Shown: one piece after another, positions 1-64,000 of the stretch | How positions within the stretch are numbered: position 1 is the stretch's first letter | Layout: every line of letters starts with the position of its first letter | Virus record (IMG/VR): IMGVR_UViG_2823592041_000002 | Location: 64,001-128,000 of that record | From: a virus | Lineage: Duplodnaviria > Caudoviricetes | Length of the DNA: 64,000 nt | Strand: one strand, 5' to 3' | Notes under the pieces: model-generated | Databases searched by the model: none | What the model was told of the DNA's origin: nothing | What the model saw: the letters and a program-made list of their open reading frames with translations, nothing else | Made by a program: the position numbers and the translations under genes

Positions 1-114
1 TATAAAAACTTAGTTTTTTTTAGTTTTACACTCCAAAAGTATTATATATAATTCAAGGTGAAACTTGAAAATATATTAAATTATGTTATATGATTTACTT
101 TTCAAGGAGTAAAA

Positions 115-2532
115 ATGACATTAAAACTTCGAGCTTCTGGACAGGTTAAAAACCAGTCCGTACAGCTTTCGAATCTTGTAAATGTTTCTTCAGGTTCAAT
201 TCTGGGTAGATCAGAAGATGAATCCGGTGAAGGTGTTATGTCAGCACTTTCAGGTTCCGATGTAAGAAAAATTGCAGAATTACACAATGATGATAATGTT
301 CAATTTGCTTCAGCATCCTTAACAGGAGCTTTAACAGCATCTTCAAAAACACTTACAGGTGATTTAGCTGCTGCTGATGCTAACCTTTCTGGTGACTTAA
401 ATGCCACTGGAGATGTTGGCGGTGCAACCGCTACTATCTCAGGGAATTCCACCATTGGTGGAACTCTAGGTGTCACTAGTTCTTTAAGTGCTCAGTCTGC
501 TTCCATAACCGCAGCTATGTCCTCTGCTACCATCTCAACTAGTTCTGATGCATCTATTGGTGGAGATTTGACAGTTTCAGGAAACTTAACCATTAGTGGT
601 GACAGTGTCCAAGTAAATGTTGCAACTCTACAAATAGAAGATTCAATGCTAAAGATTGGGAAAGGGAACACTTCAGATACTATAGACTTAGGTTTCTATG
701 GTCTTTATAATGACGGTTCTGACAAGTATGCTGGTCTTTTTAGAGATCAGAGTGACTCTGGTAAGTTTAAGTTGTTTGATGGTATCACTAGTGAACCATC
801 TACAACAGTTGCGGATGTTTCCGGAAACAAAGCTACCTTATCTGCTACTATTGAAGGTAATATCACTTTTGATAATGCTAGAACTTTTTCTTTGAGTGGA
901 GATTTATCAGGTTCTCAGACTTTTGATGGTTCTGGAAACTGTGAAATTGATGCCACTATTGCTGATGATTCTATTGAATTTTCAATGCTTGGATGTGAAA
1001 TCGATGAAGATGACATGGCTTCCAATTCTGCATCACATGTACCTACTCAGCAGTCTGTTAAAACATATTCTGATTCTGAAATTTCATCTTTTGGTCAAGA
1101 TGATTTAGAGGCAAAAGATATGTTGATGGTTGACTCTACAGGTTCTTATGTTAAGGTGAAGGAAGTTAAAACTTATTCTTTAGTAAGTTCTGACGATGAG
1201 AGCAATGATTATGTGACAGTTTCAACAGAGATTGAATCTGAGTTTAAAGAATTATCTCAAGTTTATTTGAATGGTCAAAAATTGAGATATTCATCTGATA
1301 CTGGAACTTCCAATGATTATTGGATTACTGCTACCGATTCTGGTGCTACTAGATATGAAACTGCCTTAACCGCTTCCGATGCAGCTTCAAAAGATTTTTT
1401 TGGATCTGGTGTTGGACTATCTTCTGATGGTCTAGTTTTAGCAGTGGGTGCATCTAGATGGGAAGGTGCATCACCAAATAATCAGCAGGATCAAGGTGGT
1501 GTTTATATTTATGATTGGAATTCTGATAATGAAGAATGGGATCAAAGAGGTTCTGTTATAACTGCGCCAGATGCTGGGAATAACGATAGATTTGGTGCAT
1601 CTACTTCACTGAACTCTGATGGAACTATTATGGCAACAGGTGCTATGTTCTGGGACGATGATGAAACCAACCAAGGCGCTGCATATGTTTTCGAATATAG
1701 TGGAGGTTCATGGTCTCAGAAAGGTTCAACATTATCTCACGACAACCCTACAGCATCTGATTTATTCACTCATGTTTCTATAAGTGGAAATGGTTTAGTT
1801 CTATCTGTAGGCATTTACGCATACGATGGTTCAACGGGTACAGATCAAGGTGCAGTTTATGTTTATGACTGGAATGCTTCAAGTAATGACTGGGATGAAA
1901 GGGGTAATATATTGCTTCCGTCCGATCCTGCAGCTACAGATTACTTCGGTAGAGATACATCTTTATCGAATGACGGTTCCGTTTTGATTGTTGGCTCTGC
2001 TGCATGGGAAGGTGACACTACAAATCAAGGTGCTGTTTATGTTTATGATTGGACAGATACCGATAGTGATGGCACTGCTGATGCTTGGGTTCAGAGGGGT
2101 AATGTCCTAGAAACTGCTGGAAGTGAAGCAGTTAACGATTATTTTGGATTTTCTTGTCAACTTAATAGTGATGCAACTATTATGGCAGTTTCAAAATATC
2201 AACTTGTAAATGGTGGTGGAGATGAAGGTGAAGTTGAATTATATGATTGGAATTCTTCTACAAATTCTTGGGACTTGAGACTTACTATCTCAAATCCATA
2301 TCCAGCTACTTCTGGAACTAAAAACCAATATGGTTTTGGATATAAAGTTTCTATTGATGGTGATGGGGATGTTCTTGTTATTTCTGAAAGAGGTTCTGGA
2401 TATAATAACTTTGCTGGTAGAGTCCAAACATATTCAATATCAACAGAGGCTACAACAGATAAAATAAATTTTAATAATGGTGTAATATCTGAAAATGATA
2501 AATTGGAAATTAGCTATATTATAAAATCATAA
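115..2532 (+). CDS. Virion fibre/structural protein with an FG-GAP-type beta-propeller inserted in its C-terminal domain
   Basis: Gly/Ser/Ala-rich shaft (GDLTVSGNLTISG, TFSLSGDLSGSQTFDGS, PTQQSVK). About six F-G-x-S-x-S-L-x-x-D-G-x-x-L-x-V-G blades. Paralog of 2655..4133. Confidence 0.7.
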   Translation: MTLKLRASGQVKNQSVQLSNLVNVSSGSILGRSEDESGEGVMSALSGSDVRKIAELHNDDNVQFASASLTGALTASSKTLTGDLAAADANLSGDLNATGDVGGATATISGNSTIGGTLGVTSSLSAQSASITAAMSSATISTSSDASIGGDLTVSGNLTISGDSVQVNVATLQIEDSMLKIGKGNTSDTIDLGFYGLYNDGSDKYAGLFRDQSDSGKFKLFDGITSEPSTTVADVSGNKATLSATIEGNITFDNARTFSLSGDLSGSQTFDGSGNCEIDATIADDSIEFSMLGCEIDEDDMASNSASHVPTQQSVKTYSDSEISSFGQDDLEAKDMLMVDSTGSYVKVKEVKTYSLVSSDDESNDYVTVSTEIESEFKELSQVYLNGQKLRYSSDTGTSNDYWITATDSGATRYETALTASDAASKDFFGSGVGLSSDGLVLAVGASRWEGASPNNQQDQGGVYIYDWNSDNEEWDQRGSVITAPDAGNNDRFGASTSLNSDGTIMATGAMFWDDDETNQGAAYVFEYSGGSWSQKGSTLSHDNPTASDLFTHVSISGNGLVLSVGIYAYDGSTGTDQGAVYVYDWNASSNDWDERGNILLPSDPAATDYFGRDTSLSNDGSVLIVGSAAWEGDTTNQGAVYVYDWTDTDSDGTADAWVQRGNVLETAGSEAVNDYFGFSCQLNSDATIMAVSKYQLVNGGGDEGEVELYDWNSSTNSWDLRLTISNPYPATSGTKNQYGFGYKVSIDGDGDVLVISERGSGYNNFAGRVQTYSISTEATTDKINFNNGVISENDKLEISYIIKS

Positions 2533-2654
2533 TAAATAATGTGTTATATTATAAAAAATTTAGTTTTATAGTATGGTGAGTTTATATATAATTATGTGAA
2601 GTGAGAAATATATAATTAAATCATAATTTACATTTTTTTTAAAAGGAGAAAAAA

Positions 2655-4133
2655 ATGGCTTTACAAATTAAGGGTTCTTCCCAGATACAAAATGAATCTA
2701 TAAGTTTGAATAAAATTGCCAACGTCGCTGCTGGTAAAATTCTAGGTAGATCAGAAGACGAATCTGGCGAAGGTGTAATGTCTGCACTTTCTGGTGCTGA
2801 TATTAGAAAAATTGCTGAATTGCATTCTGACGATGCTGTTTCATTTGCTTCCGCATCTCTTTCTGGTGCTTTGTCTGCTGCTTCTGCAACTTTATCAGGT
2901 GATTTAGCTGCTGCTGATGCTAACCTTTCTGGTGACTTAAACGCTACTGGAGATGTTGGTGGTGCTACTGCTACTATCACTGGAAATGCTACTGTTGGTG
3001 GCACTCTAGGTGTTACTAGTTCTTTAAGTGCAGCTTCTGCTGCTATAACTAACGCAGTTACTGCTGCTTCCGCTACTTTGAGTGGAAACTTAGCTGCTGC
3101 TGATGCTAACCTTTCTGGTGACTTAAATGCTACTGGTGACGTTGGTGGCGCTACTGCTACTATCACTGGAAATGCTACCGTTGGTGGTACTTTGGGAGTT
3201 ACTAGTTCTTTAAGTGCTCAGTCTGCTTCCATAACTGCAGCTATGTCTTCCGCTACCATCTCAACTAGTTCTGATGCATCTATTGGTGGAGACTTAACTG
3301 TTTCTGGAGACCTAGTGGTTAACGGTGACAGTGTTCAAGTTAACGTTTCAACTCTACAGGTTGAAGATCCAATGATTAAATTGGGTCAATCAAACAGTGC
3401 TGACAGTTTAGACTTAGGTTTCTACGGTCTTTACAATGACGGTTCTGACAAGTATGCTGGTCTTTTTAGAGATCAGAGTGACTCTGGTAAGTTTAAGTTG
3501 TTCGACGGTATTACTTCCGAACCTACTGCTACTGTTGCAGACGTATCCTCCAACAAGGCAACTTTGGTTGCTACTATCGAAGGTAACATTACTTTTGATA
3601 ACGCTAGAACTTTTTCTTTAAGTGGAGACCTATCAGGTTCTCAGACTTTCGACGGTTCTGGAAACTGTGATATTGAAGCTACCATCGCTGCTAATTCAGT
3701 TGAATTCTCAATGCTTGGATGTGAAATCGATGAAGACGACATGTCTTCCAATTCTGCATCACATATTCCTACTCAGCAATCTGTTAAGGCTTATGTTGAC
3801 GATCAAGTTGCTTCCGCTGGACAGTCTGACTTAGAAGCGAAAGACATGTTGATGGTTGATTCCACAGGTGCTTATGTTAAGGTTAAGGAAATCATCGAAT
3901 ATATCGAGATTTCTTCTGCTAATGAAGCTGAAGTTTCTATCGAAGTTGAAGCTGAATTCGACGAATTATCTATGGTTTTCTTGAATGGTCAGAAATTAAG
4001 ATTTTCTGATGATGCTGGAACTTCCAACGATTACTACTTCGAGAATGATGGATCTGGAGATTTCAAGAAATTGTCCTGTGACATGTTCGAAGTTGGTGAC
4101 GAGATTGAAGTAAGATACTTCATCAAGTCCTAA
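2655..4133 (+). CDS. Virion fibre/structural protein, propeller-less paralog of 115..2532
   Basis: AAGGAG SD. Long near-identical stretches with the upstream gene. Internal 62-aa duplication. C-terminal VFLNGQKL domain. Confidence 0.7.
   Translation: MALQIKGSSQIQNESISLNKIANVAAGKILGRSEDESGEGVMSALSGADIRKIAELHSDDAVSFASASLSGALSAASATLSGDLAAADANLSGDLNATGDVGGATATITGNATVGGTLGVTSSLSAASAAITNAVTAASATLSGNLAAADANLSGDLNATGDVGGATATITGNATVGGTLGVTSSLSAQSASITAAMSSATISTSSDASIGGDLTVSGDLVVNGDSVQVNVSTLQVEDPMIKLGQSNSADSLDLGFYGLYNDGSDKYAGLFRDQSDSGKFKLFDGITSEPTATVADVSSNKATLVATIEGNITFDNARTFSLSGDLSGSQTFDGSGNCDIEATIAANSVEFSMLGCEIDEDDMSSNSASHIPTQQSVKAYVDDQVASAGQSDLEAKDMLMVDSTGAYVKVKEIIEYIEISSANEAEVSIEVEAEFDELSMVFLNGQKLRFSDDAGTSNDYYFENDGSGDFKKLSCDMFEVGDEIEVRYFIKS
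2880..3230 (+). repeat. Internal 186-bp (62-aa) tandem duplication
   Basis: ttagctgctgctgatgctaacctttctggtgacttaaa occurs at 2904 and 3090, an offset of 186. Confidence 0.85.
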
Positions 4134-4157
4134 TTTTATTTTTTAAGATATTAGTAT

Positions 4158-4165
4158 TATAAATA
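4158..4165 (+). promoter_or_regulatory. T4-type late promoter TATAAATA
   Basis: Exact consensus in an intergenic region; gp55 is encoded in the window. Confidence 0.6.
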
Positions 4166-4168
4166 TCT

Positions 4169-4197
4169 GGGAGTGGGGTTTTCTCACTCCCTTTTTT
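4169..4197 (+). terminator. Rho-independent terminator
   Basis: GGGAGTGGGG-TTTT-CTCACTCCC hairpin followed by TTTTTT. Confidence 0.8.
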
Positions 4198-4227
4198 AGT
4201 TTAATATATACAATAGGAGTATTTAAA

Positions 4228-4497
4228 ATGAAAGAACCACTTTTCTTAGTTGAAATGTCTCAATCTCAGATTGAAGGTATTATTTCCGCACTTGATAGTG
4301 TAGTTAAAACAAATGGACTTGGAGTAGCAGAAAAATGCGCTCAGATATATAACACATTACTTGCAGCACAACCAAAAGTTGAACCAGTTATTGAACCAGA
4401 AGTTGAAGAGGTTTCCTTAGAAGAAGTTGAGGATGAATTGGAACAAATTATGGAAGTTCCTAAAAAAAGAAAAAGATCTACTAGAAAGAAAAAGTAA
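4228..4497 (+). CDS. Small hypothetical protein (fibre-associated) with an acidic then Lys-rich tail
   Basis: AGGAG SD; 89-aa ORF between fibre genes. Confidence 0.6.
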   Translation: MKEPLFLVEMSQSQIEGIISALDSVVKTNGLGVAEKCAQIYNTLLAAQPKVEPVIEPEVEEVSLEEVEDELEQIMEVPKKRKRSTRKKK

Positions 4498-4500
4498 GTA

Positions 4501-4508
4501 TATAAATA
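4501..4508 (+). promoter_or_regulatory. T4-type late promoter TATAAATA
   Basis: Exact consensus 29 nt upstream of the 4537 ATG. Confidence 0.75.
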
Positions 4509-4536
4509 CTTTTGATAATAACTGGGAGTTTCCAAA

Positions 4537-5667
4537 ATGGCTATACCTGAGACATTACCACAACCACAAATAGTTAATGAGTTGAATACTATTGAACAAT
4601 GGCGTCAAAAAACAAACTCCATTATGAATAGGTTGAATTCATTATATACAGAATCTAATAACTTATTGGTTGGTGGTTCAATATATGTTGATAATCTTAA
4701 AACACCAACAGTTACTGGTGATGAAATCTTAATTTGTGACCACCAAACAGGTAAAATAGAAAATTCTGGATTAACTGTTTCTGATATATCTGGTTTACAA
4801 AATGGTAATTTTAATGATATAGGTATAGATGCAGTATCATTAACCTTATCGGGTAATGGGGTTGGTGAAAATCAAAACGTCTTAAATGTTAATGGTGATG
4901 TTGATTTGACAGGGGATGTTAGTATTGGTGGTAGTCTAGATGTTGGTGATAATATAACCTGTACCGGTGATGGTGTTAATTCTGGAATAATCACAGCAAC
5001 AAAATTTGTTGGTGATGGGACTAGTTTAACTTTACCTCCACAAACTTTTATATGGTCATCGGAATCAAATAATACTGATATCTATTATGATCAAGGTAGT
5101 GTAAGAATTGGTAATGGTTCATTAGACCCAGAATTGATTTTACAAGGTATAAATGGAACTACTAGGATACAGAACAGTGGAAACTTTTTAGAACTAGTTT
5201 CTGGTAATAAAACATTCATGAGAAATTCTTTAACAGATGGTGATGTTTATATTGGTAACAGTTCCATTATAGTTGATGTATCTGAACAAAAAGTTGGAAT
5301 TGGAACTGGAAGTTTACCGACAGAAACATTAGAAGTTGGTGGAGATTCTTTATTCTCAGGTGATATTACAGTGACTGGTGATGTTGTATCCACATCCGAT
5401 ATTACACTCAAAGAAAATATTGAAGTTATACTAAATCCAATAGAGAAAGTGAAAGAGTTGAGTGGATATACTTTTAACAGAATTGGCCAAGATAAAAGAA
5501 CTATTGGTTTAATGGCACAGGATGTTGAAAAAGTTCTACCAGAAGCGGTATCATCAAACAATGGAATTAAAAGTCTTGCTTATGGAAACTTAGTTGCTCT
5601 GCTAGTTGAAACTGTGAAAGAACAACAAAAGCAAATAGATGAACTCAGAGAAAAGATTGATAAATAA
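4537..5667 (+). CDS. Tail fibre/spike protein with C-terminal intramolecular chaperone (peptidase S74)
   Basis: N-terminal TIEQWRQKTN motif typical of T4-like virion proteins; VGIGT repeat; SDITLKENI...GLMAQDVEKVLPEAV...Y chaperone signature and terminal coiled coil. Confidence 0.8.
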   Translation: MAIPETLPQPQIVNELNTIEQWRQKTNSIMNRLNSLYTESNNLLVGGSIYVDNLKTPTVTGDEILICDHQTGKIENSGLTVSDISGLQNGNFNDIGIDAVSLTLSGNGVGENQNVLNVNGDVDLTGDVSIGGSLDVGDNITCTGDGVNSGIITATKFVGDGTSLTLPPQTFIWSSESNNTDIYYDQGSVRIGNGSLDPELILQGINGTTRIQNSGNFLELVSGNKTFMRNSLTDGDVYIGNSSIIVDVSEQKVGIGTGSLPTETLEVGGDSLFSGDITVTGDVVSTSDITLKENIEVILNPIEKVKELSGYTFNRIGQDKRTIGLMAQDVEKVLPEAVSSNNGIKSLAYGNLVALLVETVKEQQKQIDELREKIDK

Positions 5668-5679
5668 TAAAAAGGGTTT

Positions 5680-8382
5680 GTGATGATAGCTAGAATACAA
5701 ATAAGAAGAGATAAGGAATCTAACTGGGCTGCAAATAATCCAATATTGACATTAGGTGAAATTGGATATGATGAGGATACTGAAAAATTTAAAGTGGGTA
5801 TCAGTAACAGTAGTCGATGGAATGATTTACCATATGAATTAGGTCAATGGAAAACTGATGAATCTGGTAATATTTCATATGGTTATGCTAGTGATGGTCC
5901 AGCAGAAGGTAATGTATCTATTAATAATGATTTATTTGTTGGTGGTGACTTAACAGTTAAAGGTACAACCACAACTATCAATACAGAAGTTGCCACATTC
6001 AAAGACGATATAATTCAATTAAATCTTGATGTTGATGATACTGGAATTTACAGTGGAACATTACAATCAGGTTTTGAAGTTAATAGAGGGAATGTTCCAT
6101 CTATTGGACTATCTTCCCAAAAAATATATTGGGATGAGGCGGATGGACCCTCTGGTAGATGGGTTATTGATACTGATCTTAATGTCTTAGGTGACATATA
6201 TTCGAATGGGACTGCTCTTTGGAGACTGAATGGTAATGACATTTATTTTGACAATGGTTATGTTGCTATTGGTTTAGACAATCCATCTTCTGTATTACAT
6301 ATAAAAGATGTTACACCCATAATAACCCTTGAAGATGAAAATAATCCTGCTCATATTTGGAACGTTGGTCAAAATGCAGATAAGTTTTTCATAAATACTG
6401 AAACTGCTGATGATGGTTCAATGTTTTCTATATTGGACGATGGTAAAGTTGGGATTGGAACCAATAATCCATCTGCTAAATTAGATATTATTTCTGATAT
6501 AACTGGAACATCAACTGAAGATTTAAGAATAACAAACAGTACTGTTACTAATCAATGGCATCGAGGAATAGCAGTTCTACATCCAAATATATCAAATACA
6601 AATTCTGGACTAATAATGTTTGGTAATGCTGAGTCTACTGGAGATTCTGGTCACATAAGTTTTAAGAACAGTGCTACAGATGGAGAAGAACAAATTCAAA
6701 TTGGAATATTCAATAAAAATAGTTTACTCAATATTCAAGGAAATGGAAATGTCGGAATCGGAACTGAAAGTCCAGGCCAGATTCTACATGTTGGTGGAGA
6801 TGTTAGGGGTCAGATTTATATAGACGGAACTCCAACACAAAGCCCTACACTAACACTCGATCATACATCATACACAAATGGTCGAAAATGGGTTCTATAT
6901 TCTGGTGGTTCCGCAGCTGAAAATTTTGATATTTATGATGCAACTGCAAATTTGACAAGATTTTCAATAGATGAAAACGGAAATGTCGGTATTGGAACTG
7001 ATGACCCACCATTTGAATTAACTGTTGAAGGTAGAATTTACGCAAGGGATGGAATACATGTTCAAGATAGAAGGAACGCACCCACTGATAACCCAGCTGG
7101 TCCAGGGGATATAGAACCAACAGATTGGGCGCATAAATCAATATCAACATTTTTCACTAACCAAATTTCGGGTTCACCTAATGTTTGGGATTCTGGCATA
7201 ACCGTATCAGGTTGGGATAATACTTCATATAAAGTTTGGCAATTGTTTGCAAATTCAGAACTTGACAGTCTAAACAGCAGTGACGATTTATATTTCCGAA
7301 CTGGTGCTGGAAATACTTGGGGAACTCTACAAAAAGTCTGGACAGATGTCAACTTACCCCCAAGTGCTATGGGTCAATGGACAACTGTCACAAACGGTAT
7401 TAACTATAGTGGTGGTAATGTCGGAATCGGGACAGCTTCACCGAGTAGTAAATTGGACATAAACACTGGAGCAATGAGTGCTAGCATCAAAATAGGTAAT
7501 TTTGATAACGTAGACATTCCCGAAAATACTGACCAATTTGGTGAAGGTACAAAATTAGAATTCATTGCTGACACGAACCCAAAATATTCAGAACATGTCC
7601 CATTTACAGTTGCTTACATGAAAGCAGAATATGATGGTACAGGAGCTGACACTAAAACAGGCGATACAGCTTTAACTTTTGCAACATATGACGGATGGAG
7701 AGGTAGTGCGGCCGGTGTGCTCTCTGAAAAGATGAGGATTAGTTCCTCTGGAAATGTCGGAATCAATATAATATCACCCGAAACAAAATTAGATATTAAT
7801 TCCAATACATTAATAGGTAATGAAACTTTATTGAGATTTAGAAGAGGTGCAACTCATGGTAATTCTGGGTTTAATCAGTATTATAATCTGGATGCAATAT
7901 CTTCAGGAATTAGTCTTTGGGGTTTGAATTTTGGACTCGGAGTAACTAGTGACAGTGACGGTGGAGTTGGTATAAAGTTTGAATCCAGGAACGGTTCGTC
8001 AACGGTATCGGACAAAATTATTTTCAGAACATCGGGTACTAACCAAGTTGATATAGATAATTCTGGTAATTTAACAGCATCAGGAACAATAACATCAACC
8101 TCTGATATCACACTCAAAGAAAATATTGAACTAATATCAGACCCAATAGAGAAAGTAAAAGAGTTAGGTGGATACACTTTCAATAAGAAAGGTGAAGACT
8201 TGAGATTGGTCGGACTAATAGCACAAGAGGTTGAGAAGGTCTTACCAGAAGCTGTCCATGAGAATCAAGAAGGTCTCAAAAGTCTTGCTTACGGAAACCT
8301 TGTTGCCTTACTAGTTGAGTGTGTAAAAAATCAAGATGAGAGAATTGAAAGTTTGGAAAGAACTATAAAGGAAATGAAGTAA
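5680..8382 (+). CDS. Long tail fibre protein with Mtd/hyaluronidase-like N-terminus and C-terminal S74 chaperone
   Basis: IQIRRD..NW...NPIL..GEIG.D.DT..FKVG N-terminal motif; multiple GNVGIGT repeats; SDITLKENI...GLIAQEVE chaperone. Confidence 0.8.
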   Translation: MMIARIQIRRDKESNWAANNPILTLGEIGYDEDTEKFKVGISNSSRWNDLPYELGQWKTDESGNISYGYASDGPAEGNVSINNDLFVGGDLTVKGTTTTINTEVATFKDDIIQLNLDVDDTGIYSGTLQSGFEVNRGNVPSIGLSSQKIYWDEADGPSGRWVIDTDLNVLGDIYSNGTALWRLNGNDIYFDNGYVAIGLDNPSSVLHIKDVTPIITLEDENNPAHIWNVGQNADKFFINTETADDGSMFSILDDGKVGIGTNNPSAKLDIISDITGTSTEDLRITNSTVTNQWHRGIAVLHPNISNTNSGLIMFGNAESTGDSGHISFKNSATDGEEQIQIGIFNKNSLLNIQGNGNVGIGTESPGQILHVGGDVRGQIYIDGTPTQSPTLTLDHTSYTNGRKWVLYSGGSAAENFDIYDATANLTRFSIDENGNVGIGTDDPPFELTVEGRIYARDGIHVQDRRNAPTDNPAGPGDIEPTDWAHKSISTFFTNQISGSPNVWDSGITVSGWDNTSYKVWQLFANSELDSLNSSDDLYFRTGAGNTWGTLQKVWTDVNLPPSAMGQWTTVTNGINYSGGNVGIGTASPSSKLDINTGAMSASIKIGNFDNVDIPENTDQFGEGTKLEFIADTNPKYSEHVPFTVAYMKAEYDGTGADTKTGDTALTFATYDGWRGSAAGVLSEKMRISSSGNVGINIISPETKLDINSNTLIGNETLLRFRRGATHGNSGFNQYYNLDAISSGISLWGLNFGLGVTSDSDGGVGIKFESRNGSSTVSDKIIFRTSGTNQVDIDNSGNLTASGTITSTSDITLKENIELISDPIEKVKELGGYTFNKKGEDLRLVGLIAQEVEKVLPEAVHENQEGLKSLAYGNLVALLVECVKNQDERIESLERTIKEMK

Positions 8383-8405
8383 GTGTTTTTCCACTTTTAA
8401 CATAT

Positions 8406-8413
8406 TATAAATA
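8406..8413 (+). promoter_or_regulatory. T4-type late promoter TATAAATA (head operon)
   Basis: Exact consensus upstream of the prohead genes. Confidence 0.75.
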
Positions 8414-8432
8414 AATGTGTGATGGAGTTATT

Positions 8433-8606
8433 ATGAGTAAAAATTTTGAAATAATTGATAATATATCTAAAGGGAATTTATCTAAGGCTAGAGAACTTGT
8501 AAAACTCGTTCTTGACCGCAAAGCAGTTGAATTTCTAGAAAAAGAAAAGGTGAATATCTCAAAAGGTTTTTTAAATGATGAACCTGATGAGACTGGAGAA
8601 GAGTAA
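8433..8606 (+). CDS. Small prohead core protein (gp67-like by position)
   Basis: GGAG SD before ATG 8433; small acidic-tailed ORF two genes upstream of gp21. Confidence 0.45.
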   Translation: MSKNFEIIDNISKGNLSKARELVKLVLDRKAVEFLEKEKVNISKGFLNDEPDETGEE

Positions 8607-9158
8607 ATGAAATCTTTAAAAGATCTGAAAGTTGTGGAGGAAGAGGAATCTATTGAAGCTAAGAATTCAAAGACTTTTTCTAATCTAAGAAAGAATTCTC
8701 AAGATGAAATTGTAGAAGCATCTAAAGTTGTTACTGGAAGAGACCAAGAAATAATTGACCAAAATTCTGTGGAAGTTATTGACGGTGTACAAGGTGATGA
8801 TAAATCTTTGGATGAACAAAAAAGTAAACCCAAAAAGAGGAAGAAAAAGAAAAATGTAATATCAGATGATAATAGGTCTACCCTACAATTGGAGGCAACA
8901 TCTAAAAAAGTTGAAGATGTATATTCTCTAATTGTTGAGTCTGTTGAAAAAAATAGAGATAAGAAACTATATTTTGAATCTGATGACAGTTCTTTTGTTA
9001 TAGACCCTAAAGTGTCTAAAATTATTAAAACTGTATACGAAAGTTTAAACAGAGATAATAGAAGAATTATGAGGGATAAGTTGAATGAAAATTTATCATC
9101 CTTCTGTAAAGTACTATCTTTTTCTATATGTAAATTGGGGAAGGTAGAAGAGAGTTAA
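8607..9158 (+). CDS. Prohead core-associated protein (gp68 position)
   Basis: Directly upstream of gp21; charged; MKSLKDL...EEE N-terminus. Confidence 0.45.
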   Translation: MKSLKDLKVVEEEESIEAKNSKTFSNLRKNSQDEIVEASKVVTGRDQEIIDQNSVEVIDGVQGDDKSLDEQKSKPKKRKKKKNVISDDNRSTLQLEATSKKVEDVYSLIVESVEKNRDKKLYFESDDSSFVIDPKVSKIIKTVYESLNRDNRRIMRDKLNENLSSFCKVLSFSICKLGKVEES

Positions 9159-9159
9159 G

Positions 9160-9810
9160 ATGAAACTGATAAAAGAGTTGATAGAAGAAGAAAACCTTCA
9201 ATTCATTACCGAAGAAAAAGACGGTGAGAAAAGATATTACATTGAAGGTGTTTTTATGCAAGCAGATGTTAAAAACAAAAATGGTCGAGTTTATGGTTCG
9301 AACATGCTTGCTGAAAAGGTTGAAGAGTATTCCAAAAACTTCATAGAAAAAAATAGAGCATATGGAGAACTCGGTCATCCATCAAACCCTTCTATTAATC
9401 TAGAGAGAGTTTCACATAGGATTATTTCATTAAGGAGAGATGGTTCAAACTTTGTAGGTAAGGCTCAAGTATCAAGTACCCCTTATGGTAACATCGTCAA
9501 AGGTCTTCTTGAAGACGGTGGAAAACTTGGTGTCTCATCTAGAGGTCTAGGATCATTAATGAAGGAAGATGGGATATTGAAAGTCCAGAGTGACTTTTTA
9601 ATCGTCACCCCTGCTGATATCGTAGCAGACCCATCTGCACCTGATGCTTTCGTTGAAGGTATTATGGAAGGTCGAGAATGGGTGTGGGATAACGGTATCA
9701 TTCGTGAGAAAACTGTAGAAGATTATAAACAAGTTGTCGAGAAGACTTCATCAAAAGATTTGAAGATGGTGAAGTTGAAATTGTTTGAAGATTTTCTTTC
9801 GAAACTGTAA
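9160..9810 (+). CDS. gp21: Prohead core protease
   Basis: YIEGVFMQAD.KNKNGRVY, GELGHP, GVSSRGLGSL, DIVADPSAPDAFV motifs. Confidence 0.97.
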   Translation: MKLIKELIEEENLQFITEEKDGEKRYYIEGVFMQADVKNKNGRVYGSNMLAEKVEEYSKNFIEKNRAYGELGHPSNPSINLERVSHRIISLRRDGSNFVGKAQVSSTPYGNIVKGLLEDGGKLGVSSRGLGSLMKEDGILKVQSDFLIVTPADIVADPSAPDAFVEGIMEGREWVWDNGIIREKTVEDYKQVVEKTSSKDLKMVKLKLFEDFLSKL

Positions 9811-9821
9811 ATATTAATTAT

Positions 9822-9829
9822 TATAAATA
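9822..9829 (+). promoter_or_regulatory. T4-type late promoter TATAAATA
   Basis: Exact consensus upstream of gp22. Confidence 0.75.
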
Positions 9830-9866
9830 AGATATAATGAATGGAATACATTTAGGAGTATTAAAA

Positions 9867-10988
9867 ATGTCAGAAAAAAGTGAAATTTTAAATGAAGAAG
9901 AAAATATTGAAATTTCGGAAGAAACTACTGAAGAAACTGAAACTGCCGAGACTACAGAAACTGAAACTGAAACTGAAACTGTAGAAGAAGTTACTGAAGT
10001 TGCTGAAGTTGAAATTTCCGAATTAGAAGAAGAAACTACTGAAACAGAAGTTGAAGAAACTGGTGCTGTATTGGAGAATCTTCTAGAAACTTTACCAACT
10101 TCAAAATCAGGTATGGTTCAAACTATTAATTCCATGTTAGCAGAAATGACAAAAGATGAGTTACAATTTAAAGTAAAACATTTGGTTGAAGTTTTAACTG
10201 CTACTGAAAAAGAAATTCTTGAAAGAGAAGGTGGATTGAACTTAACTGATATTGAATTATCTGACGATGTAAATCAACTTTTCGAAGGTGAAGAGTTTGA
10301 TGTAAACTTTCGAAGAAAAGCAACTTTGTTATTCGAAACTGCTGTTGCTAAAAGAGTTGAAGAAGTTCAAGGTAATATCGAAGAAAACTTCAAACAAGAT
10401 ATGGAAGAACAAGTGCTTGACTATAAAGAGAAGTTATCAGAAGCCGTTGATAAACTTTTGAATGCTTCTATTGAAGATTGGCAAGATGATAATAAACTTG
10501 CTATTCATTCAGGGTTGAAATCGGAAATTACCGAAGAGTTTATGAGTGGTCTGAAAACTCTTTTCAAGGAAAATTATATTGATATTCCTGAAGATAAAGA
10601 GAATGAGTATGTGAATCTAAAAGAGATTCATGACAACACATCAATCAAGTTGAATGACGAAATTGAAAAAAATATCGAACTGAAGTCAACTATCCATGAA
10701 CAGAAAAGAGAAATTTTGTTCTGGGAAAACACTCAAGATTTAACGACAGTTGAACGAGAGAAACTGCAAAAACTTGCAGAAAAAATTGAATTTGATAATG
10801 ATGAGGAATATGTTGAAGGGTTGGAGACAATCCGAAAATGTTATTTTTCAGAAAAGGAAGAATCAACTACTGAAGAAAATACTGAAATTGAAGAAGTTGA
10901 AACTCTTCAAGTAGTAGCTGAAACTACTGAAAAACCTAAAACTAAAATTGAAAGATACGCCCAAGACCTTGGGAAGTATTGGAAATAA
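9867..10988 (+). CDS. gp22: Prohead core scaffold protein
   Basis: Glu-rich; KATLLFETAV, W..DNKLAI..GLKSEITEEFM.GLK.LF.ENYIDIP motifs; lies between gp21 and gp23; AGGAG SD favours ATG 9867. Confidence 0.93.
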   Translation: MSEKSEILNEEENIEISEETTEETETAETTETETETETVEEVTEVAEVEISELEEETTETEVEETGAVLENLLETLPTSKSGMVQTINSMLAEMTKDELQFKVKHLVEVLTATEKEILEREGGLNLTDIELSDDVNQLFEGEEFDVNFRRKATLLFETAVAKRVEEVQGNIEENFKQDMEEQVLDYKEKLSEAVDKLLNASIEDWQDDNKLAIHSGLKSEITEEFMSGLKTLFKENYIDIPEDKENEYVNLKEIHDNTSIKLNDEIEKNIELKSTIHEQKREILFWENTQDLTTVEREKLQKLAEKIEFDNDEEYVEGLETIRKCYFSEKEESTTEENTEIEEVETLQVVAETTEKPKTKIERYAQDLGKYWK

Positions 10989-11008
10989 TAATTGTAAAAA
11001 ACAAATAA

Positions 11009-11016
11009 TATAAATA
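11009..11016 (+). promoter_or_regulatory. T4-type late promoter TATAAATA
   Basis: Exact consensus upstream of gp23. Confidence 0.8.
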
Positions 11017-11087
11017 TATTTGTGATGAACCAAGTGTAACTAAGATGTTAGATTCTGACAATCTATACGGAAAAGGAGAAAATTAAA

Positions 11088-12359
11088 ATGAGTTACGAAG
11101 ATTTGTTGAAAAAGTGGGAACCTGTTCTTGAGCACCCTGAGTTTGCTGAGATTAAGGATCCTTACAAAAAGAAAGTCACAGCAATCCTTTTAGAGAATCA
11201 GGATCGTGATATGGAAGAAGCTAAGAATGGCGGATATGGTTCTCTTAATGAAACTACTAACGTTATCGGAAACGGTAATGCTAATGTAAAAACTTTTGAC
11301 CCAGTTCTTATCTCTATGATTAGACGAAGTATGCCAAATTTGATTGCTTTTGATGTAATGGGTGTTCAACCTATGAACGGACCTTCTGGGCTTATCTTCG
11401 CAATGAAGAGTCATTACGATAGTCAAACTGGAACTGAAGCTCTTCATGATGAAGCTAATACTGGTTTTTCTGGTGACGCAACTGCTAATGGTGCTGCTAG
11501 TCCTTTTGATGCTGCGTATGCTGCTGGTTCTGGTATTGCAACTGCTGATGCTGAACTTTTAGGTTCTGGTGCTGCTGGTGCTGGTGATTTTGCTGAAATG
11601 GCAATGTCCATTGATAAGGTATCTGTAACTGCAAAGTCCAGAGCTCTTAAAGCAGAATACACTATGGAATTAGCACAAGACTTGAAAGCAATTCATAATC
11701 TTGATGCTGAATCTGAGTTAGCAAACATTCTTTCTTCTGAAATTATGGCTGAAATTAACCGTGAAATGATTAGAAAGATTAATTTGACTGCTTCCGCTGG
11801 TGCTGCTGACACTCAAACACCTGGAACTTTTGATTTAGACTTAGATTCCAGTGGTCGATGGTCTGTTGAAAAGTTCAAAGGGCTTTTATTCCAAATCGAA
11901 CGAGATGCTAATGCTATTGCTAAGGCTACTCGACGAGGTAAGGGTAATGTTCTTATCTGTTCCTCTGATGTTGCTTCTGCTCTTCAGATGGCAGGTGTTC
12001 TAGATTATAATCCTGCACTCCAGAATAGTTTACAAGTTGATGATACTGGTAGTACTTTCGCAGGTATATTGAATGGTCGGTATAAAGTTTATATTGACCC
12101 TTATGTATCTGGTGTTGAATATTACACTTTAGGGTACAAAGGTTCCAGTGCTTATGATGCTGGATTATTCTACTGTCCATATGTTCCACTACAAATGGTT
12201 CGAGCAATGGGGGAAAACACTTTCCAACCAAAAATCGGTTTTAAAACTCGATATGGTTTGGTAGCTAACCCATTCGCAACCTCTGCTGGAGATGGTGACG
12301 TTGCTAGTAACAAAAAGAACAGTTACTACAGAGCTGTTAAAGTAGATAACTTATTATAA
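11088..12359 (+). CDS. gp23: Major capsid protein
   Basis: KWEPVL, TAILLENQ, DPVLISMIRRSMPNLIAFD..GVQPM.GP.GLIFAM, SRALKAEYT.ELAQDLKAIH, FQPKIGFKTRYG. Confidence 0.99.
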   Translation: MSYEDLLKKWEPVLEHPEFAEIKDPYKKKVTAILLENQDRDMEEAKNGGYGSLNETTNVIGNGNANVKTFDPVLISMIRRSMPNLIAFDVMGVQPMNGPSGLIFAMKSHYDSQTGTEALHDEANTGFSGDATANGAASPFDAAYAAGSGIATADAELLGSGAAGAGDFAEMAMSIDKVSVTAKSRALKAEYTMELAQDLKAIHNLDAESELANILSSEIMAEINREMIRKINLTASAGAADTQTPGTFDLDLDSSGRWSVEKFKGLLFQIERDANAIAKATRRGKGNVLICSSDVASALQMAGVLDYNPALQNSLQVDDTGSTFAGILNGRYKVYIDPYVSGVEYYTLGYKGSSAYDAGLFYCPYVPLQMVRAMGENTFQPKIGFKTRYGLVANPFATSAGDGDVASNKKNSYYRAVKVDNLL

Positions 12360-12380
12360 TATTATAATGTAGTATAAATA

Positions 12381-12411
12381 AAAAAACCCTCTTTTCGGAG
12401 AGGGTTTTTTT
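12381..12411 (+). terminator. Rho-independent terminator after gp23
   Basis: AAAAAACCCTCT-TTTCGG-AGAGGGTTTTTTT, a UUCG-type loop with flanking A and T tracts. Confidence 0.9.
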
Positions 12412-12416
12412 GCTAT

Positions 12417-12424
12417 TATAAATA
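12417..12424 (+). promoter_or_regulatory. T4-type late promoter TATAAATA
   Basis: Exact consensus just after the terminator, upstream of gp3. Confidence 0.75.
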
Positions 12425-12441
12425 TAATAGAGGATTATATT

Positions 12442-12936
12442 ATGAGCTATATTGATAGACAACCAGTTGATAGAAATTTTCTATCTAAAGATAATTTCAC
12501 TGCTGTATTTTCTAATTTTCCAAGTATGGAGTATTTTATTCAATCTTTTGAATTTCCAGGAGTAAATGTTCCAACACTAAAACAACCATCATATTTGAAA
12601 GGCGTTGATGTACATGGTTCACATATTGAGTATGATGATTTATCAATTAGTTTTGCAATCAATGAAGACTTCTCAAATTACCGAGAAATATATGATTGGT
12701 TGGTTAAAACCGGAACACCTCAAAAATTAGAAGACTATCAATCACCAGATGATTTGGATCATTGTACACTAATGATTACATCTAATAATAAAAATACCAC
12801 TTTGAAAGTCAGATTTGATAAAATATTCCCTATAGGACTTTCTTCTTTCACATTTGATACAACTTCAGAACATGATATAGTCGTCGCAACAGCAACTTTT
12901 AAGTTTAACTCAATGACATTTGACGCAAATATTTAA
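12442..12936 (+). CDS. gp3: Tail tube terminator / tail completion protein
   Basis: NFLS..NF, PGV, YDDL.I.F.INEDF.NY.EIYDW, FPIGLS motifs; conserved gp23-gp3-uvsY-uvsW synteny. Confidence 0.85.
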   Translation: MSYIDRQPVDRNFLSKDNFTAVFSNFPSMEYFIQSFEFPGVNVPTLKQPSYLKGVDVHGSHIEYDDLSISFAINEDFSNYREIYDWLVKTGTPQKLEDYQSPDDLDHCTLMITSNNKNTTLKVRFDKIFPIGLSSFTFDTTSEHDIVVATATFKFNSMTFDANI

Positions 12937-12946
12937 AGGAGTCTCT

Positions 12947-13396
12947 ATGCGAGAATCTATTTCATTAGAAGAAATAGAAAAAATGTGGGAGACTGATAGA
13001 AAGATGTTCCGTGATAAATTATCAGAACATAATCTTGACATCCCAAATCTACACGGTAGGTATATGACAATATATAATACCGAAAGAATATTCAGAAAAA
13101 CTCTTGACCTAAAAAAGAGAAGGCTTTACATGACACTGAGGTCATACTTTTCTGGTACTCTTGATAAAATGACTTTAGACAAACACGGTTGGATTCCATA
13201 TGGTGTTAAAGTTCTTAAATCAGATTTAGATATACACATAGAATCTCACGAATCTTTTTGTGATATCGAAAAGCAGGTTGAAGTGTCTAATATAAAAATC
13301 AATCTACTTGAACAAATTTTACGACTCATTATGAACAGAGGATTTCAAATCAAAAACGAAATAGAACTTGTTAAATGGGAGTCTGGTATTATTTAA
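12947..13396 (+). CDS. uvsY: Recombination mediator
   Basis: W..D, IPNLHGRY, NRGFQIKN.IE..KW motifs; AAGGAG SD before ATG 12947. Confidence 0.9.
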   Translation: MRESISLEEIEKMWETDRKMFRDKLSEHNLDIPNLHGRYMTIYNTERIFRKTLDLKKRRLYMTLRSYFSGTLDKMTLDKHGWIPYGVKVLKSDLDIHIESHESFCDIEKQVEVSNIKINLLEQILRLIMNRGFQIKNEIELVKWESGII

Positions 13397-13399
13397 TAT

Positions 13400-14881
13400 A
13401 TGGAAATTGTAAAAATCAGAAAAATTAATGAAACATTCATGAAGATAGTGGCTGACCAAGGTGTTATGCGTGATATCTCTGAACATTTCACTTTCTTTGC
13501 TGATAATTACAAATTCATGCAACGATACAAGATAGGTATGTGGGATGGTAAAATACGACTTCTCAATATACTCACAGGAAAAATATATGTGGGTTTATTG
13601 CCTAGAGTATTGGAAGTCTGTGAGAACCTAAACTATAAAGTTGTCTTTGAGGATGTTGATGATTTTTCCCCAAACATTGTAACAATATCTGATTTGGAGG
13701 GTTGGGTCAAAACACTGAACTTACCCTTCCCGCCAAGAGATTATCAAATGAGTTCTCTTCATGATATGGTCACACGTAAAAGAATGGTTGTATTAAGTCC
13801 GACTGGTTCTGGTAAGTCACTTATTATTTATATGTTCATTCAATGGTTTCTTTCTGAATACCCTAATGAAAAACTTATGTTGGTAGTTCCAAATGTAAGT
13901 CTCGTTCATCAAATGTATCAAGATTTCGAAGAATATTCAAGTAAAAATTCTTGGGATGTAGAAAAATATTGTCAGAAAGTGTATTCAGGACAAGATAAAA
14001 ACTTTCAATCCAGTGTTATTATAACCACTTGGCAATCAGTATACAAGTTGAGACCAGTAAAATTTGCACCATTCAAAGCAGTTATATCAGATGAATGTCA
14101 TTTAGCCAAAGCAACATCCCTCATTGCAATCCTTGAGAAGATGAAAAATGCTGAGTATCGATTTGGTACAACTGGGACTTTGGATGATATTAATTTGAAC
14201 GAATTGACTTTGTGTGGGTTGTTTGGGGATGTTAAGAGACATGTTACAACGAAAACTCTGATAGATAGTAACCACCTTTCCTCCTTCAGAATAAAGTATA
14301 TCACTCTTAAATACCCTGAAAACGAGTGTAAAGAAGTTTGTAAAATGGATTACGTTGATGAGATTAATTATATACTGGATCACGAAAAAAGAAATAAATT
14401 TATAAAAAATTTGTGTAAACACTTGCCTGGCAATACCTTAATATTATATACTTATGTTGAGAAGCATGGAAGTGTTTTATCAGATATATTAGAAGATATT
14501 GAAGGTAAAGAAGTGTTTTTTATTCATGGTGGTATCAATGCCAGTATACGAGAAGATATCAGAAATGATGTTGAAGGTAAGGATAATTGCCTGATTGTAG
14601 CATCCTATGGAACTTTTTCAACGGGGGTTAATATAAAAAATCTACATAATGTTATTTTTGCCTCCCCGACGAAATCAAAAGTTCGGTCACTTCAATCTAT
14701 TGGTAGAGGGTTGAGGCTTGGAGATAATAAAGATGGTTGTATCTTATTTGATATCTGTGACAACTTCTGTACAAAGAAAAAGTCAAATTATATGGTCAAA
14801 CATGGTAATGAAAGATTAAAAATTTATTACAAAGAGAACTTTGATATTGAAATGGTCAACGTCAAGTTCACCGAGAAATAA
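13400..14881 (+). CDS. uvsW: SF2 DNA helicase
   Basis: WDGKIRL, SPTGSGKS, DECH, TTGT, FSTGVNIKNLHN, QSIGRGLR. Confidence 0.97.
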   Translation: MEIVKIRKINETFMKIVADQGVMRDISEHFTFFADNYKFMQRYKIGMWDGKIRLLNILTGKIYVGLLPRVLEVCENLNYKVVFEDVDDFSPNIVTISDLEGWVKTLNLPFPPRDYQMSSLHDMVTRKRMVVLSPTGSGKSLIIYMFIQWFLSEYPNEKLMLVVPNVSLVHQMYQDFEEYSSKNSWDVEKYCQKVYSGQDKNFQSSVIITTWQSVYKLRPVKFAPFKAVISDECHLAKATSLIAILEKMKNAEYRFGTTGTLDDINLNELTLCGLFGDVKRHVTTKTLIDSNHLSSFRIKYITLKYPENECKEVCKMDYVDEINYILDHEKRNKFIKNLCKHLPGNTLILYTYVEKHGSVLSDILEDIEGKEVFFIHGGINASIREDIRNDVEGKDNCLIVASYGTFSTGVNIKNLHNVIFASPTKSKVRSLQSIGRGLRLGDNKDGCILFDICDNFCTKKKSNYMVKHGNERLKIYYKENFDIEMVNVKFTEK

Positions 14882-14906
14882 ATAAATTTTATTTTTAATT
14901 TATCTA

Positions 14907-14935
14907 TTGACTTATGTTATATAATATATTATAAT
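14907..14935 (+). promoter_or_regulatory. Sigma70-type early promoter
   Basis: TTGACT-17 nt-TATAAT upstream of gp55. Confidence 0.75.
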
Positions 14936-14958
14936 ATATATAAAGGAAAAATTATATT

Positions 14959-15543
14959 ATGACTAAAAAAGTAAAACCAAAAGATAAAGTTCACTACGTA
15001 AACAATAAAGAGTTTTATGAAGCAGTGAAAATTCATATTAATCAATGTAAAGTAGCAGAAGAGATGGGTGTTGATTTACCAAGGGTTCCAGAGTATGTTG
15101 GGGAATGTTTCTTCAAGATTGCTCAAAGGATTGCAACCAAACCAAACTTTACAAACTACACATTTAAAGAAGATATGATACTTGACGGTGTTGAGAACTG
15201 TTTGAGGTATATTAGAAACTTCAATCCAGAGAAGAGTAAAAATCCCTTCAGTTATTTCACAACAGTTATTACATATTCATTTCTACGTAGAATTGAAAAA
15301 GAAAAGAAATACACTTACATCAAATTAAAGGCTATGGAAAATGAACTTCATAGACATGATTCAATTGGAAATCTTAATCCCTTCGACACTTCAAATTTCT
15401 CTGTTGATGGTGAAAACATGTATGACAACTTCTTCCAATTCATAAAGGATTATGAAGAATCCAGAAGAATTAAAAACGAGAAGAAGAAGAAACCTAAGAC
15501 TAAAAAAAATAATGATTTGAAATTATTTCTTGACGATAAGTAA
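14959..15543 (+). CDS. gp55: Late-transcription sigma factor
   Basis: HYVNNKEF, YVGECF.KIA, PNF.NYT..EDMI.DG.ENC, NPFSYFT. Confidence 0.97.
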   Translation: MTKKVKPKDKVHYVNNKEFYEAVKIHINQCKVAEEMGVDLPRVPEYVGECFFKIAQRIATKPNFTNYTFKEDMILDGVENCLRYIRNFNPEKSKNPFSYFTTVITYSFLRRIEKEKKYTYIKLKAMENELHRHDSIGNLNPFDTSNFSVDGENMYDNFFQFIKDYEESRRIKNEKKKKPKTKKNNDLKLFLDDK

Positions 15544-15557
15544 CCTTGGAGGGTGTA

Positions 15558-15839
15558 ATGAGTATTCGAGAGTATGAAGGTGTTTTTTATAATTCAGAAG
15601 ATTTTGATGCAACTGGTAGACCTTATGAAGATGCTGTTCCTATAAGAAAGGAAACTGAAGAAGAAAAGAAAGATAGAATTCAGAAGGCACAGATGGCAGA
15701 TGATACACATAAAGATAAAAAAGATTGTAAAAAATCTGGTTGTAATTGTATGAATGAGTATATATTACTTTTTGCTACTAATACTCATGAGGGTGTTAAA
15801 TACGATACCTATGGGTTTGAAATAAAGGATATTTTATAA
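15558..15839 (+). CDS. Hypothetical protein
   Basis: GGAGG SD; TAATG coupling to gp47. Confidence 0.6.
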   Translation: MSIREYEGVFYNSEDFDATGRPYEDAVPIRKETEEEKKDRIQKAQMADDTHKDKKDCKKSGCNCMNEYILLFATNTHEGVKYDTYGFEIKDIL

Positions 15840-16897
15840 TGAAATTGGCTTTAATCACCGACACACATTTCGGTGGTAGAAATGATAGTCAAATTTTCAA
15901 TGATTATTTCTTCAAGTTCTGGGAGGAAGAGTTTTTCCCAACAGTTCTAAAGAAGAAAATAAAAAAAGTGATTCATCTCGGTGATATCTTTGATAGAAGG
16001 AAATTTGCAAATATTAAAACACTGAACTCTTTTAGGGAAAGATTTATTGAATGGTTTGAAAGGAATGGAGTAGAACTTCATATAATTGTGGGAAATCATG
16101 ATGTCTACTACAAAGATACAAACCGTGTAAACTCCCCAAAAGAAATATTTGGTGATAGGTATAAGAAAGTTAAAATCTACGAAGACCCTGAGATAGTTAA
16201 GTTCGGTAAAACTAAAATATTATTCTTACCTTGGATCAATAGAGAGAATGGTGAGAAGTCTATGGAGTTGATTAATTCTAATGAAGCTTCAGTTGTTATG
16301 GGTCATCTTGAACTCAATGGTTTTAAGATGTATAAAAACTCTTTTTGTTATCATGGAATGAATCATACGGTTTTCAATAGCTATGACCTTGTAATGACAG
16401 GACATTATCATCATAAATCTACAGTGGGGAATATTGCTTACTTGGGGAGTACTTATGAAATCACTTGGGCTGATTATAATGATCCAAGAGGTTATCATAT
16501 TTTTGATACAAACACTCTTGATTTGGAGTATTATCAAAACCCTCATAAAATATTTCACAAGATTATTTACAATGATAATGGCGTTGAAACTCTTGATAAG
16601 ATAGTAAAGGACTTCAGTTTTTGTAAGAATAGTTATGTCAAGGTTTTAGTTGAGGCAAAGAACAACCCTTATCTTTTTGATAAGTTTATTGACTCAATTC
16701 AATTACATGAACCTTTTGATTTGTCTATTATTGAAGACTTAAATTTATCCGTTGAAGAAGAGGAGATTGTAAACGAAGCTGAAGATACTGTCACGACACT
16801 TAACAAATATGTCGATGGATTGGATGTAAATGTCAATCTTGATAGATTAAAAGAAGTTCTAATGTCTTTACATAGAGAAGCAATTGATTTACAATAG
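15839..16897 (+). CDS. gp47: Recombination endonuclease, Mre11/SbcD-like subunit
   Basis: DTHFG, LGDIFD, GNHD, GHYH metallophosphoesterase motifs. Confidence 0.96.
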   Translation: MKLALITDTHFGGRNDSQIFNDYFFKFWEEEFFPTVLKKKIKKVIHLGDIFDRRKFANIKTLNSFRERFIEWFERNGVELHIIVGNHDVYYKDTNRVNSPKEIFGDRYKKVKIYEDPEIVKFGKTKILFLPWINRENGEKSMELINSNEASVVMGHLELNGFKMYKNSFCYHGMNHTVFNSYDLVMTGHYHHKSTVGNIAYLGSTYEITWADYNDPRGYHIFDTNTLDLEYYQNPHKIFHKIIYNDNGVETLDKIVKDFSFCKNSYVKVLVEAKNNPYLFDKFIDSIQLHEPFDLSIIEDLNLSVEEEEIVNEAEDTVTTLNKYVDGLDVNVNLDRLKEVLMSLHREAIDLQ

Positions 16898-16903
16898 AGT
16901 ATT

Positions 16904-18613
16904 ATGATAATTTTTACAAAAGTTCGTTACAAAAATTTTCTTTCTACTGGTAATTACTTTAATGAAATAGTTTTGGATAACAGTCCTTCAACTTTAGTCA
17001 TGGGTAAGAATGGTGGAGGGAAGTCAACATTCTTAGATGCTATCTGTTTTGGTTTATTTGGTAAAGCATTCAGAAATATCAATAAGAACCAAATGATAAA
17101 TTCTATAAATGAAAAGGGTACAGTAGTTGAGATTGAATTCTCTATAGGTTCAAAAGAATATATGGTGAGAAGGGGTATCAAACCCAACATCTTTGAAATA
17201 TATCTGAACGGTGAGTTTATTAATCAGTCAGCTGATGCTAGAGATTTCCAAAAGAAACTTGAAAAAACTATTCTCAAGATGAACTATAAATCTTTCACAC
17301 AGATAGTCATTTTAGGTTCCTCTAGTTTTACACCCTTTATGAAACTCTCAAGCAATAATAGAAGGGATGTGATTGAAGATATTTTGGATATTGATATATT
17401 CAGTATTATGAACACACTTCTAAAGGAAAGATCTTCTGTACTTAAAACTGATATGTCACAGAATGATTATGATATTAAGTCTCTCGAATCTGGTATTGAG
17501 ATGAAAGAGGAGTACATTGAGAAATTGAAGGGTACTAAACAAGATAGAGTTGAATCAATCAGAAAAAATATTCAAGATTGTAAGAATACAATATGCGAAT
17601 TACAGCTCCAAATTGATACAAAGATGGAAGAGATTGAGTTGATAGATGTTGGTGATATTGATAAACTGAATTCTGAACTTGAAAAAACTGTTGATATTTT
17701 CAAGAAAATGAAAAACAATAAAGACAGGCTCAAAAAAGAAAACAAGTTTTTTACGGAGAACAATCATTGTAATACTTGTCATCAAGATATCGATGAGGAA
17801 CTTTCATCTGAAATTATATCAAATAATGAGAATAGGATAACAGAATTAGATTCTGCTTTTGTTGAGATACAGAAGATGATATCAGGTGTCAAAGATTCAA
17901 TCAAAGTTGAACAGGATAAAGTTGATACTGTAAATAAAATCAACACGGAAATACTTAATTTGAATCAAGAGATTGGATTTCAAAATAAGAGTATAGAAAA
18001 ATATGAGAAAGAGATTGAGTTCCTTAAAAATAAGAATGATATGATTGATGGGGAATATGAATCCCTAAATAAAATGAAAGAACAAATTCAAGAATCTCAA
18101 CAAAGTAAAGTTGAATTTTTAGAAAGAAATGAGATCTATAATATATGTAGCGTCTTATTAAAAGATTCTGGTATTAAAACTAGAATCATAAAACAATATC
18201 TTCCGATTATGAACAAATTAATCAATGGGTATTTGAATGATTTTGATTTCTTTGCTAATTTCAATCTTGACGAAAACTTCAATGAAGTGATAAAATCAAG
18301 ACATAGGGATGAATTTTCTTATGATTCATTCTCAGAAGGTGAAAAACAGAGAATAGATTTAGCAATTCTTTTCACATGGAGAGAAGTAGCTAGAATGAAA
18401 AACTCTGTAAACACTAATTTACTAATATTAGATGAGGTATTTGATTCTTCACTTGATGCTGAAGGAACAGAAAACTTTATGAAGGTTATGAACACCTTAG
18501 AAGGTAAGGGTCTAAACACCTTTGTAATATCACACAAAACAGATTTATTAGCCGATAAATTTGACAAACAAATTAAATTTGAGAAAATTGGTAACTTCTC
18601 TCACAAAAAATAG
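16904..18613 (+). CDS. gp46: Recombination ATPase, Rad50/SbcC-like subunit
   Basis: GKNGGGKST Walker A, CNTC zinc hook, FSEGEKQRIDLA signature, LDEVFD. Confidence 0.97.
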   Translation: MIIFTKVRYKNFLSTGNYFNEIVLDNSPSTLVMGKNGGGKSTFLDAICFGLFGKAFRNINKNQMINSINEKGTVVEIEFSIGSKEYMVRRGIKPNIFEIYLNGEFINQSADARDFQKKLEKTILKMNYKSFTQIVILGSSSFTPFMKLSSNNRRDVIEDILDIDIFSIMNTLLKERSSVLKTDMSQNDYDIKSLESGIEMKEEYIEKLKGTKQDRVESIRKNIQDCKNTICELQLQIDTKMEEIELIDVGDIDKLNSELEKTVDIFKKMKNNKDRLKKENKFFTENNHCNTCHQDIDEELSSEIISNNENRITELDSAFVEIQKMISGVKDSIKVEQDKVDTVNKINTEILNLNQEIGFQNKSIEKYEKEIEFLKNKNDMIDGEYESLNKMKEQIQESQQSKVEFLERNEIYNICSVLLKDSGIKTRIIKQYLPIMNKLINGYLNDFDFFANFNLDENFNEVIKSRHRDEFSYDSFSEGEKQRIDLAILFTWREVARMKNSVNTNLLILDEVFDSSLDAEGTENFMKVMNTLEGKGLNTFVISHKTDLLADKFDKQIKFEKIGNFSHKK

Positions 18614-18642
18614 TTGACAAACATTTCAAAATGTGTCATAAT
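18614..18642 (+). promoter_or_regulatory. Sigma70-type early promoter
   Basis: TTGACA-17 nt-CATAAT upstream of gp45. Confidence 0.7.
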
Positions 18643-18675
18643 AGTAGTATGACATTTAACTAGGAGATCTATATT

Positions 18676-19365
18676 ATGAGTGCAATTTCCGTATCTGAGG
18701 ATACTTTAAGAACCTTAAAAAACCTTGCCAGTATTAACCAGAGTTTACTTTTCACATCTGGTAATACTTTATCCACCATTAACAGTAGTAACAATGTTTT
18801 ATGTACTGCTCAGATTTCAGAAGATTTACCAGCTGAGTTTGGTATCTATGATCTGAATAATTTGTTGGGTACACTTTCTTTATTTAACAATCCACAATTG
18901 GATATTAATTCAACCGATGGTTACATGACTATTCGTGACGGTGAGAATGCTTCAACTACCGTTAAATACACTTTCGCAAGTAGGAATTTGATAAAAGTTC
19001 CACCAAAAAATCATATCGACTTACCGAGTGAAGATGTTTCATTCACACTCGATGCAGACACCTTAGCTAAACTACAGAAAGCTAGTTCTGTTATGGGTCT
19101 CCAGTACCTATTTGTAAACGGTTCTGGAGGGGTTATTACGGTTGAACTGGGTAAACCTAGTGATGCTAATAGTAATCGTTTTAGAATCGTTGTAGGGGAA
19201 ACACCACATGAGTTCTCTTTCATCTTCTTGATGGAGAATATCAAACTTTTGCCAGATGATTATGATGTTGTGATTTCATCTCAATGTATCTCACAATTCA
19301 CATCTGTAAATTCTAACAGAACGTATTGGATATCAACAGAAACTGGTTCTAAATTTAATTCATAA
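18676..19365 (+). CDS. gp45: Sliding clamp
   Basis: LKNLASINQS, FGIYDLN..L, ENIKLLP.DY.V; synteny. Confidence 0.93.
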   Translation: MSAISVSEDTLRTLKNLASINQSLLFTSGNTLSTINSSNNVLCTAQISEDLPAEFGIYDLNNLLGTLSLFNNPQLDINSTDGYMTIRDGENASTTVKYTFASRNLIKVPPKNHIDLPSEDVSFTLDADTLAKLQKASSVMGLQYLFVNGSGGVITVELGKPSDANSNRFRIVVGETPHEFSFIFLMENIKLLPDDYDVVISSQCISQFTSVNSNRTYWISTETGSKFNS

Positions 19366-19373
19366 GGAGTGTT

Positions 19374-20321
19374 ATGAATATCGGTGAAGAGTATATCTGG
19401 GCTCAGAAGTATCGTCCTAAAACAATCGAAGAGTGTATTATTATAGATGAACTCAAAGATAAGTTCCAAAATTTTGTAGAGAATGGAGATTTACCTAATC
19501 TATTACTTTACGGAACTGCTGGGACAGGTAAAACAACTGTAGCAAAAGCAGTATTGGAAACTCTTGGTTGTGATTACATAGAAATCAACGGTTCACTTGA
19601 AGGAAGAAATATTGACACCTTGAGGAACACTATCAAGAGTTTTGCTAGTTCTGTATCTTTTACTGGTGGTAGGAAGTTTGTATTGTTAGATGAGGCCGAT
19701 GGTTTGAATCCTACTTCATTACAACCTGCTTTGCGTGGGTTTATGGAGGAGTTTTCTGCTAACTGCGGTTTCATTCTAACATGTAACTTCAAAGACAAAA
19801 TTATCAAACCATTACATTCAAGGTGTAGTGTAATAAATTTTGTTATTCCTAAAGATAAGAAACCTGTAATGGCCGCTGCCTTCTATAAAAGAGTTTGCGA
19901 GATTCTTGTAAAAGAAGGCGTTGAATATGATAAGGGAGTTGTTGTAAAATTAATACAAAAACACTTTCCTGATTTCAGAAGAGTATTGAATGAGTTACAA
20001 CAATGTGCTAGTTCTTCTGGCGGTATTACCAGTGATGTTTTGATTTCTAATGATGTAGCTATGGATGAACTTATAGTTCATTTAAAGAGTAAGAACTTTT
20101 CAAAGATGCGTGAATGGGTTTCCAATCATGGTGATACTGACCCAGAAAGATTCTTCAGAAAACTTTACGATGGGATGTATGAGTGGATGAAACCTGAGAC
20201 TATTCCAACAGTTGTTGTAACTCTTGCTGAATATCAGTACAAAGCATGTTTTGTTGCTGATCAAGAGATTAATATTGTTGCTTGTCTCACTGAACTTATG
20301 GCTAATGAGGTTTGTAAATGA
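19374..20321 (+). CDS. gp44: Clamp loader, large (AAA+) subunit
   Basis: W.QKYRP, GTAGTGKTT, LDEAD, LHSRC, FPDFRR. Confidence 0.97.
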   Translation: MNIGEEYIWAQKYRPKTIEECIIIDELKDKFQNFVENGDLPNLLLYGTAGTGKTTVAKAVLETLGCDYIEINGSLEGRNIDTLRNTIKSFASSVSFTGGRKFVLLDEADGLNPTSLQPALRGFMEEFSANCGFILTCNFKDKIIKPLHSRCSVINFVIPKDKKPVMAAAFYKRVCEILVKEGVEYDKGVVVKLIQKHFPDFRRVLNELQQCASSSGGITSDVLISNDVAMDELIVHLKSKNFSKMREWVSNHGDTDPERFFRKLYDGMYEWMKPETIPTVVVTLAEYQYKACFVADQEINIVACLTELMANEVCK

Positions 20322-20809
20322 AATTATTTGAAGAACTTGAAGATGAAGTTAAATTTGACGATGAGGATTATTCAAAAGAGAGTTATTGTCCATTTAAGTT
20401 CTTTTTGGGTTCTATAAATATAACCAAAGAGAATGTTTTGTTGGATGATAGTAATGGTAAGATAGAGGAAGCATACAATCCTTTTATTATTAATAAGACT
20501 TTATCATACTTTCCCGATACCATTATGCAGTCCAATACAATGAACCAATTTTTCGATATTGACAAGAAGTTGCAATATGAGTTTTTACTAAATAGTATTA
20601 GAAAGAAAAAAAGATTTAGTAGATGGATTAAGTCAAACATTGAGGAGAATGTTGACACCGTAAAGCAATATTACAAAGTTGGAAACGAAAAGGCTGTTGA
20701 AATATTATCTTTACTTAATGATGAACAAATATCTATAATAAAAAGTGAATTGAGTGAAGGTGGAGTAAGTGGAAGAAGAAACAATAGTACAAGGATTCGT
20801 GGAGATTAA
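20318..20809 (+). CDS. gp62: Clamp loader, small subunit
   Basis: Y.PFIINK.LSYF.DT, QY.FL.NS.RKKKRFS.W; position between gp44 and regA. Confidence 0.9.
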   Translation: MKLFEELEDEVKFDDEDYSKESYCPFKFFLGSINITKENVLLDDSNGKIEEAYNPFIINKTLSYFPDTIMQSNTMNQFFDIDKKLQYEFLLNSIRKKKRFSRWIKSNIEENVDTVKQYYKVGNEKAVEILSLLNDEQISIIKSELSEGGVSGRRNNSTRIRGD

Positions 20810-21167
20810 ATTGAGGAAGTCCGAAGATTTTCTGAAGATTAAAGAAACCTTAACAAGAATCGGGATACCTTCTATAAAAGAAAGAAAGTTGTATCAATCT
20901 TGTCATATTTTACATAAAAGAGGTAAATATTATATTGTTCATTTTAAAGAATTATTTAAACTAGACGGAAAAAATACGGAAATTGAAGAAGAAGATATTC
21001 AGAGAAGAAATTTAATTTGTTCCCTCTTAGAAGAGTGGGAGTTGGTTGAATTAGTTGATAAAAATAAAATTGAAGATAAACTTCATATAAAAAAAATAAA
21101 AATAATTCCATTCTCAAAAAAGAGTGAATGGGAACTTATAGCAAAATATAATATTGGTAAATATTGA
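20769..21167 (+). CDS. regA: Translational repressor
   Basis: DFLKIKETLTRIG, LYQSCHILHKRG.YYIVHFKELF.LDG, W.L..KYNIG; GTG start. Confidence 0.96.
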   Translation: MEEETIVQGFVEIKLRKSEDFLKIKETLTRIGIPSIKERKLYQSCHILHKRGKYYIVHFKELFKLDGKNTEIEEEDIQRRNLICSLLEEWELVELVDKNKIEDKLHIKKIKIIPFSKKSEWELIAKYNIGKY

Positions 21168-21180
21168 CATTAAATTTGAT

Positions 21181-21281
21181 TCTGACTTTGTGAGGTCAGA
21201 CTTATAAACTAAACAAAGATGCCGATTTTCGGGTCTTTATTACTCAACTTGCTTATTTAAGGAGTTGACCAAGGAGTTATT
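21181..21281 (+). promoter_or_regulatory. Structured 5' leader of hsp20 (three hairpins, duplicated SD)
   Basis: Hairpins TCTGACTT/AGGTCAGA, AAAGATGCCGA/TCGGGTCTTT and TCAACTTGCTT/AAGGAGTTGA, followed by a second AAGGAGTT. Confidence 0.5.
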
Positions 21282-21686
21282 ATGCAAATGTCGAAATTTT
21301 TTGAGTTGGCGATTGCTGACAGTTTTTTAAAGGACAGTTTCAGTTTCAAGGCTGAATCTAGTTATTATCCCCCACACAACATTTTAAAACATAACGATAA
21401 TAAGTTTGTTTTGGAAATTGCTGTTGCTGGTTTTAAACAAGAAGATTTAAATGTCATTTTAGACAAAAACACTTTAATTGTTACAGGTGATAGGAGAAAA
21501 GATCAAAATTCTGATTCTTTTGATTATCTTCATAAAGGTATTGGAACTAGAAGTTTTAACAAATCTTTCGTTTTGGAAAGATATTTAATAGTGAAAGATG
21601 TAAAACTTTCTGATGGGATTTTAAAAATAGTTCTAGAAAGAGTTGTGCCTGAAGAGGAACAACCCAGAATTCTAGAAATAGGATAA
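21282..21686 (+). CDS. hsp20: Small heat-shock protein (Hsp20/IbpA-like)
   Basis: YPPHNI, LEIAVAGF, YLHKGIG.RSF...F.L, DGIL.I.LER.VPEE..PR. Confidence 0.95.
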   Translation: MQMSKFFELAIADSFLKDSFSFKAESSYYPPHNILKHNDNKFVLEIAVAGFKQEDLNVILDKNTLIVTGDRRKDQNSDSFDYLHKGIGTRSFNKSFVLERYLIVKDVKLSDGILKIVLERVVPEEEQPRILEIG

Positions 21687-21700
21687 CAAAATTTAAACAC

Positions 21701-21724
21701 GGTGAGGGGGTAAAACCTCTCACC
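21701..21724 (+). terminator. Hairpin / possible terminator after hsp20
   Basis: GGTGAGGGG-GTAAAA-CCTCTCACC; weak U tract. Confidence 0.5.
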
Positions 21725-21732
21725 TATATATT

Positions 21733-22230
21733 ATGATGCACACAAATTTTATTTTATTAATGACAATATTTTTATGTAACAGTTTTTATTCAGATTTTAC
21801 TTTTGAAAAACCCTCAAGAACTGTTGACAGAGTTTTTATCCATTGTAGCGATAGTGACTGGAAACACCACGATGACATTTCTGTTATTAGAAAATGGCAT
21901 GTAGACCAGAACGGTTGGGATCAAGTTGGATACCATTATTTTATAAAAAGAAATGGGACCATTCAAAAAGGTAGAAGTTTAGAACTCACACCTTCAGCTC
22001 AAAAAAGACATAATGTTAGAACAATAGCTATATGCCTACACGGTAGAAAAAAATTCACAAAAAAACAATTTAAATCTTTGAGAAAATTATGCTCAGAGAT
22101 TCAAAAATCATATAAAGGTAAGGTGACTTTCCATGGACATAAGGAAGTTGCTAGAGAAAAAACTTGTCCAAATTTTGATTACGTTAAAGTGTTGAACCTA
22201 GATGGCCACGGACGTATGAAGGGAATATAA
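21733..22230 (+). CDS. N-acetylmuramoyl-L-alanine amidase (T7 lysozyme/Amidase_2 type) with hydrophobic N-terminus
   Basis: FIHCS, GYHY.I, IAICL.G, HGHKE, KTCP zinc-amidase motifs. Confidence 0.9.
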   Translation: MMHTNFILLMTIFLCNSFYSDFTFEKPSRTVDRVFIHCSDSDWKHHDDISVIRKWHVDQNGWDQVGYHYFIKRNGTIQKGRSLELTPSAQKRHNVRTIAICLHGRKKFTKKQFKSLRKLCSEIQKSYKGKVTFHGHKEVAREKTCPNFDYVKVLNLDGHGRMKGI

Positions 22231-22231
22231 A

Positions 22232-22531
22232 ATGAATATTTATGCGATGAGACTAAAAACAGGTGAGGAAGTGATTTTTAGAACAGAGACTAACTTTACA
22301 ACGTTGGTTGAATCTATTAATCAGAATATTCTAATTAAAGTTGAGAAGCCTGTAACTATGTTGCCAGTTGAAAATAAAGTGACTTTTGTACCTTGGGTTT
22401 TCTTTGCAAAAGAAGATTCCTTTACAGTTAGCACACAAGATGTTGTTTTATTTTATCACGCACAAGACCAGATAGAAGGTGAATATAGGAGAATGACTAG
22501 CGGTATTATTACCAGCCCATCTTTAGCATAA
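22232..22531 (+). CDS. Conserved T4-like hypothetical protein upstream of gp43
   Basis: RLKTGEEVI, F.PW..F, EY.RM.SGII motifs of the small Sm-like family seen before gp43 in marine T4-likes (recall). Confidence 0.6.
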   Translation: MNIYAMRLKTGEEVIFRTETNFTTLVESINQNILIKVEKPVTMLPVENKVTFVPWVFFAKEDSFTVSTQDVVLFYHAQDQIEGEYRRMTSGIITSPSLA

Positions 22532-22534
22532 CAC

Positions 22535-22563
22535 TTGACTTTTCCGTTTTATTTTATTATAAT
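22535..22563 (+). promoter_or_regulatory. Sigma70-type early promoter
   Basis: TTGACT-17 nt-TATAAT upstream of gp43. Confidence 0.75.
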
Positions 22564-22583
22564 AGTAAAAGAAAAGAGGTTTT

Positions 22584-25055
22584 ATGCGTTTCTATACGTC
22601 AGTTAATTCCGTCAATGACAAAATGTGTGTCAGAGGTTTTGTCAACGGTAAAAGATTTATTGATAGAGTTCCCTATCAACCTGCTATGTTTATGAAATGT
22701 AATGCAAGTGAGGTTACAAAATATAAAGATATCTATGGCAACCCCCTAAAGAAGATTGTCTTCCAAGGTCTTCAAGAAGCTAAAGATAAGTGTTTCCAAA
22801 AGACTACAAGAGAAGATTATCATGGGATGGCAAACTTTGAGTATTCTTATATTTCTGACAATTACCCAGAAGATATAGAATTTGATCCTAAATTGGTGAA
22901 GAAACTATATCTCGATATTGAGGTTTCTTCTGAGAATGGTTTTCCAAAACCAGAAGAAGCTTCAGAACCTGTAACTGCAATTACGGTTTCTGATGGTAAG
23001 AGGTACTTTGTTTTTGGGTTGAAAGATTACAAACCACACAAAGAGAATATCCATTATAAGAAGTGTAGTTCAGAACATGAATTGTTATATTACTTTGTCA
23101 AGTTTTGGGTTGGTTTTGAGGTTGATATTATTACAGGCTGGAACACTAAGTATTTCGATATCCCATATCTTGTCAACCGCATCAAAGCACTTTTAGGTGA
23201 TAGGGAATCTAAAAAACTGTCACCATTCGGTGTTATTCGTGAACGAACTGTCCAGAAACATGCAAACCTTTCAGTGCAAACTTACAATCTTTTAGGTGTT
23301 TCCGATTTAGATTATCTTGAAATGTACAGAAAGTTTACATTCTCTAATCAAGAAAGTTACAGACTTGATCATATTGCTTCTGTTGAGCTTGGTGAAAAGA
23401 AACTGGACTACTCTGAGTATGAAGGACTTTTTGACCTTTATGAAAAAGACTATCAGAAGTTTGTTGAATATAATGTGAAAGACGTTGAGTTGATTGTTCG
23501 ACTTGAAGAGAAACTTGGTTTCATCGAAATGGTGCAGACGATGGCTTATGATGCAAAAGTGAATTATGATGACACTTTTTATCAAGTTCGTATGTGGGAT
23601 GTTATTATCTTCAATGCACTAAGAAAAAAGAATGTTGTAGTTCCACCAAAAATCAAACAACCAAGTCAACCATTTGAAGGCGCTTATGTTAAAGAACCTA
23701 AGTCTGGATACTATGAATGGGTGACTTCTTTTGACTTGAACTCTCTATATCCCCACATCATTATGCAATGGAACAGCTCACCCGAAACTCTTAAAAGAAA
23801 AAATGAACATGTTACTGTGAATGATTTACTCAATCAGGTCTATGAACCAGACATAAATGACAAGGAGTCTATGATGGCTAATGGTTCTGTTTATGACAGG
23901 ACTAAGACTGGTATTCTACCTGCCCTGATGTCTAAAATGTATCAGGATAGGAAAATATACAAGAAAGAGATGATCAAGTTACAGAAGGAGTATGAGAGAA
24001 CCAAAGACCATAAAACTAAGATGTTGGCAGACAAGTATTACAATCTTCAGTTAGTTAAGAAGATTCAATTGAACTCTGCTTATGGTGCGATTGGAAACAG
24101 GTTCTTTAGATTCTTTGATGTTCGTATTGCAGAAGGTATCACAACATCTGGACAGTTAGTTATTCGATGGGCTGAGAAAAAGATGAACGAGTTTCTAAGT
24201 AAGAGATTTGGTAACGATGAAAAAGATTTCGTAATTGCTTCTGACACAGATTCTCTTTATCTTGATCTTTCGGATTATGTCAAAGAGATGGACACCAAAG
24301 ACAAAACAGAAATCACCGACAAACTGAATTTGATTTCACAGAACGAGATTCAGCCGTACATGGAACAGTTCTATGATGAATTGAAAGATTATCTGAATTG
24401 TCCAAAACAAAAGATGGTTATGGAACGAGAAGTGATTGCTGATCAGGGTATATGGATTGGTAAGAAACACTACGTTCTCAATGTTCTTGATTCAGAGGGT
24501 GTTCGTTATGAAAAACCCAAACTCAAGATGATGGGTATATCTGCGGTGAAGAGTTCCACACCAGCTATCTGTCGTGATAATATTAAGAAGTCGATTGATA
24601 TTTTGATGAATGGTAATCAAGAGGAATTGTTTGATTTTCTTGAAACCGCAAAAGAAAACTTCATGAAAGCTAATCCAGAGGATGTGATGTTTCCAAGGGG
24701 TGTCAATAATCTAAAAAAGTATGCGGATAGGGATACACTTTACACAAAAGGTACTCCAATACATGTTAAAGGTTCCTTGTTGTTCAATAAATACTTAGTC
24801 GAAAAGAACCTTGATAAAAAGTATGAAAAGATAGAAGAAGGTGAAAAGATCAAGTTCTGTTATCTAAAACAACCCAACCCAATATTCGATACTGTTTTTG
24901 CAGTCAAGAATGTCCTACCAAAAGAGTTTGGATTGGAAGAGTTTATCGACTATGAAAAACAATGGGAGAAAGCTTTCCTTGAATCTGTTGAAGATATTGT
25001 TGATGCTAGAGGTTGGAAGACAAAAAAATCTTCAAGTTTGTTTGACTTTTTCTAA
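22584..25055 (+). CDS. gp43: Family B DNA polymerase
   Basis: DIEV exonuclease motif, FDLNSLYPHII, KIQLNSAYG, SDTDS, KKHY; uninterrupted. Confidence 0.99.
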   Translation: MRFYTSVNSVNDKMCVRGFVNGKRFIDRVPYQPAMFMKCNASEVTKYKDIYGNPLKKIVFQGLQEAKDKCFQKTTREDYHGMANFEYSYISDNYPEDIEFDPKLVKKLYLDIEVSSENGFPKPEEASEPVTAITVSDGKRYFVFGLKDYKPHKENIHYKKCSSEHELLYYFVKFWVGFEVDIITGWNTKYFDIPYLVNRIKALLGDRESKKLSPFGVIRERTVQKHANLSVQTYNLLGVSDLDYLEMYRKFTFSNQESYRLDHIASVELGEKKLDYSEYEGLFDLYEKDYQKFVEYNVKDVELIVRLEEKLGFIEMVQTMAYDAKVNYDDTFYQVRMWDVIIFNALRKKNVVVPPKIKQPSQPFEGAYVKEPKSGYYEWVTSFDLNSLYPHIIMQWNSSPETLKRKNEHVTVNDLLNQVYEPDINDKESMMANGSVYDRTKTGILPALMSKMYQDRKIYKKEMIKLQKEYERTKDHKTKMLADKYYNLQLVKKIQLNSAYGAIGNRFFRFFDVRIAEGITTSGQLVIRWAEKKMNEFLSKRFGNDEKDFVIASDTDSLYLDLSDYVKEMDTKDKTEITDKLNLISQNEIQPYMEQFYDELKDYLNCPKQKMVMEREVIADQGIWIGKKHYVLNVLDSEGVRYEKPKLKMMGISAVKSSTPAICRDNIKKSIDILMNGNQEELFDFLETAKENFMKANPEDVMFPRGVNNLKKYADRDTLYTKGTPIHVKGSLLFNKYLVEKNLDKKYEKIEEGEKIKFCYLKQPNPIFDTVFAVKNVLPKEFGLEEFIDYEKQWEKAFLESVEDIVDARGWKTKKSSSLFDFF

Positions 25056-25070
25056 AATATATGTTATTAT
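25042..25070 (+). promoter_or_regulatory. Sigma70-type promoter with extended -10
   Basis: TTGACT-17 nt-TATTAT with a TG extension, upstream of uvsX. Confidence 0.6.
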
Positions 25071-25091
25071 AGTTTTATAGGAGTAAAAAAT

Positions 25092-26108
25092 ATGGATTTT
25101 AGTAATATTGTTTCTGCTGCTGGTAATGAGTTTGCACAGAATGCCAGTGATATGGATGAAACACAATCATATATTGATACTGGGAGTTATACTCTCAATG
25201 CAATAATTTCTGGTTCAATTTACAAAGGATTGCCAGGAAATAAAGTTACCGCATATGCAGGGGAACAGGCAACAGGAAAGACCTTTTTTGTTTTCGAGGC
25301 TGTGAAGAACTTTCTACAATCTAATACAGATGGTAGAGTTCTATTTTTTGAAACTGAGAATGCCTTGGAGAAGGGGATGTTCGACTCTCGTGGAATTGAT
25401 TCTTCCAGAATAACTATCTTTCCTGTTGCCACTATTGAAGAATTCAAGTCACAAGCAGTCAGAATACTTGATGCTTATCTTGCTGTAAAAGAAAAAGATA
25501 GACCCCCTCTATTGATGTGTCTTGATTCTTTGGGTATGTTATCAACTGCAAAAGAGGTGAATGATACAACAACAGGTTCTGATAAAGCAGATTTCACAAG
25601 ACCAAAATTAATCAGATCCGCTTTCCGAGTTCTCACCCTCAAACTTGGAAGAGCAAACGTCCCTCTCCTAATTACCAACCATACTTACACCAGTGTTGGT
25701 AGTTTTATTCCTACTCAAACTTCTGCTGGAGGTGGTGGATTAAAATATGCTGCCTCCAGTATTGTCCTTCTGAGTAAGAAACAAGTCAAAGAAGGGACGG
25801 AGAAAGTCGGAAATATAGTAAAGATAAAAATGGAGAAATCCAGATTTACCAAAGAAGGTTCATCTATAGAAACTAAAATTGACTTTGAAAAGGGTCTTGA
25901 TAGATATCATGGGATGATTGAACTTGGTTTAGAAGCAGGAGTATTTCAAAAGAGTGGTAACAGGATTCTGGTCGGAGAATCTAAACTCTACCCAAAAGCA
26001 ATCTATGATGACCCAGAAAAGTATTTCACAAAAGAAATACTTGACACAATAGATGAATATGTGATAAAAAGATATAGTTACGGAACAACAGATACAACGG
26101 AGGAATAA
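25092..26108 (+). CDS. uvsX: RecA-like recombinase
   Basis: IDTGSY.LNA.ISGS, GEQATGKT, LDSLG.LST.KE, TNHTY, GG.GLKYAAS. Confidence 0.96.
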   Translation: MDFSNIVSAAGNEFAQNASDMDETQSYIDTGSYTLNAIISGSIYKGLPGNKVTAYAGEQATGKTFFVFEAVKNFLQSNTDGRVLFFETENALEKGMFDSRGIDSSRITIFPVATIEEFKSQAVRILDAYLAVKEKDRPPLLMCLDSLGMLSTAKEVNDTTTGSDKADFTRPKLIRSAFRVLTLKLGRANVPLLITNHTYTSVGSFIPTQTSAGGGGLKYAASSIVLLSKKQVKEGTEKVGNIVKIKMEKSRFTKEGSSIETKIDFEKGLDRYHGMIELGLEAGVFQKSGNRILVGESKLYPKAIYDDPEKYFTKEILDTIDEYVIKRYSYGTTDTTEE

Positions 26109-27493
26109 TGCGAGTTGAGAGAATCATATTATCGGGGATTCTCAAGAACGATTCTTATAGAAGGAAAGCTTTACCCCATCTTCATGAAGAATATTTTCAT
26201 GATAAAAAAGAATTGAATATTTTTTCAATAGTGAATAAACACATTTCAAAATATAAGAGTGCCCCTGTAAAAGACGAATTATTGACGGAAGTTCAAACAA
26301 TCCAAATGACAGACAAAGATGTTGAAGATTGTCAGGTGATTGCATCTGATCTTTTTGACATTGAAACTTCTGATGAACAATGGTTGTTAGAAAAAACCGA
26401 GAAGTGGTGTCAAGAAAAGTCTGTATATAATGCGGTTATGGAGTCTATTTCCATTATTGATGGTTCTGTGGATAAAAACAAAAACACCATTCCAGATATC
26501 CTTAAACAAGCTCTTGCAGTCACGTTCAAGATAGAACTTGGGCATGATTACATAGAAGATGCTGATGCTAGATTTGAGTATTACAACAAGAAAGACGAGA
26601 AGAAAATACCCTTTGGAATTGACTTGTTCAACAAAGTCACAAGAGGTGGTATTGCTTCTAAGACTTTGAATGTTGTTATGGCAGGAACTAATGTTGGTAA
26701 GTCTTTCTTTATGACTGACTTTGCTTCACATTGTCTTGCTAATCAAAAGAATGTTCTGTATATCACTCTTGAAATGAGTGAAGAAGAACTTGCTAGAAGG
26801 ATTGATGCTAACTTATTAAACATAAAAATAAATGAACTTGATGAAGTCCCTACAACCCTCCTACAAAAGAAGTTAGAGGAAAAGAGTAGGAACATTAAAG
26901 GTAAATTAATATTTAAAGAGTTTCCGACAGGTAGAGGTAGTGCAGCTGATTTCAATAAATTGCTTGATGAACTTGAATTGAAAAAGGGATTCAAACCCGA
27001 TATACTTTTTGTTGACTATATTAACATCTGTGCTTCCTCTACACTTGCATCTAGATTTAAAGCGGACAAGTATTTGTATATCAAAACGATTGCGGAAGAG
27101 TTGAGAGGTTTGGCTGTAGAAAAAGATATTCCTATCTTTACTGCGACACAAACAAATAGAGAAGGTTATGGTGATTCAGACCCAGATTTGACTAATACGA
27201 GTGAATCATGGGGTCTACCTGCCACTGCTGACTTTATGTTTGCGATGATGACAGATGATCAATTGGAAGAACTTTCACAGTTTAGAATCAAACAACTCAA
27301 GAACAGATACAATCGTAAAGACTCTAATAAGAGATTTTGTATTGGGTATGATTTGATGAAGATGAGGCTTTTTGATATTGACGATAGTAATGTAGGTTCC
27401 GTATCTACAGGAGAAGAAGGTGAAACTCCCAGTAATGGTAGCAACTTTCTTCAAAAGAAAAAGACGCTGGATTTCTCTGGAATTTCAGTTTGA
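26108..27493 (+). CDS. gp41: Replicative DnaB-like helicase
   Basis: GHDY, AGTNVGKS, YITLEM, VDYINIC, ATQTNR, SESWGLPATAD, QLKNRY. Confidence 0.97.
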   Translation: MRVERIILSGILKNDSYRRKALPHLHEEYFHDKKELNIFSIVNKHISKYKSAPVKDELLTEVQTIQMTDKDVEDCQVIASDLFDIETSDEQWLLEKTEKWCQEKSVYNAVMESISIIDGSVDKNKNTIPDILKQALAVTFKIELGHDYIEDADARFEYYNKKDEKKIPFGIDLFNKVTRGGIASKTLNVVMAGTNVGKSFFMTDFASHCLANQKNVLYITLEMSEEELARRIDANLLNIKINELDEVPTTLLQKKLEEKSRNIKGKLIFKEFPTGRGSAADFNKLLDELELKKGFKPDILFVDYINICASSTLASRFKADKYLYIKTIAEELRGLAVEKDIPIFTATQTNREGYGDSDPDLTNTSESWGLPATADFMFAMMTDDQLEELSQFRIKQLKNRYNRKDSNKRFCIGYDLMKMRLFDIDDSNVGSVSTGEEGETPSNGSNFLQKKKTLDFSGISV

Positions 27494-27500
27494 GGTTATT

Positions 27501-28094
27501 ATGATAAATGTGATTTTTGATTTTGAATCTTTAGGGTTAAATGAAAATAGTGTATTGTTAAGTTTGGGTGTCCTAGCTTTTGACCCTAGTGATTATGATA
27601 TTGCTGGTGATGGTGTAGAGACAACGTTCAATAAACTTTTACAACAAGGTTTGTATATTAAACTTGACGCAAAAGATCAAATGAGAACTTATGATAGACA
27701 TATAAACAAGTCAACTCTTCTATGGTGGACTGAACAGAATGAAGAAGCTGGTCAAGTACTGAAAAGATGTGACGATGATGTTAAGCTTCCTGATATGGAA
27801 AACCTTCTGAATGAATATCTTGAAATGAACGGTGTTACAAGAAATACACCAGTCTGGTCAAGGGGTTATACAGAACCTATGTGGTATGAATCTGTAAAAC
27901 TCAATCTGAATACTTATGGATCGTTCAGACATTATCAGTATCGTGATATTAGAACTCTTTTGAATGTTTCTATAGAAGATAAATACTTGAGTAGAAACCA
28001 TATAAATACTATTGAACATCCTGTAAGTTTTATAAAACATAATGCTCTACACGATGTATGTTTTGATGCAGTTCAATTTTTATGTACTCAATAA
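27501..28094 (+). CDS. dexA: DEDDh 3'-5' exonuclease (DexA-like)
   Basis: FDFESLG, T..WW, VWSRG, RDIRT, HNALHD; GAGG SD before ATG 27501. Confidence 0.75.
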   Translation: MINVIFDFESLGLNENSVLLSLGVLAFDPSDYDIAGDGVETTFNKLLQQGLYIKLDAKDQMRTYDRHINKSTLLWWTEQNEEAGQVLKRCDDDVKLPDMENLLNEYLEMNGVTRNTPVWSRGYTEPMWYESVKLNLNTYGSFRHYQYRDIRTLLNVSIEDKYLSRNHINTIEHPVSFIKHNALHDVCFDAVQFLCTQ

Positions 28095-28100
28095 CTAAAA

Positions 28101-28139
28101 AAGTATTGACATTGTAGTCAATATTTGGTATTATAAATA
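28101..28139 (+). promoter_or_regulatory. Sigma70 promoter overlapped by an operator-like palindrome and a late TATAAATA
   Basis: TTGACA(28106)-17-TATTAT with TG; AAGTATTGAC-N6-GTCAATATTT inverted repeat; TATAAATA at 28132. Confidence 0.75.
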
Positions 28140-28177
28140 CTATATGTGAGAATAAAATACTTACGAGTGATAAAACT

Positions 28178-28235
28178 TAGGTTTACGTATAAAAGCTAAA
28201 AGACCTATTAATGTCGAAAGACGGAAGATTAAATT
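28178..28235 (+). promoter_or_regulatory. Structured leader, divergent copy A
   Basis: TAGGTTT-loop-AGACCTA, TTAA, TGTC-GAAA-GACG, purine-rich SD region, AAATTATG. Confidence 0.65.
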
Positions 28236-28742
28236 ATGAAGAATGTAATTATTTTAGGCGATGTTTGCACGTTTGATATCAATATTGAACATTTGTTTGA
28301 GTTAAACCCTTATGATGAAGATGAAATAGTGAGGCTTCTAGGGTTTCCAGAGGAGTTAATTCGATATTGTTCTGGGTTGATTCCATTACATGTTGTCAAT
28401 GCATTATACTCAATTCCAGATGATCAATATTCATTACAAACAATCGCTGATGAAATGGATTTATCTTACGGCAACATTATTTCAAAAAACATTGGTGATC
28501 TTAGTTATCTCGAATTGGGTAGTTGTGGGTTCAGTTCCAGTAGTTCCAAAAATATTTGGCAGAAATCTAAAATAGACACCAATGGTGTTTATAAAAGCCA
28601 TTGCGGCGATCCAGATTTAGATTACAAAATGAAAATAACCGACACAAACAATAAGTTTGAATTCATTTTATATCCATATTCGATAGTAGGATTAAGAGAT
28701 ATGAACAATCTGTCCGATTATAAGATAGCGAGATTTGATTAA
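28236..28742 (+). CDS. Hypothetical early protein
   Basis: 168-aa ORF behind a consensus promoter and leader copy A. Confidence 0.7.
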   Translation: MKNVIILGDVCTFDINIEHLFELNPYDEDEIVRLLGFPEELIRYCSGLIPLHVVNALYSIPDDQYSLQTIADEMDLSYGNIISKNIGDLSYLELGSCGFSSSSSKNIWQKSKIDTNGVYKSHCGDPDLDYKMKITDTNNKFEFILYPYSIVGLRDMNNLSDYKIARFD

Positions 28743-28762
28743 ATTAAAATAAATTTGAAAAA

Positions 28763-28796
28763 AAGTATTGACAAGTGATTGAATACTTGTTATAAT
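28763..28796 (+). promoter_or_regulatory. Consensus sigma70 promoter overlapped by an operator-like palindrome
   Basis: TTGACA(28768)-17-TATAAT(28791) with TG; AAGTATTGAC-N6-TTGAATACTT. Confidence 0.85.
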
Positions 28797-28814
28797 AGTA
28801 TATGTAAAAATAAA

Positions 28815-28874
28815 AAAATCTAGGTTTAAGTGTGAAAGCGAAAAAACCTATTAACGTTTAACGCAAAGGATAAA
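28815..28874 (+). repeat. 60-bp direct repeat / structured leader copy B
   Basis: Identical to 29070..29129. Confidence 0.95.
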
Positions 28875-28878
28875 AATT

Positions 28879-29052
28879 ATGGCTAGGCCAAAATCTAAAG
28901 AAACAATGGAAAAATTTACAATGTGTGTGCCGAAAGAAGATCTCAAAAGATATGAAGAGAACGGTGCTAGTATAGGATTGACACGCAATTCATATATCAG
29001 ATTTATGACACAATTAGGAGAAGAAACATACTCTAAAATGAGGAATAAATAG
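28879..29052 (+). CDS. Ribbon-helix-helix (CopG/Arc-like) DNA-binding protein, 57 aa, absent from the ORF track
   Basis: MARPKSKETMEKFTMCVPKEDLKRYEENGASIGLTRNSYIRFMTQLGEETYSKMRNK: RPK start, alternating beta strand FTMCV, helix, G-LTRNSYIR second helix; AAGGA SD. Confidence 0.75.
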   Translation: MARPKSKETMEKFTMCVPKEDLKRYEENGASIGLTRNSYIRFMTQLGEETYSKMRNK

Positions 29053-29069
29053 AAAAATTTACAATTGAC

Positions 29070-29129
29070 AAAATCTAGGTTTAAGTGTGAAAGCGAAAAA
29101 ACCTATTAACGTTTAACGCAAAGGATAAA
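29070..29129 (+). repeat. 60-bp direct repeat / structured leader copy C
   Basis: Identical to 28815..28874; ends just before ATG 29132. Confidence 0.95.
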
Positions 29130-29131
29130 TT

Positions 29132-30256
29132 ATGACGAATGTTAAATTTTTAACTTTTACGGATGCAGAATTTGAATCGTACATTGACGGTCCGTATGTA
29201 AAAAAGCTTTGGGATAGATACACCAGTCTTATGGATTTCAAGGACTGTATTCCCGATTTGGAGGATTCGGAACTTGTAAAGATTTATTGGATGTCTAAGG
29301 ACACAATATTGGAAGATTCCCATCTACATAGTACAGTTTTCAGACAAGCTTGTATTCGAGATGAGGATGTTGCAACCAATGAAAGTAGAGTCGCAACTCT
29401 ACGTGGCTCGTTTATTAGATCTGGATGGAGTCCAAATCCAGAAGAATCTATGCCTATCGTCGCATCCGATGGGCCAGGAACCCCATTAGAGTTTCAAGAG
29501 GGTCGAGGAAGAGTTCAGGCTAATATTGAGGGTGAAACACCTCAAGGTTGGATACCTGTTGCAGAGTTTAGAAAAAATAACCTAATACGAGATTCTCTTA
29601 CCAACAGTTTAAGATATGGTTTTTTAACCAATATAGTTGATAAACCAAAAACTGGTGCAAAGATGGATGACTACGTACCAGCTCTTATGAAAGCAATTAA
29701 AGCTGGTGTCGTGAATGAAAACTTGGAAGATGTGAAAAAATACCTGATAAATGAGTTATTGTTTTCAAAAGTGTTTCCTCACACTGCATCCGCAACCAAA
29801 ACAGCTAAAAAAGCTTTGAAGAGAAAATCTGAGTCTGAGTTCGTTTTAGAAAGGATGGAACTGGATGATGTTAAAGTTTGGGGTTCACGAAACCCTAAAA
29901 TAAAAAATCTATCTGGTAAAGTATTTTACATTCGTTCCAACAGTAGAAAGGCTTTAAATTCTGCCTTGGAAGAAATTTTACATTACTTGCTTAACAATCC
30001 TTATGAACATGTTAATATTGTGTTCTACACAACTGAGATAGTATACTCAAAAGCGAAAGAAGAAGTTCAGAAAGCTCAAAAACGAGTTGATGATTGGTGG
30101 AATAACTTTCATAAAGTTGCTTTTGCGAGTTTCTTTAGTGGTTCTAACCTTGTAGTCATTCCAGAAGCTAGGTACACTATTTTGGGATGTGTTCCTCAAT
30201 TTGTACTTAAACATGATATTAATGGGAACTCATTAGTCCCAATTAAACAGTACTAA
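29132..30256 (+). CDS. Hypothetical protein with putative ParB/Srx-like N-terminal domain
   Basis: L..SF...GW......PIV........EGRGRVQA resembles the ParB GxxRxxA arginine patch. Confidence 0.5.
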   Translation: MTNVKFLTFTDAEFESYIDGPYVKKLWDRYTSLMDFKDCIPDLEDSELVKIYWMSKDTILEDSHLHSTVFRQACIRDEDVATNESRVATLRGSFIRSGWSPNPEESMPIVASDGPGTPLEFQEGRGRVQANIEGETPQGWIPVAEFRKNNLIRDSLTNSLRYGFLTNIVDKPKTGAKMDDYVPALMKAIKAGVVNENLEDVKKYLINELLFSKVFPHTASATKTAKKALKRKSESEFVLERMELDDVKVWGSRNPKIKNLSGKVFYIRSNSRKALNSALEEILHYLLNNPYEHVNIVFYTTEIVYSKAKEEVQKAQKRVDDWWNNFHKVAFASFFSGSNLVVIPEARYTILGCVPQFVLKHDINGNSLVPIKQY

Positions 30257-30263
30257 TGCCATT

Positions 30264-30296
30264 GAGAGAGTGATCAACTTGATCACTCTCTCTTTT
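30264..30296 (+). terminator. Terminator / perfect 29-bp palindrome
   Basis: GAGAGAGTGATCAA-C-TTGATCACTCTCTC followed by TTTT. Confidence 0.8.
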
Positions 30297-30411
30297 ACTA
30301 GCCTTTTAATTAATAGTGTCATTTCTAATAGGCATAATTCTTGATATTTCACCCTCAAATATAGTATAATAGAATATAGTGAGAGACTAAATAGTTAGTG
30401 AGAGTTTTGAA

Positions 30412-31692
30412 ATGAGTTATTCTATACGAAAATATTTGAAAGAAGATGTCCTTGTTGAAGCAAAAGTAAACAAGAATTTACATCTTGAACACCTTGAAGA
30501 CAATCCACTCAATTTTGGTTATACTGGAATATCTAAAACAATAGATTTCCTAAACGCAACTATTGGTTTATTGTCTGGTTCTGCAAACAAGAGTGTTGAT
30601 GTCACTGTCAAATATGATGGTGCTCCTGCAATATTCTGTGGTACTGACCCAGAGGATGGTAAGTTTTTTGTTGGAACCAAATCAGTATTCTCCAAGAATG
30701 CTAAACTTGTTAAACGGGAGTCCGATTTAGACAAATATGGGTTCTCTGGACAACTCAAAGACAAACTATCCATTGCTCTCAAAGAACTCCCTAAATTGGG
30801 TATTGAAGGGGTCTTACAGGGTGATATGATGTTCACATCTGATGACATCACAACCAAAAAGATAAATGGTGAACCTTACATCACCTTTCAACCAAATACT
30901 ATCATGTATGCTGTTCCTAGCAATTCTGATCTTGCTTCTAAAATGTTGAAGTCTAAAATCGGGATCATCTTTCATACTACATATTCTGGTGATAAACTGG
31001 AAGACATGAAAGCATCTTTTGGTGCTAATGTTTCAAAATTGAACAAAGTCAGCTCAGTTTGGGTTGATGATGCATTTTATAAAGATGTAACTGGATCACT
31101 TTTCTCTGAAAAAGAAACTTCCGATTTAGAGAAAAAGATTGCTAAACTCCAAAGAGTTGGTAATGCTATTAGTAAGAAGTCTATGAATAATATTCTTTCC
31201 GTTCACGATGAATTGAAAACTTCTGAACTTGGTGCTGGATTGAAAACATATTTCAACTCAAATGTTAGAAGAGGTATTTTGCCAAAGTCTGGTGTTACTG
31301 GAGTGAATAACTTCCTTATTCATTTTGGAAATCATTTTGAAGATAAAGTTATCGCAAAAGTAAAACAAGAAAAGACAAAGAATCAGAAGAAGGAAAGAAA
31401 ACAACAACTCCTAAACCTTCTAATCAAGGAAAAAGTTGCACTAGCTAACCTATTAGAATTCATGTTATTGACGATAGATTTGAAGAACTCTGTGATAAGA
31501 AAATTAGAAACAGGAGTTAATTCTAAAATGGAAACTTTTGTAGTTGATAATAAAGGTATCCGAGTTACAAAACCAGAAGGATTTGTTGCTATTGATAAAC
31601 TATCTGGTGGTGCTGTAAAGTTCGTTGACAGACTTGAATTCTCCCAATTAAATTTCACAGTTGACAAGAACTGGTCTAAAGTCTCATCGTAG
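30412..31692 (+). CDS. RNA/DNA-ligase-superfamily nucleotidyltransferase (DUF6267-like), probable head-internal protein
   Basis: HLEHLED, VKYDG (motif I KxDG), QGD, EGFV (motif IV), VKFVDR (motif V); CTAAATA late-type promoter at 30387; N-terminus ends in LKE/LVE. Confidence 0.7.
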   Translation: MSYSIRKYLKEDVLVEAKVNKNLHLEHLEDNPLNFGYTGISKTIDFLNATIGLLSGSANKSVDVTVKYDGAPAIFCGTDPEDGKFFVGTKSVFSKNAKLVKRESDLDKYGFSGQLKDKLSIALKELPKLGIEGVLQGDMMFTSDDITTKKINGEPYITFQPNTIMYAVPSNSDLASKMLKSKIGIIFHTTYSGDKLEDMKASFGANVSKLNKVSSVWVDDAFYKDVTGSLFSEKETSDLEKKIAKLQRVGNAISKKSMNNILSVHDELKTSELGAGLKTYFNSNVRRGILPKSGVTGVNNFLIHFGNHFEDKVIAKVKQEKTKNQKKERKQQLLNLLIKEKVALANLLEFMLLTIDLKNSVIRKLETGVNSKMETFVVDNKGIRVTKPEGFVAIDKLSGGAVKFVDRLEFSQLNFTVDKNWSKVSS

Positions 31693-31700
31693 TATAAATA
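31693..31700 (+). promoter_or_regulatory. T4-type late promoter TATAAATA
   Basis: Exact consensus immediately after the 30412 ORF stop. Confidence 0.75.
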
Positions 31701-31724
31701 GTTATAAATTATTAGGAGAGTAAT

Positions 31725-32231
31725 ATGACAGTTTATAGACCTTTCACTGAGAAACTTGGAGCATCAGACCCAACAACTTTTATCGGTAATGCCGGAGAAC
31801 TTTTTTACAATGCGGATACTCAACAAGTTTTCATTTCCGATGGTTCAACTCCTGGAGGTATTCCAATTGCTGGTGGTGGTGGGGTTCAATCTTCAATAAC
31901 AGATGGAACAAGCACTTTATCTTTTGATAGTAATAATAGAATTTCAATAGATACTCACATTATACCAGACACTAATGCTGCTTATGATTTAGGTAACGCT
32001 GAATACAAAATAAGACACTTATTTTTAAGTGACAATAGTTTAACTATGGGTGATACAACTCTAAGTGAACAGAATATTATCAGAAGTGTCGAAATTGGTG
32101 ATGAACCAGCACCAAACGTTCCTAATGAGCCTGGGAGAAAAGGTGATATTAGGATTAGTCCTGAACACCTATATATCTGTGTTGAAGAGAATCAATGGAG
32201 AAGAGTTTCTTTAGATCCTGCTTGGGTGTAA
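31725..32231 (+). CDS. Short fibre-like virion protein
   Basis: G..GELFY......ISDGSTPGG, HIIPDTNAAYDLG.AE.KIRHLFLS, G.KGDI....HLYICV..N.W.R motifs of T4-like fibre segments. Confidence 0.6.
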   Translation: MTVYRPFTEKLGASDPTTFIGNAGELFYNADTQQVFISDGSTPGGIPIAGGGGVQSSITDGTSTLSFDSNNRISIDTHIIPDTNAAYDLGNAEYKIRHLFLSDNSLTMGDTTLSEQNIIRSVEIGDEPAPNVPNEPGRKGDIRISPEHLYICVEENQWRRVSLDPAWV

Positions 32232-32234
32232 TAT

Positions 32235-32948
32235 ATGAAAAAGATTGTAATGATATTTGGTAGATTTAATCCACCTACAACAGGACATGAGTTGTTAGTG
32301 GACAAGAGTTTTCGTCACGCAAAGAAACTTGGAGCCGAATACGCAATTTTTACATCTAAATCAAATGACCCAAAAAAGAACCCACTATCCATAGATGATA
32401 AAATCAAGTTTATGAAATTATCATTCCCAAAACATAAAAACCGTATACACCATCCAGATGTTATAGGAATTAGAACACCTGCTGAAGTATTAGAATGGTT
32501 GAGTGAAAATGGATATGAAGAACTTCATTTTGTTGTTGGTTCTGATAGAGTAAAATCCTTTGAAGGGATGATAAACTCCATGCAAAAGAAAGGGTACACA
32601 AAGTTTAAGAAAGTTGTTGTTGTATCTGCTGGAGAAAGAGATCCAGATGCTGATGATGTTTCTGGAATGAGTGCATCTAAGATGAGGGGGTTTGTTAAGA
32701 AAGGTGATTTTGATTCTTTCGCAAAAGGCACTCCCATGAATTCTAAAGATGCTAGGAAAATGTTTGATAAACTAAAAGAGGGGATGAAACTCAGTGAAAG
32801 TTATATAACTGAAGTTTTAAAACCATCTGACCCTCTTGAGAAATGGATAAAGGATTTTCTAAAATCTGATGATCCAAGATTTGATGATAAATCAAAAGAG
32901 AAAATAATACAAATGGCTACAGCTGCATATTATGCTGCACAGGAATAA
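32235..32948 (+). CDS. HIGH-family (cytidyltransferase/NMNAT-like) nucleotidyltransferase with an extra C-terminal module
   Basis: FGRFNPPTTGH, KNPL, VVGSDRV, SAGERDPD, MSASKMR; after LSE/ITE a WIKDF..SD.P.F..KSK...MA.AAYY module. Confidence 0.85.
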   Translation: MKKIVMIFGRFNPPTTGHELLVDKSFRHAKKLGAEYAIFTSKSNDPKKNPLSIDDKIKFMKLSFPKHKNRIHHPDVIGIRTPAEVLEWLSENGYEELHFVVGSDRVKSFEGMINSMQKKGYTKFKKVVVVSAGERDPDADDVSGMSASKMRGFVKKGDFDSFAKGTPMNSKDARKMFDKLKEGMKLSESYITEVLKPSDPLEKWIKDFLKSDDPRFDDKSKEKIIQMATAAYYAAQE

Positions 32949-32958
32949 GGAGAATAAG

Positions 32959-34551
32959 ATGCCAGATATAAAAGATATGGAAGGCCCTGTAAGATTTAAG
33001 AAGGGTGTTGAATTATATTTTGACCCTAAAAAAGATATGTTTTATGACCCAAAGAAGAAAAAGTATGTTTCCGAAAAGGATATCTTAAAACTTGAAGATG
33101 TTGATTTCGATGAATTGGAAACAATAGAAGAAGGTGTATATGACCCTTCAATCTTCAAAGCTATATTTATGGCTGGAGGGCCTGGCAGCGGTAAATCTTA
33201 TGTATCTAATAAAGTGACAGCTGGACTTGGAATGAAGGTTGTAAATAGTGACGACATTTTTGAGATTTTCTTGAAGAAGGCTGGAATGACTACAACAGCA
33301 AAAGATATTTTTTCTGATAAAGGTCAAGAGATTAGAGGTAATGCTAAGAGTGTCACTTCTAAAAGAATGAAACTTTATTTGGAAGGTAGATTAGGTTTGC
33401 TTATAGATGGTACTGGTAAAGACTACTCAAACATTAAAAAGAAAGCTGATAGACTTAGAGACTTAGGATATGACACTTATATGGTTTTCGTCAATACATC
33501 TTTGGAAATCGCACAAGAAAGGAATGCTGCGAGGTCTAGAAAATTAGACCCAAAAGAAGTTGAAAAAATGTGGAGAGCTGTTCAAGAAAATATTGGATTG
33601 TTTCAGAAATATTTTGGTGCTAGAAATATGATTATTGTAGATAATAATGCTGCTGATGAGAAATATTTAACAGAAGTTTATAAACAAGTTAAAAAATTGA
33701 TAAAGAAACCTGCACAGAATAGATTAGCTAGAGATTGGATTTCTAAAGCTTTAGATGATAAAGTTAGAAAAGAGAGTGTTGAACTTGAAGAAGTTGACCT
33801 TTTTGAAAAATCTGAAGAATACCAAAAGTTCTTTCAATCTGCTTTGAAAAAGTTTGGTATAGACTCACCTGCTGAATTAGACGACGAGAAGAAAAAAGAA
33901 TTCTTTGACTATATTGATAAGAATTGGGAAGGTGAGAACGAAGAGGACGAAGAAGAAACTATTGAAGAACTATCACTTGAAGAAGCAATCGCAGAAGCAA
34001 AAGAGTGGAAAGTTGGAGCTCCTGTATTCATAGTAATAAGTTATCATACTAATGGAAAACACTCCACCACAGTTCTTAGGACAAAGGAGAAAGCAATGAA
34101 GTTTGCAAAAGATGAAGAATATCATGAAGATGATGTTAAAGGAACTGCTGTTCTTGATATGAAAGTTGGAAAGTTTATTGATAAGAAGACTGGAAAGCAC
34201 ATCAAGGAAGACGTTGAACTTTCCGAAAAGATGCAAAAATATGTAGATGCTTGTGGGAAAGATTTCACAAACTATTCCCTCAAAGAAGGAAAGAAAGATT
34301 ATGAAATTTATCATAAAACTTTCACATCCGCAATTGAAGAAGTAGAGAAGTTTGCTGAGAAGAATGGATATGAAATAGACTCAGATGAAATGTTCAATAA
34401 AGTTGGCACTGGCCCTAAAAAACCTTCTGTCGGTAAAACTAATGAATATCATCTGACACTAATGAAAAATGGTAAAGAAGATAGAAAGAAATTACATTTT
34501 CAAGTTTATGGATTAAAATCCCAGTATGAACTGAACATGTACATCTCATAG
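32959..34551 (+). CDS. Multi-module protein containing a P-loop kinase (zeta-toxin/PNK-like); probable head-internal polyprotein
   Basis: KAIFMAGGPGSGKS, NSD, IDGTG, RN..R.R lid; four further small modules separated by acidic linkers; AAGGAG SD before ATG 32959. Confidence 0.75.
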   Translation: MPDIKDMEGPVRFKKGVELYFDPKKDMFYDPKKKKYVSEKDILKLEDVDFDELETIEEGVYDPSIFKAIFMAGGPGSGKSYVSNKVTAGLGMKVVNSDDIFEIFLKKAGMTTTAKDIFSDKGQEIRGNAKSVTSKRMKLYLEGRLGLLIDGTGKDYSNIKKKADRLRDLGYDTYMVFVNTSLEIAQERNAARSRKLDPKEVEKMWRAVQENIGLFQKYFGARNMIIVDNNAADEKYLTEVYKQVKKLIKKPAQNRLARDWISKALDDKVRKESVELEEVDLFEKSEEYQKFFQSALKKFGIDSPAELDDEKKKEFFDYIDKNWEGENEEDEEETIEELSLEEAIAEAKEWKVGAPVFIVISYHTNGKHSTTVLRTKEKAMKFAKDEEYHEDDVKGTAVLDMKVGKFIDKKTGKHIKEDVELSEKMQKYVDACGKDFTNYSLKEGKKDYEIYHKTFTSAIEEVEKFAEKNGYEIDSDEMFNKVGTGPKKPSVGKTNEYHLTLMKNGKEDRKKLHFQVYGLKSQYELNMYIS

Positions 34552-34559
34552 GAAATAAA

Positions 34560-36002
34560 ATGGATCGAATATCACAATATAAAAAATATCTTAATAATGG
34601 AAAAGAAGATGTTGTGATAGAAGAGGAAGAAATACTCAAACCTTCTGAAATCAAAATATTAGTTCTTACATCTGCAACGGATAGTGAAGAACCTACTGTA
34701 AATAGATTGGAAAAGGTTTGTAAAAAGAGGAGTATTGAACTTCACAGGATTTCTTCTGATAAAGCTTATGTATCCAAGAAGAGTGAATCTAAAGAAACCC
34801 TGATCATTTATAATTATGATGGTGAGGGTAATTCTATGGAAGTAAACTCCAATGATAATATAGTTTGTATTGCCAGAAGAACTGTTGTAACAAACAGAAA
34901 TGCTGGAATATTACATAAGATGTTATCTGATCATGGAGTTTTCTGTATTAACTCCCCAAGTAGTGTAAGAACTGCAAGCAATAAGTTTAACGCATATATC
35001 AACTTTATTAATAATGACATCAAAACACCAAGAACTTGTTTAGTGAGTGATGTGAAATACATTGACGATGCTCTCAAAGAAGTCGGTGGAAAGTTTCCTG
35101 TGATTCTAAAATTTACAGAAGGTCATGGTGGAAAAGGTGTTATGAAACTTGATTCCAGAGACAGTTTAGTTTCCGTTATTCAAGCATTAAGAAGTGATGA
35201 AGAAAATAAAAAAGAGTTAATCCTACAAGAATATAAAGAAGTCAAAGACGATAGAAGAATTCTTGTATTAAATGGTAAGGTGATTGCTGCTGCAAAAAGA
35301 AAGAAAATGAAAAGAGATTTCAGATCAAATGTTTCTTTGGGTGCGGAAGTAGAACCTTATAAACCTACAGAGGAAGAAATAGAGATTGCTGTTAAAACTG
35401 CAAAGTCCGTTGATTGTTATTATTGTGGTGTTGATATCATAGAATACAAAGATGAGTATTTTGTTTTAGAAGTTAATCCATCGCCTGGCTCTAAGTCAAG
35501 TTATTGGGATTTAGATAAAAAGAAAAATATCAACGGAACCGAATTGATTGCAAAACTTGTAGATGGTATAATGGATAAAGATGACTGGAAACATGAGACA
35601 AAAGAAGTCGGAGTTATAGAGGTTGTTGATGTCTTAGAAAAGGGTATTGAGCCAATGACTGCTAAAATGGACACTGGAAATAGTGGATATAATGTTATTG
35701 GTGTTGATAAATTACAAGTTAAAAATAAGACTGCTGAGTTTTATATAAAAGGGTTCGATAAAAAAATAACAAAAAAAGTTCTACCTAAAAAATCTTTGAT
35801 TAAAAATAATGGAAGTAAGACAGAAGAAAGGTATTGTGTAAGTTTTGATATAAAGGTTGGAGAAAAGGTGTATAAAGATGTACATTTTTCTCTTTCAGAT
35901 AGAGATAATATGAATCACACAATATTGATTTCTAGAAAATTTATGATTGATTCTAAAATGAGTGTGAATCCAAAGAAAAAGTTTGTTTTAGGGGAATTAT
36001 AA
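34560..36002 (+). CDS. RimK-like ATP-grasp ligase fused to a retropepsin-like (RimB-type) aspartic protease
   Basis: NKF, TPRT, FPVILK..G.GG.GV, LQEY, DFRSNVSLG, GVDII, LEVN.SPG; C-terminal AKMDTGN, LSDR..M...ILISR. Confidence 0.88.
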   Translation: MDRISQYKKYLNNGKEDVVIEEEEILKPSEIKILVLTSATDSEEPTVNRLEKVCKKRSIELHRISSDKAYVSKKSESKETLIIYNYDGEGNSMEVNSNDNIVCIARRTVVTNRNAGILHKMLSDHGVFCINSPSSVRTASNKFNAYINFINNDIKTPRTCLVSDVKYIDDALKEVGGKFPVILKFTEGHGGKGVMKLDSRDSLVSVIQALRSDEENKKELILQEYKEVKDDRRILVLNGKVIAAAKRKKMKRDFRSNVSLGAEVEPYKPTEEEIEIAVKTAKSVDCYYCGVDIIEYKDEYFVLEVNPSPGSKSSYWDLDKKKNINGTELIAKLVDGIMDKDDWKHETKEVGVIEVVDVLEKGIEPMTAKMDTGNSGYNVIGVDKLQVKNKTAEFYIKGFDKKITKKVLPKKSLIKNNGSKTEERYCVSFDIKVGEKVYKDVHFSLSDRDNMNHTILISRKFMIDSKMSVNPKKKFVLGEL

Positions 36003-36005
36003 ATA
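35998..36005 (+). promoter_or_regulatory. T4-type late promoter TATAAATA
   Basis: Exact consensus upstream of 36038. Confidence 0.75.
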
Positions 36006-36037
36006 AACTTATAAAAGTTTTATAAAAGGAGAATAAA

Positions 36038-36289
36038 ATGAGTGGATGGTCAAATGAAGACGGCGCAAAAAAACCTAGTTACTTAACAGATGATGAGAAA
36101 GCAAGATGCTATTGTGATGATAGAGGTTGGGTTTTAGTCCATCTAGATGGTACTGAAGAAGTGTTGGTTTCTGCTAACAGTTTGAATAATACAGATGAAA
36201 AGGGTCATGGATTTGATGAAACATCTGGTGATTCTTTAGATCCAGATAGAGACCCAGCACATGCAGAAAAAGATAATCAATTATCATAA
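36038..36289 (+). CDS. Small virion protein equal to the stand-alone N-terminal domain of 36326..40882
   Basis: WS.EDG..P..L.D.....RCYCDDRGWVLVH.DG.EEV.V.AN.LN...E.GHGF is shared with the next gene. Confidence 0.7.
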   Translation: MSGWSNEDGAKKPSYLTDDEKARCYCDDRGWVLVHLDGTEEVLVSANSLNNTDEKGHGFDETSGDSLDPDRDPAHAEKDNQLS

Positions 36290-36325
36290 AAAATATTAAA
36301 AAATAAATTCAAATAGAGGTGTAAA

Positions 36326-39300
36326 ATGGTTAAGAAGTTATGGTCCAGAGAGGAAGATGGCCAACTCCCAAATTGGCTAAATGATGAACAAAAAAGTAGA
36401 TGTTATTGTGATGATAGAGGTTGGGTATTAGTCCACAAAGATGGTAATGAAGAGGTTATCGTAGCAGCTAACACTTTGAATGATCCCTCTGAAAGGGGTC
36501 ATGGATTTGAAGATGGTAAATCTAAAGATGCCGACAGGTCAGGTGCTCATAATGACGTTTCATATTCTCTATCAAGGTCTAGTCAAATCATTAATGAAGG
36601 AGCTTTTGCTACAGTAACCCTAACAACTACAGGTGTTGCTGATAATACTCAAGTTCCGTACACTATAGAAGGTGTTGAAGCTGAAGATTTACAAGGTGGA
36701 CAATTATCTGGAAATTTTTTAGTTTCTGGGGGAACTGCCACTTTAAACTTAACAGCTGTCAATGATTCACTAACTGAAGGACCGCAAACTATAACCGTTA
36801 GATTGGGTACTGGTGAATTTATTACGGTTGATATTAACGACACATCAAAAGCACCATCTTACATTCTTTCAGCTCCTGGTAGTGTTAATGAAGGTGAACC
36901 CTTCACAATAACACTTACTACCGAAAACTTTAATGACGGTCCAGTTGCTTATACAATAACAGGAATTGATGACAACGACTTAGATATAGCTGGAGGTTCA
37001 GCGGGTAGAACGGGAAATATTAATGTATCAACCAATACAGGTTCTATAACATTAAAACTTAAAGAAGATTTATCTTTCAATGAAGGTGATGAAACTTTAA
37101 CTTTAACATTAGATGGTGACTTAGATACAATTGATGTAACCGTAGTTGACTCTTCAACAGCGTCACCAACTTATACATTATCAGCGCCTGAAACCATTAA
37201 TGAAGGTCAAGACCTAACAATAACACTTACTACCGAAGACGTTAATGACGGTCCAGTTCCATATACAATAACAGGAATTCAAAACGCAGATTTAGATATA
37301 GATGGAGGTTCAGCAGGGTTAAGTGGAGAATTCACAGTCTCTGGCAGTCCATCCTCTGATAGTATAACATTAAAACTTAAAGAAGATTTATCAGACAATG
37401 AGAATAACGAAAATTTAGTGCTAACTTTGAATAACGGTGAAGATTCAGTATCAGTTACGATTGTTGACACCTCCAAAGCACCAGTCTTCAATTTAACTTC
37501 AAACCCATTGGTTAGTGTTAATGAGGGTGCTTCCCTTACAATAAATTTATCAACCGAGAACTTTTCAGGAAATACAGTTCCATATTTCGTGTCAGGTATA
37601 GATGATAATGATTTAGCTTCTGGTTCAGCTTCACTTAATTCGAATTTCAGTCTAGATGGTAATGGGGATGGTAGTTTAATATTCAACATTAAAGAAGATG
37701 CAACAACAGAGGGTGTTGATAATTTTGTTCTTGAGTTATTGGGCCACGGTCAGCAAATACAAGTAGATATCAATGACACTTCTCTAACCCCAGTTTACAC
37801 TCTATCAACATCACCCCAATTTTCAGTTGATGAGGGTCTTGATTTGGTAGTAACACTACAGACTCAGAATGTCCCTGATGGGGATTATACGTATAATATT
37901 TCTGGTACAGGTTTTGATTCGGATGATTTGAAACCTACTTCAGCAGGTAGAACAGGGAATTTCACAGTCTCTGGCAGTCCATCTACAGACTCCATAACAT
38001 TACAACTGAAAAATGATTACACTTCAAACGAAGGTGATGAAACAATAACTATAGCATTAAATAATGGAGGAGATTCTATTCAAGTTGATGTTATAGATAC
38101 TTCTAACATGGGTTCTACTGATAGAGGTCAATTACCTGTTGTAAACGATAACCTTAAACATTCTTCTGTATCTGATGATGCTCAATATGCAGCATTAGGT
38201 GCTACTTCTTCAGATGGTTCTGTGGAAATATTTAAATATAATGGTACTGGATGGGATTTATTACAAACACTTCCTAAACCAATGGCAGATGCGTTCGATG
38301 CTCATGGTATGGCTACAGCATTCAATTCGGATGGTACAGTTTTAGCAGTTGGTGATGGTTGGGCTAATACCTATAGAGGTAGAGTTTTTATCTATAGGAG
38401 AGATGTAAATAGTGGTTTATTTGGACCAGACCCTGAGCATATAATCGATGGTCCTCACAATGCAACCGCATATTTCGGTCATGGGGTTGCCCTTACTGGT
38501 GATGGTAATCAATTATTTGTCGTTTGTACTCAGACAAACAAAATTTACAGATACGATTATAATAATTCAGAGTGGTCATCTTCCCCAGATTACACACTAA
38601 ACACACCAGTCAAATATAGGGATGTTGATGTTTCATCCGATGGTTTAATGCTAGTTGCTGCTGGTGGCCACGGAGCTCCATTTGAAGCTAGAGTTTGGAC
38701 TTGGGATGGATCATCTTTTACAGACCACTCTGTAGTATCTATGCCAACCCAAAATGCTACTCTCGGTGTGGCAATCTCAAACAAAAAACTCTTAGCCGTT
38801 GGCCAAGTTGGAACCGTTAATCAAGAGAATAGAGTTACACTTTTTGATTTGGATGGAACAACATGGACACCTAGACCATTAGAATCATGGCAAACCAGTG
38901 CAATAGTTGGAAGTTGGACTATCAACAAAGGTTTTAAGATTGCTCTATCTGAACCTAAAAGTGATGGTAAGGTTCTTGTTGTTGACCATGAGGGTCAAAT
39001 GCGTGATATTCTTGCAACAACTGATACATACTCAATTTCTGGCCCGAGCAGTATCAATGAAGGTCAAGATTTAACTTTAACATTGACTGCACTTGGAATT
39101 GATGGTCAAGTTGGATATTCTATCTCAGGAATCACGGATGCTGATTTAGATATAGCAGGTGGTTCAGATTCAGTGGATGGCAATTTCCAAGTTTCTGATA
39201 GTGCAGGTTCTATAACCCTTAAAATAAAAGAAGATGCGAACTCATCTGATGGCTCTTTAGTGTTAACTCTTGACAATGGGGAAGCATCCAAGACTGTATC

Positions 39301-40882
39301 TATTATTGATATAACACCATCTTACGAATTAACATCAAGTCCACAAATCTCAGTTAATGAAGGTTCTACACTTAGAATAAGTTTATCAACTGAAAATGTG
39401 TCTGAAACTTCAATACCATACACTGTGAGTGGTATACAACCAGCTGACTTTAATGATGGGTCTGCTGACATGAATGGAAATTTCAGTTTAGATGCTAACG
39501 GAGATGGGTTTGTTGATTTCCTTATCAAAGAAGATTTAACAACAGAATCAGTGGCTGAGGATTTAGTTCTTACATTAACAGGTCTAGGTGAACAAATAAG
39601 TGTCAATATTATTGATTCATCTAAAACACCTATATGGAATTTGACGACAGACCCAGTTGATTCAGTTGATGAGGGTAATAATTTACTTGTAACATTGGCA
39701 ACTCAAAATGTCCCTGCTGGTAATTATGCTTATCGAATAGAAGGTATTGATGCTGCTGACTTAGACATAGCTGGAGGTTCAGCAGAATTAACAGGGGATT
39801 TTGTAATTACAGGTGCAACAAATGATGCTTCTTCCGATAGTATAACTTTAAAACTGAAAGCAGATGCTACATCAGAAGGTGCTGAGACACTAACTATATC
39901 ATTGGATAATGGTGAAGTTGCCCCGATTACTATCACCGTGAATGACACTTCGAATTCAGACCCAGTTGCAGGTCCACTAATACCTTGGGCCGGTTCAAGA
40001 TACCCTTCAATAAGTGATGATGGTATGTATTCAGCAACTGTCGGTGGTAATCACGCTGCTAATGTTGTAAAATTCTACAAATATGAGAACTCGTCTTGGA
40101 CTCACACTCAAAGTATATCGAACTATGATCCTGGTAGTCAAAATATTGATGGATATGGGGATATTAAAATGTCCTCTGACGGATCAATAGTTGCATATTG
40201 TGACCCATACGCTAATGAAAAGGATAGCATAGTGAGAGTATTTGAAAGGGGTGGAGATGGTCAATATACTTTAAGGGATACATTTACTCCTGGAGGGGGT
40301 GGATTCCAAGCTACTTGGGGTATGGCCTTATCTGAGGATGGTCAAACTATAGTTGTAGGGTCAATGTTAGATTCCAAAATTAGAACTTTTGAGTATTCTA
40401 ACGGTACTTGGAACCCAGTTTCCACTATTAGTATACCAGTTAAACCTATGCAGCTGGACTTGTCATCTGACGGTCAAAAATTATTATTTGGTACTGGTTG
40501 GAATAACACTGCAAATTCTGGGTTTTATATTTATAATAGAGATGGGAATAGTTGGACTCAAGATACTTTTAAATACATTGACAACCCAAACCCTGGAAAT
40601 GTTCGAGTCTGGAGCTCAGCATGGTCTAAGGGTACAAATTTCATAGCTGTTGGAACATCTGGTTATGGAGCATACCCAAGCACAATTTTCTTTTTTGATT
40701 ATGACTCATCTTCAGGTTCGTGGATTCAAAGATCGAGTACAATTGTAGACCCAGCAAGTGAGTTCCAAGGACATTACAATTATGGTTCAAGAATAGCACT
40801 TAGTGAAGAGAATAATGGGCAAATAACTCTAATTACAACTGATGGTAATACATTCACATTACCGGCTGACCCACCAGAATAA
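36326..40882 (+). CDS. Large virion adhesin/decoration protein: anchor, 8 Calx-beta/Ig-like repeats and 2 beta-propellers
   Basis: Eight roughly 100-aa repeats (V/I)(N/D)EG...TLTT...YTI.GI...DL...KED...EG.E; two blocks of FG-GAP-like SxDG blades. Confidence 0.75.
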   Translation: MVKKLWSREEDGQLPNWLNDEQKSRCYCDDRGWVLVHKDGNEEVIVAANTLNDPSERGHGFEDGKSKDADRSGAHNDVSYSLSRSSQIINEGAFATVTLTTTGVADNTQVPYTIEGVEAEDLQGGQLSGNFLVSGGTATLNLTAVNDSLTEGPQTITVRLGTGEFITVDINDTSKAPSYILSAPGSVNEGEPFTITLTTENFNDGPVAYTITGIDDNDLDIAGGSAGRTGNINVSTNTGSITLKLKEDLSFNEGDETLTLTLDGDLDTIDVTVVDSSTASPTYTLSAPETINEGQDLTITLTTEDVNDGPVPYTITGIQNADLDIDGGSAGLSGEFTVSGSPSSDSITLKLKEDLSDNENNENLVLTLNNGEDSVSVTIVDTSKAPVFNLTSNPLVSVNEGASLTINLSTENFSGNTVPYFVSGIDDNDLASGSASLNSNFSLDGNGDGSLIFNIKEDATTEGVDNFVLELLGHGQQIQVDINDTSLTPVYTLSTSPQFSVDEGLDLVVTLQTQNVPDGDYTYNISGTGFDSDDLKPTSAGRTGNFTVSGSPSTDSITLQLKNDYTSNEGDETITIALNNGGDSIQVDVIDTSNMGSTDRGQLPVVNDNLKHSSVSDDAQYAALGATSSDGSVEIFKYNGTGWDLLQTLPKPMADAFDAHGMATAFNSDGTVLAVGDGWANTYRGRVFIYRRDVNSGLFGPDPEHIIDGPHNATAYFGHGVALTGDGNQLFVVCTQTNKIYRYDYNNSEWSSSPDYTLNTPVKYRDVDVSSDGLMLVAAGGHGAPFEARVWTWDGSSFTDHSVVSMPTQNATLGVAISNKKLLAVGQVGTVNQENRVTLFDLDGTTWTPRPLESWQTSAIVGSWTINKGFKIALSEPKSDGKVLVVDHEGQMRDILATTDTYSISGPSSINEGQDLTLTLTALGIDGQVGYSISGITDADLDIAGGSDSVDGNFQVSDSAGSITLKIKEDANSSDGSLVLTLDNGEASKTVSIIDITPSYELTSSPQISVNEGSTLRISLSTENVSETSIPYTVSGIQPADFNDGSADMNGNFSLDANGDGFVDFLIKEDLTTESVAEDLVLTLTGLGEQISVNIIDSSKTPIWNLTTDPVDSVDEGNNLLVTLATQNVPAGNYAYRIEGIDAADLDIAGGSAELTGDFVITGATNDASSDSITLKLKADATSEGAETLTISLDNGEVAPITITVNDTSNSDPVAGPLIPWAGSRYPSISDDGMYSATVGGNHAANVVKFYKYENSSWTHTQSISNYDPGSQNIDGYGDIKMSSDGSIVAYCDPYANEKDSIVRVFERGGDGQYTLRDTFTPGGGGFQATWGMALSEDGQTIVVGSMLDSKIRTFEYSNGTWNPVSTISIPVKPMQLDLSSDGQKLLFGTGWNNTANSGFYIYNRDGNSWTQDTFKYIDNPNPGNVRVWSSAWSKGTNFIAVGTSGYGAYPSTIFFFDYDSSSGSWIQRSSTIVDPASEFQGHYNYGSRIALSEENNGQITLITTDGNTFTLPADPPE

Positions 40883-40902
40883 AAAATATTTTAAAAAAGT
40901 TA

Positions 40903-40931
40903 TTGACAATGTTATAAATATAGTTTATAAT
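40903..40931 (+). promoter_or_regulatory. Sigma70 promoter with a late TATAAATA nested in its spacer
   Basis: TTGACA-17-TATAAT; TATAAATA at 40913. Confidence 0.7.
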
Positions 40932-40964
40932 ATAAATGTAGTTAAATATAATATGGAGGATTTA

Positions 40965-41450
40965 ATGAGTACTACTGAAGAAACTATTGAAACTACTACT
41001 GAAACAACTGAAGTTAAAGAAACTCCGGTTGGTGTTGGTGGTATTGTTGGGGAGACCCATGTCACATCTCTGGATGGATTGATTAGTGTTATTTTGCAAG
41101 AAAGGTTAACTTTGGTTAGGTCTAATAAGAATAATACTGAACTTTTTAATAAATTGCAAGAATTTATTACAGAAAAGAGTAATAATGTGACCCAAGTTGA
41201 TGGTGCTATTTCAGCATTGAATGGTTTTGTAACTGAAGATACACCTAGTGACGATAAACATGTTGTTGAATTGGCAAAATTACATCACCAAAGAAATGAC
41301 CTTATTGGTGAATTAAAAACGGCTGATGCTCAGAGAAGAAACATTTTCAGTACTATTACAATGACTGAAGGTGCTTTACAAGTGTTGAATCAAGTTCTTT
41401 CCAAGACAGATCACACAGAAGAAGGAACAACTGAGGCAACAGAAGTTTGA
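40965..41450 (+). CDS. Hypothetical coiled-coil protein with two internal repeats
   Basis: GGAGG SD before ATG 40965; QVDGAISALN and MTEGALQVLN repeated motif. Confidence 0.65.
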   Translation: MSTTEETIETTTETTEVKETPVGVGGIVGETHVTSLDGLISVILQERLTLVRSNKNNTELFNKLQEFITEKSNNVTQVDGAISALNGFVTEDTPSDDKHVVELAKLHHQRNDLIGELKTADAQRRNIFSTITMTEGALQVLNQVLSKTDHTEEGTTEATEV

Positions 41451-41453
41451 TAG

Positions 41454-41840
41454 ATGAAAGATCTTAACAAAGAGAATATTGACATATTTTCTGAATTATC
41501 TTATAGAAATCCGCAGTGCTTATCATCTGAGGATTTCTATGAGGATATGAGTAGGGTTAAATATGTTAAGAGGTTGTTCAATAAATATAATAGGGGTGGT
41601 GAAATAAAGACCAGATTAATTCTCAATCACATTATAGCATTTTATAATGTTTTTGAAAATAGAGATGCCACTAGAATACTTTTCTTTAAGATGGACCAAA
41701 ATTATTGGCCTTTATTAAAAACTTTTTTGTTATACTTATCTTATATGCCAGAAATAGTTCACGGTATTAATGGTAGAAATATTATGTCCGAGGATATAAA
41801 TATAGATGTGGCTATTTTTAGAGAATTGGAGAATATATGA
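41454..41840 (+). CDS. Conserved T4-like hypothetical protein
   Basis: Y.NPQC...DFYED..R.KY.KRL...Y...G....RLILNHII..YNVF, a family common in marine T4-likes (recall). Confidence 0.75.
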   Translation: MKDLNKENIDIFSELSYRNPQCLSSEDFYEDMSRVKYVKRLFNKYNRGGEIKTRLILNHIIAFYNVFENRDATRILFFKMDQNYWPLLKTFLLYLSYMPEIVHGINGRNIMSEDINIDVAIFRELENI

Positions 41841-43054
41841 AAAGTGTTTTGAGAGAGGGGTTTCTTTCAAATGCCCTCAACTATGTTGTATTATATAAAT
41901 TAATTTCTAGGATGATAAAACCTATTAAGAAAACAAAAGCTTTTGAGCTTGGTATTGTTGATGAAAAAGGTAAAATTCTTAGAAAGAGGAGAAAATTGAA
42001 AACTAAAGAAGAAAAGGATGCTCTAACGAGATTGGACATATTTGTTTTCAATTTAAAAAGAGTTCTTGGTCCTCTTGGTAGGTCTAAACTTGCAAATATT
42101 GTGGGTGCTTTATATCTCCTTAAAGAACAAGATAATCTAGAAATGTTCGACGATGAAGAAAATAGATTTGTTCTTGTAGAGTCTAGATATTCAAGTTTTG
42201 TGGAATCTTTGTCCAGAGAAGATTATCTTTTTATAGAAGAGATTGCTAATGCTGTTGGTGATGGGTCGAACGTTGCTGGACTTACAGGTGAGCCGCCTGT
42301 TGATCTTAAAAAGAAGAAAAAGAAAGATAAAAAAAAAGAGCAAAAGAACAACTTAGTCGAGGGGAAGACACAGGAAATCCCTAGAAGAAATATTAAAGCT
42401 TTAATCGGTAAAGCTAAGTCAAGCATTATAAACAAAAATATTACAATACGCTCAATCGCAAATCAGATTGAGAAAACTCTAAGAAGAAAGTATGATATAG
42501 AGATATCTATTGAGAAATCTTCAAAAGTTGCTTCTGGGTCAATAATAATAAATGCTTATTATGATCCAGAAAATGATAAAAATGGTGAAGATGTTCCAAT
42601 TCAAATAGAATTGAAAGTTTCAGACCCAGAAATTCTATTAAATTTGGATAATTATTTGTGGAATAAGTTTTCTAATGAACTTGCGGATGCAATTCAACAT
42701 GAATATCTCCACATGTCACAGTACAGAAATAGAGGTTTTGTTAAAACCTCTGAGTATAAACCTAAAGTTACAAAAGAAATAAAGGATTTTTATAATGCTA
42801 AAGTTTATTTAGGAAATTCTGATGAGATAGAGGCATACGCTTTGAACATCTCTAGCGAACTCCTAAATAAGTATAGAACAAAACAAAAGACTATTGCTAA
42901 TGTTAAACGATTGGATAAAAGTCTTTTCACAGCATCACCGAATTTGTTTGCTTATTTCATGGCATTCAATTTTGATAGTAGACATCCAGTAATTAGAAAA
43001 CTTCTGAAGAAAGTTTTATTGTACATCGAAAGTCAAAGACCTTCTAGGAATTAG
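41837..43054 (+). CDS. Conserved T4-like head-associated protein fused to an HExxH zincin-like domain
   Basis: KAFELGIVDEKGK.L N-terminal family; NAVGDGSNVAGLTGEPPV; after LVE, IQHEYLHMSQ...Y....EIEAYA. Confidence 0.6.
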   Translation: MKSVLREGFLSNALNYVVLYKLISRMIKPIKKTKAFELGIVDEKGKILRKRRKLKTKEEKDALTRLDIFVFNLKRVLGPLGRSKLANIVGALYLLKEQDNLEMFDDEENRFVLVESRYSSFVESLSREDYLFIEEIANAVGDGSNVAGLTGEPPVDLKKKKKKDKKKEQKNNLVEGKTQEIPRRNIKALIGKAKSSIINKNITIRSIANQIEKTLRRKYDIEISIEKSSKVASGSIIINAYYDPENDKNGEDVPIQIELKVSDPEILLNLDNYLWNKFSNELADAIQHEYLHMSQYRNRGFVKTSEYKPKVTKEIKDFYNAKVYLGNSDEIEAYALNISSELLNKYRTKQKTIANVKRLDKSLFTASPNLFAYFMAFNFDSRHPVIRKLLKKVLLYIESQRPSRN

Positions 43055-43068
43055 GAAAGGAATATTTT

Positions 43069-44964
43069 ATGAAGAGAAAGTTGATAGTGTTGACCATATT
43101 TGGTCTGATCACCAGTGGTTTCTTCTTTTTTCAAAAGTATAGGGGAACACCTATATTCAAAACTAGTTATTCACATTTTGTGGAAAGTGTAAGAAATAAA
43201 AAGGCAGATAGTGTCGTCTTCAGTGATAGATTTATTGATTACGTGGTTGGAAGTAAAAAGTATAAAACACCCAGACCAAAAGGTGAAACGGATAGTTTAA
43301 AAGAAGTTAAGGAAAGTGATATACATTACACTTTTCAACCTGAAAGTAAACCTATATTAACACCTGTTGTAGTTCTTCTTTTTGGAATCTTTCTCGCAGT
43401 ATCAACTTTCATAATGTGGAGATTGTATTGTTTTATCAATAGAATATTAAGTAATATGAGACACATGCAAGGTGGCCCACATTTCGGTTCGAGTTCTTTT
43501 GGCGGTTCCGGTTCTGGTCCTGGAGACCCTTTTGGTGGAGGGGGTTCAAGACCTCCAACTCCATCAGAGAGTCCCTCAAAGTTCTTTGAACCAGAACAAT
43601 CTGACGTAAAGTTTGACGATATTGCTGGTAATGAAGAAGCAAAAGAGGAATTAGAACAGATTGTAGATTTTCTCAAGAGTAATAAGAAGTATAAGAAGAT
43701 GGGAGCTCATTTACCAAAAGGTGCTATTCTATATGGTCCTTCTGGAACTGGTAAAACCATGTTCGCAAAGGCAATTGCTGGAGAATCTGGTGTTCCCTTC
43801 ATGTATGTCTCTGGTTCTGAATTCGTAGAAATGTATGTCGGTGTTGGTGCTGCAAGAGTGAGGGATATGTTTGCGAAAGCAAGAGAAGCATCCCCTTGTG
43901 TAGTTTTCATTGACGAGATTGATGCTGTTGGTAAGAAAAGAAGTAACAGTGATAAGAACTCTGAAAGAGATCAAACACTCAATCAGATTTTGGTTGAGAT
44001 GGACGGTTTCAACAGTTTAGGTTCTGATGTTATTGTTATCGGCGCAACTAACAGACTTGAAACTCTTGATGATGCTTTATTAAGGCCTGGCAGGTTTGAT
44101 AAACACGTATCTGTAGATTTACCTGACAGAGAAGGTAGACAGAAGATATTGAATCTATGTTTGAAGAAACTTCCATTGTTGGAAGATGGTATCAATGTGG
44201 AAAGACTGTCAAAAAAGACTGTTGGATTTTCTGGTGCGGATTTAGTGAATGTTGTAAATGAAAGTGCTTTGTTGGCAGTCAAAGATGACCTCAAGAAGAT
44301 TGACCAAGATTGTTTAGAAAGAGCAATTGAAAAGGTTGCTTATGGTTCTGAGAAGAAGTCTAGAAAACAAGACGAGAAAGAACTTGAGAACACTGCTTGG
44401 CACGAATCAGGTCATGCTTTGTTAGGTCTAATATTAGACAATAACGCAAAGATTGATAAAATCACTATCATACCAAGAACTAAGAGTTTGGGGCATGTAT
44501 CCTTTCTATCTGAAGAGAAGCATTCAACCAAATCACAACTCTTAAATTCCATCTGTATATCTTTGGGTGGTAGAGTCGGAGAGGAAATGCTTGCAGGTGA
44601 TTATACCCCAGGAGCATCTTCTGATATTAGGAGCGCTACTCGAACTGCTAGAAACATGGTTACACGATGGGGTATGAGTTCCCTTGGGATGTTAAACTTG
44701 AACAATATGGAAGAAGGTTGGAAAACTCACGAACTTTCTGATGATATGTTGGAAAAGGTTGATAAAGAGATTCGAGGAATTGTTGATGGACAGTATGATA
44801 GAGCAAAAAAACTTCTTGATATGAATAAAGAATCTCTGAAGAACTTGTCTGAACTTTTATTAGACAAGGAAACACTAACTGGTGAAGAAGTTGAAAAACT
44901 ACTTGATGGTGTTTTAGTAAATATTGAAGGATACAATGTATTTTTCAAGAAGGAAGATGAATAA
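43069..44964 (+). CDS. ftsH: ATP-dependent zinc metalloprotease FtsH
   Basis: Two TM segments, GPSGTGKT, FIDEID, LLRPGRFD, HESGH, GASSDI. Confidence 0.95.
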   Translation: MKRKLIVLTIFGLITSGFFFFQKYRGTPIFKTSYSHFVESVRNKKADSVVFSDRFIDYVVGSKKYKTPRPKGETDSLKEVKESDIHYTFQPESKPILTPVVVLLFGIFLAVSTFIMWRLYCFINRILSNMRHMQGGPHFGSSSFGGSGSGPGDPFGGGGSRPPTPSESPSKFFEPEQSDVKFDDIAGNEEAKEELEQIVDFLKSNKKYKKMGAHLPKGAILYGPSGTGKTMFAKAIAGESGVPFMYVSGSEFVEMYVGVGAARVRDMFAKAREASPCVVFIDEIDAVGKKRSNSDKNSERDQTLNQILVEMDGFNSLGSDVIVIGATNRLETLDDALLRPGRFDKHVSVDLPDREGRQKILNLCLKKLPLLEDGINVERLSKKTVGFSGADLVNVVNESALLAVKDDLKKIDQDCLERAIEKVAYGSEKKSRKQDEKELENTAWHESGHALLGLILDNNAKIDKITIIPRTKSLGHVSFLSEEKHSTKSQLLNSICISLGGRVGEEMLAGDYTPGASSDIRSATRTARNMVTRWGMSSLGMLNLNNMEEGWKTHELSDDMLEKVDKEIRGIVDGQYDRAKKLLDMNKESLKNLSELLLDKETLTGEEVEKLLDGVLVNIEGYNVFFKKEDE

Positions 44965-45548
44965 TGTTTAAGAGGTTATTTGGAGGATTATTTGGCGGCT
45001 TAGGTGGTCTATTAGGTAGATTGCCTTTGATAAACAGTGTTCTGGGTATATTTGGACTCAAGAACTTAGTTCTGTTGGGTGGTTTAGTTGGTTCATTCTC
45101 AGTAGCTTATTTAAGTTTTAAGAATGTTACAAATACAATATACAAAGAACACAGAAGAGTTTATGATAAGATTTCAAATCTTGAAACTGAAGTCGCCGAA
45201 AAAGATATAGAAAATCAAAAGTTGAATAGGAAGATAAATTCCTTGAGAAGTCAAATGATGATTTTGAATATGGGTTTTGAGCAAGTGGCTCAAGCACTTA
45301 ACGAAATAATAAAGAACGAACGAGAATCAAGAGAAAGTATTAAAAGATTAGAGGACAGACTTTACCGAGAAAAAGAAGGTAAAAAGTCATTAGAAGAATT
45401 AGCAGAAAAAAAACCCAAAATGGTAGAAAAAATTTTTAATAATGAATTGAAACGGTTGAGAAGATGTGTTGAACTTTTCACTGGTTCAAAAAGAGGTGAA
45501 AATGAAAAGATTGATTGTACTGACATTTTTGGCAAGTCTGCTAACTAG
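44964..45548 (+). CDS. Inner-membrane spanin (Rz-like)
   Basis: Hydrophobic N-terminus, long coiled coil, C-terminal cysteines; overlaps a lipoprotein gene. Confidence 0.65.
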   Translation: MFKRLFGGLFGGLGGLLGRLPLINSVLGIFGLKNLVLLGGLVGSFSVAYLSFKNVTNTIYKEHRRVYDKISNLETEVAEKDIENQKLNRKINSLRSQMMILNMGFEQVAQALNEIIKNERESRESIKRLEDRLYREKEGKKSLEELAEKKPKMVEKIFNNELKRLRRCVELFTGSKRGENEKIDCTDIFGKSAN

Positions 45549-45903
45549 TTTATTAACAGGTTGTAAAAAACGTCGAGAAATAATTAGAAAACTCCCACCA
45601 GAAGTTGGTGAGATGGTTAGAGAGGGTAAATTAAAACCTGCTCTCAAAATTCCTAAAAAAGACCCAGTAAAACTGAATGATGTAAATTTCATTGTAGTTA
45701 CTGAGAAAAACATTGAAGAAGTGTTTGCTAAACTGAAAGATGATGATAAGGTTCCAGTCTTATTCTCCCTTGATGGTAAGGATTACAAATTGATTTCTTT
45801 GAATGTTAGGCTTTTATTGGACTACATCAAGTATCAAAAAGTTGTTATAGGTTTATATAAAGATTACTACGAAAAGAAAGACAAAAGTCTTGACAAAAAG
45901 TAA
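45502..45903 (+). CDS. Outer-membrane spanin (Rz1-like lipoprotein)
   Basis: MKRLIVLTFLASLLTSLLTGC lipobox; Pro-rich; Y..ISLN...L..YI..QK.VI..Y..YYE; GAGG SD. Confidence 0.75.
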   Translation: MKRLIVLTFLASLLTSLLTGCKKRREIIRKLPPEVGEMVREGKLKPALKIPKKDPVKLNDVNFIVVTEKNIEEVFAKLKDDDKVPVLFSLDGKDYKLISLNVRLLLDYIKYQKVVIGLYKDYYEKKDKSLDKK

Positions 45904-45918
45904 TTTTTATTCTATAAT
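45890..45918 (+). promoter_or_regulatory. Sigma70-type early promoter
   Basis: TTGACA-17-TATAAT; only 6 nt lie between the -10 and the primase ATG. Confidence 0.75.
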
Positions 45919-45924
45919 AAACTT

Positions 45925-46938
45925 ATGAGTATTTGGATTGAACAAAAATATATTGGATTATTATCCCCTAAATTAGATAGATTTCACAGAGTTAGAGACA
46001 ACTTATGGAACTTTAGATGTCCATATTGCGGAGACTCTGAAAAGTCTGAATCTAAGACAAGGGGATATTTCCATTTAAGTACGGATCAAAGCTACTATAT
46101 TTACAAATGTCATAACTGTGGTTTTTATACTTCTTTTACAAAGTTTTTACAAACTCATGATTCTTTTTTGTATCAAGAATATAAACTTGAGAACTTAAAA
46201 GAAACGAACCAGTTAAAAAATACTGAACCTGTTTATAAAAGTAAACCTGTAAAATTCAGTAAACCTAAAAGGAAAGTAAAAGAACTTCCTATGGTGAAGA
46301 TGGACAATTTAGATGAGGAACACAAAGCAGTTCAGTATCTAAATTCCAGAATGATTCATTATAAATATAGGTGTAGATTCAGTTACACTGAAGACTTCAA
46401 AAGACTGATAGAACTAATCAGTCCAGATAAATCGCAAAGGTTGAAGAGTGAGGAGAGAATTGTTATTCCCTTCTTCAATCGTCAAAACAAATTAACCCAT
46501 ATTCAAGGACGAGCACTTGATGATAACAGTCTTAGATATATTACAGTAAGTTTATCACAAGGTAGTAAGGTTTATGGACTTGATAGAATTGATAATACAA
46601 AACCAGTTTATGTCGTAGAAGGTATTTTTGATTCACTGTTTTTAGAGAACTGTGTGGCTATGACAGGTTCAGATTTGAATACAGAAGATTTACAAGATTG
46701 TGAATTGGTGTTCTTATTTGATAATGAACCTAGAAACAGGCAGATAGTTCAAAAAGTTGAAAAGATAATAGATATGGGTTATTCCATCGTATTATTTGAT
46801 GACACCTTTAGAGGTAAAGATATCAATGATATGGTGAAAAATGATCACAGTATTGAACAGATAAAAGACTATATTGAAAATCATACTTTCAAAGGTCTTA
46901 AAGCGAAAATGAAATTTACAGAATGGAGAAAATGGTGA
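45925..46938 (+). CDS. gp61: DNA primase
   Basis: NFRCPYCGDS..CHNC zinc finger, IQGR, VVEGIFDSLF, DNEPRN, KDINDM. Confidence 0.96.
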   Translation: MSIWIEQKYIGLLSPKLDRFHRVRDNLWNFRCPYCGDSEKSESKTRGYFHLSTDQSYYIYKCHNCGFYTSFTKFLQTHDSFLYQEYKLENLKETNQLKNTEPVYKSKPVKFSKPKRKVKELPMVKMDNLDEEHKAVQYLNSRMIHYKYRCRFSYTEDFKRLIELISPDKSQRLKSEERIVIPFFNRQNKLTHIQGRALDDNSLRYITVSLSQGSKVYGLDRIDNTKPVYVVEGIFDSLFLENCVAMTGSDLNTEDLQDCELVFLFDNEPRNRQIVQKVEKIIDMGYSIVLFDDTFRGKDINDMVKNDHSIEQIKDYIENHTFKGLKAKMKFTEWRKW

Positions 46939-47105
46939 ACGAAGAACAGGGTGTGGAAATTAAAGAATCTCTCATTAGGACTAGGGATTTTCTAAACTTC
47001 CTAAAAAACTACGACGACTTACCAAAGTTTGTTAAGTTGGATGCTGAGGTTTTATTGAAAGACTTCCCAACAGACTATAACCTTACAAGATTATTTAATA
47101 AGTGA
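46932..47105 (+). CDS. Small hypothetical protein
   Basis: GGAG SD; RTRDFL...P......A..LLK.FP. Confidence 0.55.
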   Translation: MVNEEQGVEIKESLIRTRDFLNFLKNYDDLPKFVKLDAEVLLKDFPTDYNLTRLFNK

Positions 47106-47111
47106 GTTTTT

Positions 47112-48128
47112 ATGTTTATGCAAGCTTACACTTACGATGATATTTTATTACTACCTAATAAATCCTTACATTCTCGGAAAGATCCAAAATTAGAAACAAA
47201 ACTTTCTAGAAATATTTACATAGATAATCCTATAACATCCGCTAATATGGACACTATTACTGGATTTGAGTTAGCAAGAACTATGAGCAAAATGGGTGGA
47301 GTTGGATTTCTTCATAGGAATATGGAGATTGAAGAGAATGTTACAATAGTAAAGAAATGTCTAGATGAATGGGAAACTTACTGGAGTCCTGTTGTACCCA
47401 CTGTTGGAGTTTCTAGTATTCAAGAGATGGCACGTGCAGAACTTCTTTTAGAATTAGGCATTCCTGCAATTTGTATTGATATCGCTAATGCATATTCTGA
47501 TAGAGTTGTTAATATGATAAATTTTATTAGAAGTAAATCAAAGGATACCGATATTATTGTTGGGAATGTTGCAACCGCTTCTGCTGCTTTATTTTTAGCA
47601 AAACATGGTGCGGATGCTATAAAAGTTGGTATTGGACCTGGAAGCGTTTGTACGACTAGGAGAATGACTGGTTTTGGAGTTCCTCAATTGACTGCTGTTA
47701 GAATGGTAAAGTTGGGTTTGATGGAGTATAAATATTCCGACATTCCAGTGATTGCTGACGGTGGGATTAAAAGTTCTGGTGACATTGTTAAGGCATTATG
47801 GGCTGGTGCAAGTTCTATTATGACGGGTAAATTATTTGCAGGTTGTAGAGAAGCAAATGATCCAACTTCATATAGAGGTATGGCTTCAAGTAATGCTAGA
47901 GAAGTATTAAAAACAGATTCTGGAGATTCTGTTGCTGAAGAAGGTATTGCTATTGAAGTTGAGGATGCTGGAAGTGCAGAAGACGTTATTAAAGAACTTT
48001 GTAATGGTATTCGTTCTGGAATGTCTTATGCGGGTTGTAATTTTATAAGTGAATTAACACTCTCAAAAGAAGTTGGAGCTGTTGTGCAAACTCAGAATGG
48101 TATTATTGAAAGTGGTACTAGAAAATAA
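47112..48128 (+). CDS. IMP dehydrogenase / GMP reductase family protein without CBS domains
   Basis: [33 protein letters not shown] catalytic Cys, IADGGI, YRGMAS. Confidence 0.9.
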
Positions 48129-48149
48129 AAGGAATAATAGGAGAAAAAA

Positions 48150-50075
48150 ATGTTATTACCATCACTTTATCAAGAATTTATCCACTTATCCAGATATTCT
48201 AGGTGGTTAGAGGATAAGGGAAGACGAGAAACTTGGGAAGAGACAGTTGACAGATATATGGGATTTTTTAAAACTCATTTATTAGAAAACTATTCATATG
48301 AAATCCCACAAGCAACATATAAAAAAGTTAGATCATTCATTTTAGAATTAAAAGTGATGCCTTCAATGAGGGCATTAATGACTGCTGGCCCTGCTCTTAA
48401 AAGAGATAATGTTGCTGGATATAACTGTGCTTATACTGCTATTGATAAACTACGTGCATTTGATGAAATCCTCTACATCCTTATGTGCGGAACTGGTGTT
48501 GGATTTAGTGTAGAAAAATATCATGTAAAAAAATTACCAACAATTGCAGAAAGATTTGAAGATTCAGATACTACAATAGTTGTAGGAGATTCTAAAAAAG
48601 GTTGGGCAAAAGCATATCGTGAACTTGTTTCTCTTCTAGTTTCAGGTCAAGTTCCAAAGATTGATTATTCAAAAGTTCGACCCGCTGGAGCAAGATTAAA
48701 AGTTTTTGGTGGTAGAGCATCTGGCCCAGAACCGTTGAGGCAATTAATGGAATTCACTATCAGTACTTTTAGAAATGCTGCTGGTAGAAAATTATATCCA
48801 ATTGAATGTCATGATGTTGTATGTAAGATTGCTGAAATCGTGGTTGTTGGAGGGGTAAGACGTTCTGCACTTATTTCCTTATCCGACCTGAATGATGATA
48901 GAATGAGAAGTGCTAAATCAGGTCAGTGGTGGGTTATTGATCCACATAGAGCATTAGCAAACAACTCTGTATGTTATCGTGAAAGACCTGATATTGGAAC
49001 TTTTATGGAAGAGTGGTTGTCATTATATCGTTCAAAGTCTGGAGAACGTGGTATTTTCAATCGTCAAGCATCAAAGAAAACAGTTGAAAAATTAGATGGT
49101 AGACGAGAAATAGAATATGACTTTGGAACTAATCCTTGTTCTGAGATTATATTGAGGTCAAAAGAGTTTTGTAATCTATCAGAAGCTGTGGTTTCTAATG
49201 ATGATACTATTGAAACTCTGATGGAAAAGGTTGAAGTCGCTGCTATCATAGGAACTTGGCAATCTACACTAACACACTTTCCCTACTTATCAAAGCATTG
49301 GAGGGAGAACTGTGAAGAAGAAAGATTGCTTGGTGTATCTCTTACTGGTATTATGGATAGTGAAATCACTAACGGTAGAGGTGAAACTTCGCTAAAAGAA
49401 CTTCTCCCCCAACTAAAACAAAAGACTATTGAAATGAACGAGAAGGTTGCTGCTGAAATAGGTGTAAATCCTTCTGCTGCAATCACTTGTGTAAAACCTT
49501 CTGGAACAGTATCACAATTAGTAAATGCTGCTAGTGGTATTCACGCAAGACATTCTGAATATTATATCAGAACTGTTAGAGGTGATAAGAAAGACCCATT
49601 GGCTCAGTTTATGGTTGAAATGGGTTTCCCACATGAAGAATGTTTTATGAAACCTGAGCATCAATGGGTATTCAGTTTTCCAGTAAAGTCTCCTGAGAAT
49701 GCTGTATTCAGAAATGACATGTCTGCTATTGAACAGTTGGAATTGTGGTTAGACTATCAAAGACATTGGTGTGAACATAAACCTTCTGTAACAGTTTCTG
49801 TAAAAGAACATGAATGGTTTGAAGTTGGTTCTTGGGTGTGGAATCATTTTGATGAAGTTTCTGGTGTATCTTTTCTACCAAGTTCAGATCACACATATAA
49901 ACAAGCACCTTATCAAGAATGTGGTGTTGGGGAATATGAAGAACTTTTAGCAAAGATTCCACAAGATGTTGATTGGTCTGGATTGGAAAGATTTGAAAAA
50001 GAAGACAACACAAAAGGTGCTCAAACTTACAGTTGTACTGCTGGAAGTTGTGAAATAGTTGATTTGACTGACTAA
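48150..50075 (+). CDS. nrdJ: Class II (adenosylcobalamin-dependent) ribonucleotide reductase
   Basis: SRYSRW...RRETW.E, MPSMR, YNC, GGVRRSALI, TNPCSEI, VKPSGTVSQL, C-terminal CTAGSCE; no beta-subunit gene follows. Confidence 0.93.
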   Translation: MLLPSLYQEFIHLSRYSRWLEDKGRRETWEETVDRYMGFFKTHLLENYSYEIPQATYKKVRSFILELKVMPSMRALMTAGPALKRDNVAGYNCAYTAIDKLRAFDEILYILMCGTGVGFSVEKYHVKKLPTIAERFEDSDTTIVVGDSKKGWAKAYRELVSLLVSGQVPKIDYSKVRPAGARLKVFGGRASGPEPLRQLMEFTISTFRNAAGRKLYPIECHDVVCKIAEIVVVGGVRRSALISLSDLNDDRMRSAKSGQWWVIDPHRALANNSVCYRERPDIGTFMEEWLSLYRSKSGERGIFNRQASKKTVEKLDGRREIEYDFGTNPCSEIILRSKEFCNLSEAVVSNDDTIETLMEKVEVAAIIGTWQSTLTHFPYLSKHWRENCEEERLLGVSLTGIMDSEITNGRGETSLKELLPQLKQKTIEMNEKVAAEIGVNPSAAITCVKPSGTVSQLVNAASGIHARHSEYYIRTVRGDKKDPLAQFMVEMGFPHEECFMKPEHQWVFSFPVKSPENAVFRNDMSAIEQLELWLDYQRHWCEHKPSVTVSVKEHEWFEVGSWVWNHFDEVSGVSFLPSSDHTYKQAPYQECGVGEYEELLAKIPQDVDWSGLERFEKEDNTKGAQTYSCTAGSCEIVDLTD

Positions 50076-50079
50076 AGTA

Positions 50080-50087
50080 TATAAATA
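50080..50087 (+). promoter_or_regulatory. T4-type late promoter TATAAATA
   Basis: Exact consensus 5 nt before ATG 50093. Confidence 0.6.
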
Positions 50088-50092
50088 CTTGA

Positions 50093-51868
50093 ATGTCTAT
50101 AAAGTATAAACAAATATTTCTCGATTTTGATTCCACTATATCTAAAATAGAAGGGATAGATGTTTTATCGGATATTCAGAAATTAGACAATATAAAAGAA
50201 ATCACAAAACAGGGGATGGAAGGACAGATTGACTTAAAGAGGTCATATATAGAAAGAACCCAGCATCTGTCTTTCCACCCCCCTCATATGAAGATTGTTT
50301 CAGAAGTTTACATTGCTAATCTATACCCAGATGTTCAAGAGACTATCGATGTGTTGAAGTATTTTGATAAAGAGGTTGTAGTTGTAAGTGGTGGGTTTTA
50401 TGAGGCAATAGAACCGGTATGTAATCATCTTGGAATTGATACACTCTATGCTATCAAAACTGAAGGTGGTCTTGAAGATAGTGTTCTGATGAAACCTCAA
50501 GGTAAATGTGAGATTGTAAAGAAACACAAAACAGGAAACTCAGTATTCATAGGTGACGGTGTTACTGATGAAGTCACCAAAGATGTTGTTGAGAGAATGA
50601 TACCCTTTGCTGGTGTTGAGAAAAGGCAATGGATGGAAAACACTGATTTGATGTGTTATTCTGGAAAGAGTTTTCTTGGTCTTTTATGCCTAATATTAGA
50701 TGAAGAGGAATTTTCAATATTCCAAAAGAATTACCCTCAATTATCTGAGAAATCGTTATTATCTTGTGAAGTGAAAAACCCTTCAGAATCGGTTGCAAAC
50801 CTCTTAGAGAAGGGGATAAAACACTATCACATCCCTGGCCCAACTTCTATGCAAGAGGATATAAGAAACTTATCTTTCTCAATGATATCTCATAGGTCAC
50901 CAGAGTTCATGGAGATATATGATGAGGTTCAAAAAGAACTTAAAAGGTGCTTCAAAACAGATAACGAATTTCTAACAGCATGTTCTTCTGCTACTGGAAT
51001 GATGGAAGCAATATCAAACACTTTACCTGAAGGTGCAAAAGTATTGAGTTTACAATCTGGTGATTTTGGTAAAAGATTTTCTGATGTTGCTAAGAAGTGG
51101 AAATTGAATGTTACTGATGTCTGTGCTGAATATGGTAAGGCTATCACACTAGAGGATTTAGAAAAGTATTCAGATGAACATTTTGATGCTGTTTTTATAG
51201 TTCAAAGTGAAACAAGTTCTGGAACAAACAATGATATCAAAAAGATATCCGAATATCTGAAAGTCAAGAACCCTGATATATGGGTTTTCGTAGATGCTGT
51301 AACAGGTGCTTTTTCTACACCAATTGATATGAGTTTATGTGATGGTTACTTCTTTGGTTCTCAGAAATGTCTGAACCTAGAACCAGGAATGTCATTTCTC
51401 TGCATCTCTCCAAAGTTTGAGAAGTATATTGATTTGGATGAAGGAAGAGGATACTATTTCAATCTGAAAATATCCCTTGATAGACATAGATTGAGTATAA
51501 CACAGTTCACTCCTGCTGTGGGCGTTTTCCAAAAGTTAGAATACACACTCAAAAAACACTTTGCTGATATGGATGAAGTTCATAAAAGATATAGAGATAT
51601 ATCAGAAAGAATATGGAAATTTTGTGACGATGAAGGATTGGAGATGTATTGTAAAAAAGACAGTAGAACTCTTGGAGCAACCTGTATAGAACTTCCCAAA
51701 CATAAACCTAATCTCCTCAAAGAACTCAGAAAAAGAGGTGTGGTGATTGCTTCTGGATATAAAGTCTTGAAGAAAACACATTTCAGAATCAGTCATATGG
51801 GTTCTTTTGATATGGATGAATTGGAAGAAATGTTAAAAATATTCAAAGAAATTTTAGAAACTCCTTGA
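50093..51868 (+). CDS. Fusion of a SerB-like HAD phosphatase and a class V PLP aminotransferase
   Basis: DFDST, SGGF, K, GDGVTD; then IPGPT, HRS.EF, ETSSG, DAV, GSQK (PLP Lys), FRISHMG. Confidence 0.88.
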   Translation: MSIKYKQIFLDFDSTISKIEGIDVLSDIQKLDNIKEITKQGMEGQIDLKRSYIERTQHLSFHPPHMKIVSEVYIANLYPDVQETIDVLKYFDKEVVVVSGGFYEAIEPVCNHLGIDTLYAIKTEGGLEDSVLMKPQGKCEIVKKHKTGNSVFIGDGVTDEVTKDVVERMIPFAGVEKRQWMENTDLMCYSGKSFLGLLCLILDEEEFSIFQKNYPQLSEKSLLSCEVKNPSESVANLLEKGIKHYHIPGPTSMQEDIRNLSFSMISHRSPEFMEIYDEVQKELKRCFKTDNEFLTACSSATGMMEAISNTLPEGAKVLSLQSGDFGKRFSDVAKKWKLNVTDVCAEYGKAITLEDLEKYSDEHFDAVFIVQSETSSGTNNDIKKISEYLKVKNPDIWVFVDAVTGAFSTPIDMSLCDGYFFGSQKCLNLEPGMSFLCISPKFEKYIDLDEGRGYYFNLKISLDRHRLSITQFTPAVGVFQKLEYTLKKHFADMDEVHKRYRDISERIWKFCDDEGLEMYCKKDSRTLGATCIELPKHKPNLLKELRKRGVVIASGYKVLKKTHFRISHMGSFDMDELEEMLKIFKEILETP

Positions 51869-51893
51869 CTTCTCCCCTCAAATACTTTATAAT
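51865..51893 (+). promoter_or_regulatory. Sigma70-type early promoter
   Basis: TTGACT-17-TATAAT. Confidence 0.7.
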
Positions 51894-51921
51894 AGTAATA
51901 TAGAGTAAAAAGGAGATAGTA

Positions 51922-52110
51922 ATGAAAGAGTTCACGCTAGTATTAATCGACAATAATCAGAATATAAATATCTATAAGCAAGATACTTTTGACGAAACTG
52001 TCAAAAAAATCGTTGAATTAAGAGATTCATATGAGAATTTCGACACAAAAGAAATAAAATGGATTCTCTACAAAGGTAACGATATTCTTGCCAGTAAGGA
52101 TATAGAATGA
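51922..52110 (+). CDS. Hypothetical protein
   Basis: AAGGAG SD; promoter upstream. Confidence 0.65.
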   Translation: MKEFTLVLIDNNQNINIYKQDTFDETVKKIVELRDSYENFDTKEIKWILYKGNDILASKDIE

Positions 52111-52256
52111 CGAAACGTGAAAAGATTTTGGTAATATGGATTGTGATAATGACTTGGGGTCATATCATTTACAACAAATATTTGATTGAATGTAACAGAT
52201 TGTTTATGCACGATATGTTCAGAGCATTTAGGAATTTGACAAACTCCTTTACATGA
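52107..52256 (+). CDS. 49-aa membrane peptide, absent from the ORF track
   Basis: MTKREKILVIWIVIMTWGHIIYNKYLIECNRLFMHDMFRAFRNLTNSFT; ATGA overlaps with both neighbours. Confidence 0.55.
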   Translation: MTKREKILVIWIVIMTWGHIIYNKYLIECNRLFMHDMFRAFRNLTNSFT

Positions 52257-52792
52257 TAATAGCTGGAATAGACTACAGTATGAGTTGTCCGTCACTCTGT
52301 ATTTTTGATACTGAGTTGGATTTCACTTTCCAAAATTGCGACTTTTACTATCTAATAGATAAGAAAACCAAAATCATAGAAGAAGGAAATATACATGGTG
52401 AATATTATTCAAAGGATTCTGAAAATGTTAAAAGGTTCGATCATATATCGGACTGGGCAATCACTATTCTCAAAAACCAAAAAGTCAATCACGTATATTT
52501 GGAAGGGTATTCCATGGGTTCTAGGGGTAGAGTCTTCCACATCGCAGAAAACACAGGTGTCCTCAAACAAAAAATCTACAAAGCAGGAATTACTTTCGAA
52601 GTTATCCCGCCTTCGACATGGAAAAAAGAAGTAGTCGGTAAAGGGAATGCTGACAAACAATATGTTTATGAATCTTTGGGTATAGACTTGAAGACGAAAT
52701 TTAAATCAAAATCAATAACGAGCCCTATAAACGATATCGCTGATTCATATTTTATATGTAAGTATGGAAGCTTGACAACTCAATCCCAATAG
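52253..52792 (+). CDS. RuvC-like Holliday junction resolvase
   Basis: AGIDYS, YLEGY, IAENTG.LK, GKGNADK, DIADS. Confidence 0.85.
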   Translation: MIIAGIDYSMSCPSLCIFDTELDFTFQNCDFYYLIDKKTKIIEEGNIHGEYYSKDSENVKRFDHISDWAITILKNQKVNHVYLEGYSMGSRGRVFHIAENTGVLKQKIYKAGITFEVIPPSTWKKEVVGKGNADKQYVYESLGIDLKTKFKSKSITSPINDIADSYFICKYGSLTTQSQ

Positions 52793-52800
52793 TTTATAAT
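52772..52800 (+). promoter_or_regulatory. Sigma70-type early promoter
   Basis: TTGACA-17-TATAAT. Confidence 0.75.
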
Positions 52801-52821
52801 ATAAAGAAAAAGGAGTTTACC

Positions 52822-53646
52822 ATGCAGCAAAGAATGGTAGATGCTGAAGGAACTTATGTCTTTGGTACAAAACCAGTGTGGACTGATGAAGAAGTCCACA
52901 TTGAAGATGCTAGAATATACAAAGCTATAAACTGGTATTCTTACAAATATGATAAATCTGTTGTTAAGAGTATACTGATAGAGTATTTCAAAGAAGTTGA
53001 AGATGAAAAGTATGTGAATCAAATCAAGACATATGATGAAAACAAAATACGTTCATCTGTTGCTTGGATATGTGATATGATTCTGAGTGGACTTGTTCTA
53101 GTTGACCCTAAAAGTGTTTTTCTGAATAAGATAGAAGATCTAAAAAACAACCCTAAAAAGTTCACGAAAGAATTGGAAATAAAGAAAATAGATAAAAAAG
53201 AGGTTAAAAAAGTCTCACCTATGGCAAGAGTTCGTAGATTTTTTACCAAAATAGTTTCCGAAATTGATCAAGAAATTGATGACTTTATCATCAATGGCTA
53301 CAAAACGAGCTTCAATGTCAAAAAGTATTCAAAAACTATCAAGCCAATTTACGGTAAAATGATTTCTCAACACTATCAATCTTTATTAACAGAATTACAA
53401 TCTGTTGTTGATCGAGAGGATATAGAACTAGTTGAATCATATTCATATATGAAAAGATCCGAATTAAGACGATTTGTTAAATTCATAAAAGAAATCGTTG
53501 ATATCTTCGGCCAAGTCAAGAATAAGAGAACTAAGAAAAAAGCAACCAAAAGAAAAAGGGTTGCAAAAGAGAAAACAAAACCTAGAAAGCCTAAAAAACA
53601 GGCAGACATACAATTGAAAACAGTACCTATAACAGATTTTATGTGA
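52822..53646 (+). CDS. Conserved T4-like hypothetical protein, Lys-rich tail
   Basis: A.NWYSY, D.EL.ESYS motifs; position upstream of rnh. Confidence 0.65.
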   Translation: MQQRMVDAEGTYVFGTKPVWTDEEVHIEDARIYKAINWYSYKYDKSVVKSILIEYFKEVEDEKYVNQIKTYDENKIRSSVAWICDMILSGLVLVDPKSVFLNKIEDLKNNPKKFTKELEIKKIDKKEVKKVSPMARVRRFFTKIVSEIDQEIDDFIINGYKTSFNVKKYSKTIKPIYGKMISQHYQSLLTELQSVVDREDIELVESYSYMKRSELRRFVKFIKEIVDIFGQVKNKRTKKKATKRKRVAKEKTKPRKPKKQADIQLKTVPITDFM

Positions 53647-53667
53647 TCCATACAAGGAGTATTTATA

Positions 53668-54546
53668 ATGATATTAGTTGACTTTAGTCAGATAATGGTT
53701 TCCAACCTAATGGTGATGATTGCGAGAAATGAATATGACCCAATATTTTTTAGACATTGGGTCTTGAATTCTTTAAGACAATACAATGTTAAATTCAGAG
53801 GTGATTATGGTGAAATGACTATATGTTGCGATTCACCGTCTTGGAGGAGAGAATATTTTCCTCACTATAAAATGAACCGAAAGAAGAAAAGAGCAGCAGA
53901 TGATATAGATTGGGATTCAGTATTTAAGAACTTCAATGAAACTATAGAGATGATTGATAACAATTTTCCATATAAGGTTTTGAGGGTTGATAAATCTGAA
54001 GCAGATGATATTATCGCAGTATCAGTAAAGAACTTTAGAGAAACAACACAAGAACCTATATTGATTATTTCCTCTGATAAAGATTTCATGCAATTAAAAA
54101 AACATGGTAATGTGAAACAGTATTGCCCAAGGAATAAAAAATTCATTAATGAAGTCACTGATTTAGAAGTTATTCATGATAATCTATTAGTTCATATCAT
54201 AACAGGAGATACATCTGACGGAATTCCAAATATTTTTTCTGATGATGATGCTTTAGTTAATGAAGAGAAGAAACAAAACAGAGCAACTAAAAAGAGAGTT
54301 GAGGATGTTAAGAATGAGATCAAATCAAATCTTATAAATAAGTATAGTTCCGCTATTTCTAGAAACACAGTGCTGATAGATTTGGATAAAATTCCTGATT
54401 ATGTAGTGAGTGAAATAATAGAACATATAAATAAAGATAGAAAAGGGAATATGAAGAAGTGTTTTTCATATTTAATGAAGAACCATTACAAAGAATTGAT
54501 AAAACGGATTGACGATTTCAAACCGTTAAAATATGGTGGAGAATAG
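53668..54546 (+). CDS. rnh: T4-type RNase H / 5'-3' flap exonuclease
   Basis: MILVD.SQ, WRR..FP.YK..R, EADDII, SSDKDF.QL, GD.SDGIPN. Confidence 0.93.
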   Translation: MILVDFSQIMVSNLMVMIARNEYDPIFFRHWVLNSLRQYNVKFRGDYGEMTICCDSPSWRREYFPHYKMNRKKKRAADDIDWDSVFKNFNETIEMIDNNFPYKVLRVDKSEADDIIAVSVKNFRETTQEPILIISSDKDFMQLKKHGNVKQYCPRNKKFINEVTDLEVIHDNLLVHIITGDTSDGIPNIFSDDDALVNEEKKQNRATKKRVEDVKNEIKSNLINKYSSAISRNTVLIDLDKIPDYVVSEIIEHINKDRKGNMKKCFSYLMKNHYKELIKRIDDFKPLKYGGE

Positions 54547-54549
54547 AAA

Positions 54550-55155
54550 ATGAGAAGATTGAGTATACCAGAAATTTTGGATAGTTTAGAAACAAAAGAA
54601 TCTAATGAAAGAATTCAAATTCTTAGAAAGAATGATTCAAAAAGTTTGAGACATATTTTGCATGTATCATTTAACCCCCATGTACAGATTATTTTACCAA
54701 ATGAGAGACCAACACAATTAAAAATAGAAGAAAGTCCAGTTGGTTTATCTTCAAACACTTTATATCAACAATCGAGAAAATTGAAAATATTTTTAAAAGA
54801 TACTGGTTATGATCATTTAAGTAATTCTAAAAGGGAATCACTATTCACCCAGATTTTAGAATCAATCCATAGTAGTGAAGCTGAATTGTTATTACAAATT
54901 TGTGTGGATAGAAAATTGAAATCTTCACTAACATATGAAGAAGTTTCAGAAGCATTTCCAGAATTACTTCCTGTTGTTGAAGTGACATCTGAACCAGAAC
55001 CTGTTGTTGAAGTTGCAGCTGAAGAAGAGCAGCCCAAAGTTTATAAAAATCTTCAAGAATTGTATAAAGAAGAGATTCCGAAAGCTAAAGCGAAAGCTAA
55101 AGAAAAAAGTAAAAAAAGTAAAAATAAAAAATCTTCTAAAAAGAAGAGTAAGTGA
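54550..55155 (+). CDS. Conserved T4-like hypothetical protein following rnh
   Basis: KRE.LF.Q.LE.IH..EAELL, V.EAFP; Lys-rich tail. Confidence 0.7.
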   Translation: MRRLSIPEILDSLETKESNERIQILRKNDSKSLRHILHVSFNPHVQIILPNERPTQLKIEESPVGLSSNTLYQQSRKLKIFLKDTGYDHLSNSKRESLFTQILESIHSSEAELLLQICVDRKLKSSLTYEEVSEAFPELLPVVEVTSEPEPVVEVAAEEEQPKVYKNLQELYKEEIPKAKAKAKEKSKKSKNKKSSKKKSK

Positions 55156-55165
55156 GTTATAGATT

Positions 55166-55441
55166 ATGTTTATTGAGTATTCTGTTTTATCTTTGTACCT
55201 AATATTTTCGGTGATATTTCTCGTTGCCGTTTGGTTTTATGTGGAATCATCTTCACATCAAATCGGCTATGAGGATGGTAAAGATGTTGGAATTAAGATT
55301 GGAACCAATATTGGTTTTATAAACTGTATGGATGAATTAAAGAAGCAAGGCGTTATTGAAGTAAAGTCAGATGGAACTATTGTAGCAAAAAAACCTCCAA
55401 CAAAAAGGAAAGCGAAAAAAGATGACGAAGATAAAAAGTAG
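55166..55441 (+). CDS. Small membrane protein
   Basis: N-terminal TM helix; GxxxG repeats. Confidence 0.6.
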   Translation: MFIEYSVLSLYLIFSVIFLVAVWFYVESSSHQIGYEDGKDVGIKIGTNIGFINCMDELKKQGVIEVKSDGTIVAKKPPTKRKAKKDDEDKK

Positions 55442-55463
55442 GTGATTTTTATAAGTGGGGGAT

Positions 55464-56663
55464 ATGTTTAAAATACTACTTTTTCTATTTTGCGTCTGTA
55501 ATGTTGTTGCAGATAATGAAGTTTTTGAAAGAATAAAGAATGGAACCGTTGTTATCAAGAGGATGATGGGTTCTGAAAGTAGACATTTTTTCAAGAATGT
55601 TGGTTCTGGGTTTATAGTCGATCCTAAAAAAGGCTATGTTATGACTTGTGCTCATGTTCTTGCTGGTTGGCAGGAAAGAGACAAAGACAATAGGACTTTA
55701 GCTATTGGTTTGTTTGATGGAAGAACCGTCAAAGCAAAACCTGTATTAATGTATTATAATAGAGATATTGCAATAGTACAGATAATACCAAATCAATATG
55801 TGAAGTTGCCATTACCTGATGATTATTCCGTATCATTTAGACATTCCAGTGATTTAGGTATGGGTGAGAATGTTTTTGTTCTTGGTAATCCTATGGGTAT
55901 GCAAAGAATAATGACTTCTGGTATTATCTCAAGTTTAGGCAAAAGGGTTATGATGCCCGCTCCAACACTTTATGAGAATATGATCCAAACAGATGCTATC
56001 GTTTTAGGTGGTAATTCTGGTGGGGGGTTATTTGATTCTTCTGGTAGTGTTATTGGATTAGTAGTAATATCCGTCAAAGAAAAATATGGTTTAGCAGTCC
56101 CAAGTGCATTATTGATGCAGGTTTGGGATAATTTCGTTAATAGACGAAGTATACAAGCACCTATGATAGGGATTGCTGCAAGGTCTTCAAGTAAGAAAGA
56201 TGATAAGAGAATAAACTATCAATCACATCTGGGTGTTATTGTAAATAAAGTTCTGAGAGGTTCTCCAGCTGCGAAAGTGTTAAAAGCAGGAGATTACATT
56301 GTCAGTTTAAATGGTGAAAGAACTTATGCTACATCAACTTTAAGAGCATTATTGCATCAAGAAAAAGTTGGTTCAGAACATCAAATCACTTATTTTAGAA
56401 AAGGTAAGATAAAAACTTCCAAAATAAAAACAGTGAATTCATATTTTGATTTACGACAAGAAGATATTGTTATCAGTAAACAAGATACGAAGATGGCTAA
56501 AAGGAAGATCAAGAGAAAGAACATGCAAATGGAGATATTCAAAAATTTGTATGGTGTTCCAAAGATCAAAAGAAGTATAACAAAGAAAGACAGAAAAAAC
56601 AAAGTCACAAAATATCAGAAAAAATATAGAAAAACCTTAATGAAGATGGGTAATTATATTTGA
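55464..56663 (+). CDS. HtrA/DegP-family serine protease with PDZ domain and signal peptide
   Basis: GSGFIV, TCAHV, DIA, GNP.G, IQTDA, GNSGG triad; PDZ GSPA...LKAGD.I; hydrophobic N-terminus from ATG 55464. Confidence 0.92.
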   Translation: MFKILLFLFCVCNVVADNEVFERIKNGTVVIKRMMGSESRHFFKNVGSGFIVDPKKGYVMTCAHVLAGWQERDKDNRTLAIGLFDGRTVKAKPVLMYYNRDIAIVQIIPNQYVKLPLPDDYSVSFRHSSDLGMGENVFVLGNPMGMQRIMTSGIISSLGKRVMMPAPTLYENMIQTDAIVLGGNSGGGLFDSSGSVIGLVVISVKEKYGLAVPSALLMQVWDNFVNRRSIQAPMIGIAARSSSKKDDKRINYQSHLGVIVNKVLRGSPAAKVLKAGDYIVSLNGERTYATSTLRALLHQEKVGSEHQITYFRKGKIKTSKIKTVNSYFDLRQEDIVISKQDTKMAKRKIKRKNMQMEIFKNLYGVPKIKRSITKKDRKNKVTKYQKKYRKTLMKMGNYI

Positions 56664-56688
56664 CATGAATCTCTCCTTATAGTATAAT
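56660..56688 (+). promoter_or_regulatory. Sigma70-type early promoter
   Basis: TTGACA-17-TATAAT. Confidence 0.75.
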
Positions 56689-56707
56689 AGTAATATAAGG
56701 GGAAAAG

Positions 56708-57271
56708 ATGAATGTATTTGTTTTAGATAAAGACCCAGTAAAAGCTGCGGTACAACAGTGTGACAAACATATTGTGAAGATGATACTGGAGAGTGCTCAA
56801 ATGCTCTCTACATCTCACAGGATGTTGGATGGTGTCAAGGTCAGAAAACCTTCCAAGTCAGGTAAGACAACAGTCAATCACTATATTCTACCAGATCATC
56901 CACATGAGAGTGTTCTATACAAAGCTGTACATTTCAACCACCCTTGTACGGTATGGACTAGAGAAAGTCTAGAAAATTATGAATGGCATTACAGGCATTT
57001 TGTTGCGTTATGCGACGAATACAGGTACAGGTATGGTAAGGTACATCAAAGTGATAGAATCCTTCGAGAAGTCCTTAAAACACCCCCTAAGAACATACCA
57101 CAGAAGGGTTTGACGCAATTTCCACTAGCTATGAACACAAATCCAGAGTGTATGTTTCCAAAAGACCCAGTAAAATCGTATAGAATGTTCTATCAGACTA
57201 AACAAAAACGATTTTCTATGGTGTGGTCTAAAAGAAAAATACCCAAATGGTTTAAAAAGTTGACTAAATAA
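56708..57271 (+). CDS. Pyrimidine-dimer DNA glycosylase-like protein
   Basis: MNVF.LD.DP..AA...CDKHIVKM.LE.AQMLST.HR, LYK..H.NHPC..W, EY..RYGK.H. Confidence 0.8.
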   Translation: MNVFVLDKDPVKAAVQQCDKHIVKMILESAQMLSTSHRMLDGVKVRKPSKSGKTTVNHYILPDHPHESVLYKAVHFNHPCTVWTRESLENYEWHYRHFVALCDEYRYRYGKVHQSDRILREVLKTPPKNIPQKGLTQFPLAMNTNPECMFPKDPVKSYRMFYQTKQKRFSMVWSKRKIPKWFKKLTK

Positions 57272-57326
57272 CTTGGAATAGTATATTATTTATGATAGAA
57301 TAGATTATGGTGAAATTCATAAGGAT

Positions 57327-58133
57327 ATGAAAATGACACCACTAGATAAAGATGGAGTGCTAGTCCCATATCAAGAGAACTTTATAAACCTATTATTGGT
57401 TGAAGATAAAGAACAGTGTAGAATAAACCTTATTGGTAAGTTCCGACAGATGAACTTTGAAGTAGAAACTTTCATAAATTGTTCAGAAGCGCAGAAAAGA
57501 CTAGATGACGAAAACCAACCAGGAATTGATTTCTTGGTTATAGATGCAGATGTTGTGAATGGAATAGATGGCATTTCTTTCGCAAGGAGACATAGAGAAA
57601 AGTATCCAATTTTACTAATATCATCAAAATCTGAGTCTTTGGATGAAGTTAAGGAAGAAGGGTTTATAACATTACATAAACCAGATGAAGACCATTTACT
57701 GGCTAATAAGATCAACAGAGCAAAACATGAGTTTTTAGAAGCAAAGACTATAAAAGAAACAAAAGATGGTTTAGAGAATTTGCAAAATGTAGTTTGTGAT
57801 ATTCAGGGAAATTTGAATTCATTGGTAGATGTTGTAAGTTGTCACTCAGAAAAGACACAACAAGATTTAAAAGATATAAAGGATATGTTTGTAGAAAATA
57901 GGGAAACTCAGAAAGTAAAAGAAGAGCAAAACAAAAAGTTATCTCTGATGGAACTTTTAAGATCTCCTAATTTGAAGAATATGGTGGAGTTGATAAAGGT
58001 AGCATTTTCAACATTGAGAGTGTTTCTGATAATCGTAATGTTGATTGTTATGATGTTTGCTTCACAAAATGATAAAGTAAAAGAAATTGTACAACCGTAT
58101 ATTTCTGGCATTATAAGTATTGGTAAACCTTGA
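57327..58133 (+). CDS. Receiver (REC) domain, coiled coil and C-terminal TM helix
   Basis: LLVED, FLVID (phospho-acceptor Asp), DG, PILLIS, HKP; TM VFLIIVMLIVMMFA. Confidence 0.75.
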   Translation: MKMTPLDKDGVLVPYQENFINLLLVEDKEQCRINLIGKFRQMNFEVETFINCSEAQKRLDDENQPGIDFLVIDADVVNGIDGISFARRHREKYPILLISSKSESLDEVKEEGFITLHKPDEDHLLANKINRAKHEFLEAKTIKETKDGLENLQNVVCDIQGNLNSLVDVVSCHSEKTQQDLKDIKDMFVENRETQKVKEEQNKKLSLMELLRSPNLKNMVELIKVAFSTLRVFLIIVMLIVMMFASQNDKVKEIVQPYISGIISIGKP

Positions 58134-58143
58134 AAGGTATTTT

Positions 58144-58521
58144 ATGAAAAAGAATGATCCAAGTGACGATTTTGAGACAGAAAAATTACCCCCATATGTT
58201 GAGGTCTATTTTGAGAATGATCTTTTATATAGAGGTTTTTTGATAGATGTTGTGGTCGACGAACAAGAAAAAGAAAACAGTCATTACGCTGTTTCTTGTA
58301 TAAATGGTGAGTTGTTATGCGTTCCATTATACGATGAAAGGTGGTCTGTACACCATTTAGGTACAGGTGATGATAAACCTACACCTTGGCAACTAGCTAA
58401 AAAAGAATTTGATATTCTTTGTACAGAAAGAACTGCTTATGAAATGGTGAGCATGGGATTCTTTACTGGGTTTTTTCTTGGATTTTTTGGAATGTTCTTT
58501 CTAGGTTGGATGATTTTCTAG
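58144..58521 (+). CDS. Hypothetical protein with C-terminal TM helix
   Basis: ORF ending GFFTGFFLGFFGMFFLGWMIF. Confidence 0.6.
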   Translation: MKKNDPSDDFETEKLPPYVEVYFENDLLYRGFLIDVVVDEQEKENSHYAVSCINGELLCVPLYDERWSVHHLGTGDDKPTPWQLAKKEFDILCTERTAYEMVSMGFFTGFFLGFFGMFFLGWMIF

Positions 58522-58524
58522 TTT

Positions 58525-58532
58525 TATAAATA
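58525..58532 (+). promoter_or_regulatory. T4-type late promoter TATAAATA
   Basis: Exact consensus upstream of the fibre cluster. Confidence 0.75.
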
Positions 58533-58558
58533 TAGAAAGAATATATTGGAGAAATAAT

Positions 58559-60331
58559 ATGGGAACTCAGATAACACCTACTGGAATAAAATTTCCAAAT
58601 AATGATACAGAACAAACTAAACCTGTTGTATCTGTAAATTCCACTGCACCAGATGATTCAGGTAATATAGAAGTTGCTGCTGGTGGTGGTGCAACCTACA
58701 CTAGTCAGGACTATCATGCATCCACTGACTTTTTATTTAAAGATTCAAAATGGTATGGTGGACATCTTGTATACAGTTATTCTACTAATGCATCTGCCAT
58801 TGAAAATCTTTCTGTTGGTAGTGTATTACACGAAGTTAGTTCTGGTTTACCATTTTCTGTTGTATCTATTGATGCAGCTGCTAATCAAATCACTTTAAAT
58901 AGAGGTGATTTTACAGACTTAAATACATCTAATAGGGTATTGGAAGATAGAGAAAATTCAACTTTTGGTGGTACAACTTTCACTTATATTTCTGGTGCCA
59001 ATAATTCACTAAACTGTACAAATATATGGTTGCAAGTAAAAGGTAATGAGAATCACGCAAATACCACAACTTTACCAACTACAAACAATTCAGTTGCAAA
59101 CTTACCTATGAAACTAGATCATCTCCCAAGTATGGCAACACATATTATATTCAGAGTTTCATCTGAGACAGGTGGTTCTTTTAAAATTTATAATAGAGAA
59201 ACGTTTAACACCAGACCTGCTGATGCTGAATTACTCCCTTCTGAAATAGTTCACCAAATTGATATTGAAGGGTCTGGAACTCAATCTGGATTTTCTGAAT
59301 TTCGTGTTCCTATCAATTCATATTTTAGATTTTGGGTTACTGGTGGAGCAAAGGCAAATTTATATCCAGTTGGTTATAGTGTTTTGGATTTATCTGAAAT
59401 TGATCTTGAATCTGCTTCCAATCCAGTTATTGATGCTATAGAAACCAGAGTTACTACATTAGAGACTAATGATGTAGTCACTACTGTTAATGGTCAAACT
59501 GGTGATGTTACTGTATCTACATTCGATGGAAATTATAATTCATTAGATAATAAACCTTCATTGTTTGATGGAGACTATGATTCATTATCTAATAAACCTA
59601 CCATACCTACAGATATAAATCAATTGGATGACGATAGTCAACTTTTAAGTTCTGGTGGCGGTGGCGGTGCATATTCCTTTTATAGATTAATAACAGGAAG
59701 TTCTGAATTTACAAATATGAAGACTGACGGTTCTAATATTTTGAGGGCTGGTATTAAATATCGGATTAGTTTGATTGGTGCTGGAGGGGGTAGTTGGAGA
59801 GAAGGGAATTATTCATACATGCTTCACACTGCTGGTGGCGGTGGAGGTTCTATAAACTTTTACTACACACCAAGTGTTGATACTTCTTATGAGGTATCTA
59901 TAGGTAACGCAGGATCGACTTACAATTATGCGGATATTAATAAAGAGACTTCAATTGTTTTTAGTGATGGTTCGGAAGCTCGAGCTCACGGAGGTGAAAA
60001 TGGTAGCAGTACAAAACGACTTTATAATGGAGGTTCTTATTCATATATAGCTAATAGTTCGAGTTTTGAATTTATAGATGGGGCTATCGGAGGGAAGGGT
60101 TGGTATTATGATGACGGATCAACCCCAGCAAGAGCTAACCCAAATTCGGGTTTTGGTGGTGACGATTCTTTAGGCCCTAGTTCAAAAGCATATACAGGTT
60201 ACACAGCTAGTGGTGCTGGGGGGATGAGTGGTAGAAGTTTGGAATTTGTTGAGCGAAGAGGAAACGGAAGTGGCGGTGGATATGATAATGGCAGTGATGG
60301 TGCCATTTTGATTCAATGGAGCATAGAATAA
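58559..60331 (+). CDS. Fibre/receptor-binding protein with glycine-rich C-terminal domain
   Basis: GIKFP..T.Q, VVSVN...PD..GN, VTTVNGQTGDV, FDG.Y.SL.NKP repeats, IGAGGG...GGGGG...G.DGAI.I.W. Confidence 0.7.
   Translation: MGTQITPTGIKFPNNDTEQTKPVVSVNSTAPDDSGNIEVAAGGGATYTSQDYHASTDFLFKDSKWYGGHLVYSYSTNASAIENLSVGSVLHEVSSGLPFSVVSIDAAANQITLNRGDFTDLNTSNRVLEDRENSTFGGTTFTYISGANNSLNCTNIWLQVKGNENHANTTTLPTTNNSVANLPMKLDHLPSMATHIIFRVSSETGGSFKIYNRETFNTRPADAELLPSEIVHQIDIEGSGTQSGFSEFRVPINSYFRFWVTGGAKANLYPVGYSVLDLSEIDLESASNPVIDAIETRVTTLETNDVVTTVNGQTGDVTVSTFDGNYNSLDNKPSLFDGDYDSLSNKPTIPTDINQLDDDSQLLSSGGGGGAYSFYRLITGSSEFTNMKTDGSNILRAGIKYRISLIGAGGGSWREGNYSYMLHTAGGGGGSINFYYTPSVDTSYEVSIGNAGSTYNYADINKETSIVFSDGSEARAHGGENGSSTKRLYNGGSYSYIANSSSFEFIDGAIGGKGWYYDDGSTPARANPNSGFGGDDSLGPSSKAYTGYTASGAGGMSGRSLEFVERRGNGSGGGYDNGSDGAILIQWSIE
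59521..59658 (+). repeat. Two 42-bp FDGxYxSLxNKP units plus a 78-bp block identical to 61183..61260
   Basis: Direct sequence comparison. Confidence 0.9.
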
Positions 60332-60618
60332 TGGAAATTTTAGACAAATTAAAAAATTTAATATCATCTACTTTACAGAAAACAGACCATGTACACTTTT
60401 CCGAATTTCTTAGTGAAGAAGATAAAAAAATCATAACTGAACAAAGAGATTCAATATGGAATAAGTATCAAAATATTAAAAAATTCATTTTGGATAATAA
60501 ACAGGAAGATATTTCTATATATTTAGAGAATCTAGAATCTTGTTTAGATAGAGGTGACAGTTTAAATAAAATATTCGAATATTTTGGAATTGAAGAACCA
60601 GAGGAATTGACCGAATAA
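60331..60618 (+). CDS. Small protein following a fibre gene (assembly-chaperone-like)
   Basis: TAATG coupling; LQKTD...F, R..I motif. Confidence 0.5.
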   Translation: MEILDKLKNLISSTLQKTDHVHFSEFLSEEDKKIITEQRDSIWNKYQNIKKFILDNKQEDISIYLENLESCLDRGDSLNKIFEYFGIEEPEELTE

Positions 60619-60640
60619 ATAAATCTATAGGAGAAATGAT

Positions 60641-61771
60641 ATGGCAAAATTAGTAACTTCAGATGGAGTTCAAATAAATCTGTTTTTAGATTTGAATTCT
60701 CATAACACAGGAGAAGGAACATTATTATATGGTCCAAAATCCCAAGCTGAAATGGATTTTATTGTCAAAGGTTTCAGAAATTTTAAAACTAATACTGAAT
60801 ATAACGATAAGAATAGATTAGAATTTCATTCTGATGTTGAAATTGAAGTGAGTATTTCTACTCTAATGAGTGCAAATCCAACATCATCTAGTCAATATAC
60901 AGTTCCAGGACATTCTAATACAAAACTATACTTTGTTGGGGATGATTTGGTATTATCCAAGACTGGTTCTAAAATACATAGAATTGATTTGTTTACGAGT
61001 GCTAGTTCTAATACTGTCACTTCAGTTAATGGAAATTCCCCAGATGCAAGTGGGAATGTTACTGTATCTACTGGAAGTTCATTCGATGGAGATTATAATT
61101 CATTATCTAATAAACCTTCATTGTTTGATGGAGATTATAATTCATTATCTAATAAACCTTCATTGTTTGATGGAAATTATAATTCATTATCTAATAAACC
61201 TACCATACCTACAGATATAAATCAATTGGATGACGATAGTCAACTTTTAAGTTCTGGTGGAGGTGGAGGTTTTACAAATCAAAAAGTCTTCACAGCATCA
61301 ACAACTTGGACTGTTCCAGCAGGAGTTGACAAAGTTAAGATTTCGGTTACTGGATCTGGAGATAGGGGTGGTAGTGATGGAAGTAATGGACTAAGAGCCG
61401 GAGGGGCTGGTGGCAGTGCTATAGCAATTTTCAGTGTAACGTCTGGAGAAACATTAACCATGACATTGGGCGCACCTAAGAGTAATTCATTTGTTGAAAT
61501 TTCAGGTAGAAGTGGTAACATAGCAGGGTTTTCCGCACAAAGTGCTAGTGGTGGTGCGTCACATTGCACAATAACAACAGGACTTATAGGTGATGCCTTG
61601 CTCGTTCAAGGAGGGTCATTCCAAGGCCAAACAGATGTAAGGATGGGAGCATCTTCCATATATGGAAATGGTGAGGCATATGGTGGGGGTTCAGGTCACT
61701 CAAGTTGGAGTAGTTGGACAAACTCATATACAACAAGTCCGGGAGTTGCGGTCGTAGTATTGGAGTATTAA
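60641..61771 (+). CDS. Fibre/receptor-binding protein with glycine-rich C-terminal domain
   Basis: VTSVNG.SPD.SGNV, three FDGxYNSLSNKP units, FTAS.TWTVPAGV...GG.GG...G..VLEY. Confidence 0.7.
   Translation: MAKLVTSDGVQINLFLDLNSHNTGEGTLLYGPKSQAEMDFIVKGFRNFKTNTEYNDKNRLEFHSDVEIEVSISTLMSANPTSSSQYTVPGHSNTKLYFVGDDLVLSKTGSKIHRIDLFTSASSNTVTSVNGNSPDASGNVTVSTGSSFDGDYNSLSNKPSLFDGDYNSLSNKPSLFDGNYNSLSNKPTIPTDINQLDDDSQLLSSGGGGGFTNQKVFTASTTWTVPAGVDKVKISVTGSGDRGGSDGSNGLRAGGAGGSAIAIFSVTSGETLTMTLGAPKSNSFVEISGRSGNIAGFSAQSASGGASHCTITTGLIGDALLVQGGSFQGQTDVRMGASSIYGNGEAYGGGSGHSSWSSWTNSYTTSPGVAVVVLEY
61082..61260 (+). repeat. Three tandem 42-bp units plus the shared 78-bp block
   Basis: tt(c/t)gatgga(g/a)attataattcattatctaataaacct(tcattg) three times. 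Confidence 0.9.
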
Positions 61772-61772
61772 A

Positions 61773-62225
61773 ATGATAGCATATTTATTAACAAAAGATG
61801 GAAAAATAGAAAATACGGTTATTGTTGACCCAGAAAACATAATATTTGATGATTGTATAACAGAACCTGTCCCAGAAGGATTAGTAACTCCAAAATGGAA
61901 TAGAAAATCTAAAAAATGGACAGAAGGTGCTACCCAAAAACAACTTTCAGAAAGATTAGAAGGTCTGAAAGAAGAGAAAAAATCTGGAAATAGATTACAA
62001 GTAAGAACTTTGTGTTTAGAAATAGCAGAAGAGATAGAGCAAACAAACTGGTTAAACTTCCCAGAAGATTATGAACCAGAAGAGATTGAAGAATTAAAAA
62101 ATCAAATCAGAGAAATCAGGACAAAAGGTAGAGAAATCAGAGCAAACATTGATGCTGCTCAAAGTCTTGAAGAGATATATGAACTTGATTTGAACATAAT
62201 TCCAGAAGAAGTAGAAGGAGAATAA
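61773..62225 (+). CDS. Tail-fibre assembly chaperone-like protein
   Basis: T.PVPEGL..PKW.....W.EG motif; C-terminal I.AA.S.EE; follows a fibre gene. Confidence 0.55.
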   Translation: MIAYLLTKDGKIENTVIVDPENIIFDDCITEPVPEGLVTPKWNRKSKKWTEGATQKQLSERLEGLKEEKKSGNRLQVRTLCLEIAEEIEQTNWLNFPEDYEPEEIEELKNQIREIRTKGREIRANIDAAQSLEEIYELDLNIIPEEVEGE

Positions 62226-62226
62226 A

Positions 62227-64000
62227 ATGTCAAGTAAAATGACAGGTGAAGATATAGGGATAAACACCTTAGATCCAAAAGTTAGACTGCACATCAATAA
62301 TGGTGCTGTTTTTGTCGATAGTGGTGGACTGAACCCAAATTCAACACCACTCAATTCTTATTACAATACTGGAAATGAAACCTCACCACAGATAATTCTG
62401 GGGAATGAATGGGCTTGGGATAGTACTCGTCAATCTAGTCTCTTCACCAAAATTAAAGCAAGAGTTATGAATTATAACGGTGGTGGGATGCGATTAAGTA
62501 TGAATGATGGGTCTCAACTTTATGACCATGCCAGTGGTCAATGGTTAGATAAAACATATGATTATGATGTTTATCCATCCCAATATTTGCATTTAAATAT
62601 ACTTTCAAATACTAATCAAGGAAGTGGGACATTACTTACTTGTGGTCTGAATGTTAGTGGAAACTATACTGGAAGTTTAAGTGGTGGTGATAGGTTATCT
62701 TTATATGCCGATGGTAGTTTAAAAATTACAGGACATTTAAGAATAGGTGATTCTCATGCTTCTGGGGGAACAAGTTATGGTCAAGGTTCTATAAGATATA
62801 ATAGTTCAACAAATGATTTTGAAGGGTTTACTAGTGAATGGAAAAGTTTAACTCAAAGTGGTGGACTTTCCAATACTACAACTACTTTGTTTTATAATAA
62901 GAGTATTGCAGTAAATGATGTATCAGGTGCTACCAATCAAGTATACGTATATGGGAAAGCATCTTCGAATCCGGATTATGTGGTGTCTGAATTTCAAGAT
63001 TTCAAATCAAATCATGATGACAAATACAAATTAGTGTTCTATAGTCAAGATGGTACGTCTGAGGTTTTAATCTCCGATTTGATAGATATTAATCCGTCAT
63101 CAAATAATTATTTTTATTTGCAATATGATGACCAAACAAATAATGACGGATATCATGCTGTTTATTTTGACGGAGATGATTTATATTATAGAGTTGGTTA
63201 TAGTGGTTCTACTGGTGGATCAAATACTAGATTTGCAACTTATAGAATAGAGATGCATAGCTATGCAGAAGCACCTTCAAATATATACACAAAATCTGAG
63301 GTGAATGCATTAATATCATCAGTTGCTACTGGTTCTGATGAGAGCGCTATTCTGTGGTTTCATTATCCAAATAATCATACTGGTAATCCGCAAAATGATA
63401 CAGCAATAATGGATGCTTTAAATTCAACATACCCACCTGCTGATTATTCACCACTAAAAAGGTTGATTTTACATACTAATGACCAAGAGGGTTCTGCTGG
63501 TGACACTCAATTTAGAAGTAAAGGGTATTTGTTTATCAGAAACCAAACTTTACTTCAGTGGGACTTTATAGATTTAATTGATAGCAATTTTGATTGGTCT
63601 TTGATAGAACCTCCAACACCTCCAACACCTCCAACTGCTGGAAATAATTTTATACATGTTGAATCTAATACAATAAATGTTGCTGATGGTACTACTCCAT
63701 CATATACAGTAGGTGGTTGGAATGTTTTAACTTTTGATGATTTGTTTCCAACTTTGACGGAAAATGCTGTATTTTTAGTAACATGTTATGTTCTTTGGAT
63801 TCCTATAAATGCTGGCCACAGTGTTTATTTTAGAAACCCTCACCCAAATGGTATTAGTGATAATAGTACACCATACACAAATGTAATTGATCCAAATGAT
63901 AGTGCATTTTTAATTAGAGGTCCAAATGGTGGGGGTAGTATGATGTTCACTATGGTTGCTGAAAGGTCTTCTGGTTCAAGTGTTGCAATAAAATATTGGC
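62227..64000 (+). CDS. Fibre/virion structural protein, truncated by the window end
   Basis: AAGGAG SD, ATG 62227; IGINT.DP...LHI, GSIRYNSSTNDFEGF..EW.SL, PPTPPTPPT linker; no stop seen. Confidence 0.7.
   Translation, partial: MSSKMTGEDIGINTLDPKVRLHINNGAVFVDSGGLNPNSTPLNSYYNTGNETSPQIILGNEWAWDSTRQSSLFTKIKARVMNYNGGGMRLSMNDGSQLYDHASGQWLDKTYDYDVYPSQYLHLNILSNTNQGSGTLLTCGLNVSGNYTGSLSGGDRLSLYADGSLKITGHLRIGDSHASGGTSYGQGSIRYNSSTNDFEGFTSEWKSLTQSGGLSNTTTTLFYNKSIAVNDVSGATNQVYVYGKASSNPDYVVSEFQDFKSNHDDKYKLVFYSQDGTSEVLISDLIDINPSSNNYFYLQYDDQTNNDGYHAVYFDGDDLYYRVGYSGSTGGSNTRFATYRIEMHSYAEAPSNIYTKSEVNALISSVATGSDESAILWFHYPNNHTGNPQNDTAIMDALNSTYPPADYSPLKRLILHTNDQEGSAGDTQFRSKGYLFIRNQTLLQWDFIDLIDSNFDWSLIEPPTPPTPPTAGNNFIHVESNTINVADGTTPSYTVGGWNVLTFDDLFPTLTENAVFLVTCYVLWIPINAGHSVYFRNPHPNGISDNSTPYTNVIDPNDSAFLIRGPNGGGSMMFTMVAERSSGSSVAIKYW

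Follow-up and report, generated by a model that had tools for sequence, protein, structure and literature searches.

Three unrelated genes of an uncultured phage are each preceded by a copy of the same leader of 60-75 nt, and the question raised by this locus is what the repeated leader does: whether it acts as a structured RNA, serves as an operator for a phage regulator, or is DNA carried along when genes are shuffled. The locus lies in a 64,000-nt stretch (the window) of a 137-kb IMG/VR virus record. The genes of the window are encoded almost all on the plus strand and include those for RecA/UvsX-like and DnaB-like proteins, an Rv2179c-type exonuclease, a DUF6267 protein and RegA. At the DNA level, the closest GenBank relatives were Methylophilales phage Melnitz, Pelagibacter phage HTVC008M and cyanomyophages. 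Gene content and nearest GenBank relatives therefore identify the phage as an uncultured marine T4-like myophage.

The corresponding loci of relatives were fetched via the conserved neighbour DUF6267, which gave 80 loci. Comparison by blastn with the two closest relatives (L009 and L010, DUF6267 protein identity 96-97%) delimited a 2.2-kb module on the plus strand (28095-30333) that comprises the three genes, the three leaders and a terminator. In both relatives the module is missing as a block; window position 28094 is joined straight to 30334, and the stop codon of the exonuclease gene meets the DUF6267 promoter. Other DNA was found at this site in L008 (a different small gene) and L011 (4.4 kb). 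The module is closed by an intrinsic terminator on the plus strand (30264-30296), a perfect palindrome of 13-14 bp (30264-30292) followed by TTTT. As the module is absent as a block in relatives and ends with a terminator, it represents an accessory cassette in a hyperplastic spot, and the genes flanked by the leaders are ORFans that differ between close relatives.

The perfect 60-bp direct repeat reported by an earlier, sequence-only reading of the locus was recovered with 100% identity (28815-28874 and 29070-29129) both in a repeat search and in a self-BLAST of the whole record. The diverged third copy proposed by the same reading was found as well: a degenerate 34-nt pattern had exactly three matches in the window, this copy among them, and none when the window was shuffled 100 times. 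As a sequence, the repeat goes far beyond what chance would give. Copy A (28172-28235) carries the arms of a first hairpin (hairpin 1) at 28178-28184 and 28201-28207, with one U.G pair, followed at its 3' end by a second hairpin (hairpin 2, TGTC-GAAA-GACG, 28212-28223), the Shine-Dalgarno (SD) sequence GGAAGA and the ATG at 28236. In copy B (28815-28878) the arms of hairpin 1 are located at 28821-28827 and 28844-28850, ahead of the SD sequence AAGGA and the ATG at 28879, and in copy C (29057-29131) at 29076-29082 and 29099-29105, ahead of the ATG at 29132; all three lie on the plus strand. R1, a covariance model built from the leader copies, scored A, B and C with 82.5, 90.7 and 95.3 bits, respectively. 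Over the 73-nt reference copy A and B are 62% identical, and hairpin 1 (28178-28211 in copy A) agrees between them at 29 of 34 positions. Copy C combines a core identical to B (29070-29129) with a 5' part that resembles A; without this 5' part it spans 29070-29131.

It had also been stated that each copy ends at an ATG. Every copy indeed stands just before one, at a distance of 0 nt (A), 4 nt (B) or 2 nt (C), but the similarity extends further 5' than claimed: A and C are alike for about 20 additional nt (28159-28177 and 29057-29075), which in C reaches the last codons of the preceding gene for a ribbon-helix-helix (RHH)-like protein. A and C also remain similar for about 20 nt into the coding region. 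The proposal that the copies are cis elements was borne out, since all are 5' leaders on the coding strand at a near-constant distance of 28-30 nt from the ATG, with hairpin 1 itself located 28-58 nt upstream of it, and SD and start codon close the cassette in 3/3 copies.

Beyond these three, R1 found no copies in the window or in the whole 137-kb record, and over the 80 DUF6267 loci and all fetched contigs it returned only identical Tara/ENA duplicates. Weak R1 matches in three relatives (L039, L077, L078) were discarded, as they lie inside a UvsX/RecA-like gene. Homologues of the hairpin 1 core were sought in IMG/VR, metagenome contigs and GenBank phages by exact-pattern or BLAST scans only. 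Patterns run against IMG/VR (exact and gapped) and against JGI metagenome contigs yielded chance matches only; those that were read lie inside coding sequence and scored at most 24 bits with R1. Two further patterns, one for the shared 5' segment of the leader and one for hairpin 2 of the A type, had no match in IMG/VR, and blastn against GenBank phages with this leader (type 1) and with the type-2 leader described below gave no meaningful match. The element, which the earlier reading could not match to a family, had no Rfam match at gathering score in the whole window and, at E up to 10 over 28050-29200, none overlapping any leader copy. The repeated leader is real and lineage-restricted.

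Copies A and B are preceded by near-consensus sigma-70 promoters with an AT-rich upstream region. Promoter A (28097-28134, hexamers 28106-28134, plus strand) reads TTGACA-N17-TATTAT (11/12 matches), with TG before the -10 hexamer and an A-rich upstream stretch; a separate A/T-rich palindrome (TATTGAC-N6-GTCAATA, 28104-28123) lies over its -35 hexamer, and TATAAATA (28131-28138) overlaps its -10. Promoter B (28759-28796, hexamers 28768-28796, plus strand) reads TTGACA-N17-TATAAT (12/12 matches) with an A-run upstream, and its -35 is overlapped by the A/T-rich palindrome AAGTATT-N12-AATACTT (28763-28788). Upstream of copy C no convincing promoter was found. From the expected start site to the ATG, 95 nt are transcribed behind promoter A and 76 nt behind promoter B. 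For comparison, matches of the record to TTGA[CT][AT]-N16-18-TA[TA][AT]AT were listed if an ORF of 40 aa or more lay within 250 nt. The other promoters just upstream of genes had leaders of about 0-35 nt, and three further matches, at 39-76 nt, were weak pattern matches. In relatives, type-2 leaders measured 102-106 nt and those of other cassettes 23-35 nt. As the leaders of other promoters are short, the hairpin core appears as a discrete addition of 50-60 nt to a short leader. The record contains a second promoter/leader cassette family, with four copies on the minus strand 55-63 kb before the window, in which a GGGGT...ACCCC hairpin stands ahead of the SD AAAGGAGAGAG; repeated cassettes are therefore a habit of this phage.

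Gene A (28236-28742, plus strand) is an ORF for 168 aa that matched no known family; its homologues, with 77-91% identity, are found behind other leaders or none. Between the two perfect 60-nt repeats lies a gene for a protein of 57 aa (28879-29052, plus strand), which is RHH-like by protein-atlas features (0.93 to the NikA, RHH_1, CopG and Arc clusters), had no Pfam match, and is 86% identical to its homologue P0006. The third ORF (29132-30256, plus strand) encodes 374 aa of an uncharacterised family. For this protein the word index returned no homologue, and exhaustive HMMER searches returned about 30 distant ones, none with a Pfam family; the label 'ParB-like' given to it before found no support in Pfam or PHROG. 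Upstream of its best homologue the sequence bears no relation to the leader region, and a protein-based locus search of IMG/VR with the 374-aa and 168-aa proteins gave no loci.

Contigs from the population of the same phage were 99.7-100% identical and therefore provided no leader variation. In three relatives (L131-L133) promoter A and the same first ~26 transcribed nt are followed by a different core, termed type 2, and by a gene A' that is 86% identical to gene A; a second unit of these relatives joins a promoter-B-like sequence to a second, diverged type-2 copy and an unrelated gene. No RHH gene was found between the two type-2 copies. L134 combines promoter B with a type-2 leader and gene A', and in L129 and L130 gene A' has neither promoter nor leader and is preceded by a G5-loop-C5 hairpin. 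The type-2 core consists of the hairpins GTAATG-N12-CATTAC and GTCTC-N13-GAGAC and the SD GGGAG, and is not alignable with type 1. In L146, where the promoter lies outside the contig, an RHH homologue (86% identical) is preceded by a 5'-proximal hairpin and an A-type hairpin 2 with another loop (TGTC-GTCTA-GACG); hairpin 1 is absent from the 72 nt ahead of its ATG. The leader type is thus common to genes within one genome and different between genomes. L143 is a natural deletion variant in which 143 bp, most of the RHH gene, were lost by a crossover in the 14-nt repeat GAAAAATTTACAAT (28909-28922 and 29052-29065, plus strand); it is the sole deletion observed, and the 60-nt leader repeat had no part in it. 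Several combinations of promoter, leader core and gene are thus found in relatives.

The stem of hairpin 1, TAGGTTT/A(A/G)ACCTA, is present in 3/3 copies as previously described; it has 7 bp, is predicted by RNAfold in each copy and encloses an A-rich loop of 16 nt. In the transcript it would lie at about +17 to +66, preceded by ~17-37 unpaired nt. Leader A has in addition a 5'-proximal hairpin (GTGAG-N9-CTTAC, 28146-28164, plus strand), variants of which occur in the leaders of L131, L134 and L146; this GTGAG/CTTAC hairpin is unable to form in leader B. The leader structure is small, A/U-rich and weak (about -7.6 kcal/mol), its folding z-scores of -0.4 to -1.0 were non-significant, and stems of at least 7 bp occurred in 29% of shuffled 64-mers and in 53% of 64-mers taken at random from the genome. 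For the type-2 core, z-scores of -2.5 and -3.2 were obtained. A long-range pairing enclosing SD and AUG in copy C was dropped, as it is not conserved in A or B.

The sequence-only reading had based its case for an RNA element on compensatory changes. When hairpin 1 was aligned, 6 of the 7 pairs were invariant and the remaining one differed on one side only (U-A to U.G). Both-sided changes numbered zero in type 1 (9 pairs, 2 distinct sequences) and zero in type 2 (13 pairs, 4 sequences), and as copies B and C are identical, just two independent sequences are available for covariation, a set too small for a rigorous analysis. Nor is the second hairpin one homologous helix that changes in sequence and keeps its pairing, as had been claimed: in B and C it is CGT-TTA-ACG, with 3 bp and a 3-nt loop, RNAfold does not form it, and a hairpin of at least 3 bp was found in 38% of random 12-mers of the same genome. 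With no both-sided change, two independent sequences and a second hairpin at chance level, the covariation argument fails. Changes in hairpin 1 affected 4 of 20 nt in the loop and 1 of 14 nt in the stem, the loop being conserved like the stem. The three copies by themselves do not show the structure.

All four stem substitutions (one in type 1, three in type 2) retain pairing through G.U, and do so on the mRNA strand only. Considering transition bias, the chance of such an outcome was roughly estimated as 0.001-0.01, with three of the four substitutions coming from type 2. Judged from sequence, these G.U-keeping substitutions are suggestive of a role at the RNA level but no proof of it. An RNA level is favoured by them together with the folding of type 2, the same orientation of all copies, the fixed distance to the ATG and the variable or absent promoter. 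Hairpin 1 has no T-tract or G/C run and is therefore unlikely to terminate transcription; terminators between the leaders and their genes were not found.

What explains the locus best, in our view, is a PeSL-like regulatory cassette for early genes, in which a generic hairpin leader acting at the mRNA level is combined with recombination homology for shuffling, a reading that we hold with about even confidence. The three copies would be paralogous pieces of a cassette in which a promoter of the sigma-70 type is followed by a transcribed leader and a ribosome-binding site; this cassette would serve the accessory module of three genes that lies in a hyperplastic region of the phage, a marine T4-like myophage. 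Hairpin 1 would form in the RNA and act generically, possibly as a barrier to 5'-end-dependent decay or, alternatively, as an insulator through which ORFan genes of unrelated sequence all receive one and the same exposed SD context; it would be neither a ligand sensor nor a gene-specific switch. The 60-75 bp of shared DNA may supply the homology on which the recombination system of the phage relies to insert, remove or exchange genes, a role already proposed for PeSL, and the RHH gene between the perfect 60-bp repeats is likely to be the product of such an insertion. Relatives in which the leader is absent, replaced or truncated and promoter and gene are kept speak for this explanation. Counting against it are the non-significant structural support for type 1, the failure to match the stem-loop positions of PeSL or their terminator role, the use of the 14-nt repeat in place of the leader repeat by the L143 deletion, and the conservation of the loop equal to that of the stem, which also fits sequence-specific recognition by a protein.

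The last point leads to a rather unlikely alternative, in which hairpin 1 is a specific operator, in RNA or DNA, for a phage regulator, and the three genes form one co-regulated, self-limiting module. The site could be that of an RNA translational repressor, or a DNA inverted repeat (TAGGTTT-N16-AAACCTA) bound by the RHH protein. Loop conservation between A and B/C is in keeping with this, as is the leader type, uniform within a genome and varying between genomes, as it should if the cis site varies together with its trans factor; moreover, the module itself contains an RHH-like gene, located between copies B and C, and the centres of the two arms are separated by 23 bp, close to two turns of the helix. 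However, the close RHH homologue of L146 has a leader without hairpin 1, L131-L133 lack an RHH gene between their type-2 copies, and A and B differ at 5 of the 34 positions of hairpin 1. The sole stem change, a U.G on the mRNA strand, breaks the DNA symmetry, and a repeat downstream of the start sites, with a promoterless copy C, is atypical in both respects for RHH autoregulation. A broader version, in which the long leaders are interchangeable RNA operator modules, each with a co-varying phage-specific regulator, that switch accessory early gene sets together, we consider decidedly unlikely.

About equally unlikely is the view that the hairpins have no function of their own and that duplicated or converted DNA from promoter to ribosome-binding site is carried along in shuffling, its palindromes being incidental or decaying. 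The background frequencies of 7-bp stems (29-53% of 64-mers) and 3-bp mini-hairpins (38% of 12-mers) are what this view expects, as are the non-significant folding z-scores; L146 does without hairpin 1 and L129 without any of the leader, and as B equals C exactly, the two count as one observation. It is less easily reconciled with two unrelated leader types that, at the same position, both fold as hairpin-hairpin-SD, or with stem substitutions that retain mRNA-strand pairing in 4/4 cases, and long leaders at two promoters, where other intergenic promoters have short ones, point to an added part that was retained. A small ligand riboswitch, or a processive antitermination RNA, is far less probable. 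The HK022 put and lambda nut sites are located downstream of early promoters, and the position in an early leader, the repeats within one transcription unit and the two adjacent hairpins are reminiscent of them. Against this stand the lack of an Rfam match even at E up to 10, the lack of homologues in the IMG/VR, metagenome and GenBank phage searches, the lack of a terminator between leaders and genes, and a very small, A/U-rich and weak structure without a conserved pocket-like junction. The earlier suggestion of an orphan riboswitch thus finds little support in a 7-bp stem with an A-rich 16-nt loop that gave no homologues in these searches and is missing from the leader of the L146 RHH gene. 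Readings beyond these four are hardly to be expected.

Should the hairpins of the favoured cassette determine how stable the mRNA is or how well it is translated, ORFan genes would have a natural insulator part in them. If instead the leaders are protein operators, a new regulatory RNA would be defined, and interchangeable operator modules, if true, would be a class of cis-regulatory RNA not described before in phages, spread through the recombination of cassettes. Either way, this would be a modest extension of known biology and no new principle.

The leader can be compared with several known systems. Stabiliser hairpins in 5' untranslated regions, such as those of the ompA leader and the T4 gene 32 leader, are in the classical cases found at the very 5' end. 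Similar to these, the leader hairpins stand upstream of a single-stranded SD, and the architecture is kept when the sequence differs by leader type; hairpin 1, however, is internal, and only the GTGAG...CTTAC hairpin of copy A lies near the 5' end. The translational operators bound by T4 RegA are unstructured sequences overlapping the start codon. A homologue of RegA is encoded in the window (20769-21167, 145 bits) and the surroundings of the AUG in the leaders are A/U-rich, but the repeated hairpin lies outside such a site; a RegA operator would here concern the 3' end of the leader and not the hairpin. With the operators of the RHH proteins Arc, Mnt and CopG the locus shares an inverted repeat adjoining an RHH-like gene. 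Here, the repeat is part of a transcribed leader, downstream of the start site of promoter B and not over the promoter, and it is missing before the 86% identical RHH homologue of L146; two other genes are preceded by it as well.

The resemblance to the PeSL cassettes of T4-type phages, which the sequence-only reading had mentioned in passing, proved to be its best-supported part: in a hyperplastic spot, promoters, leaders and genes are recombined among relatives. A PeSL consists of an AT-rich region, a sigma-70 promoter, a stem-loop that acts as terminator or attenuator, and SD plus ATG; the stem-loop can stand upstream of the promoter, over its -35 or its -10, between these two hexamers, or immediately ahead of the start site, which makes five positions (PMC2839356, PMC4122927). 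PeSLs concentrate in hyperplastic regions and mediate ORFan indels and mini-circles (PMC2839356, PMC4122927). The phages in which they have been described are coliphages, an Aeromonas phage and vibriophages (PMC2839356, PMC4122927), and the word 'cyanophage' is absent from Comeau et al. (2014, PMC4122927). As in PeSL (Arbiol et al., 2010, PMC2839356; Comeau et al., 2014, PMC4122927), a repeated unit of ~100 bp stands between ORFans in a hyperplastic region, combines an AT-rich stretch, a near-consensus sigma-70 promoter, a stem-loop and a 3'-terminal SD plus ATG, and flanks genes that are inserted, deleted or replaced between close relatives; in L134, L129 and L008, G5-loop-C5 stem-loops are even found just upstream of such promoters. 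In contrast to PeSL, the repeated stem-loop of this phage lies 17-66 nt into the transcript, not at or upstream of the promoter, and fits none of the five PeSL positions; it lacks the terminator features of T-tract and G/C run, and one copy (C) is without a promoter. The phage leader further differs by its second small hairpin, by the 5'-proximal hairpin of copy A, and by the exchange of two alternative, unalignable leader cores behind the same promoters. Recombination between cassette copies may be reflected in the mosaic units and in the RHH gene flanked by 60-bp repeats; the deletion of L143 used the 14-nt repeat, and neither mini-circles nor crossovers within the leader repeat were observed. 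Because its stem-loop is a transcribed hairpin leader, we file the element as PeSL-like with regard to shuffling and not as a strict member. The exchangeable unit may here be finer than the cassette, with promoter, leader core and gene each swapped separately, and the locus suggests that the plug-and-play logic of PeSL is also used by T4-like phages of the sea that are uncultured.

In four contigs carrying a homologue of gene A (A'), L131 to L134, a two-hairpin leader of a second type was found, present twice in L131 (positions 1000-1076 and 1669-1747). This type 2 leader is preceded by the same promoters as the type 1 leader of the window, and it folds better than type 1 (z-scores of -2.5 and -3.2). 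At all three positions where its stems have changed, pairing was kept through G.U.

A homologue of the translational repressor RegA is encoded on the plus strand of the window at 20769-21167 (PF01818, 145 bits), and the A/U-rich surroundings of the AUG codons behind the three type 1 leaders are candidate RegA targets. The motif TATAAATA, the T4 late-promoter consensus, lies at 28131-28138 and overlaps the -10 element of early promoter A; gene A might be transcribed early as well as late. The same motif was found at about 31693, a little upstream of a 168-aa ORF (31725-32231). This ORF is missing in the relatives' loci L008 to L010, and its stretch (31729-32233) is a second indel, directly after the DUF6267 gene. 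In a natural deletion variant, a contig of the window phage (L143), 143 bp of the RHH-like gene are gone (L143 800-870 compared with the window), with the crossover inside a 14-nt direct repeat whose window copies lie at 28909-28922 and 29052-29065.

For the 374-aa protein (29132-30256), the sequence-only reading had proposed the label ParB-like, which found no support: its about 30 distant homologues (22-29% identity) belong to no Pfam family. The best of them (L147 2501-3541) adjoins genes for a Dam-type methyltransferase and a RecA/UvsX-like protein. The module ends in a perfect 14+14 palindrome (30264-30292) that contains two TGATCA cores, has TTTT behind it and is likely an intrinsic terminator.

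A second promoter/leader cassette family occurs 55-63 kb ahead of the window start, in four copies on the minus strand of the whole phage record (1385-1440, 2837-2899, 3464-3520, and 8793-8855). Its layout is TTGAC(T/A)-N17-TAAGAT followed by a conserved leader, with a GGGGT...ACCCC hairpin and the SD AAAGGAGAGAG in two of the four copies. The record also holds a perfect 64-nt direct repeat (62818-62881 and 62977-63040, spacing 159 nt) about 1.1 kb ahead of the window start. Within the window, long internal repeats at 198-3890 (85-93% identity, up to 699 nt) connect two apparent paralogues, the ORFs 115-2532 and 2655-4133.

Stem-loops of the form G5-loop-C5, each after an upstream gene, were found in L134 (1-60), L008 (3300-3330), and L129 (around 800-835), another contig with gene A'. 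In L129, gene A' stands directly behind the stem-loop without a promoter. In L134 and L008 the stem-loop lies immediately ahead of an AT-rich region and a promoter, and this order is the classical architecture of the promoter-early stem-loop (PeSL) cassettes of T4-type phages.

Follow-up and report, generated by a model that had tools for sequence, protein, structure and literature searches.

T4-like phages infecting cyanobacteria, SAR11 and OM43 rank with the most abundant viruses of the sea, and an odd "cytidylyltransferase/NMNAT" has repeatedly been noted in their virions without explanation. The closest described system for carrying proteins in the head is that of T4, in which the internal proteins IPI, IPII and IPIII and the packaged enzyme Alt have a leader of 10–19 residues (residues 4 and 7 aromatic, residue 8 I/L and residue 10 E) that is removed by gp21, the cargo being otherwise unrelated and injected with the DNA. 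Residues 4 and 7 of this capsid-targeting sequence (CTS) were assigned by experiment to targeting and residues 8 and 10 to processing (PMC9026906), and the CTS is described as letting T4-like phages load varied proteins (PMC9026906, PMC3012670). The second described set consists of the virion cytidylyltransferase/NMNAT-like proteins of cyanomyoviruses, namely S-SM1 T4-GC190, S-SZBM1_140, S-CREM2 gp154 and S-SCSM1 ORF91. The virion papers on these proteins report detection and, in their accessible parts, name no targeting signal; the words targeting, CTS, N-terminal and propeptide are all absent from the S-CREM2 paper (PMC10665884), and no paper linking capsid targeting to cyanophage enzymes was found in the accessible text of the literature on both subjects.

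The window analysed here, i.e. the whole stretch of 64,000 nt from IMG/VR record IMGVR_UViG_2823592041_000002, belongs to an uncultured marine T4-like phage; 93.5% of it is coding, and it contains an enzyme block of five ORFs, every one on the + strand (Table 1). Comparison with relatives suggests that the four enzyme families of this block are phage-head cargo in marine T4-like phages (Kyanoviridae and relatives), which would be loaded by a CTS-type leader, trimmed by a gp21-type protease and injected, and we put the probability of this reading at about 0.55. Support for packaging is good at the level of the families and moderate for the copies of the window phage, since these are divergent and its nucleotidyltransferase is leaderless. 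The same leader pattern as in the T4 internal proteins is found on the marine families. Here, however, sizeable enzymes take the place of the small basic anti-restriction proteins as cargo, the replication module houses the genes, the leaders in the window are divergent and processing is predicted from sequence.

Table 1. Features of the window that bear on the enzyme block (single numbers are positions given for whole genes).
Feature	Position	Strand	Assignment and remarks
gp21-type prohead (head maturation) protease	9160-9810	+	phrog_207, E 1.5e-72
gp22-type scaffolding core protein	9837-10988	+	phrog_237, E 2.7e-49
Major head protein	11088-12359		phrog_138, E 3.6e-159; after scaffold gene
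DNA polymerase	22584		5' of enzyme block
UvsX	25092		5' of enzyme block
gp41	26108		5' of enzyme block
Exonuclease			5' of enzyme block
Intrinsic terminator hairpin	30264-30292	+	13-pair stem, then T run; ends upstream cassette
Sigma70-type (early) promoter of DUF6267 gene, predicted	30341-30370	+	TTGATA-18-TATAAT, 11/12 matches
DUF6267 protein, 426 aa	30412-31692	+	PF19782, E 3.7e-102
T4-type late promoter, predicted	31693-31700	+	TATAAATA; heads operon from 168-aa ORF to RimK
Fibre-like ORF, 168 aa	31725-32231	+	Weak Mtd_N similarity (PF18454, 23.1 bits, below cut-off 26.3)
HIGH-family nucleotidyltransferase, NMNAT-like, 237 aa	32235-32948	+	PF01467
Modular P-loop kinase protein, 539 aa	32932-34551	+	AAA_33/Zeta_toxin
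RimK ATP-grasp glutamate ligase fused to RimB-like retropepsin protease, 480 aa	34560-36002	+	TIGR00768 + PF05618
Next late promoter, predicted	35998-36005	+	TATAAATA; 33 nt 5' of ORF 36038
gp61 primase	45925		3' of enzyme block

The enzyme block is part of the replication module, in which gp41 precedes it, gp61 follows it and the polymerase and UvsX genes also lie upstream, so that the preliminary description was wrong in placing it away from the early metabolic genes. The phage encodes, within 9160-10988, both a gp22-type scaffold and the gp21-type protease that would trim the leaders. With regard to transcription, TATAAATA occurs at 24 sites in the window against 7.65 expected, a number reached in none of 100 shuffles, and is intergenic at 12 of its 21 + strand sites despite the high coding density. 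The TAG-TATAAATA immediately after the DUF6267 stop codon is kept in all four close relatives, where the motif lies about 20–25 nt 5' of the nucleotidyltransferase start, and its proposed role as a late promoter is credible; the exact TATAAATA was not found before the enzyme block in HTVC008M, S-SZBM1 or ACG-2014a. The other late promoter proposed earlier, CTAAATA at 30387, is unsupported, as this motif is under-represented in the window (7 sites vs 17.9 expected) and falls within the conserved leader of about 45 nt that belongs to the sigma70-type DUF6267 promoter, a promoter present in the four relatives as TTGACT-17-TATAAT with the same leader despite different upstream genes. The nucleotidyltransferase-to-RimK operon is thus predicted to be headed by a conserved late promoter and DUF6267 to have a sigma70-type promoter only.

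Many members of each of the four families begin with a leader of about 10 residues of the form M-x-x-F/Y-x-x-F/Y-I/L-x-E, which reproduces the IPII/IPIII CTS at exactly the four experimentally defined positions (4, 7, 8 and 10). The leader is modular, each family having members with and without it, and stops exactly where the catalytic domain starts. A strict regular expression was built from the T4 ipII/ipIII leader, with the ipII and ipIII N-termini taken from the T4 record, and the genome scans covered ORFs of 60 aa or more in all six frames. In T4 it matches 2 of 335 ORFs, ipII and ipIII themselves; in S-SM1 the only match (1/395) is the nucleotidyltransferase SSM1_190, in S-CREM2 the two (of 329) are the SAM hydrolase gp6 and the nucleotidyltransferase gp154, and in S-SZBM1 the three (of 438) are the nucleotidyltransferase _140 together with _191 and _192. 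Both Melnitz-1 matches (2/324) flank DUF6267, and the one in HTVC008M (1/246), at a second ATG, is probably spurious. At the family level the expression is found in 42 of 148 DUF6267 representatives, 34 of 76 IMG/VR nucleotidyltransferase loci and 13 of 72 close RimK-RimB relatives, as compared with 0/24 distant RimK proteins and 0/120 members of the T4 Rnl1 family taken as a control.

The proteins of the window phage itself fit this pattern less well. The strict expression matches none of 232 ORFs in its genome, and among 282 own-genome ORFs there is one match, a spurious minus-strand ORF, with a mean of 0.545 for shuffled N-termini. The (I/L)-x-E endings noticed earlier are at chance level when taken as bare sites ([LI]xE beginning no later than residue 25 in 45 of 179 genome ORFs), and it is the extended T4-type leader of the family relatives that proved specific. 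The N-termini quoted previously (MSYSIRKYLKE..LVE and MDRISQYKKYL...IEE) are indeed present, and (I/L)xE stands at the leader/domain junctions of DUF6267, the kinase and RimK. The 16 residues of the divergent DUF6267 leader finish with L-V-E, and the conserved KNLHLEH box follows immediately; the leader fits only a relaxed pattern, which was written after its sequence had been seen, and within its clade the peptide preceding KNLHLEH is conserved, always ending (V/I/L)-L-x-E or I-L-E. The RimK leader, about 23 residues long, closes with I-E-E-E ahead of the first domain strand, and its likeness to that of DUF6267 (score 37; shuffled queries mean best 31.5, maximum 40) is not significant. In the kinase the junction reads I-E-E/GVYDP (the slash marking the boundary), corresponding to L-K-E/GLYDP in the HTVC008M kinase and to the end of a canonical leader, Q-E/GVYDP, in an IMG/VR fusion protein (L108). 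The nucleotidyltransferase, like its close relatives, has no leader and begins at once with the first strand of the fold (MKKIVMIFGRFNPP), so the assertion that all four enzymes are flagged for prohead-protease processing does not hold. The density of [LI]xE is 4.7 per 100 aa in the gp22-type scaffold and 0.6–2.2 in the other proteins examined, the kinase protein with 2.2 being no higher than gp41 (1.95).

Published virion proteomes contain several of the leader-bearing relatives. The T4-GC190 "citidylyltransferase" was found in S-SM1 virions (PMC3037559) and corresponds to SSM1_190 according to the notes of the genome record; S-SZBM1_140 is listed in a virion table with two peptides (Table 1 of PMC9146016), and S-CREM2 gp6, gp13, gp14 and gp154, all with CTS-like N-termini, are listed in another (Table 3 of PMC10665884), the nucleotidyltransferase with 3 peptides, the SAM hydrolase with 19 and the APH-like kinase with 21. 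The three cyanophages with proteomes have six strict-expression ORFs between them, of which four were detected in virions, with a chance probability of about 0.0095. NMNAT-like proteins are also stated to be "frequently detected" in cyanophage virions (PMC9602691), where the authors warn that proteins of high abundance may persist through CsCl purification. The leaderless DUF6267 proteins of S-SZBM1 and S-CREM2 are absent from the virion tables (PMC9146016, PMC10665884), no DUF6267 was found in those parts of published virion tables that were available, S-PM2 virions showed no nucleotidyltransferase according to PMC3037559, and no report of N-terminal processing of these proteins was found in the accessible literature. 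Capsid targeting with prohead-protease trimming, as proposed in the preliminary description, thus has strong comparative support at the family level, together with virion mass spectrometry for nucleotidyltransferase orthologues, and moderate support for the window's own proteins, given their divergent leaders, the leaderless nucleotidyltransferase and the early-type DUF6267 promoter.

Because their relatives bear the T4 head-loading N-terminal label, the enzymes of the window phage probably enter the host cell along with the DNA. The leader would bind the proteins to the scaffolding core and the prohead protease would cut them after the leader glutamate, in the window phage after E16 of DUF6267, after E67 of the kinase and after the I-E-E-E run of RimK. 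Once cut, the proteins would stay beside the DNA, pass into the host on infection and act before phage gene expression. The nucleotidyltransferase of the window would either be carried into the head by a partner or remain unpackaged.

Three of the four enzymes named earlier are confirmed by Pfam and NCBIfam, i.e. the nucleotidyltransferase, the kinase and the RimK/protease, the "ligase-like" gene being DUF6267. HIGH-signature nucleotidyltransferases carry (H/T)xGH and SxxxxR-type motifs. The 237-aa protein matches PF01467 (CTP_transf_like, 27.5 bits, cut-off 21), and its G17-H18 and S146-A147-S148...R151 are invariant in six sequences; the first motif reads TTGH and not HxGH as was previously given. 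It is an orthologue of the virion cytidylyltransferase/NMNAT-like proteins (39–47% identity over the catalytic domain; 39% with S-SZBM1_140, E 1e-35), which have the leader as well as additional N- or C-terminal domains, both lacking in the window copy. The NadR-type pairing of NMN adenylyltransferase and ribosylnicotinamide kinase is resembled in that a HIGH nucleotidyltransferase with NadR/NMNAT as its best, though weak, matches (best PDB sequence NadR, E 0.034) lies beside a P-loop kinase, but the scores are far below the cut-offs of the NCBIfam NMNAT equivalogs (TIGR01526, 24.9 vs 341 bits; TIGR00482, 24.2 vs 112 bits).

The 539-aa protein comprises an N-terminal part (1–64), the site I65-E66-E67/G68, a P-loop kinase (68–279, with the AAA_33/Zeta_toxin match at 76–238) and then small modules, and these modules are shuffled in one relative (L074); residues 65–279 are 52.6% identical to residues 6–220 of the HTVC008M kinase. 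A P-loop kinase encoded with a ligase-motif protein recalls the T4 RNA repair pair of polynucleotide kinase and RNA ligase 1. An identity as a T4 PseT-type polynucleotide kinase is not supported: the match to phrog_505 is weak (E 1.8e-7) and covers the P-loop part only, AAA_33/Zeta_toxin match better, and no 3'-phosphatase domain was found with Pfam or NCBIfam. The 480-aa protein resembles the bacterial RimABK system of S6 glutamylation (PMC11957791) in having a RimK-family ATP-grasp above cut-off (TIGR00768, 168 vs 143.4 bits; the S6-specific equivalog PRK10446 stays below, 79.5 vs 331) and a retropepsin-like RimB-type domain (PF05618, 34 vs 27 bits; NCBIfam RimB equivalog far below cut-off, 35 vs 200), but in the phages the domains are fused, often with a capsid-targeting-type leader or a fused nucleotidyltransferase. 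The four families are linked by gene fusions in other phages: nucleotidyltransferase-DUF6267 (P0140, P0178), kinase-DUF6267 (P0187) and nucleotidyltransferase-RimK-RimB (P0414-P0416 by Pfam, with more seen from N-termini). The most likely candidate theme is nucleotide/cofactor chemistry, in which NMN or a related phospho-compound would be adenylylated, with an accompanying kinase step and DUF6267 as a lysine-nucleotidyl transferase. The RNA repair, NAD restoration and ribosome modification put forward in the preliminary description are candidate functions.

Covalent nucleotidyltransferases, i.e. DNA/RNA ligases and capping enzymes, have the motif I lysine in KxDG, followed in order by motifs III, IV and V. 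DUF6267 has ligase-type motifs in the right order (K67-x-D69-G70, D138, E389-G390, K403), and across 101 sequences K67, D69 and G70 are conserved in at least 90% and D138, E389, G390 and K403 are invariant. This motif order is what stands of the ligase-like assignment made earlier for the gene at 30412, significant profile similarity being absent: the protein has no significant match to ligase or capping families in Pfam/NCBIfam or to PDB sequences (phmmer and profile search), hhalign gives a probability of about 1% with the Rnl1 family and no significant match with T4 gp30 and Rnl2, and the Rnl1 HMM yields at most 8 bits against 268 DUF6267 sequences. In hhalign E389-G390 and K403 align with E227-G228 and K240 of T4 Rnl1 (motifs IV and V), the homology being not significant (C-terminal piece, P 0.024). 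Pfam RNA_lig_T4_1 is touched by 4 of the 101 members (best E 6e-4), as the unrelated SWI2_SNF2 is by 12 at a similar E-value. The family is very abundant (more than 2,300 cluster representatives) and occurs in 465 phage records, nearly all of marine T4-like phages.

This distribution and the place of the gene in the replication module would suit DUF6267 as the nick-sealing DNA ligase that appears to be missing from marine T4-like phages, a cytoplasmic enzyme of the replication fork to which the adjoining nucleotidyltransferase and kinase would supply a nucleotide cofactor, e.g. NAD from NMN. No PF01068, PF01653 or PF09414 ligase was found in the phage's own genome (which also lacks a PF09511 match), HTVC008M, Melnitz-1 or ACG-2014a, whereas T4 has PF01068 and PF09414 ligases, and the conserved motif order, the alignment of motifs IV-V and the RNA_lig_T4_1 matches point the same way. 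Still, none of the similarity searches was significant, the own-genome record is only 76% complete, and a replication ligase would not need the capsid-targeting-type leader present on many DUF6267 copies, so we regard this explanation as unlikely. A broader one, somewhat unlikely in our view, is that in the window phage all four are cytoplasmic accessory enzymes of replication or nucleotide metabolism, the N-terminal peptides being decayed leaders or unrelated, and that nothing is packaged. It agrees with the position between gp41 and gp61, the early-type DUF6267 promoter, the leaderless nucleotidyltransferase, the lack of strict matches in the own genome, the chance level of bare [LI]xE and the insignificant likeness of the leaders within the window. 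It does not account for the clade-conserved peptide before KNLHLEH, for (I/L)xE exactly at the junctions that bear canonical leaders in relatives, or for the conserved late promoter of the nucleotidyltransferase-RimK operon, unexpected for replication enzymes.

AT-rich genomes favour Lys/Asn/Phe codons after ATG, and the leader might be another N-terminal signal (translation-initiation codon bias, or a degradation or assembly tag), with the virion detections being carry-over of abundant late proteins. The purification caveat of PMC9602691 and the low nucleotidyltransferase peptide counts in S-SZBM1 and S-CREM2 speak for this, but the expression picks only ipII/ipIII in T4, nothing in Rnl1 and about 0.5 in 282 shuffled N-termini, the conserved leader positions are those mapped by experiment in T4 (PMC9026906), and in S-CREM2 the leader is found on several unrelated virion-detected proteins (SAM hydrolase, APH-like kinase, gp13), which makes it very improbable.

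Head loading by a CTS-type leader, our preferred reading, may have a wider form, which we hold tentatively: the T4 CTS would be an address label portable across marine T4-like phages, from which the injected proteome could be predicted from genomes, with the enzymes acting in the first seconds, ahead of phage gene expression, on host nucleotide cofactors, RNA or ribosomes. The injected set would comprise a fusion-linked group (DUF6267 as a lysine-nucleotidyl transferase, the NMNAT-like nucleotidyltransferase, the P-loop kinase and RimK-RimB) and elsewhere also SAM hydrolase and an APH-like kinase. If the label works in these phages, it would explain the virion detections, allow injected proteins to be listed from metagenomes by a simple rule on sequence and single out four enzyme families, DUF6267 among them, as effectors of the first minute, opening the search for their substrates; were it portable as proposed, oceans dominated by these phages would harbour a widespread layer of host take-over or counter-defence that is as yet undescribed.

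The 168-aa fibre-like ORF within the block was missing from the preliminary list of genes. It has no homologue in any of the four close relatives and is, by sequence comparison, a phage-specific insertion lying outside the enzyme set.

The window covers bases 64001-128000 of an IMG/VR record of 136,879 bp, estimated to be 76% complete. The nearest named relatives all belong to Kyanoviridae and are HTVC008M (a Pelagibacter phage), Melnitz (a Methylophilales phage) and cyanomyoviruses. The region 30412-36002 holds five + strand ORFs of 426, 168, 237, 539 and 480 aa (see the table), and the preliminary description was right as to the ORFs and three of the enzyme families. It was mistaken in setting the block apart from the early genes, as replication genes lie on both sides, namely those for DNA polymerase, UvsX, gp41 and an exonuclease upstream and gp61 primase downstream. 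The block has an equivalent placement in HTVC008M, Melnitz, ACG-2014a, S-SZBM1 and S-SM1. A 374-aa upstream ORF was rejected as a block member, having no homologue beside DUF6267 in the relatives. The two ORFs 3′ of the block have a near-identical N-terminal segment in common (a weak DUF7440 match), and the larger one, located behind a copy of TATAAATA, encodes a repeat-rich protein of 1518 aa which is probably structural.

Features of the block and its surroundings (window positions)
Feature	Position	Strand	Description
Terminator hairpin	30264-30292		5′ part of the DUF6267 promoter cassette
TTGATA-18-TATAAT promoter	30341-30370		Follows the terminator hairpin
CTAAATA	30387		Proposed late promoter
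426-aa ORF		+	DUF6267, PF19782, E 3.7e-102
TATAAATA	31693		Late-type promoter
168-aa ORF	31725-32231	+	Weak resemblance to fibre proteins; Mtd_N score under the cut-off
237-aa ORF		+	CTP_transf_like HIGH nucleotidyltransferase; best matches, weak, are NMNAT/NadR
539-aa ORF	32932-34551	+	P-loop kinase (AAA_33/Zeta_toxin type, residues 76-238) and further modules
480-aa ORF		+	Fusion of RimK (exceeds the NCBIfam family cut-off) and a RimB-like retropepsin domain
TATAAATA	35998		Precedes the 1518-aa ORF
Small ORF 3′ of the block	36038-36289		Shares its N-terminal segment with the next ORF
1518-aa ORF	36326-40882		Repeat-rich

With 24 sites vs 7.65 expected, the motif TATAAATA is over-represented in the window, and 12 of its 21 + strand sites are intergenic, though the window is 93.5% coding. 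The intergenic sites precede scaffold, major head, tail tube and fibre genes, and with this location and the intergenic bias TATAAATA acts like a genuine T4-type late promoter. The copy inside the block abuts the DUF6267 stop codon and is kept as TAG-TATAAATA in all four close relatives (L072-L075), approximately 20-25 nt 5′ of the nucleotidyltransferase start, which upholds the late-type promoter proposed at this site. The 168-aa ORF, lying between this promoter and the nucleotidyltransferase gene and in frame with the latter, is absent in the same four relatives; the promoter therefore belongs to the operon running from the nucleotidyltransferase to RimK, into which the 168-aa ORF looks like a recent insertion. 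The other proposed late promoter, CTAAATA, is not sustained; the motif is under-represented in the window (7 sites vs 17.9 expected). It sits within a promoter-plus-leader cassette preceding DUF6267, and this arrangement of hairpin, promoter and leader is conserved in four relatives despite differing upstream genes.

The bare (I/L)xE motif, taken earlier as a leader sign, is uninformative, as it is present within the first 25 residues of 45 of the 179 ORFs of the genome. Most DUF6267 relatives in the alignment begin with M-x-(S/T)-F-x-x-(F/Y)-(L/I)-x-E followed directly by a conserved KNxHLEH box; in a minority the protein begins with this box. According to the T4 record, the leaders of the internal proteins ipII and ipIII are 10 residues long and show exactly this pattern. 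In the review PMC9026906, truncation and suppressor experiments assign residues 4 and 7 of the T4 capsid targeting sequence (CTS) to capsid targeting and residues 8 and 10 to processing, and the CTS is suggested to let T4-like phages load varied proteins. All four positions are conserved in the marine leaders. Capsid targeting of the T4 kind would thereby extend to an enzyme set as its putative cargo in marine phages.

A single strict regex built from the T4 leader was used to scan whole genomes in six frames. It matches two of 335 ORFs in T4, only ipII and ipIII; one of 395 in S-SM1, the nucleotidyltransferase SSM1_190; two of 329 in S-CREM2, the SAM hydrolase gp6 and the nucleotidyltransferase gp154; three of 438 in S-SZBM1, the nucleotidyltransferase _140 and the small ORFs _191 and _192; two of 324 in Melnitz-1, both adjoining DUF6267; and one of 246 in HTVC008M, which is probably spurious. 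The six-frame scan of the window's genome gave no match in 232 ORFs, and its set of 282 ORFs contained one positive, a spurious ORF, with a mean of 0.545 of 282 for shuffled N-termini. At the family level, the strict leader was found in 42 of 148 DUF6267 representatives, in 34 of 76 IMG/VR nucleotidyltransferase loci (those with a catalytic box and an upstream stop out of 86 fetched, i.e. the best 80 of 586 relatives and six close ones) and in 13 of 72 close relatives of RimK-RimB, and it was found in none of 24 distant RimK proteins and none of 120 members of the T4 Rnl1 family used as a control. Many more family members miss the regex by one residue. Leaders on DUF6267 and the nucleotidyltransferase do not complement each other significantly within genomes, with both proteins leaderless in 2 of 51 loci vs about 3.4 expected from the margins.

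Published virion proteomes bear on the same families. Sullivan et al. 2010 (PMC3037559) purified S-SM1 virions and detected in them T4-GC190, a core “citidylyltransferase”, and in the S-SM1 record SSM1_190 is labelled GC190 and the DUF6267 gene SSM1_189 is labelled GC71. Table 1 of the S-SZBM1 study includes _140 (PMC9146016), and Table 3 of the S-CREM2 study includes gp154, gp6, gp13, gp14, gp15 and gp136 (PMC10665884), all six of which have CTS-like N-termini. Four of the six strict-regex ORFs of S-SM1, S-CREM2 and S-SZBM1 appear in virion tables, the probability of at least four being detected by chance amounting to about 0.0095 by the detected fractions. In S-SZBM1 and S-CREM2, DUF6267 is leaderless and absent from these tables. 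NMNAT-like proteins are described as frequently detected in cyanophage virions in PMC9602691, with the caution that abundant proteins might survive purification. No targeting signal is named in the covered passages of this literature. Packaging into the head is well supported for the enzyme families.

Several of these proteins lie close together in S-CREM2 (OR473000, 3837-13331), where a cluster of virion-detected non-structural proteins with CTS-like N-termini includes the SAM hydrolase gp6, gp13, the APH-like kinase gp14 and gp15. A similar peptide lies in the Cas9-like gp12, some 17 residues inside the annotated start, which may be mis-called. In the head gene module of S-SZBM1 (OL473597, 122311-123125), two hypothetical ORFs, _191 with 105 aa and _192 with 165 aa, have canonical T4-type leaders at the N-terminus. 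They look like classical small internal proteins and are absent from the published virion table.

The copies encoded in the window are divergent. Its DUF6267 protein has a 16-residue peptide before the box, always ending in this clade with (V/I/L)-L-x-E or I-L-E right at the box, and matches only a relaxed pattern drawn up after the protein had been seen. RimK begins with about 23 residues ending in I-E-E-E before the first strand, and its relatives carry canonical leaders at the equivalent position. The leaders of DUF6267 and RimK resemble each other, and although no better resemblance occurs in the genome, shuffled queries reach the same range. In the kinase protein, the I65-E66-E67/G68 junction aligns with L-K-E/G after an 8-residue leader in the HTVC008M kinase, and an IMG/VR fusion protein (L108) has a canonical leader at the equivalent junction. 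The nucleotidyltransferase is leaderless, as are 13 of the 76 relatives (among the best 80 of 586 and six close ones), so the preliminary description went too far in flagging all four enzymes. Packaging is moderately supported in the window phage. Outside the window, the same genome encodes a 343-aa DnaJ-domain protein (L019:6513-7541; PF00226, E 1.6e-8) with a leader-like N-terminal peptide ending in Y-L-T-E, and a 132-aa ORF (L019:2088-2483) whose N-terminus resembles that of the window DUF6267.

As for the identity of DUF6267, its conserved residues K67, D69, G70, D138, E389, G390 and K403 occur in the same order as the ligase motifs I, III, IV and V, and hhalign aligned E389-G390 and K403 to T4 Rnl1 E227-G228 and K240. 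It might even be the missing ligase of marine phages: no DNA ligase of PF01068 or PF01653 and no Rnl2-type ligase (PF09414) was found in the window's genome (76% complete), HTVC008M, Melnitz-1 or ACG-2014a, while identical Pfam searches recovered the PF01068 and PF09414 ligases of T4. This absence keeps the missing-ligase reading in play, but none of the comparisons with ligases was significant, neither hhalign against T4 Rnl1 (as a single sequence or a 39-sequence family), gp30 and Rnl2, nor the Rnl1 HMM against 268 DUF6267 sequences, and none of 10 further members matched Rnl1 in a Pfam scan. Searched with the protein or a 101-sequence profile, the PDB sequences yielded coiled-coil noise only, the ESM Atlas look-up gave no model and no named neighbour, and literature searches found nothing on DUF6267 by name or pairing “cytitidyltransferase” with cyanophage. 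The odds that DUF6267 is a ligase-type nucleotidyltransferase are roughly even.

The enzymes of the block are also linked by fusions in other phages, including nucleotidyltransferase-DUF6267 (P0140, P0178), kinase-DUF6267 (P0187), kinase and nucleotidyltransferase (L108) and nucleotidyltransferase-RimK-RimB (P0414-P0416 by Pfam and further ones by the N-terminus). Among P0412-P0438, many marine phage proteins are single chains of 640-830 aa in which RimK-RimB and the HIGH nucleotidyltransferase are joined, an architecture which points to a putative common substrate or pathway unexplained by any known system. A Melnitz 650-aa protein considered as a nucleotidyltransferase-kinase fusion was rejected, having no kinase part by BLAST. 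The kinase protein is modular, with modules shuffled among close relatives. Its reading as a polyprotein is unsupported by (I/L)xE density (2.2 per 100 aa vs 1.95 in gp41). A protein from one close relative (L074:5337-6659) keeps modules 3-61, 295-335 and 429-448 with the kinase domain missing. In the window's kinase protein, the stretch 457-537 resembles a portion of a separate Melnitz protein of 462 aa.

Follow-up and report, generated by a model that had tools for sequence, protein, structure and literature searches.

A five-module phage open reading frame that may encode a polyprotein of T4 internal-protein-like cargo

We describe a single phage open reading frame (ORF) that may encode a concatenated cargo polyprotein of the T4 internal-protein kind, made up of a P-loop kinase and four small domains and processed by the prohead protease. 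Judged from sequence comparison, this reading is about as apt to be right as wrong. The ORF lies in a window of 64,000 nt, the whole stretch of DNA analyzed here (positions 64,001-128,000 of IMGVR_UViG_2823592041_000002; Duplodnaviria, Caudoviricetes). A capsid-targeting leader and processing at L/I-x-E are textbook features of T4, whose leader MKTYQEFIAE ends at an L/I-x-E site cut by gp21. To our knowledge, only a handful of single proteins, all from coliphages, are known to have leaders and processing of this type. Published work gives MKTYQEFIAE as the T4 capsid-targeting sequence (PMC8442874). In the T4 literature, a stretch of 10 residues is reported to be enough for targeting, gp21 to cut after L/I-X-E, and gp22, gp67 and gp68 each to be cut into several fragments (PMC9026906).

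The ORF encodes 530 aa, beginning with MPDIKDMEGPVRF. The longest open frame begins at 32932, and the ATG at 32959 is favored by an AAGGAG box and by the database protein P0002 (530 aa). Both support the first-pass annotation, which had described one five-module ORF at 32959-34551. The ORF and its surroundings are as follows.

9160-9810, + strand: gp21-type prohead protease, the proposed processing enzyme (Peptidase_S77, 4.4e-32; phrog_207, 1.5e-72)
31693-31700, + strand: T4-type late promoter motif TATAAATA, upstream of a unit comprising the 31725 gene, the nucleotidyltransferase gene, the polyprotein gene and a RimK-like gene
32235-32948, + strand: HIGH-type nucleotidyltransferase (NTase), upstream of the ORF (Pfam CTP_transf_like)
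32947-32952, + strand: ribosome-binding site AAGGAG, read from the sequence, 6 nt 5' of the ATG at 32959, where P0002 also starts
32959-34551, + strand: polyprotein-like ORF of five modules, 530 aa (reading frame, database protein, structure model)

The AlphaFold2 model of the ORF (pTM 0.43) contains five folded units at residues 10-45, 61-250, 286-322, 340-402 and 446-530 (530-aa numbering), parted by segments with pLDDT <50. According to this model, each module folds independently, and the linkers between modules are acidic and disordered. The first-pass annotation had claimed separate domains with (I/L)-x-E sites at their boundaries and had named packing as a single fold, together with co-occurrence in a fixed order, as grounds for abandoning the idea; the model instead shows separate units, with the sites in or beside disordered linkers. 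The modules and junctions are listed below.

32959-33096, + strand: M1, residues 1-46, three-stranded beta unit plus helix with a YFDPKK/FYDPKK repeat (pLDDT 74-92)
33097-33132, + strand: junction 1, disordered (LEDVDFDELETIEE; pLDDT <50), candidate cut after IEE, codon 33130-33132
33133-33717, + strand: M2, residues 59-253, P-loop kinase with Walker A GGPGSGKS (Pfam, Foldseek)
33718-33807, + strand: junction 2, low-confidence (…VRKESVELEEVDLFE; pLDDT <50 at residues 254-283), candidate cuts after LEE and LFE
33808-33933, + strand: M3, residues 284-325, helical hairpin (EEYQKFFQSALKKFG...FFDYIDKNW; pLDDT 91-95; phrog_28651, 6.6e-8)
33934-33972, + strand: junction 3, acidic linker (ENEEDEEETIEE; pLDDT <50 at residues 326-335), candidate cut after IEE
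33973-34164, + strand: M4, residues 339-402, small alpha/beta unit (pLDDT 73-82)
34165-34287, + strand: junction 4 plus a short helix (…IKEDVELSEKMQKYVDAC…SLKE; pLDDT <50 at residues 403-422 and 432-445), candidate cuts after IKE, LSE and LKE (LKE codon 34285-34287)
34288-34548, + strand: M5, residues 444-530, unannotated alpha/beta domain, usually C-terminal (pLDDT 97)

All boundary strings quoted in the first-pass annotation were found: the YFDPKKDMFYDPKK repeat; ETIEE/GVYDPS ahead of the kinase; VELEEVDLFE/KSEEYQKFF; ETIEE/LSLEEAIAE/AKEWK; and IKEDVELSE...SLKE/GKKDYEIYH ... YELNMYIS (slashes mark boundaries). It had also listed LKLE, wrongly, since P3 is K and this is no [IL]-x-E site.

M2 is assigned as a P-loop kinase (AAA_33/Zeta_toxin) from its Walker A motif and from Pfam matches above the curated cut-offs (AAA_33, 2.9e-13, 50.8 bits, cut-off 27; Zeta_toxin, 4.2e-13, 49.6 bits, cut-off 22.3); it also matches phrog_505 (1.8e-7). 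The top Foldseek match is a bacterial polynucleotide kinase, the Clostridium thermocellum domain 4mde (E 2.8e-7, TMt 0.68). Shikimate and adenylate kinases rank next with scores within a factor of ten, and the identity of M2 to solved kinases is below 21%. An adenylate kinase gene (adk), possibly of the M2 family, has been annotated in pelagimyophages (PMC7029224); our own matches to adenylate kinase were weak.

Scans of M1, M3, M4 and M5 singly against Pfam and PHROG gave no family above cut-off, only weak matches (OCRE, Antiholin, DUF7336, Nif11) and phrog_28651 for M3; M4 matched no family in either collection. M1 is the constant N-terminal module, present in all 27 lineage relatives that retain an N-terminus, and no [LI]xE stands upstream of it. 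M5 is very widespread, with 3159 representative clusters at E<=1e-3 and more than 531 viral-contig loci, and in the ESM Atlas it matched only viral "hypothetical protein" clusters (scores <=0.82). Attempts to assign its fold were unsuccessful: Foldseek against the PDB gave no match (best E 0.16), and a wide VIA-align search ended in a tie among unrelated folds, PAS-like and KA1-like among them (best Z 4.7). No paralogue of M1 or of M3-M5 was found in the phage's own genome.

The excess of the motif inside this one sequence, taken alone, is suggestive only. The ORF holds 12 [IL]xE sites, compared to 7.2 +/- 2.4 in shuffles (p = 0.04); 5 of the 12 fall in the 15% of residues with pLDDT <50 (binomial p = 0.023), and 2.0 are expected in the linkers when each is shuffled separately (p = 0.019 for the 5 observed). 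Sites in or next to linkers are IEE/G, LFE/K, IEE/L, LSE/K and LKE/G. In acidic helical linkers with much E, L and I, [IL]xE arises fairly often.

With comparative data added, the junction pattern becomes convincing at the level of sequence. Among 59 distinct contexts of the N-terminal edge of the kinase, P3 is L in 30, I in 23, V in 4, and M and F in 1 each; P1 is E and P1' is G in 57 each, and P2 is variable, so that [LIV]-x-E-G is conserved in 57. The motif is kept equally well whether the kinase is internal (33 of 34 contexts) or N-terminal (24 of 25). Upstream of M5, hydrophobic-x-E-[AGS] occurs in 80 of 96 contexts versus 2 of 89 control windows, and the fold does not explain it because the motif sits in a low-pLDDT segment. 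Homology breakpoints lie near [LIV]xE in 538 of 972 cases versus 194 expected, a noisy measure. A conserved motif of this kind could belong to the domains themselves, or be a gene-fusion relic that doubles as recombination homology.

The foremost alternative, which we consider unlikely, is an ordinary uncleaved "beads on a string" protein, in which the kinase and accessory or binding domains are strung on flexible acidic linkers and [LI]xE is a fusion relic, a by-product of linker composition or recombination homology. Glu makes up 23% of the linker residues, and on this composition the motif should be about three times as frequent in linkers as in domains. A relic would drift, however, whereas P3 and P1 are retained in nearly every internal kinase context while P2 is free. 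Junction sequences also differ between lineages (EETIEE here, EEVELDE in L044), yet all of them keep [LI]xE, and the motif lies outside the confident fold.

Each module was also searched separately, a check proposed in the first-pass annotation, and other phages proved to carry the kinase, M3 and M5 either stand-alone or combined differently. No stand-alone M1 or M4 was found in viral contigs, where the search reached close relatives and recovered only those; within that reach, both are restricted to the lineage. Stand-alone forms of the kinase, M3, M5 and the neighboring NTase open with leaders of about 10 residues. For the kinase these are MKSFNEFIIE and MKSFDEFLVE, with MKTFAELQE in Melnitz and MIPFILKE in HTVC008M (L029 also has a stand-alone kinase); for M5, MKTVQEFLKE, MISLIKLIKE and MKLEKYLNE; for the 60-aa stand-alone M3 of L055, MKKYNEILKE; and for the NTase, MKKFSEIIE and MKKFSEYIIE, with MKSFSQFLTE in P-SSM2 and MKGFSNFLIE in S-N03. 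M3 occurs as well in the pT24 "DNA ligase 1" and in a Pseudomonas phage protein whose gene adjoins that of the portal. The module homologues' leaders are up to 7/10 identical to that of T4. Of 1742 ORFs in the retrieved loci, 26 matched the leader pattern; shuffles gave no match. One locus (L062) contains ten small genes in a row with such leaders, M5 and a P-loop kinase among them, and resembles the T4 internal-protein locus. Because these leaders close with the same L/I-x-E that precedes the modules here, the junctions can be read as candidate cut sites, and the idea of gp21 processing gains weight.

The N-terminus of the ORF itself (MPDIKDMEGP) has neither a leader resembling MKTYQEFIAE nor [LI]xE, and there is therefore no known element to carry the product into the prohead; this point favors the uncleaved protein. 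In this genome, the strict leader pattern is matched only by gp21 itself, and loosely by DUF6267 and ORF 41837. The window's NTase is without any leader. As the first-pass annotation had claimed, this NTase carries an extra module after LSE/ITE: its C-terminal tail (about 32802-32945) is an exchanged cassette that recurs in the polyprotein relatives P0034, P0043 and P0049. As indirect evidence of packaging, a homologous cytidylyltransferase has been detected in purified S-CREM2 virions (PMC10665884). Other phages have the kinase in fusion with the NTase and DUF5824 (all three in P0112), suggesting that these domains act together, again as expected of an uncleaved protein.

Comparison of 30 relatives gave 29 architectures built from about 20 cassettes in an order that is always the same; these architectures derive from metagenome assemblies, and some may be chimeras. 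A 16-nt direct repeat (family D6), its two copies 15/16 identical, brackets the kinase cassette.

33089-33104, + strand: left repeat copy AACTTGAAGATGTTGA (repeat search, family D6)
33782-33797, + strand: right repeat copy AACTTGAAGAAGTTGA (repeat search); the deletion product is the architecture of P0014, P0019, P0020 and P0028

Relatives that lack the kinase join exactly at this repeat, M1 running straight into ...LEEVDLFEK. Extra cassettes, such as G and H in P0004-P0008, are inserted mainly at junction 3. This comparison shows the repeated junction coding sequence acting as short homology for cassette gain and loss. The first-pass annotation had cast the acidic linkers as plug-in points for shuffling cargo. 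Gain and loss at the junctions bear out the plug-in part; free shuffling does not hold, as only presence and absence vary in the window's lineage. It had further held that modules always co-occurring in a fixed order would count against a polyprotein: the order is indeed fixed, and the co-occurrence is not. Fixed order would also fit differential deletion from one long ancestor, which, like the direct DNA repeats at the junctions, agrees with an uncleaved protein. Scans of cassette-rich relatives found nothing beyond kinase, NTase and DUF5824.

The wider genome is consistent with processing by gp21. Its gp21 homologue begins MKLIKELIEE, its gp23 has SLNE/T where T4 has LTE/A, and its gp22 contains 18 such sites. 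Of the viral genomes with M5, three are at least 90% complete, and all three encode S77. The late promoter motif occurs in 24 copies versus 7.65 expected, including copies immediately 5' of the genes for gp22 and gp23.

It is highly improbable that another protease processes the ORF product, either a host enzyme or the retropepsin-like domain of the downstream gene. That gene (34560-36002) unites a RimK ATP-grasp domain (5e-36) with a RimB-type PF05618 domain (3.3e-8) and also follows the polyprotein in L145, and RimB can cut internal Glu runs (PMC11957791). Pseudomonas RimB, however, needs 5-6 contiguous Glu (PMC11957791), and the conserved hydrophobic P3 fits gp21, not RimB. The RimK-like gene is also absent beside the homologous genes in L044, and none was recognized there in Melnitz. 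RimB-type cleavage of the linkers was itself rejected on specificity, the longest Glu run being 3 (EEE in NEEDEEETIEE). Least probable is chance or an assembly artefact without biological meaning: the within-sequence motif count is only marginally above expectation, but P0002 is present on 6 contigs, the domains fold confidently and boundary conservation spans hundreds of divergent homologues.

If the ORF does encode a processed cargo polyprotein, the TATAAATA motif suggests that its gene would be transcribed late, together with the structural genes. The protein would then enter the prohead core, where the gp21 homologue, by motif conservation and T4 biochemistry, would cut after the junction Glu and free M1, the kinase, M3, M4 and M5. 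The pieces may be retained in the head and pass into the host along with the DNA, by analogy with T4 IPI-III and Alt. A role for the small modules as anti-defense or host-takeover effectors would likewise be only an analogy, drawn from IPI and Alt. The adjacent RimK-like ligase might add glutamate to released pieces ending in -EE.

The closest parallel is with T4 IPI, IPII, IPIII and Alt. In both cases the genome encodes an S77 prohead protease, and L/I-x-E followed by a small residue marks the processing point or module boundary. As at the T-even internal-protein locus, the cargo is diverse, fast-changing and unrelated save for the leader (PMC3012670, PMC9026906). The T4 internal proteins, however, are single proteins with an N-terminal leader and are cut once, whereas here several cargo units share one leaderless ORF with internal candidate sites. 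A kinase and unannotated folds are also among the candidate cargo here, and the hosts are marine heterotrophs. Multiple cuts after Glu in one polypeptide do have precedents in T4 gp22, gp67 and gp68 and in phiKZ-like and SPN3US-like inner-body or ejection proteins (PMC9026906). In those proteins a gp21-type protease makes the cuts at short motifs within the prohead; the counterpart here is a set of candidate sites. In T4, the fragments cut from gp22, gp67 and gp68 are for the most part scaffold debris and do not stay in the head, in contrast to the confidently folded domains here. Because each piece is a confident fold with stand-alone homologues, functional products are suggested.

Polyvalent proteins (Iyer et al. 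2017, PMC5512222) also combine many unrelated domains per polypeptide with extensive mosaicism; they are predicted to be delivered together with DNA, and release of their domains by proteolysis has been proposed (PMC5512222). They are characterized by 2 to 15 unrelated domains and mosaicism, and we found five folded units and the variable architectures noted above. When the ORF, the separate modules and eight relatives were scanned against Pfam and PHROG, none of the polyvalent hub domains (zincin-like MPTase, ART, ParB, anti-restriction) came up, although remote versions could escape such scans. Compared to polyvalent proteins, the domains here are much smaller, the junctions are stereotyped, and the proposed protease would act in trans as part of the head-assembly machinery.

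More tentatively still, and with rather more doubt than belief, we suggest that aquatic T4-like phages carry a large unrecognized repertoire of capsid-delivered cargo with T4-type leaders (kinase, NTase, M5, M3 and others). Some lineages would have fused these units into a combinatorial polyprotein from which the prohead protease frees up to about 10 small effectors per molecule, and the junctions would double as recombination points, forming a diversity-generating cassette array for injected proteins. If this is true, the T4 leader and processing device is in use among the abundant phages that infect SAR11, OM43 and cyanobacteria in the ocean, and enzymes (kinase, nucleotidyltransferase) as well as a very common unannotated domain are tagged for injection into the host. 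The leader and the junction motif would then allow the virion-delivered proteins of uncultured T4-like phages to be listed from sequence by a simple rule. The fused, cassette-swapping form would be a new way for injected cargo to vary fast, and such diversification would bear on the search for anti-defense proteins and on T4-based protein-delivery engineering.

The window comes from the 136.9-kb record of a marine T4-like myophage. The isolates nearest to it, Pelagibacter phage HTVC008M and Methylophilales phage Melnitz, belong to the Kyanoviridae. All genes surrounding the polyprotein are carried on the + strand. The features considered are as follows.

9160-9810, +, S77 prohead protease, homologue of T4 gp21
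30264-30292, strong terminator upstream of the DUF6267 gene
30341-30370, sigma70-like promoter upstream of the DUF6267 gene
30412-31692, DUF6267 gene
32235-32948, HIGH-type nucleotidyltransferase (NTase) gene
32947-32952, +, AAGGAG box upstream of ATG 32959
32959-34551, +, polyprotein (M1, kinase, M3, M4, M5)
34560-36002, +, fusion of RimK ATP-grasp and PF05618 retropepsin-like (RimB-type) domains, directly downstream of the polyprotein

The longest open frame of the polyprotein spans 32932-34551. The NTase gene stops at 32948, the AAGGAG box precedes ATG 32959, and in the database the protein (P0002, found on six contigs) begins at this ATG. This gives a product of 530 aa, in line with the start assumed in the first-pass annotation, and residue positions are given in this numbering. 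The gene order DUF6267/NTase/polyprotein recurs in loci L006 and L007, and NTase/polyprotein/RimK-like in L145. Cleavage after ...IEE in the polyprotein would produce fragments ending in -EE, similar to the RpsF end that RimK requires and extends.

We built an AlphaFold2 model of the polyprotein with a 60-sequence alignment, and this model contains five confident units.

Units of the AlphaFold2 model
M1, residues 10-45, three strands and a helix
Kinase, residues 61-250
M3, residues 286-322, helical hairpin, pLDDT 91-95
M4, residues 340-402, pLDDT 73-82
M5, residues 446-530, pLDDT 97

Stretches with pLDDT <50 separate the units and the whole-model pTM is 0.43; thus, no fixed packing between modules is predicted, in agreement with the independent domains that had been anticipated. 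M5 modelled by itself has the same fold as in the full-length model, and the conserved LKE↓G directly upstream (arrows mark candidate cuts) is disordered in the M5-alone model. Only the kinase matches known families (Pfam AAA_33 and Zeta_toxin; phrog_12810 and phrog_2071). Its model best matches bacterial polynucleotide kinase 4mde (E 2.8e-7), with shikimate and adenylate kinases close behind; at the sequence level it resembles solved adenylate kinases only weakly. The Pfam scan of the modules found no family for M1, M3, M4 or M5, and M5 has no fold match in the PDB (Foldseek best E 0.16, VIA best Z 4.7). Relatives of M5 form 3159 representative clusters at E<=1e-3 (1064 at E<=1e-10), within proteins of 101-923 aa whose C-terminal end M5 nearly always forms, and it occurs at >531 loci in viral contigs. 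The kinase segment (33133-33717) lies two genes after the DUF6267 gene and directly after the NTase. The DUF6267 gene, NTase and kinase could constitute a nucleic-acid end-healing/sealing or nucleotide-salvage system.

In T4, gp21 cuts after Glu in L/I-X-E, and gp22, gp67 and gp68 each yield several fragments; the N-terminal 10 residues of internal protein IPIII (MKTYQEFIAE) are enough to direct any protein to the prohead core, and this stretch is cleaved off afterwards (PMC9026906, PMC8442874, PMC3012670). The polyprotein had been described as carrying such sites at every domain boundary. The quoted boundary strings are all present in the sequence, although LKLE alone is not an [IL]-x-E site. 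The motif occurs 12 times, compared to 7.2 ± 2.4 in shuffled sequences (p = 0.04), and 5 of these 12 sites fall within the 15% of residues at pLDDT <50 (p = 0.023). The linkers are 23% Glu, and shuffling them internally gives 2.0 sites versus the 5 observed (p = 0.019). This excess inside a single sequence is modest and unconvincing if taken alone.

The relatives were more informative. We compared 59 distinct contexts of the kinase. Eighteen residues ahead of the P-loop they have L (30), I (23), V (4), M (1) or F (1); Glu stands two residues later in 57/59 and is followed by Gly in 57/59, with the middle residue freely variable. This boundary motif is kept in 33/34 internal and 24/25 N-terminal contexts. 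Upstream of M5, hydrophobic-x-E-[AGS] was found in 80 of 96 contexts versus 2 of 89 control windows. Across these sequence contexts, the motif is a conserved feature of module boundaries.

Modules placed N-terminally are preceded by a leader whose commonest length is exactly 10 residues and which closely resembles the T4 sequence.

Leaders of N-terminally placed modules
Kinase: MKSFNEFIIE, MKSFDEFLVE; Melnitz MKTFAELQE
M5: MKTVQEFLKE, MISLIKLIKE, MKLEKYLNE
M3: MKKYNEILKE
NTase: MKKFSEIIE, MKKFSEYIIE; P-SSM2 MKSFSQFLTE; S-N03 MKGFSNFLIE

The P-SSM2 and S-N03 leaders belong to "cytidyltransferase" genes (L140:2150-3424 and L139:2411-3286), and this gene is present in hundreds of T4-like cyanophage records. 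The homologous cytidylyltransferase of cyanophage S-CREM2 and two hypothetical proteins encoded just downstream were detected in purified virions by mass spectrometry (PMC10665884). Ten small genes in a row at L062:1107-5793 each open with MK[ST]xx[EQ][FY][LNIV]xE (e.g. MKSVDEFLDE, MKTFIEFNEE, MKSIKEFLRE). Their products include a stand-alone M5 and a P-loop kinase of 306 aa, and the array resembles the T-even phages' hyperplastic internal-protein locus. Of 1742 distinct ORFs in the loci retrieved, 26 fit the leader pattern; shuffled sequences gave no match. Within this genome, the strict pattern is matched by gp21 only. The polyprotein N-terminus, MPDIKDMEGP, holds no targeting leader and no [LI]xE, so that M1 as a different targeting element, or a working internal leader-like helix, would be required. 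The window NTase starts directly with a Rossmann strand. ORF 41837-43054 (405 aa) has a short N-terminus of leader-like appearance, MKSVLRE↓G, which closes with L-x-E-G.

The window protease begins MKLIKELIEE (9160-9189); the LIE site in this stretch ends with residue 9 and coincides in position with the "LIE-9" site considered in T4 gp21 autoprocessing (PMC9026906). The window gp22 has 18 [IL]xE sites, and gp23 has SLNE↓T where T4 gp23 has LTE↓A. S77 is encoded in all three M5-bearing viral genomes that are >=90% complete. A copy of the late-promoter motif TATAAATA at 31693 precedes the unit holding the polyprotein, and the motif also stands immediately ahead of gp22 and gp23. The whole window has 24 copies versus 7.65 expected, nearly all on the + strand (e.g. 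8406, 9822, 11009, 31693, 35998); several are situated shortly upstream of head genes, as T4-type late promoters would be. In the DUF6267 protein (30412-31692; L001:2242-3474; L003:290-1546), [LI]xE precedes a conserved KNxHLEHLED by a few residues in 3/3 phages (sites VLVE↓AK, LLVE↓DK and YITE↓DK), and this protein, too, may be a protease substrate.

Using signature peptides, we distinguished some 20 families of cassettes and, from assemblies, found 29 architectures among 30 relatives in the window lineage, for example A-B-C-D-E-F (window), A-B-C-G-D-I-E-F, A-C-G-D-F and A-S-C-H-G-J-I-L-e-F. Relative order is constant throughout these relatives, and the variation is therefore presence/absence, not free permutation. 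Junctions flanking inserted cassettes are stereotyped, reading EE(T/N/S)(I/V)EE or KKIEE↓LSLEE. In a more distant phage (L044:1590-4245), two neighbouring multi-module proteins use an EEVELDE junction four times, with M5 internal, so the junction-repeat principle recurs with a different sequence; the window polyprotein also contains VELEE and VELSE. A 16-nt direct repeat flanks the kinase cassette (33089 and 33782, 15/16 bases identical), and relatives without kinase read ...LALEEVDLFEKSEEY..., the exact expected product of recombination between these copies. This supports the proposal that acidic linkers are plug-in points, as junction-bounded gain and loss, whereas the free shuffling of cargo it implied is not borne out by the fixed order. 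Together, these results show modularity and junction-based cassette exchange.

Searched singly, the kinase, M3 and M5 also occur alone or in other combinations. The kinase is its own gene (~220 aa) in HTVC008M and Melnitz, and L029 has a stand-alone kinase gene with a stand-alone 104-aa M5 gene two genes further downstream. Melnitz also encodes a multi-module protein with M5 and without kinase at the syntenic site after DUF6267 and NTase. M3 is a 60-aa gene in L055 and lies inside "DNA ligase 1" of Tenacibaculum phage pT24. A 475-aa hypothetical protein of Pseudomonas phage vB_PpuM-SKa-4 (L004:1291-2718) has a helical hairpin resembling M3 close to its N-terminus and is encoded directly after the portal gene, a slot typical for head-internal or scaffold-associated proteins. 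P0112 fuses NTase, DUF5824 and kinase. P0034, P0043 and P0049 each contain, as an internal cassette, the C-terminal tail of the window NTase, already suspected to be a separate module.

Conservation of the motif could also reflect a role within the domains themselves or as homology for recombination. The main alternative is an uncleaved multidomain protein with relic motifs; we regard this as possible but rather unlikely. Processing by the neighbouring RimK/RimB-like protein, whose gene also follows the polyprotein in L145, is unlikely because RimB requires 5-6 contiguous Glu (PMC11957791) and the longest Glu run in the polyprotein is 3. Chance or artefact is disfavoured by the boundary conservation.

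The observation made in the first-pass annotation is thus confirmed, and its interpretation is partly supported, for modularity and for cassette exchange at the junctions. By comparison with T4, gp21 processing and injection of the polyprotein modules are well-motivated predictions. We class the polyprotein as putative cargo of the T4 internal-protein and capsid-targeting-sequence kind, fused into a multi-cassette form.
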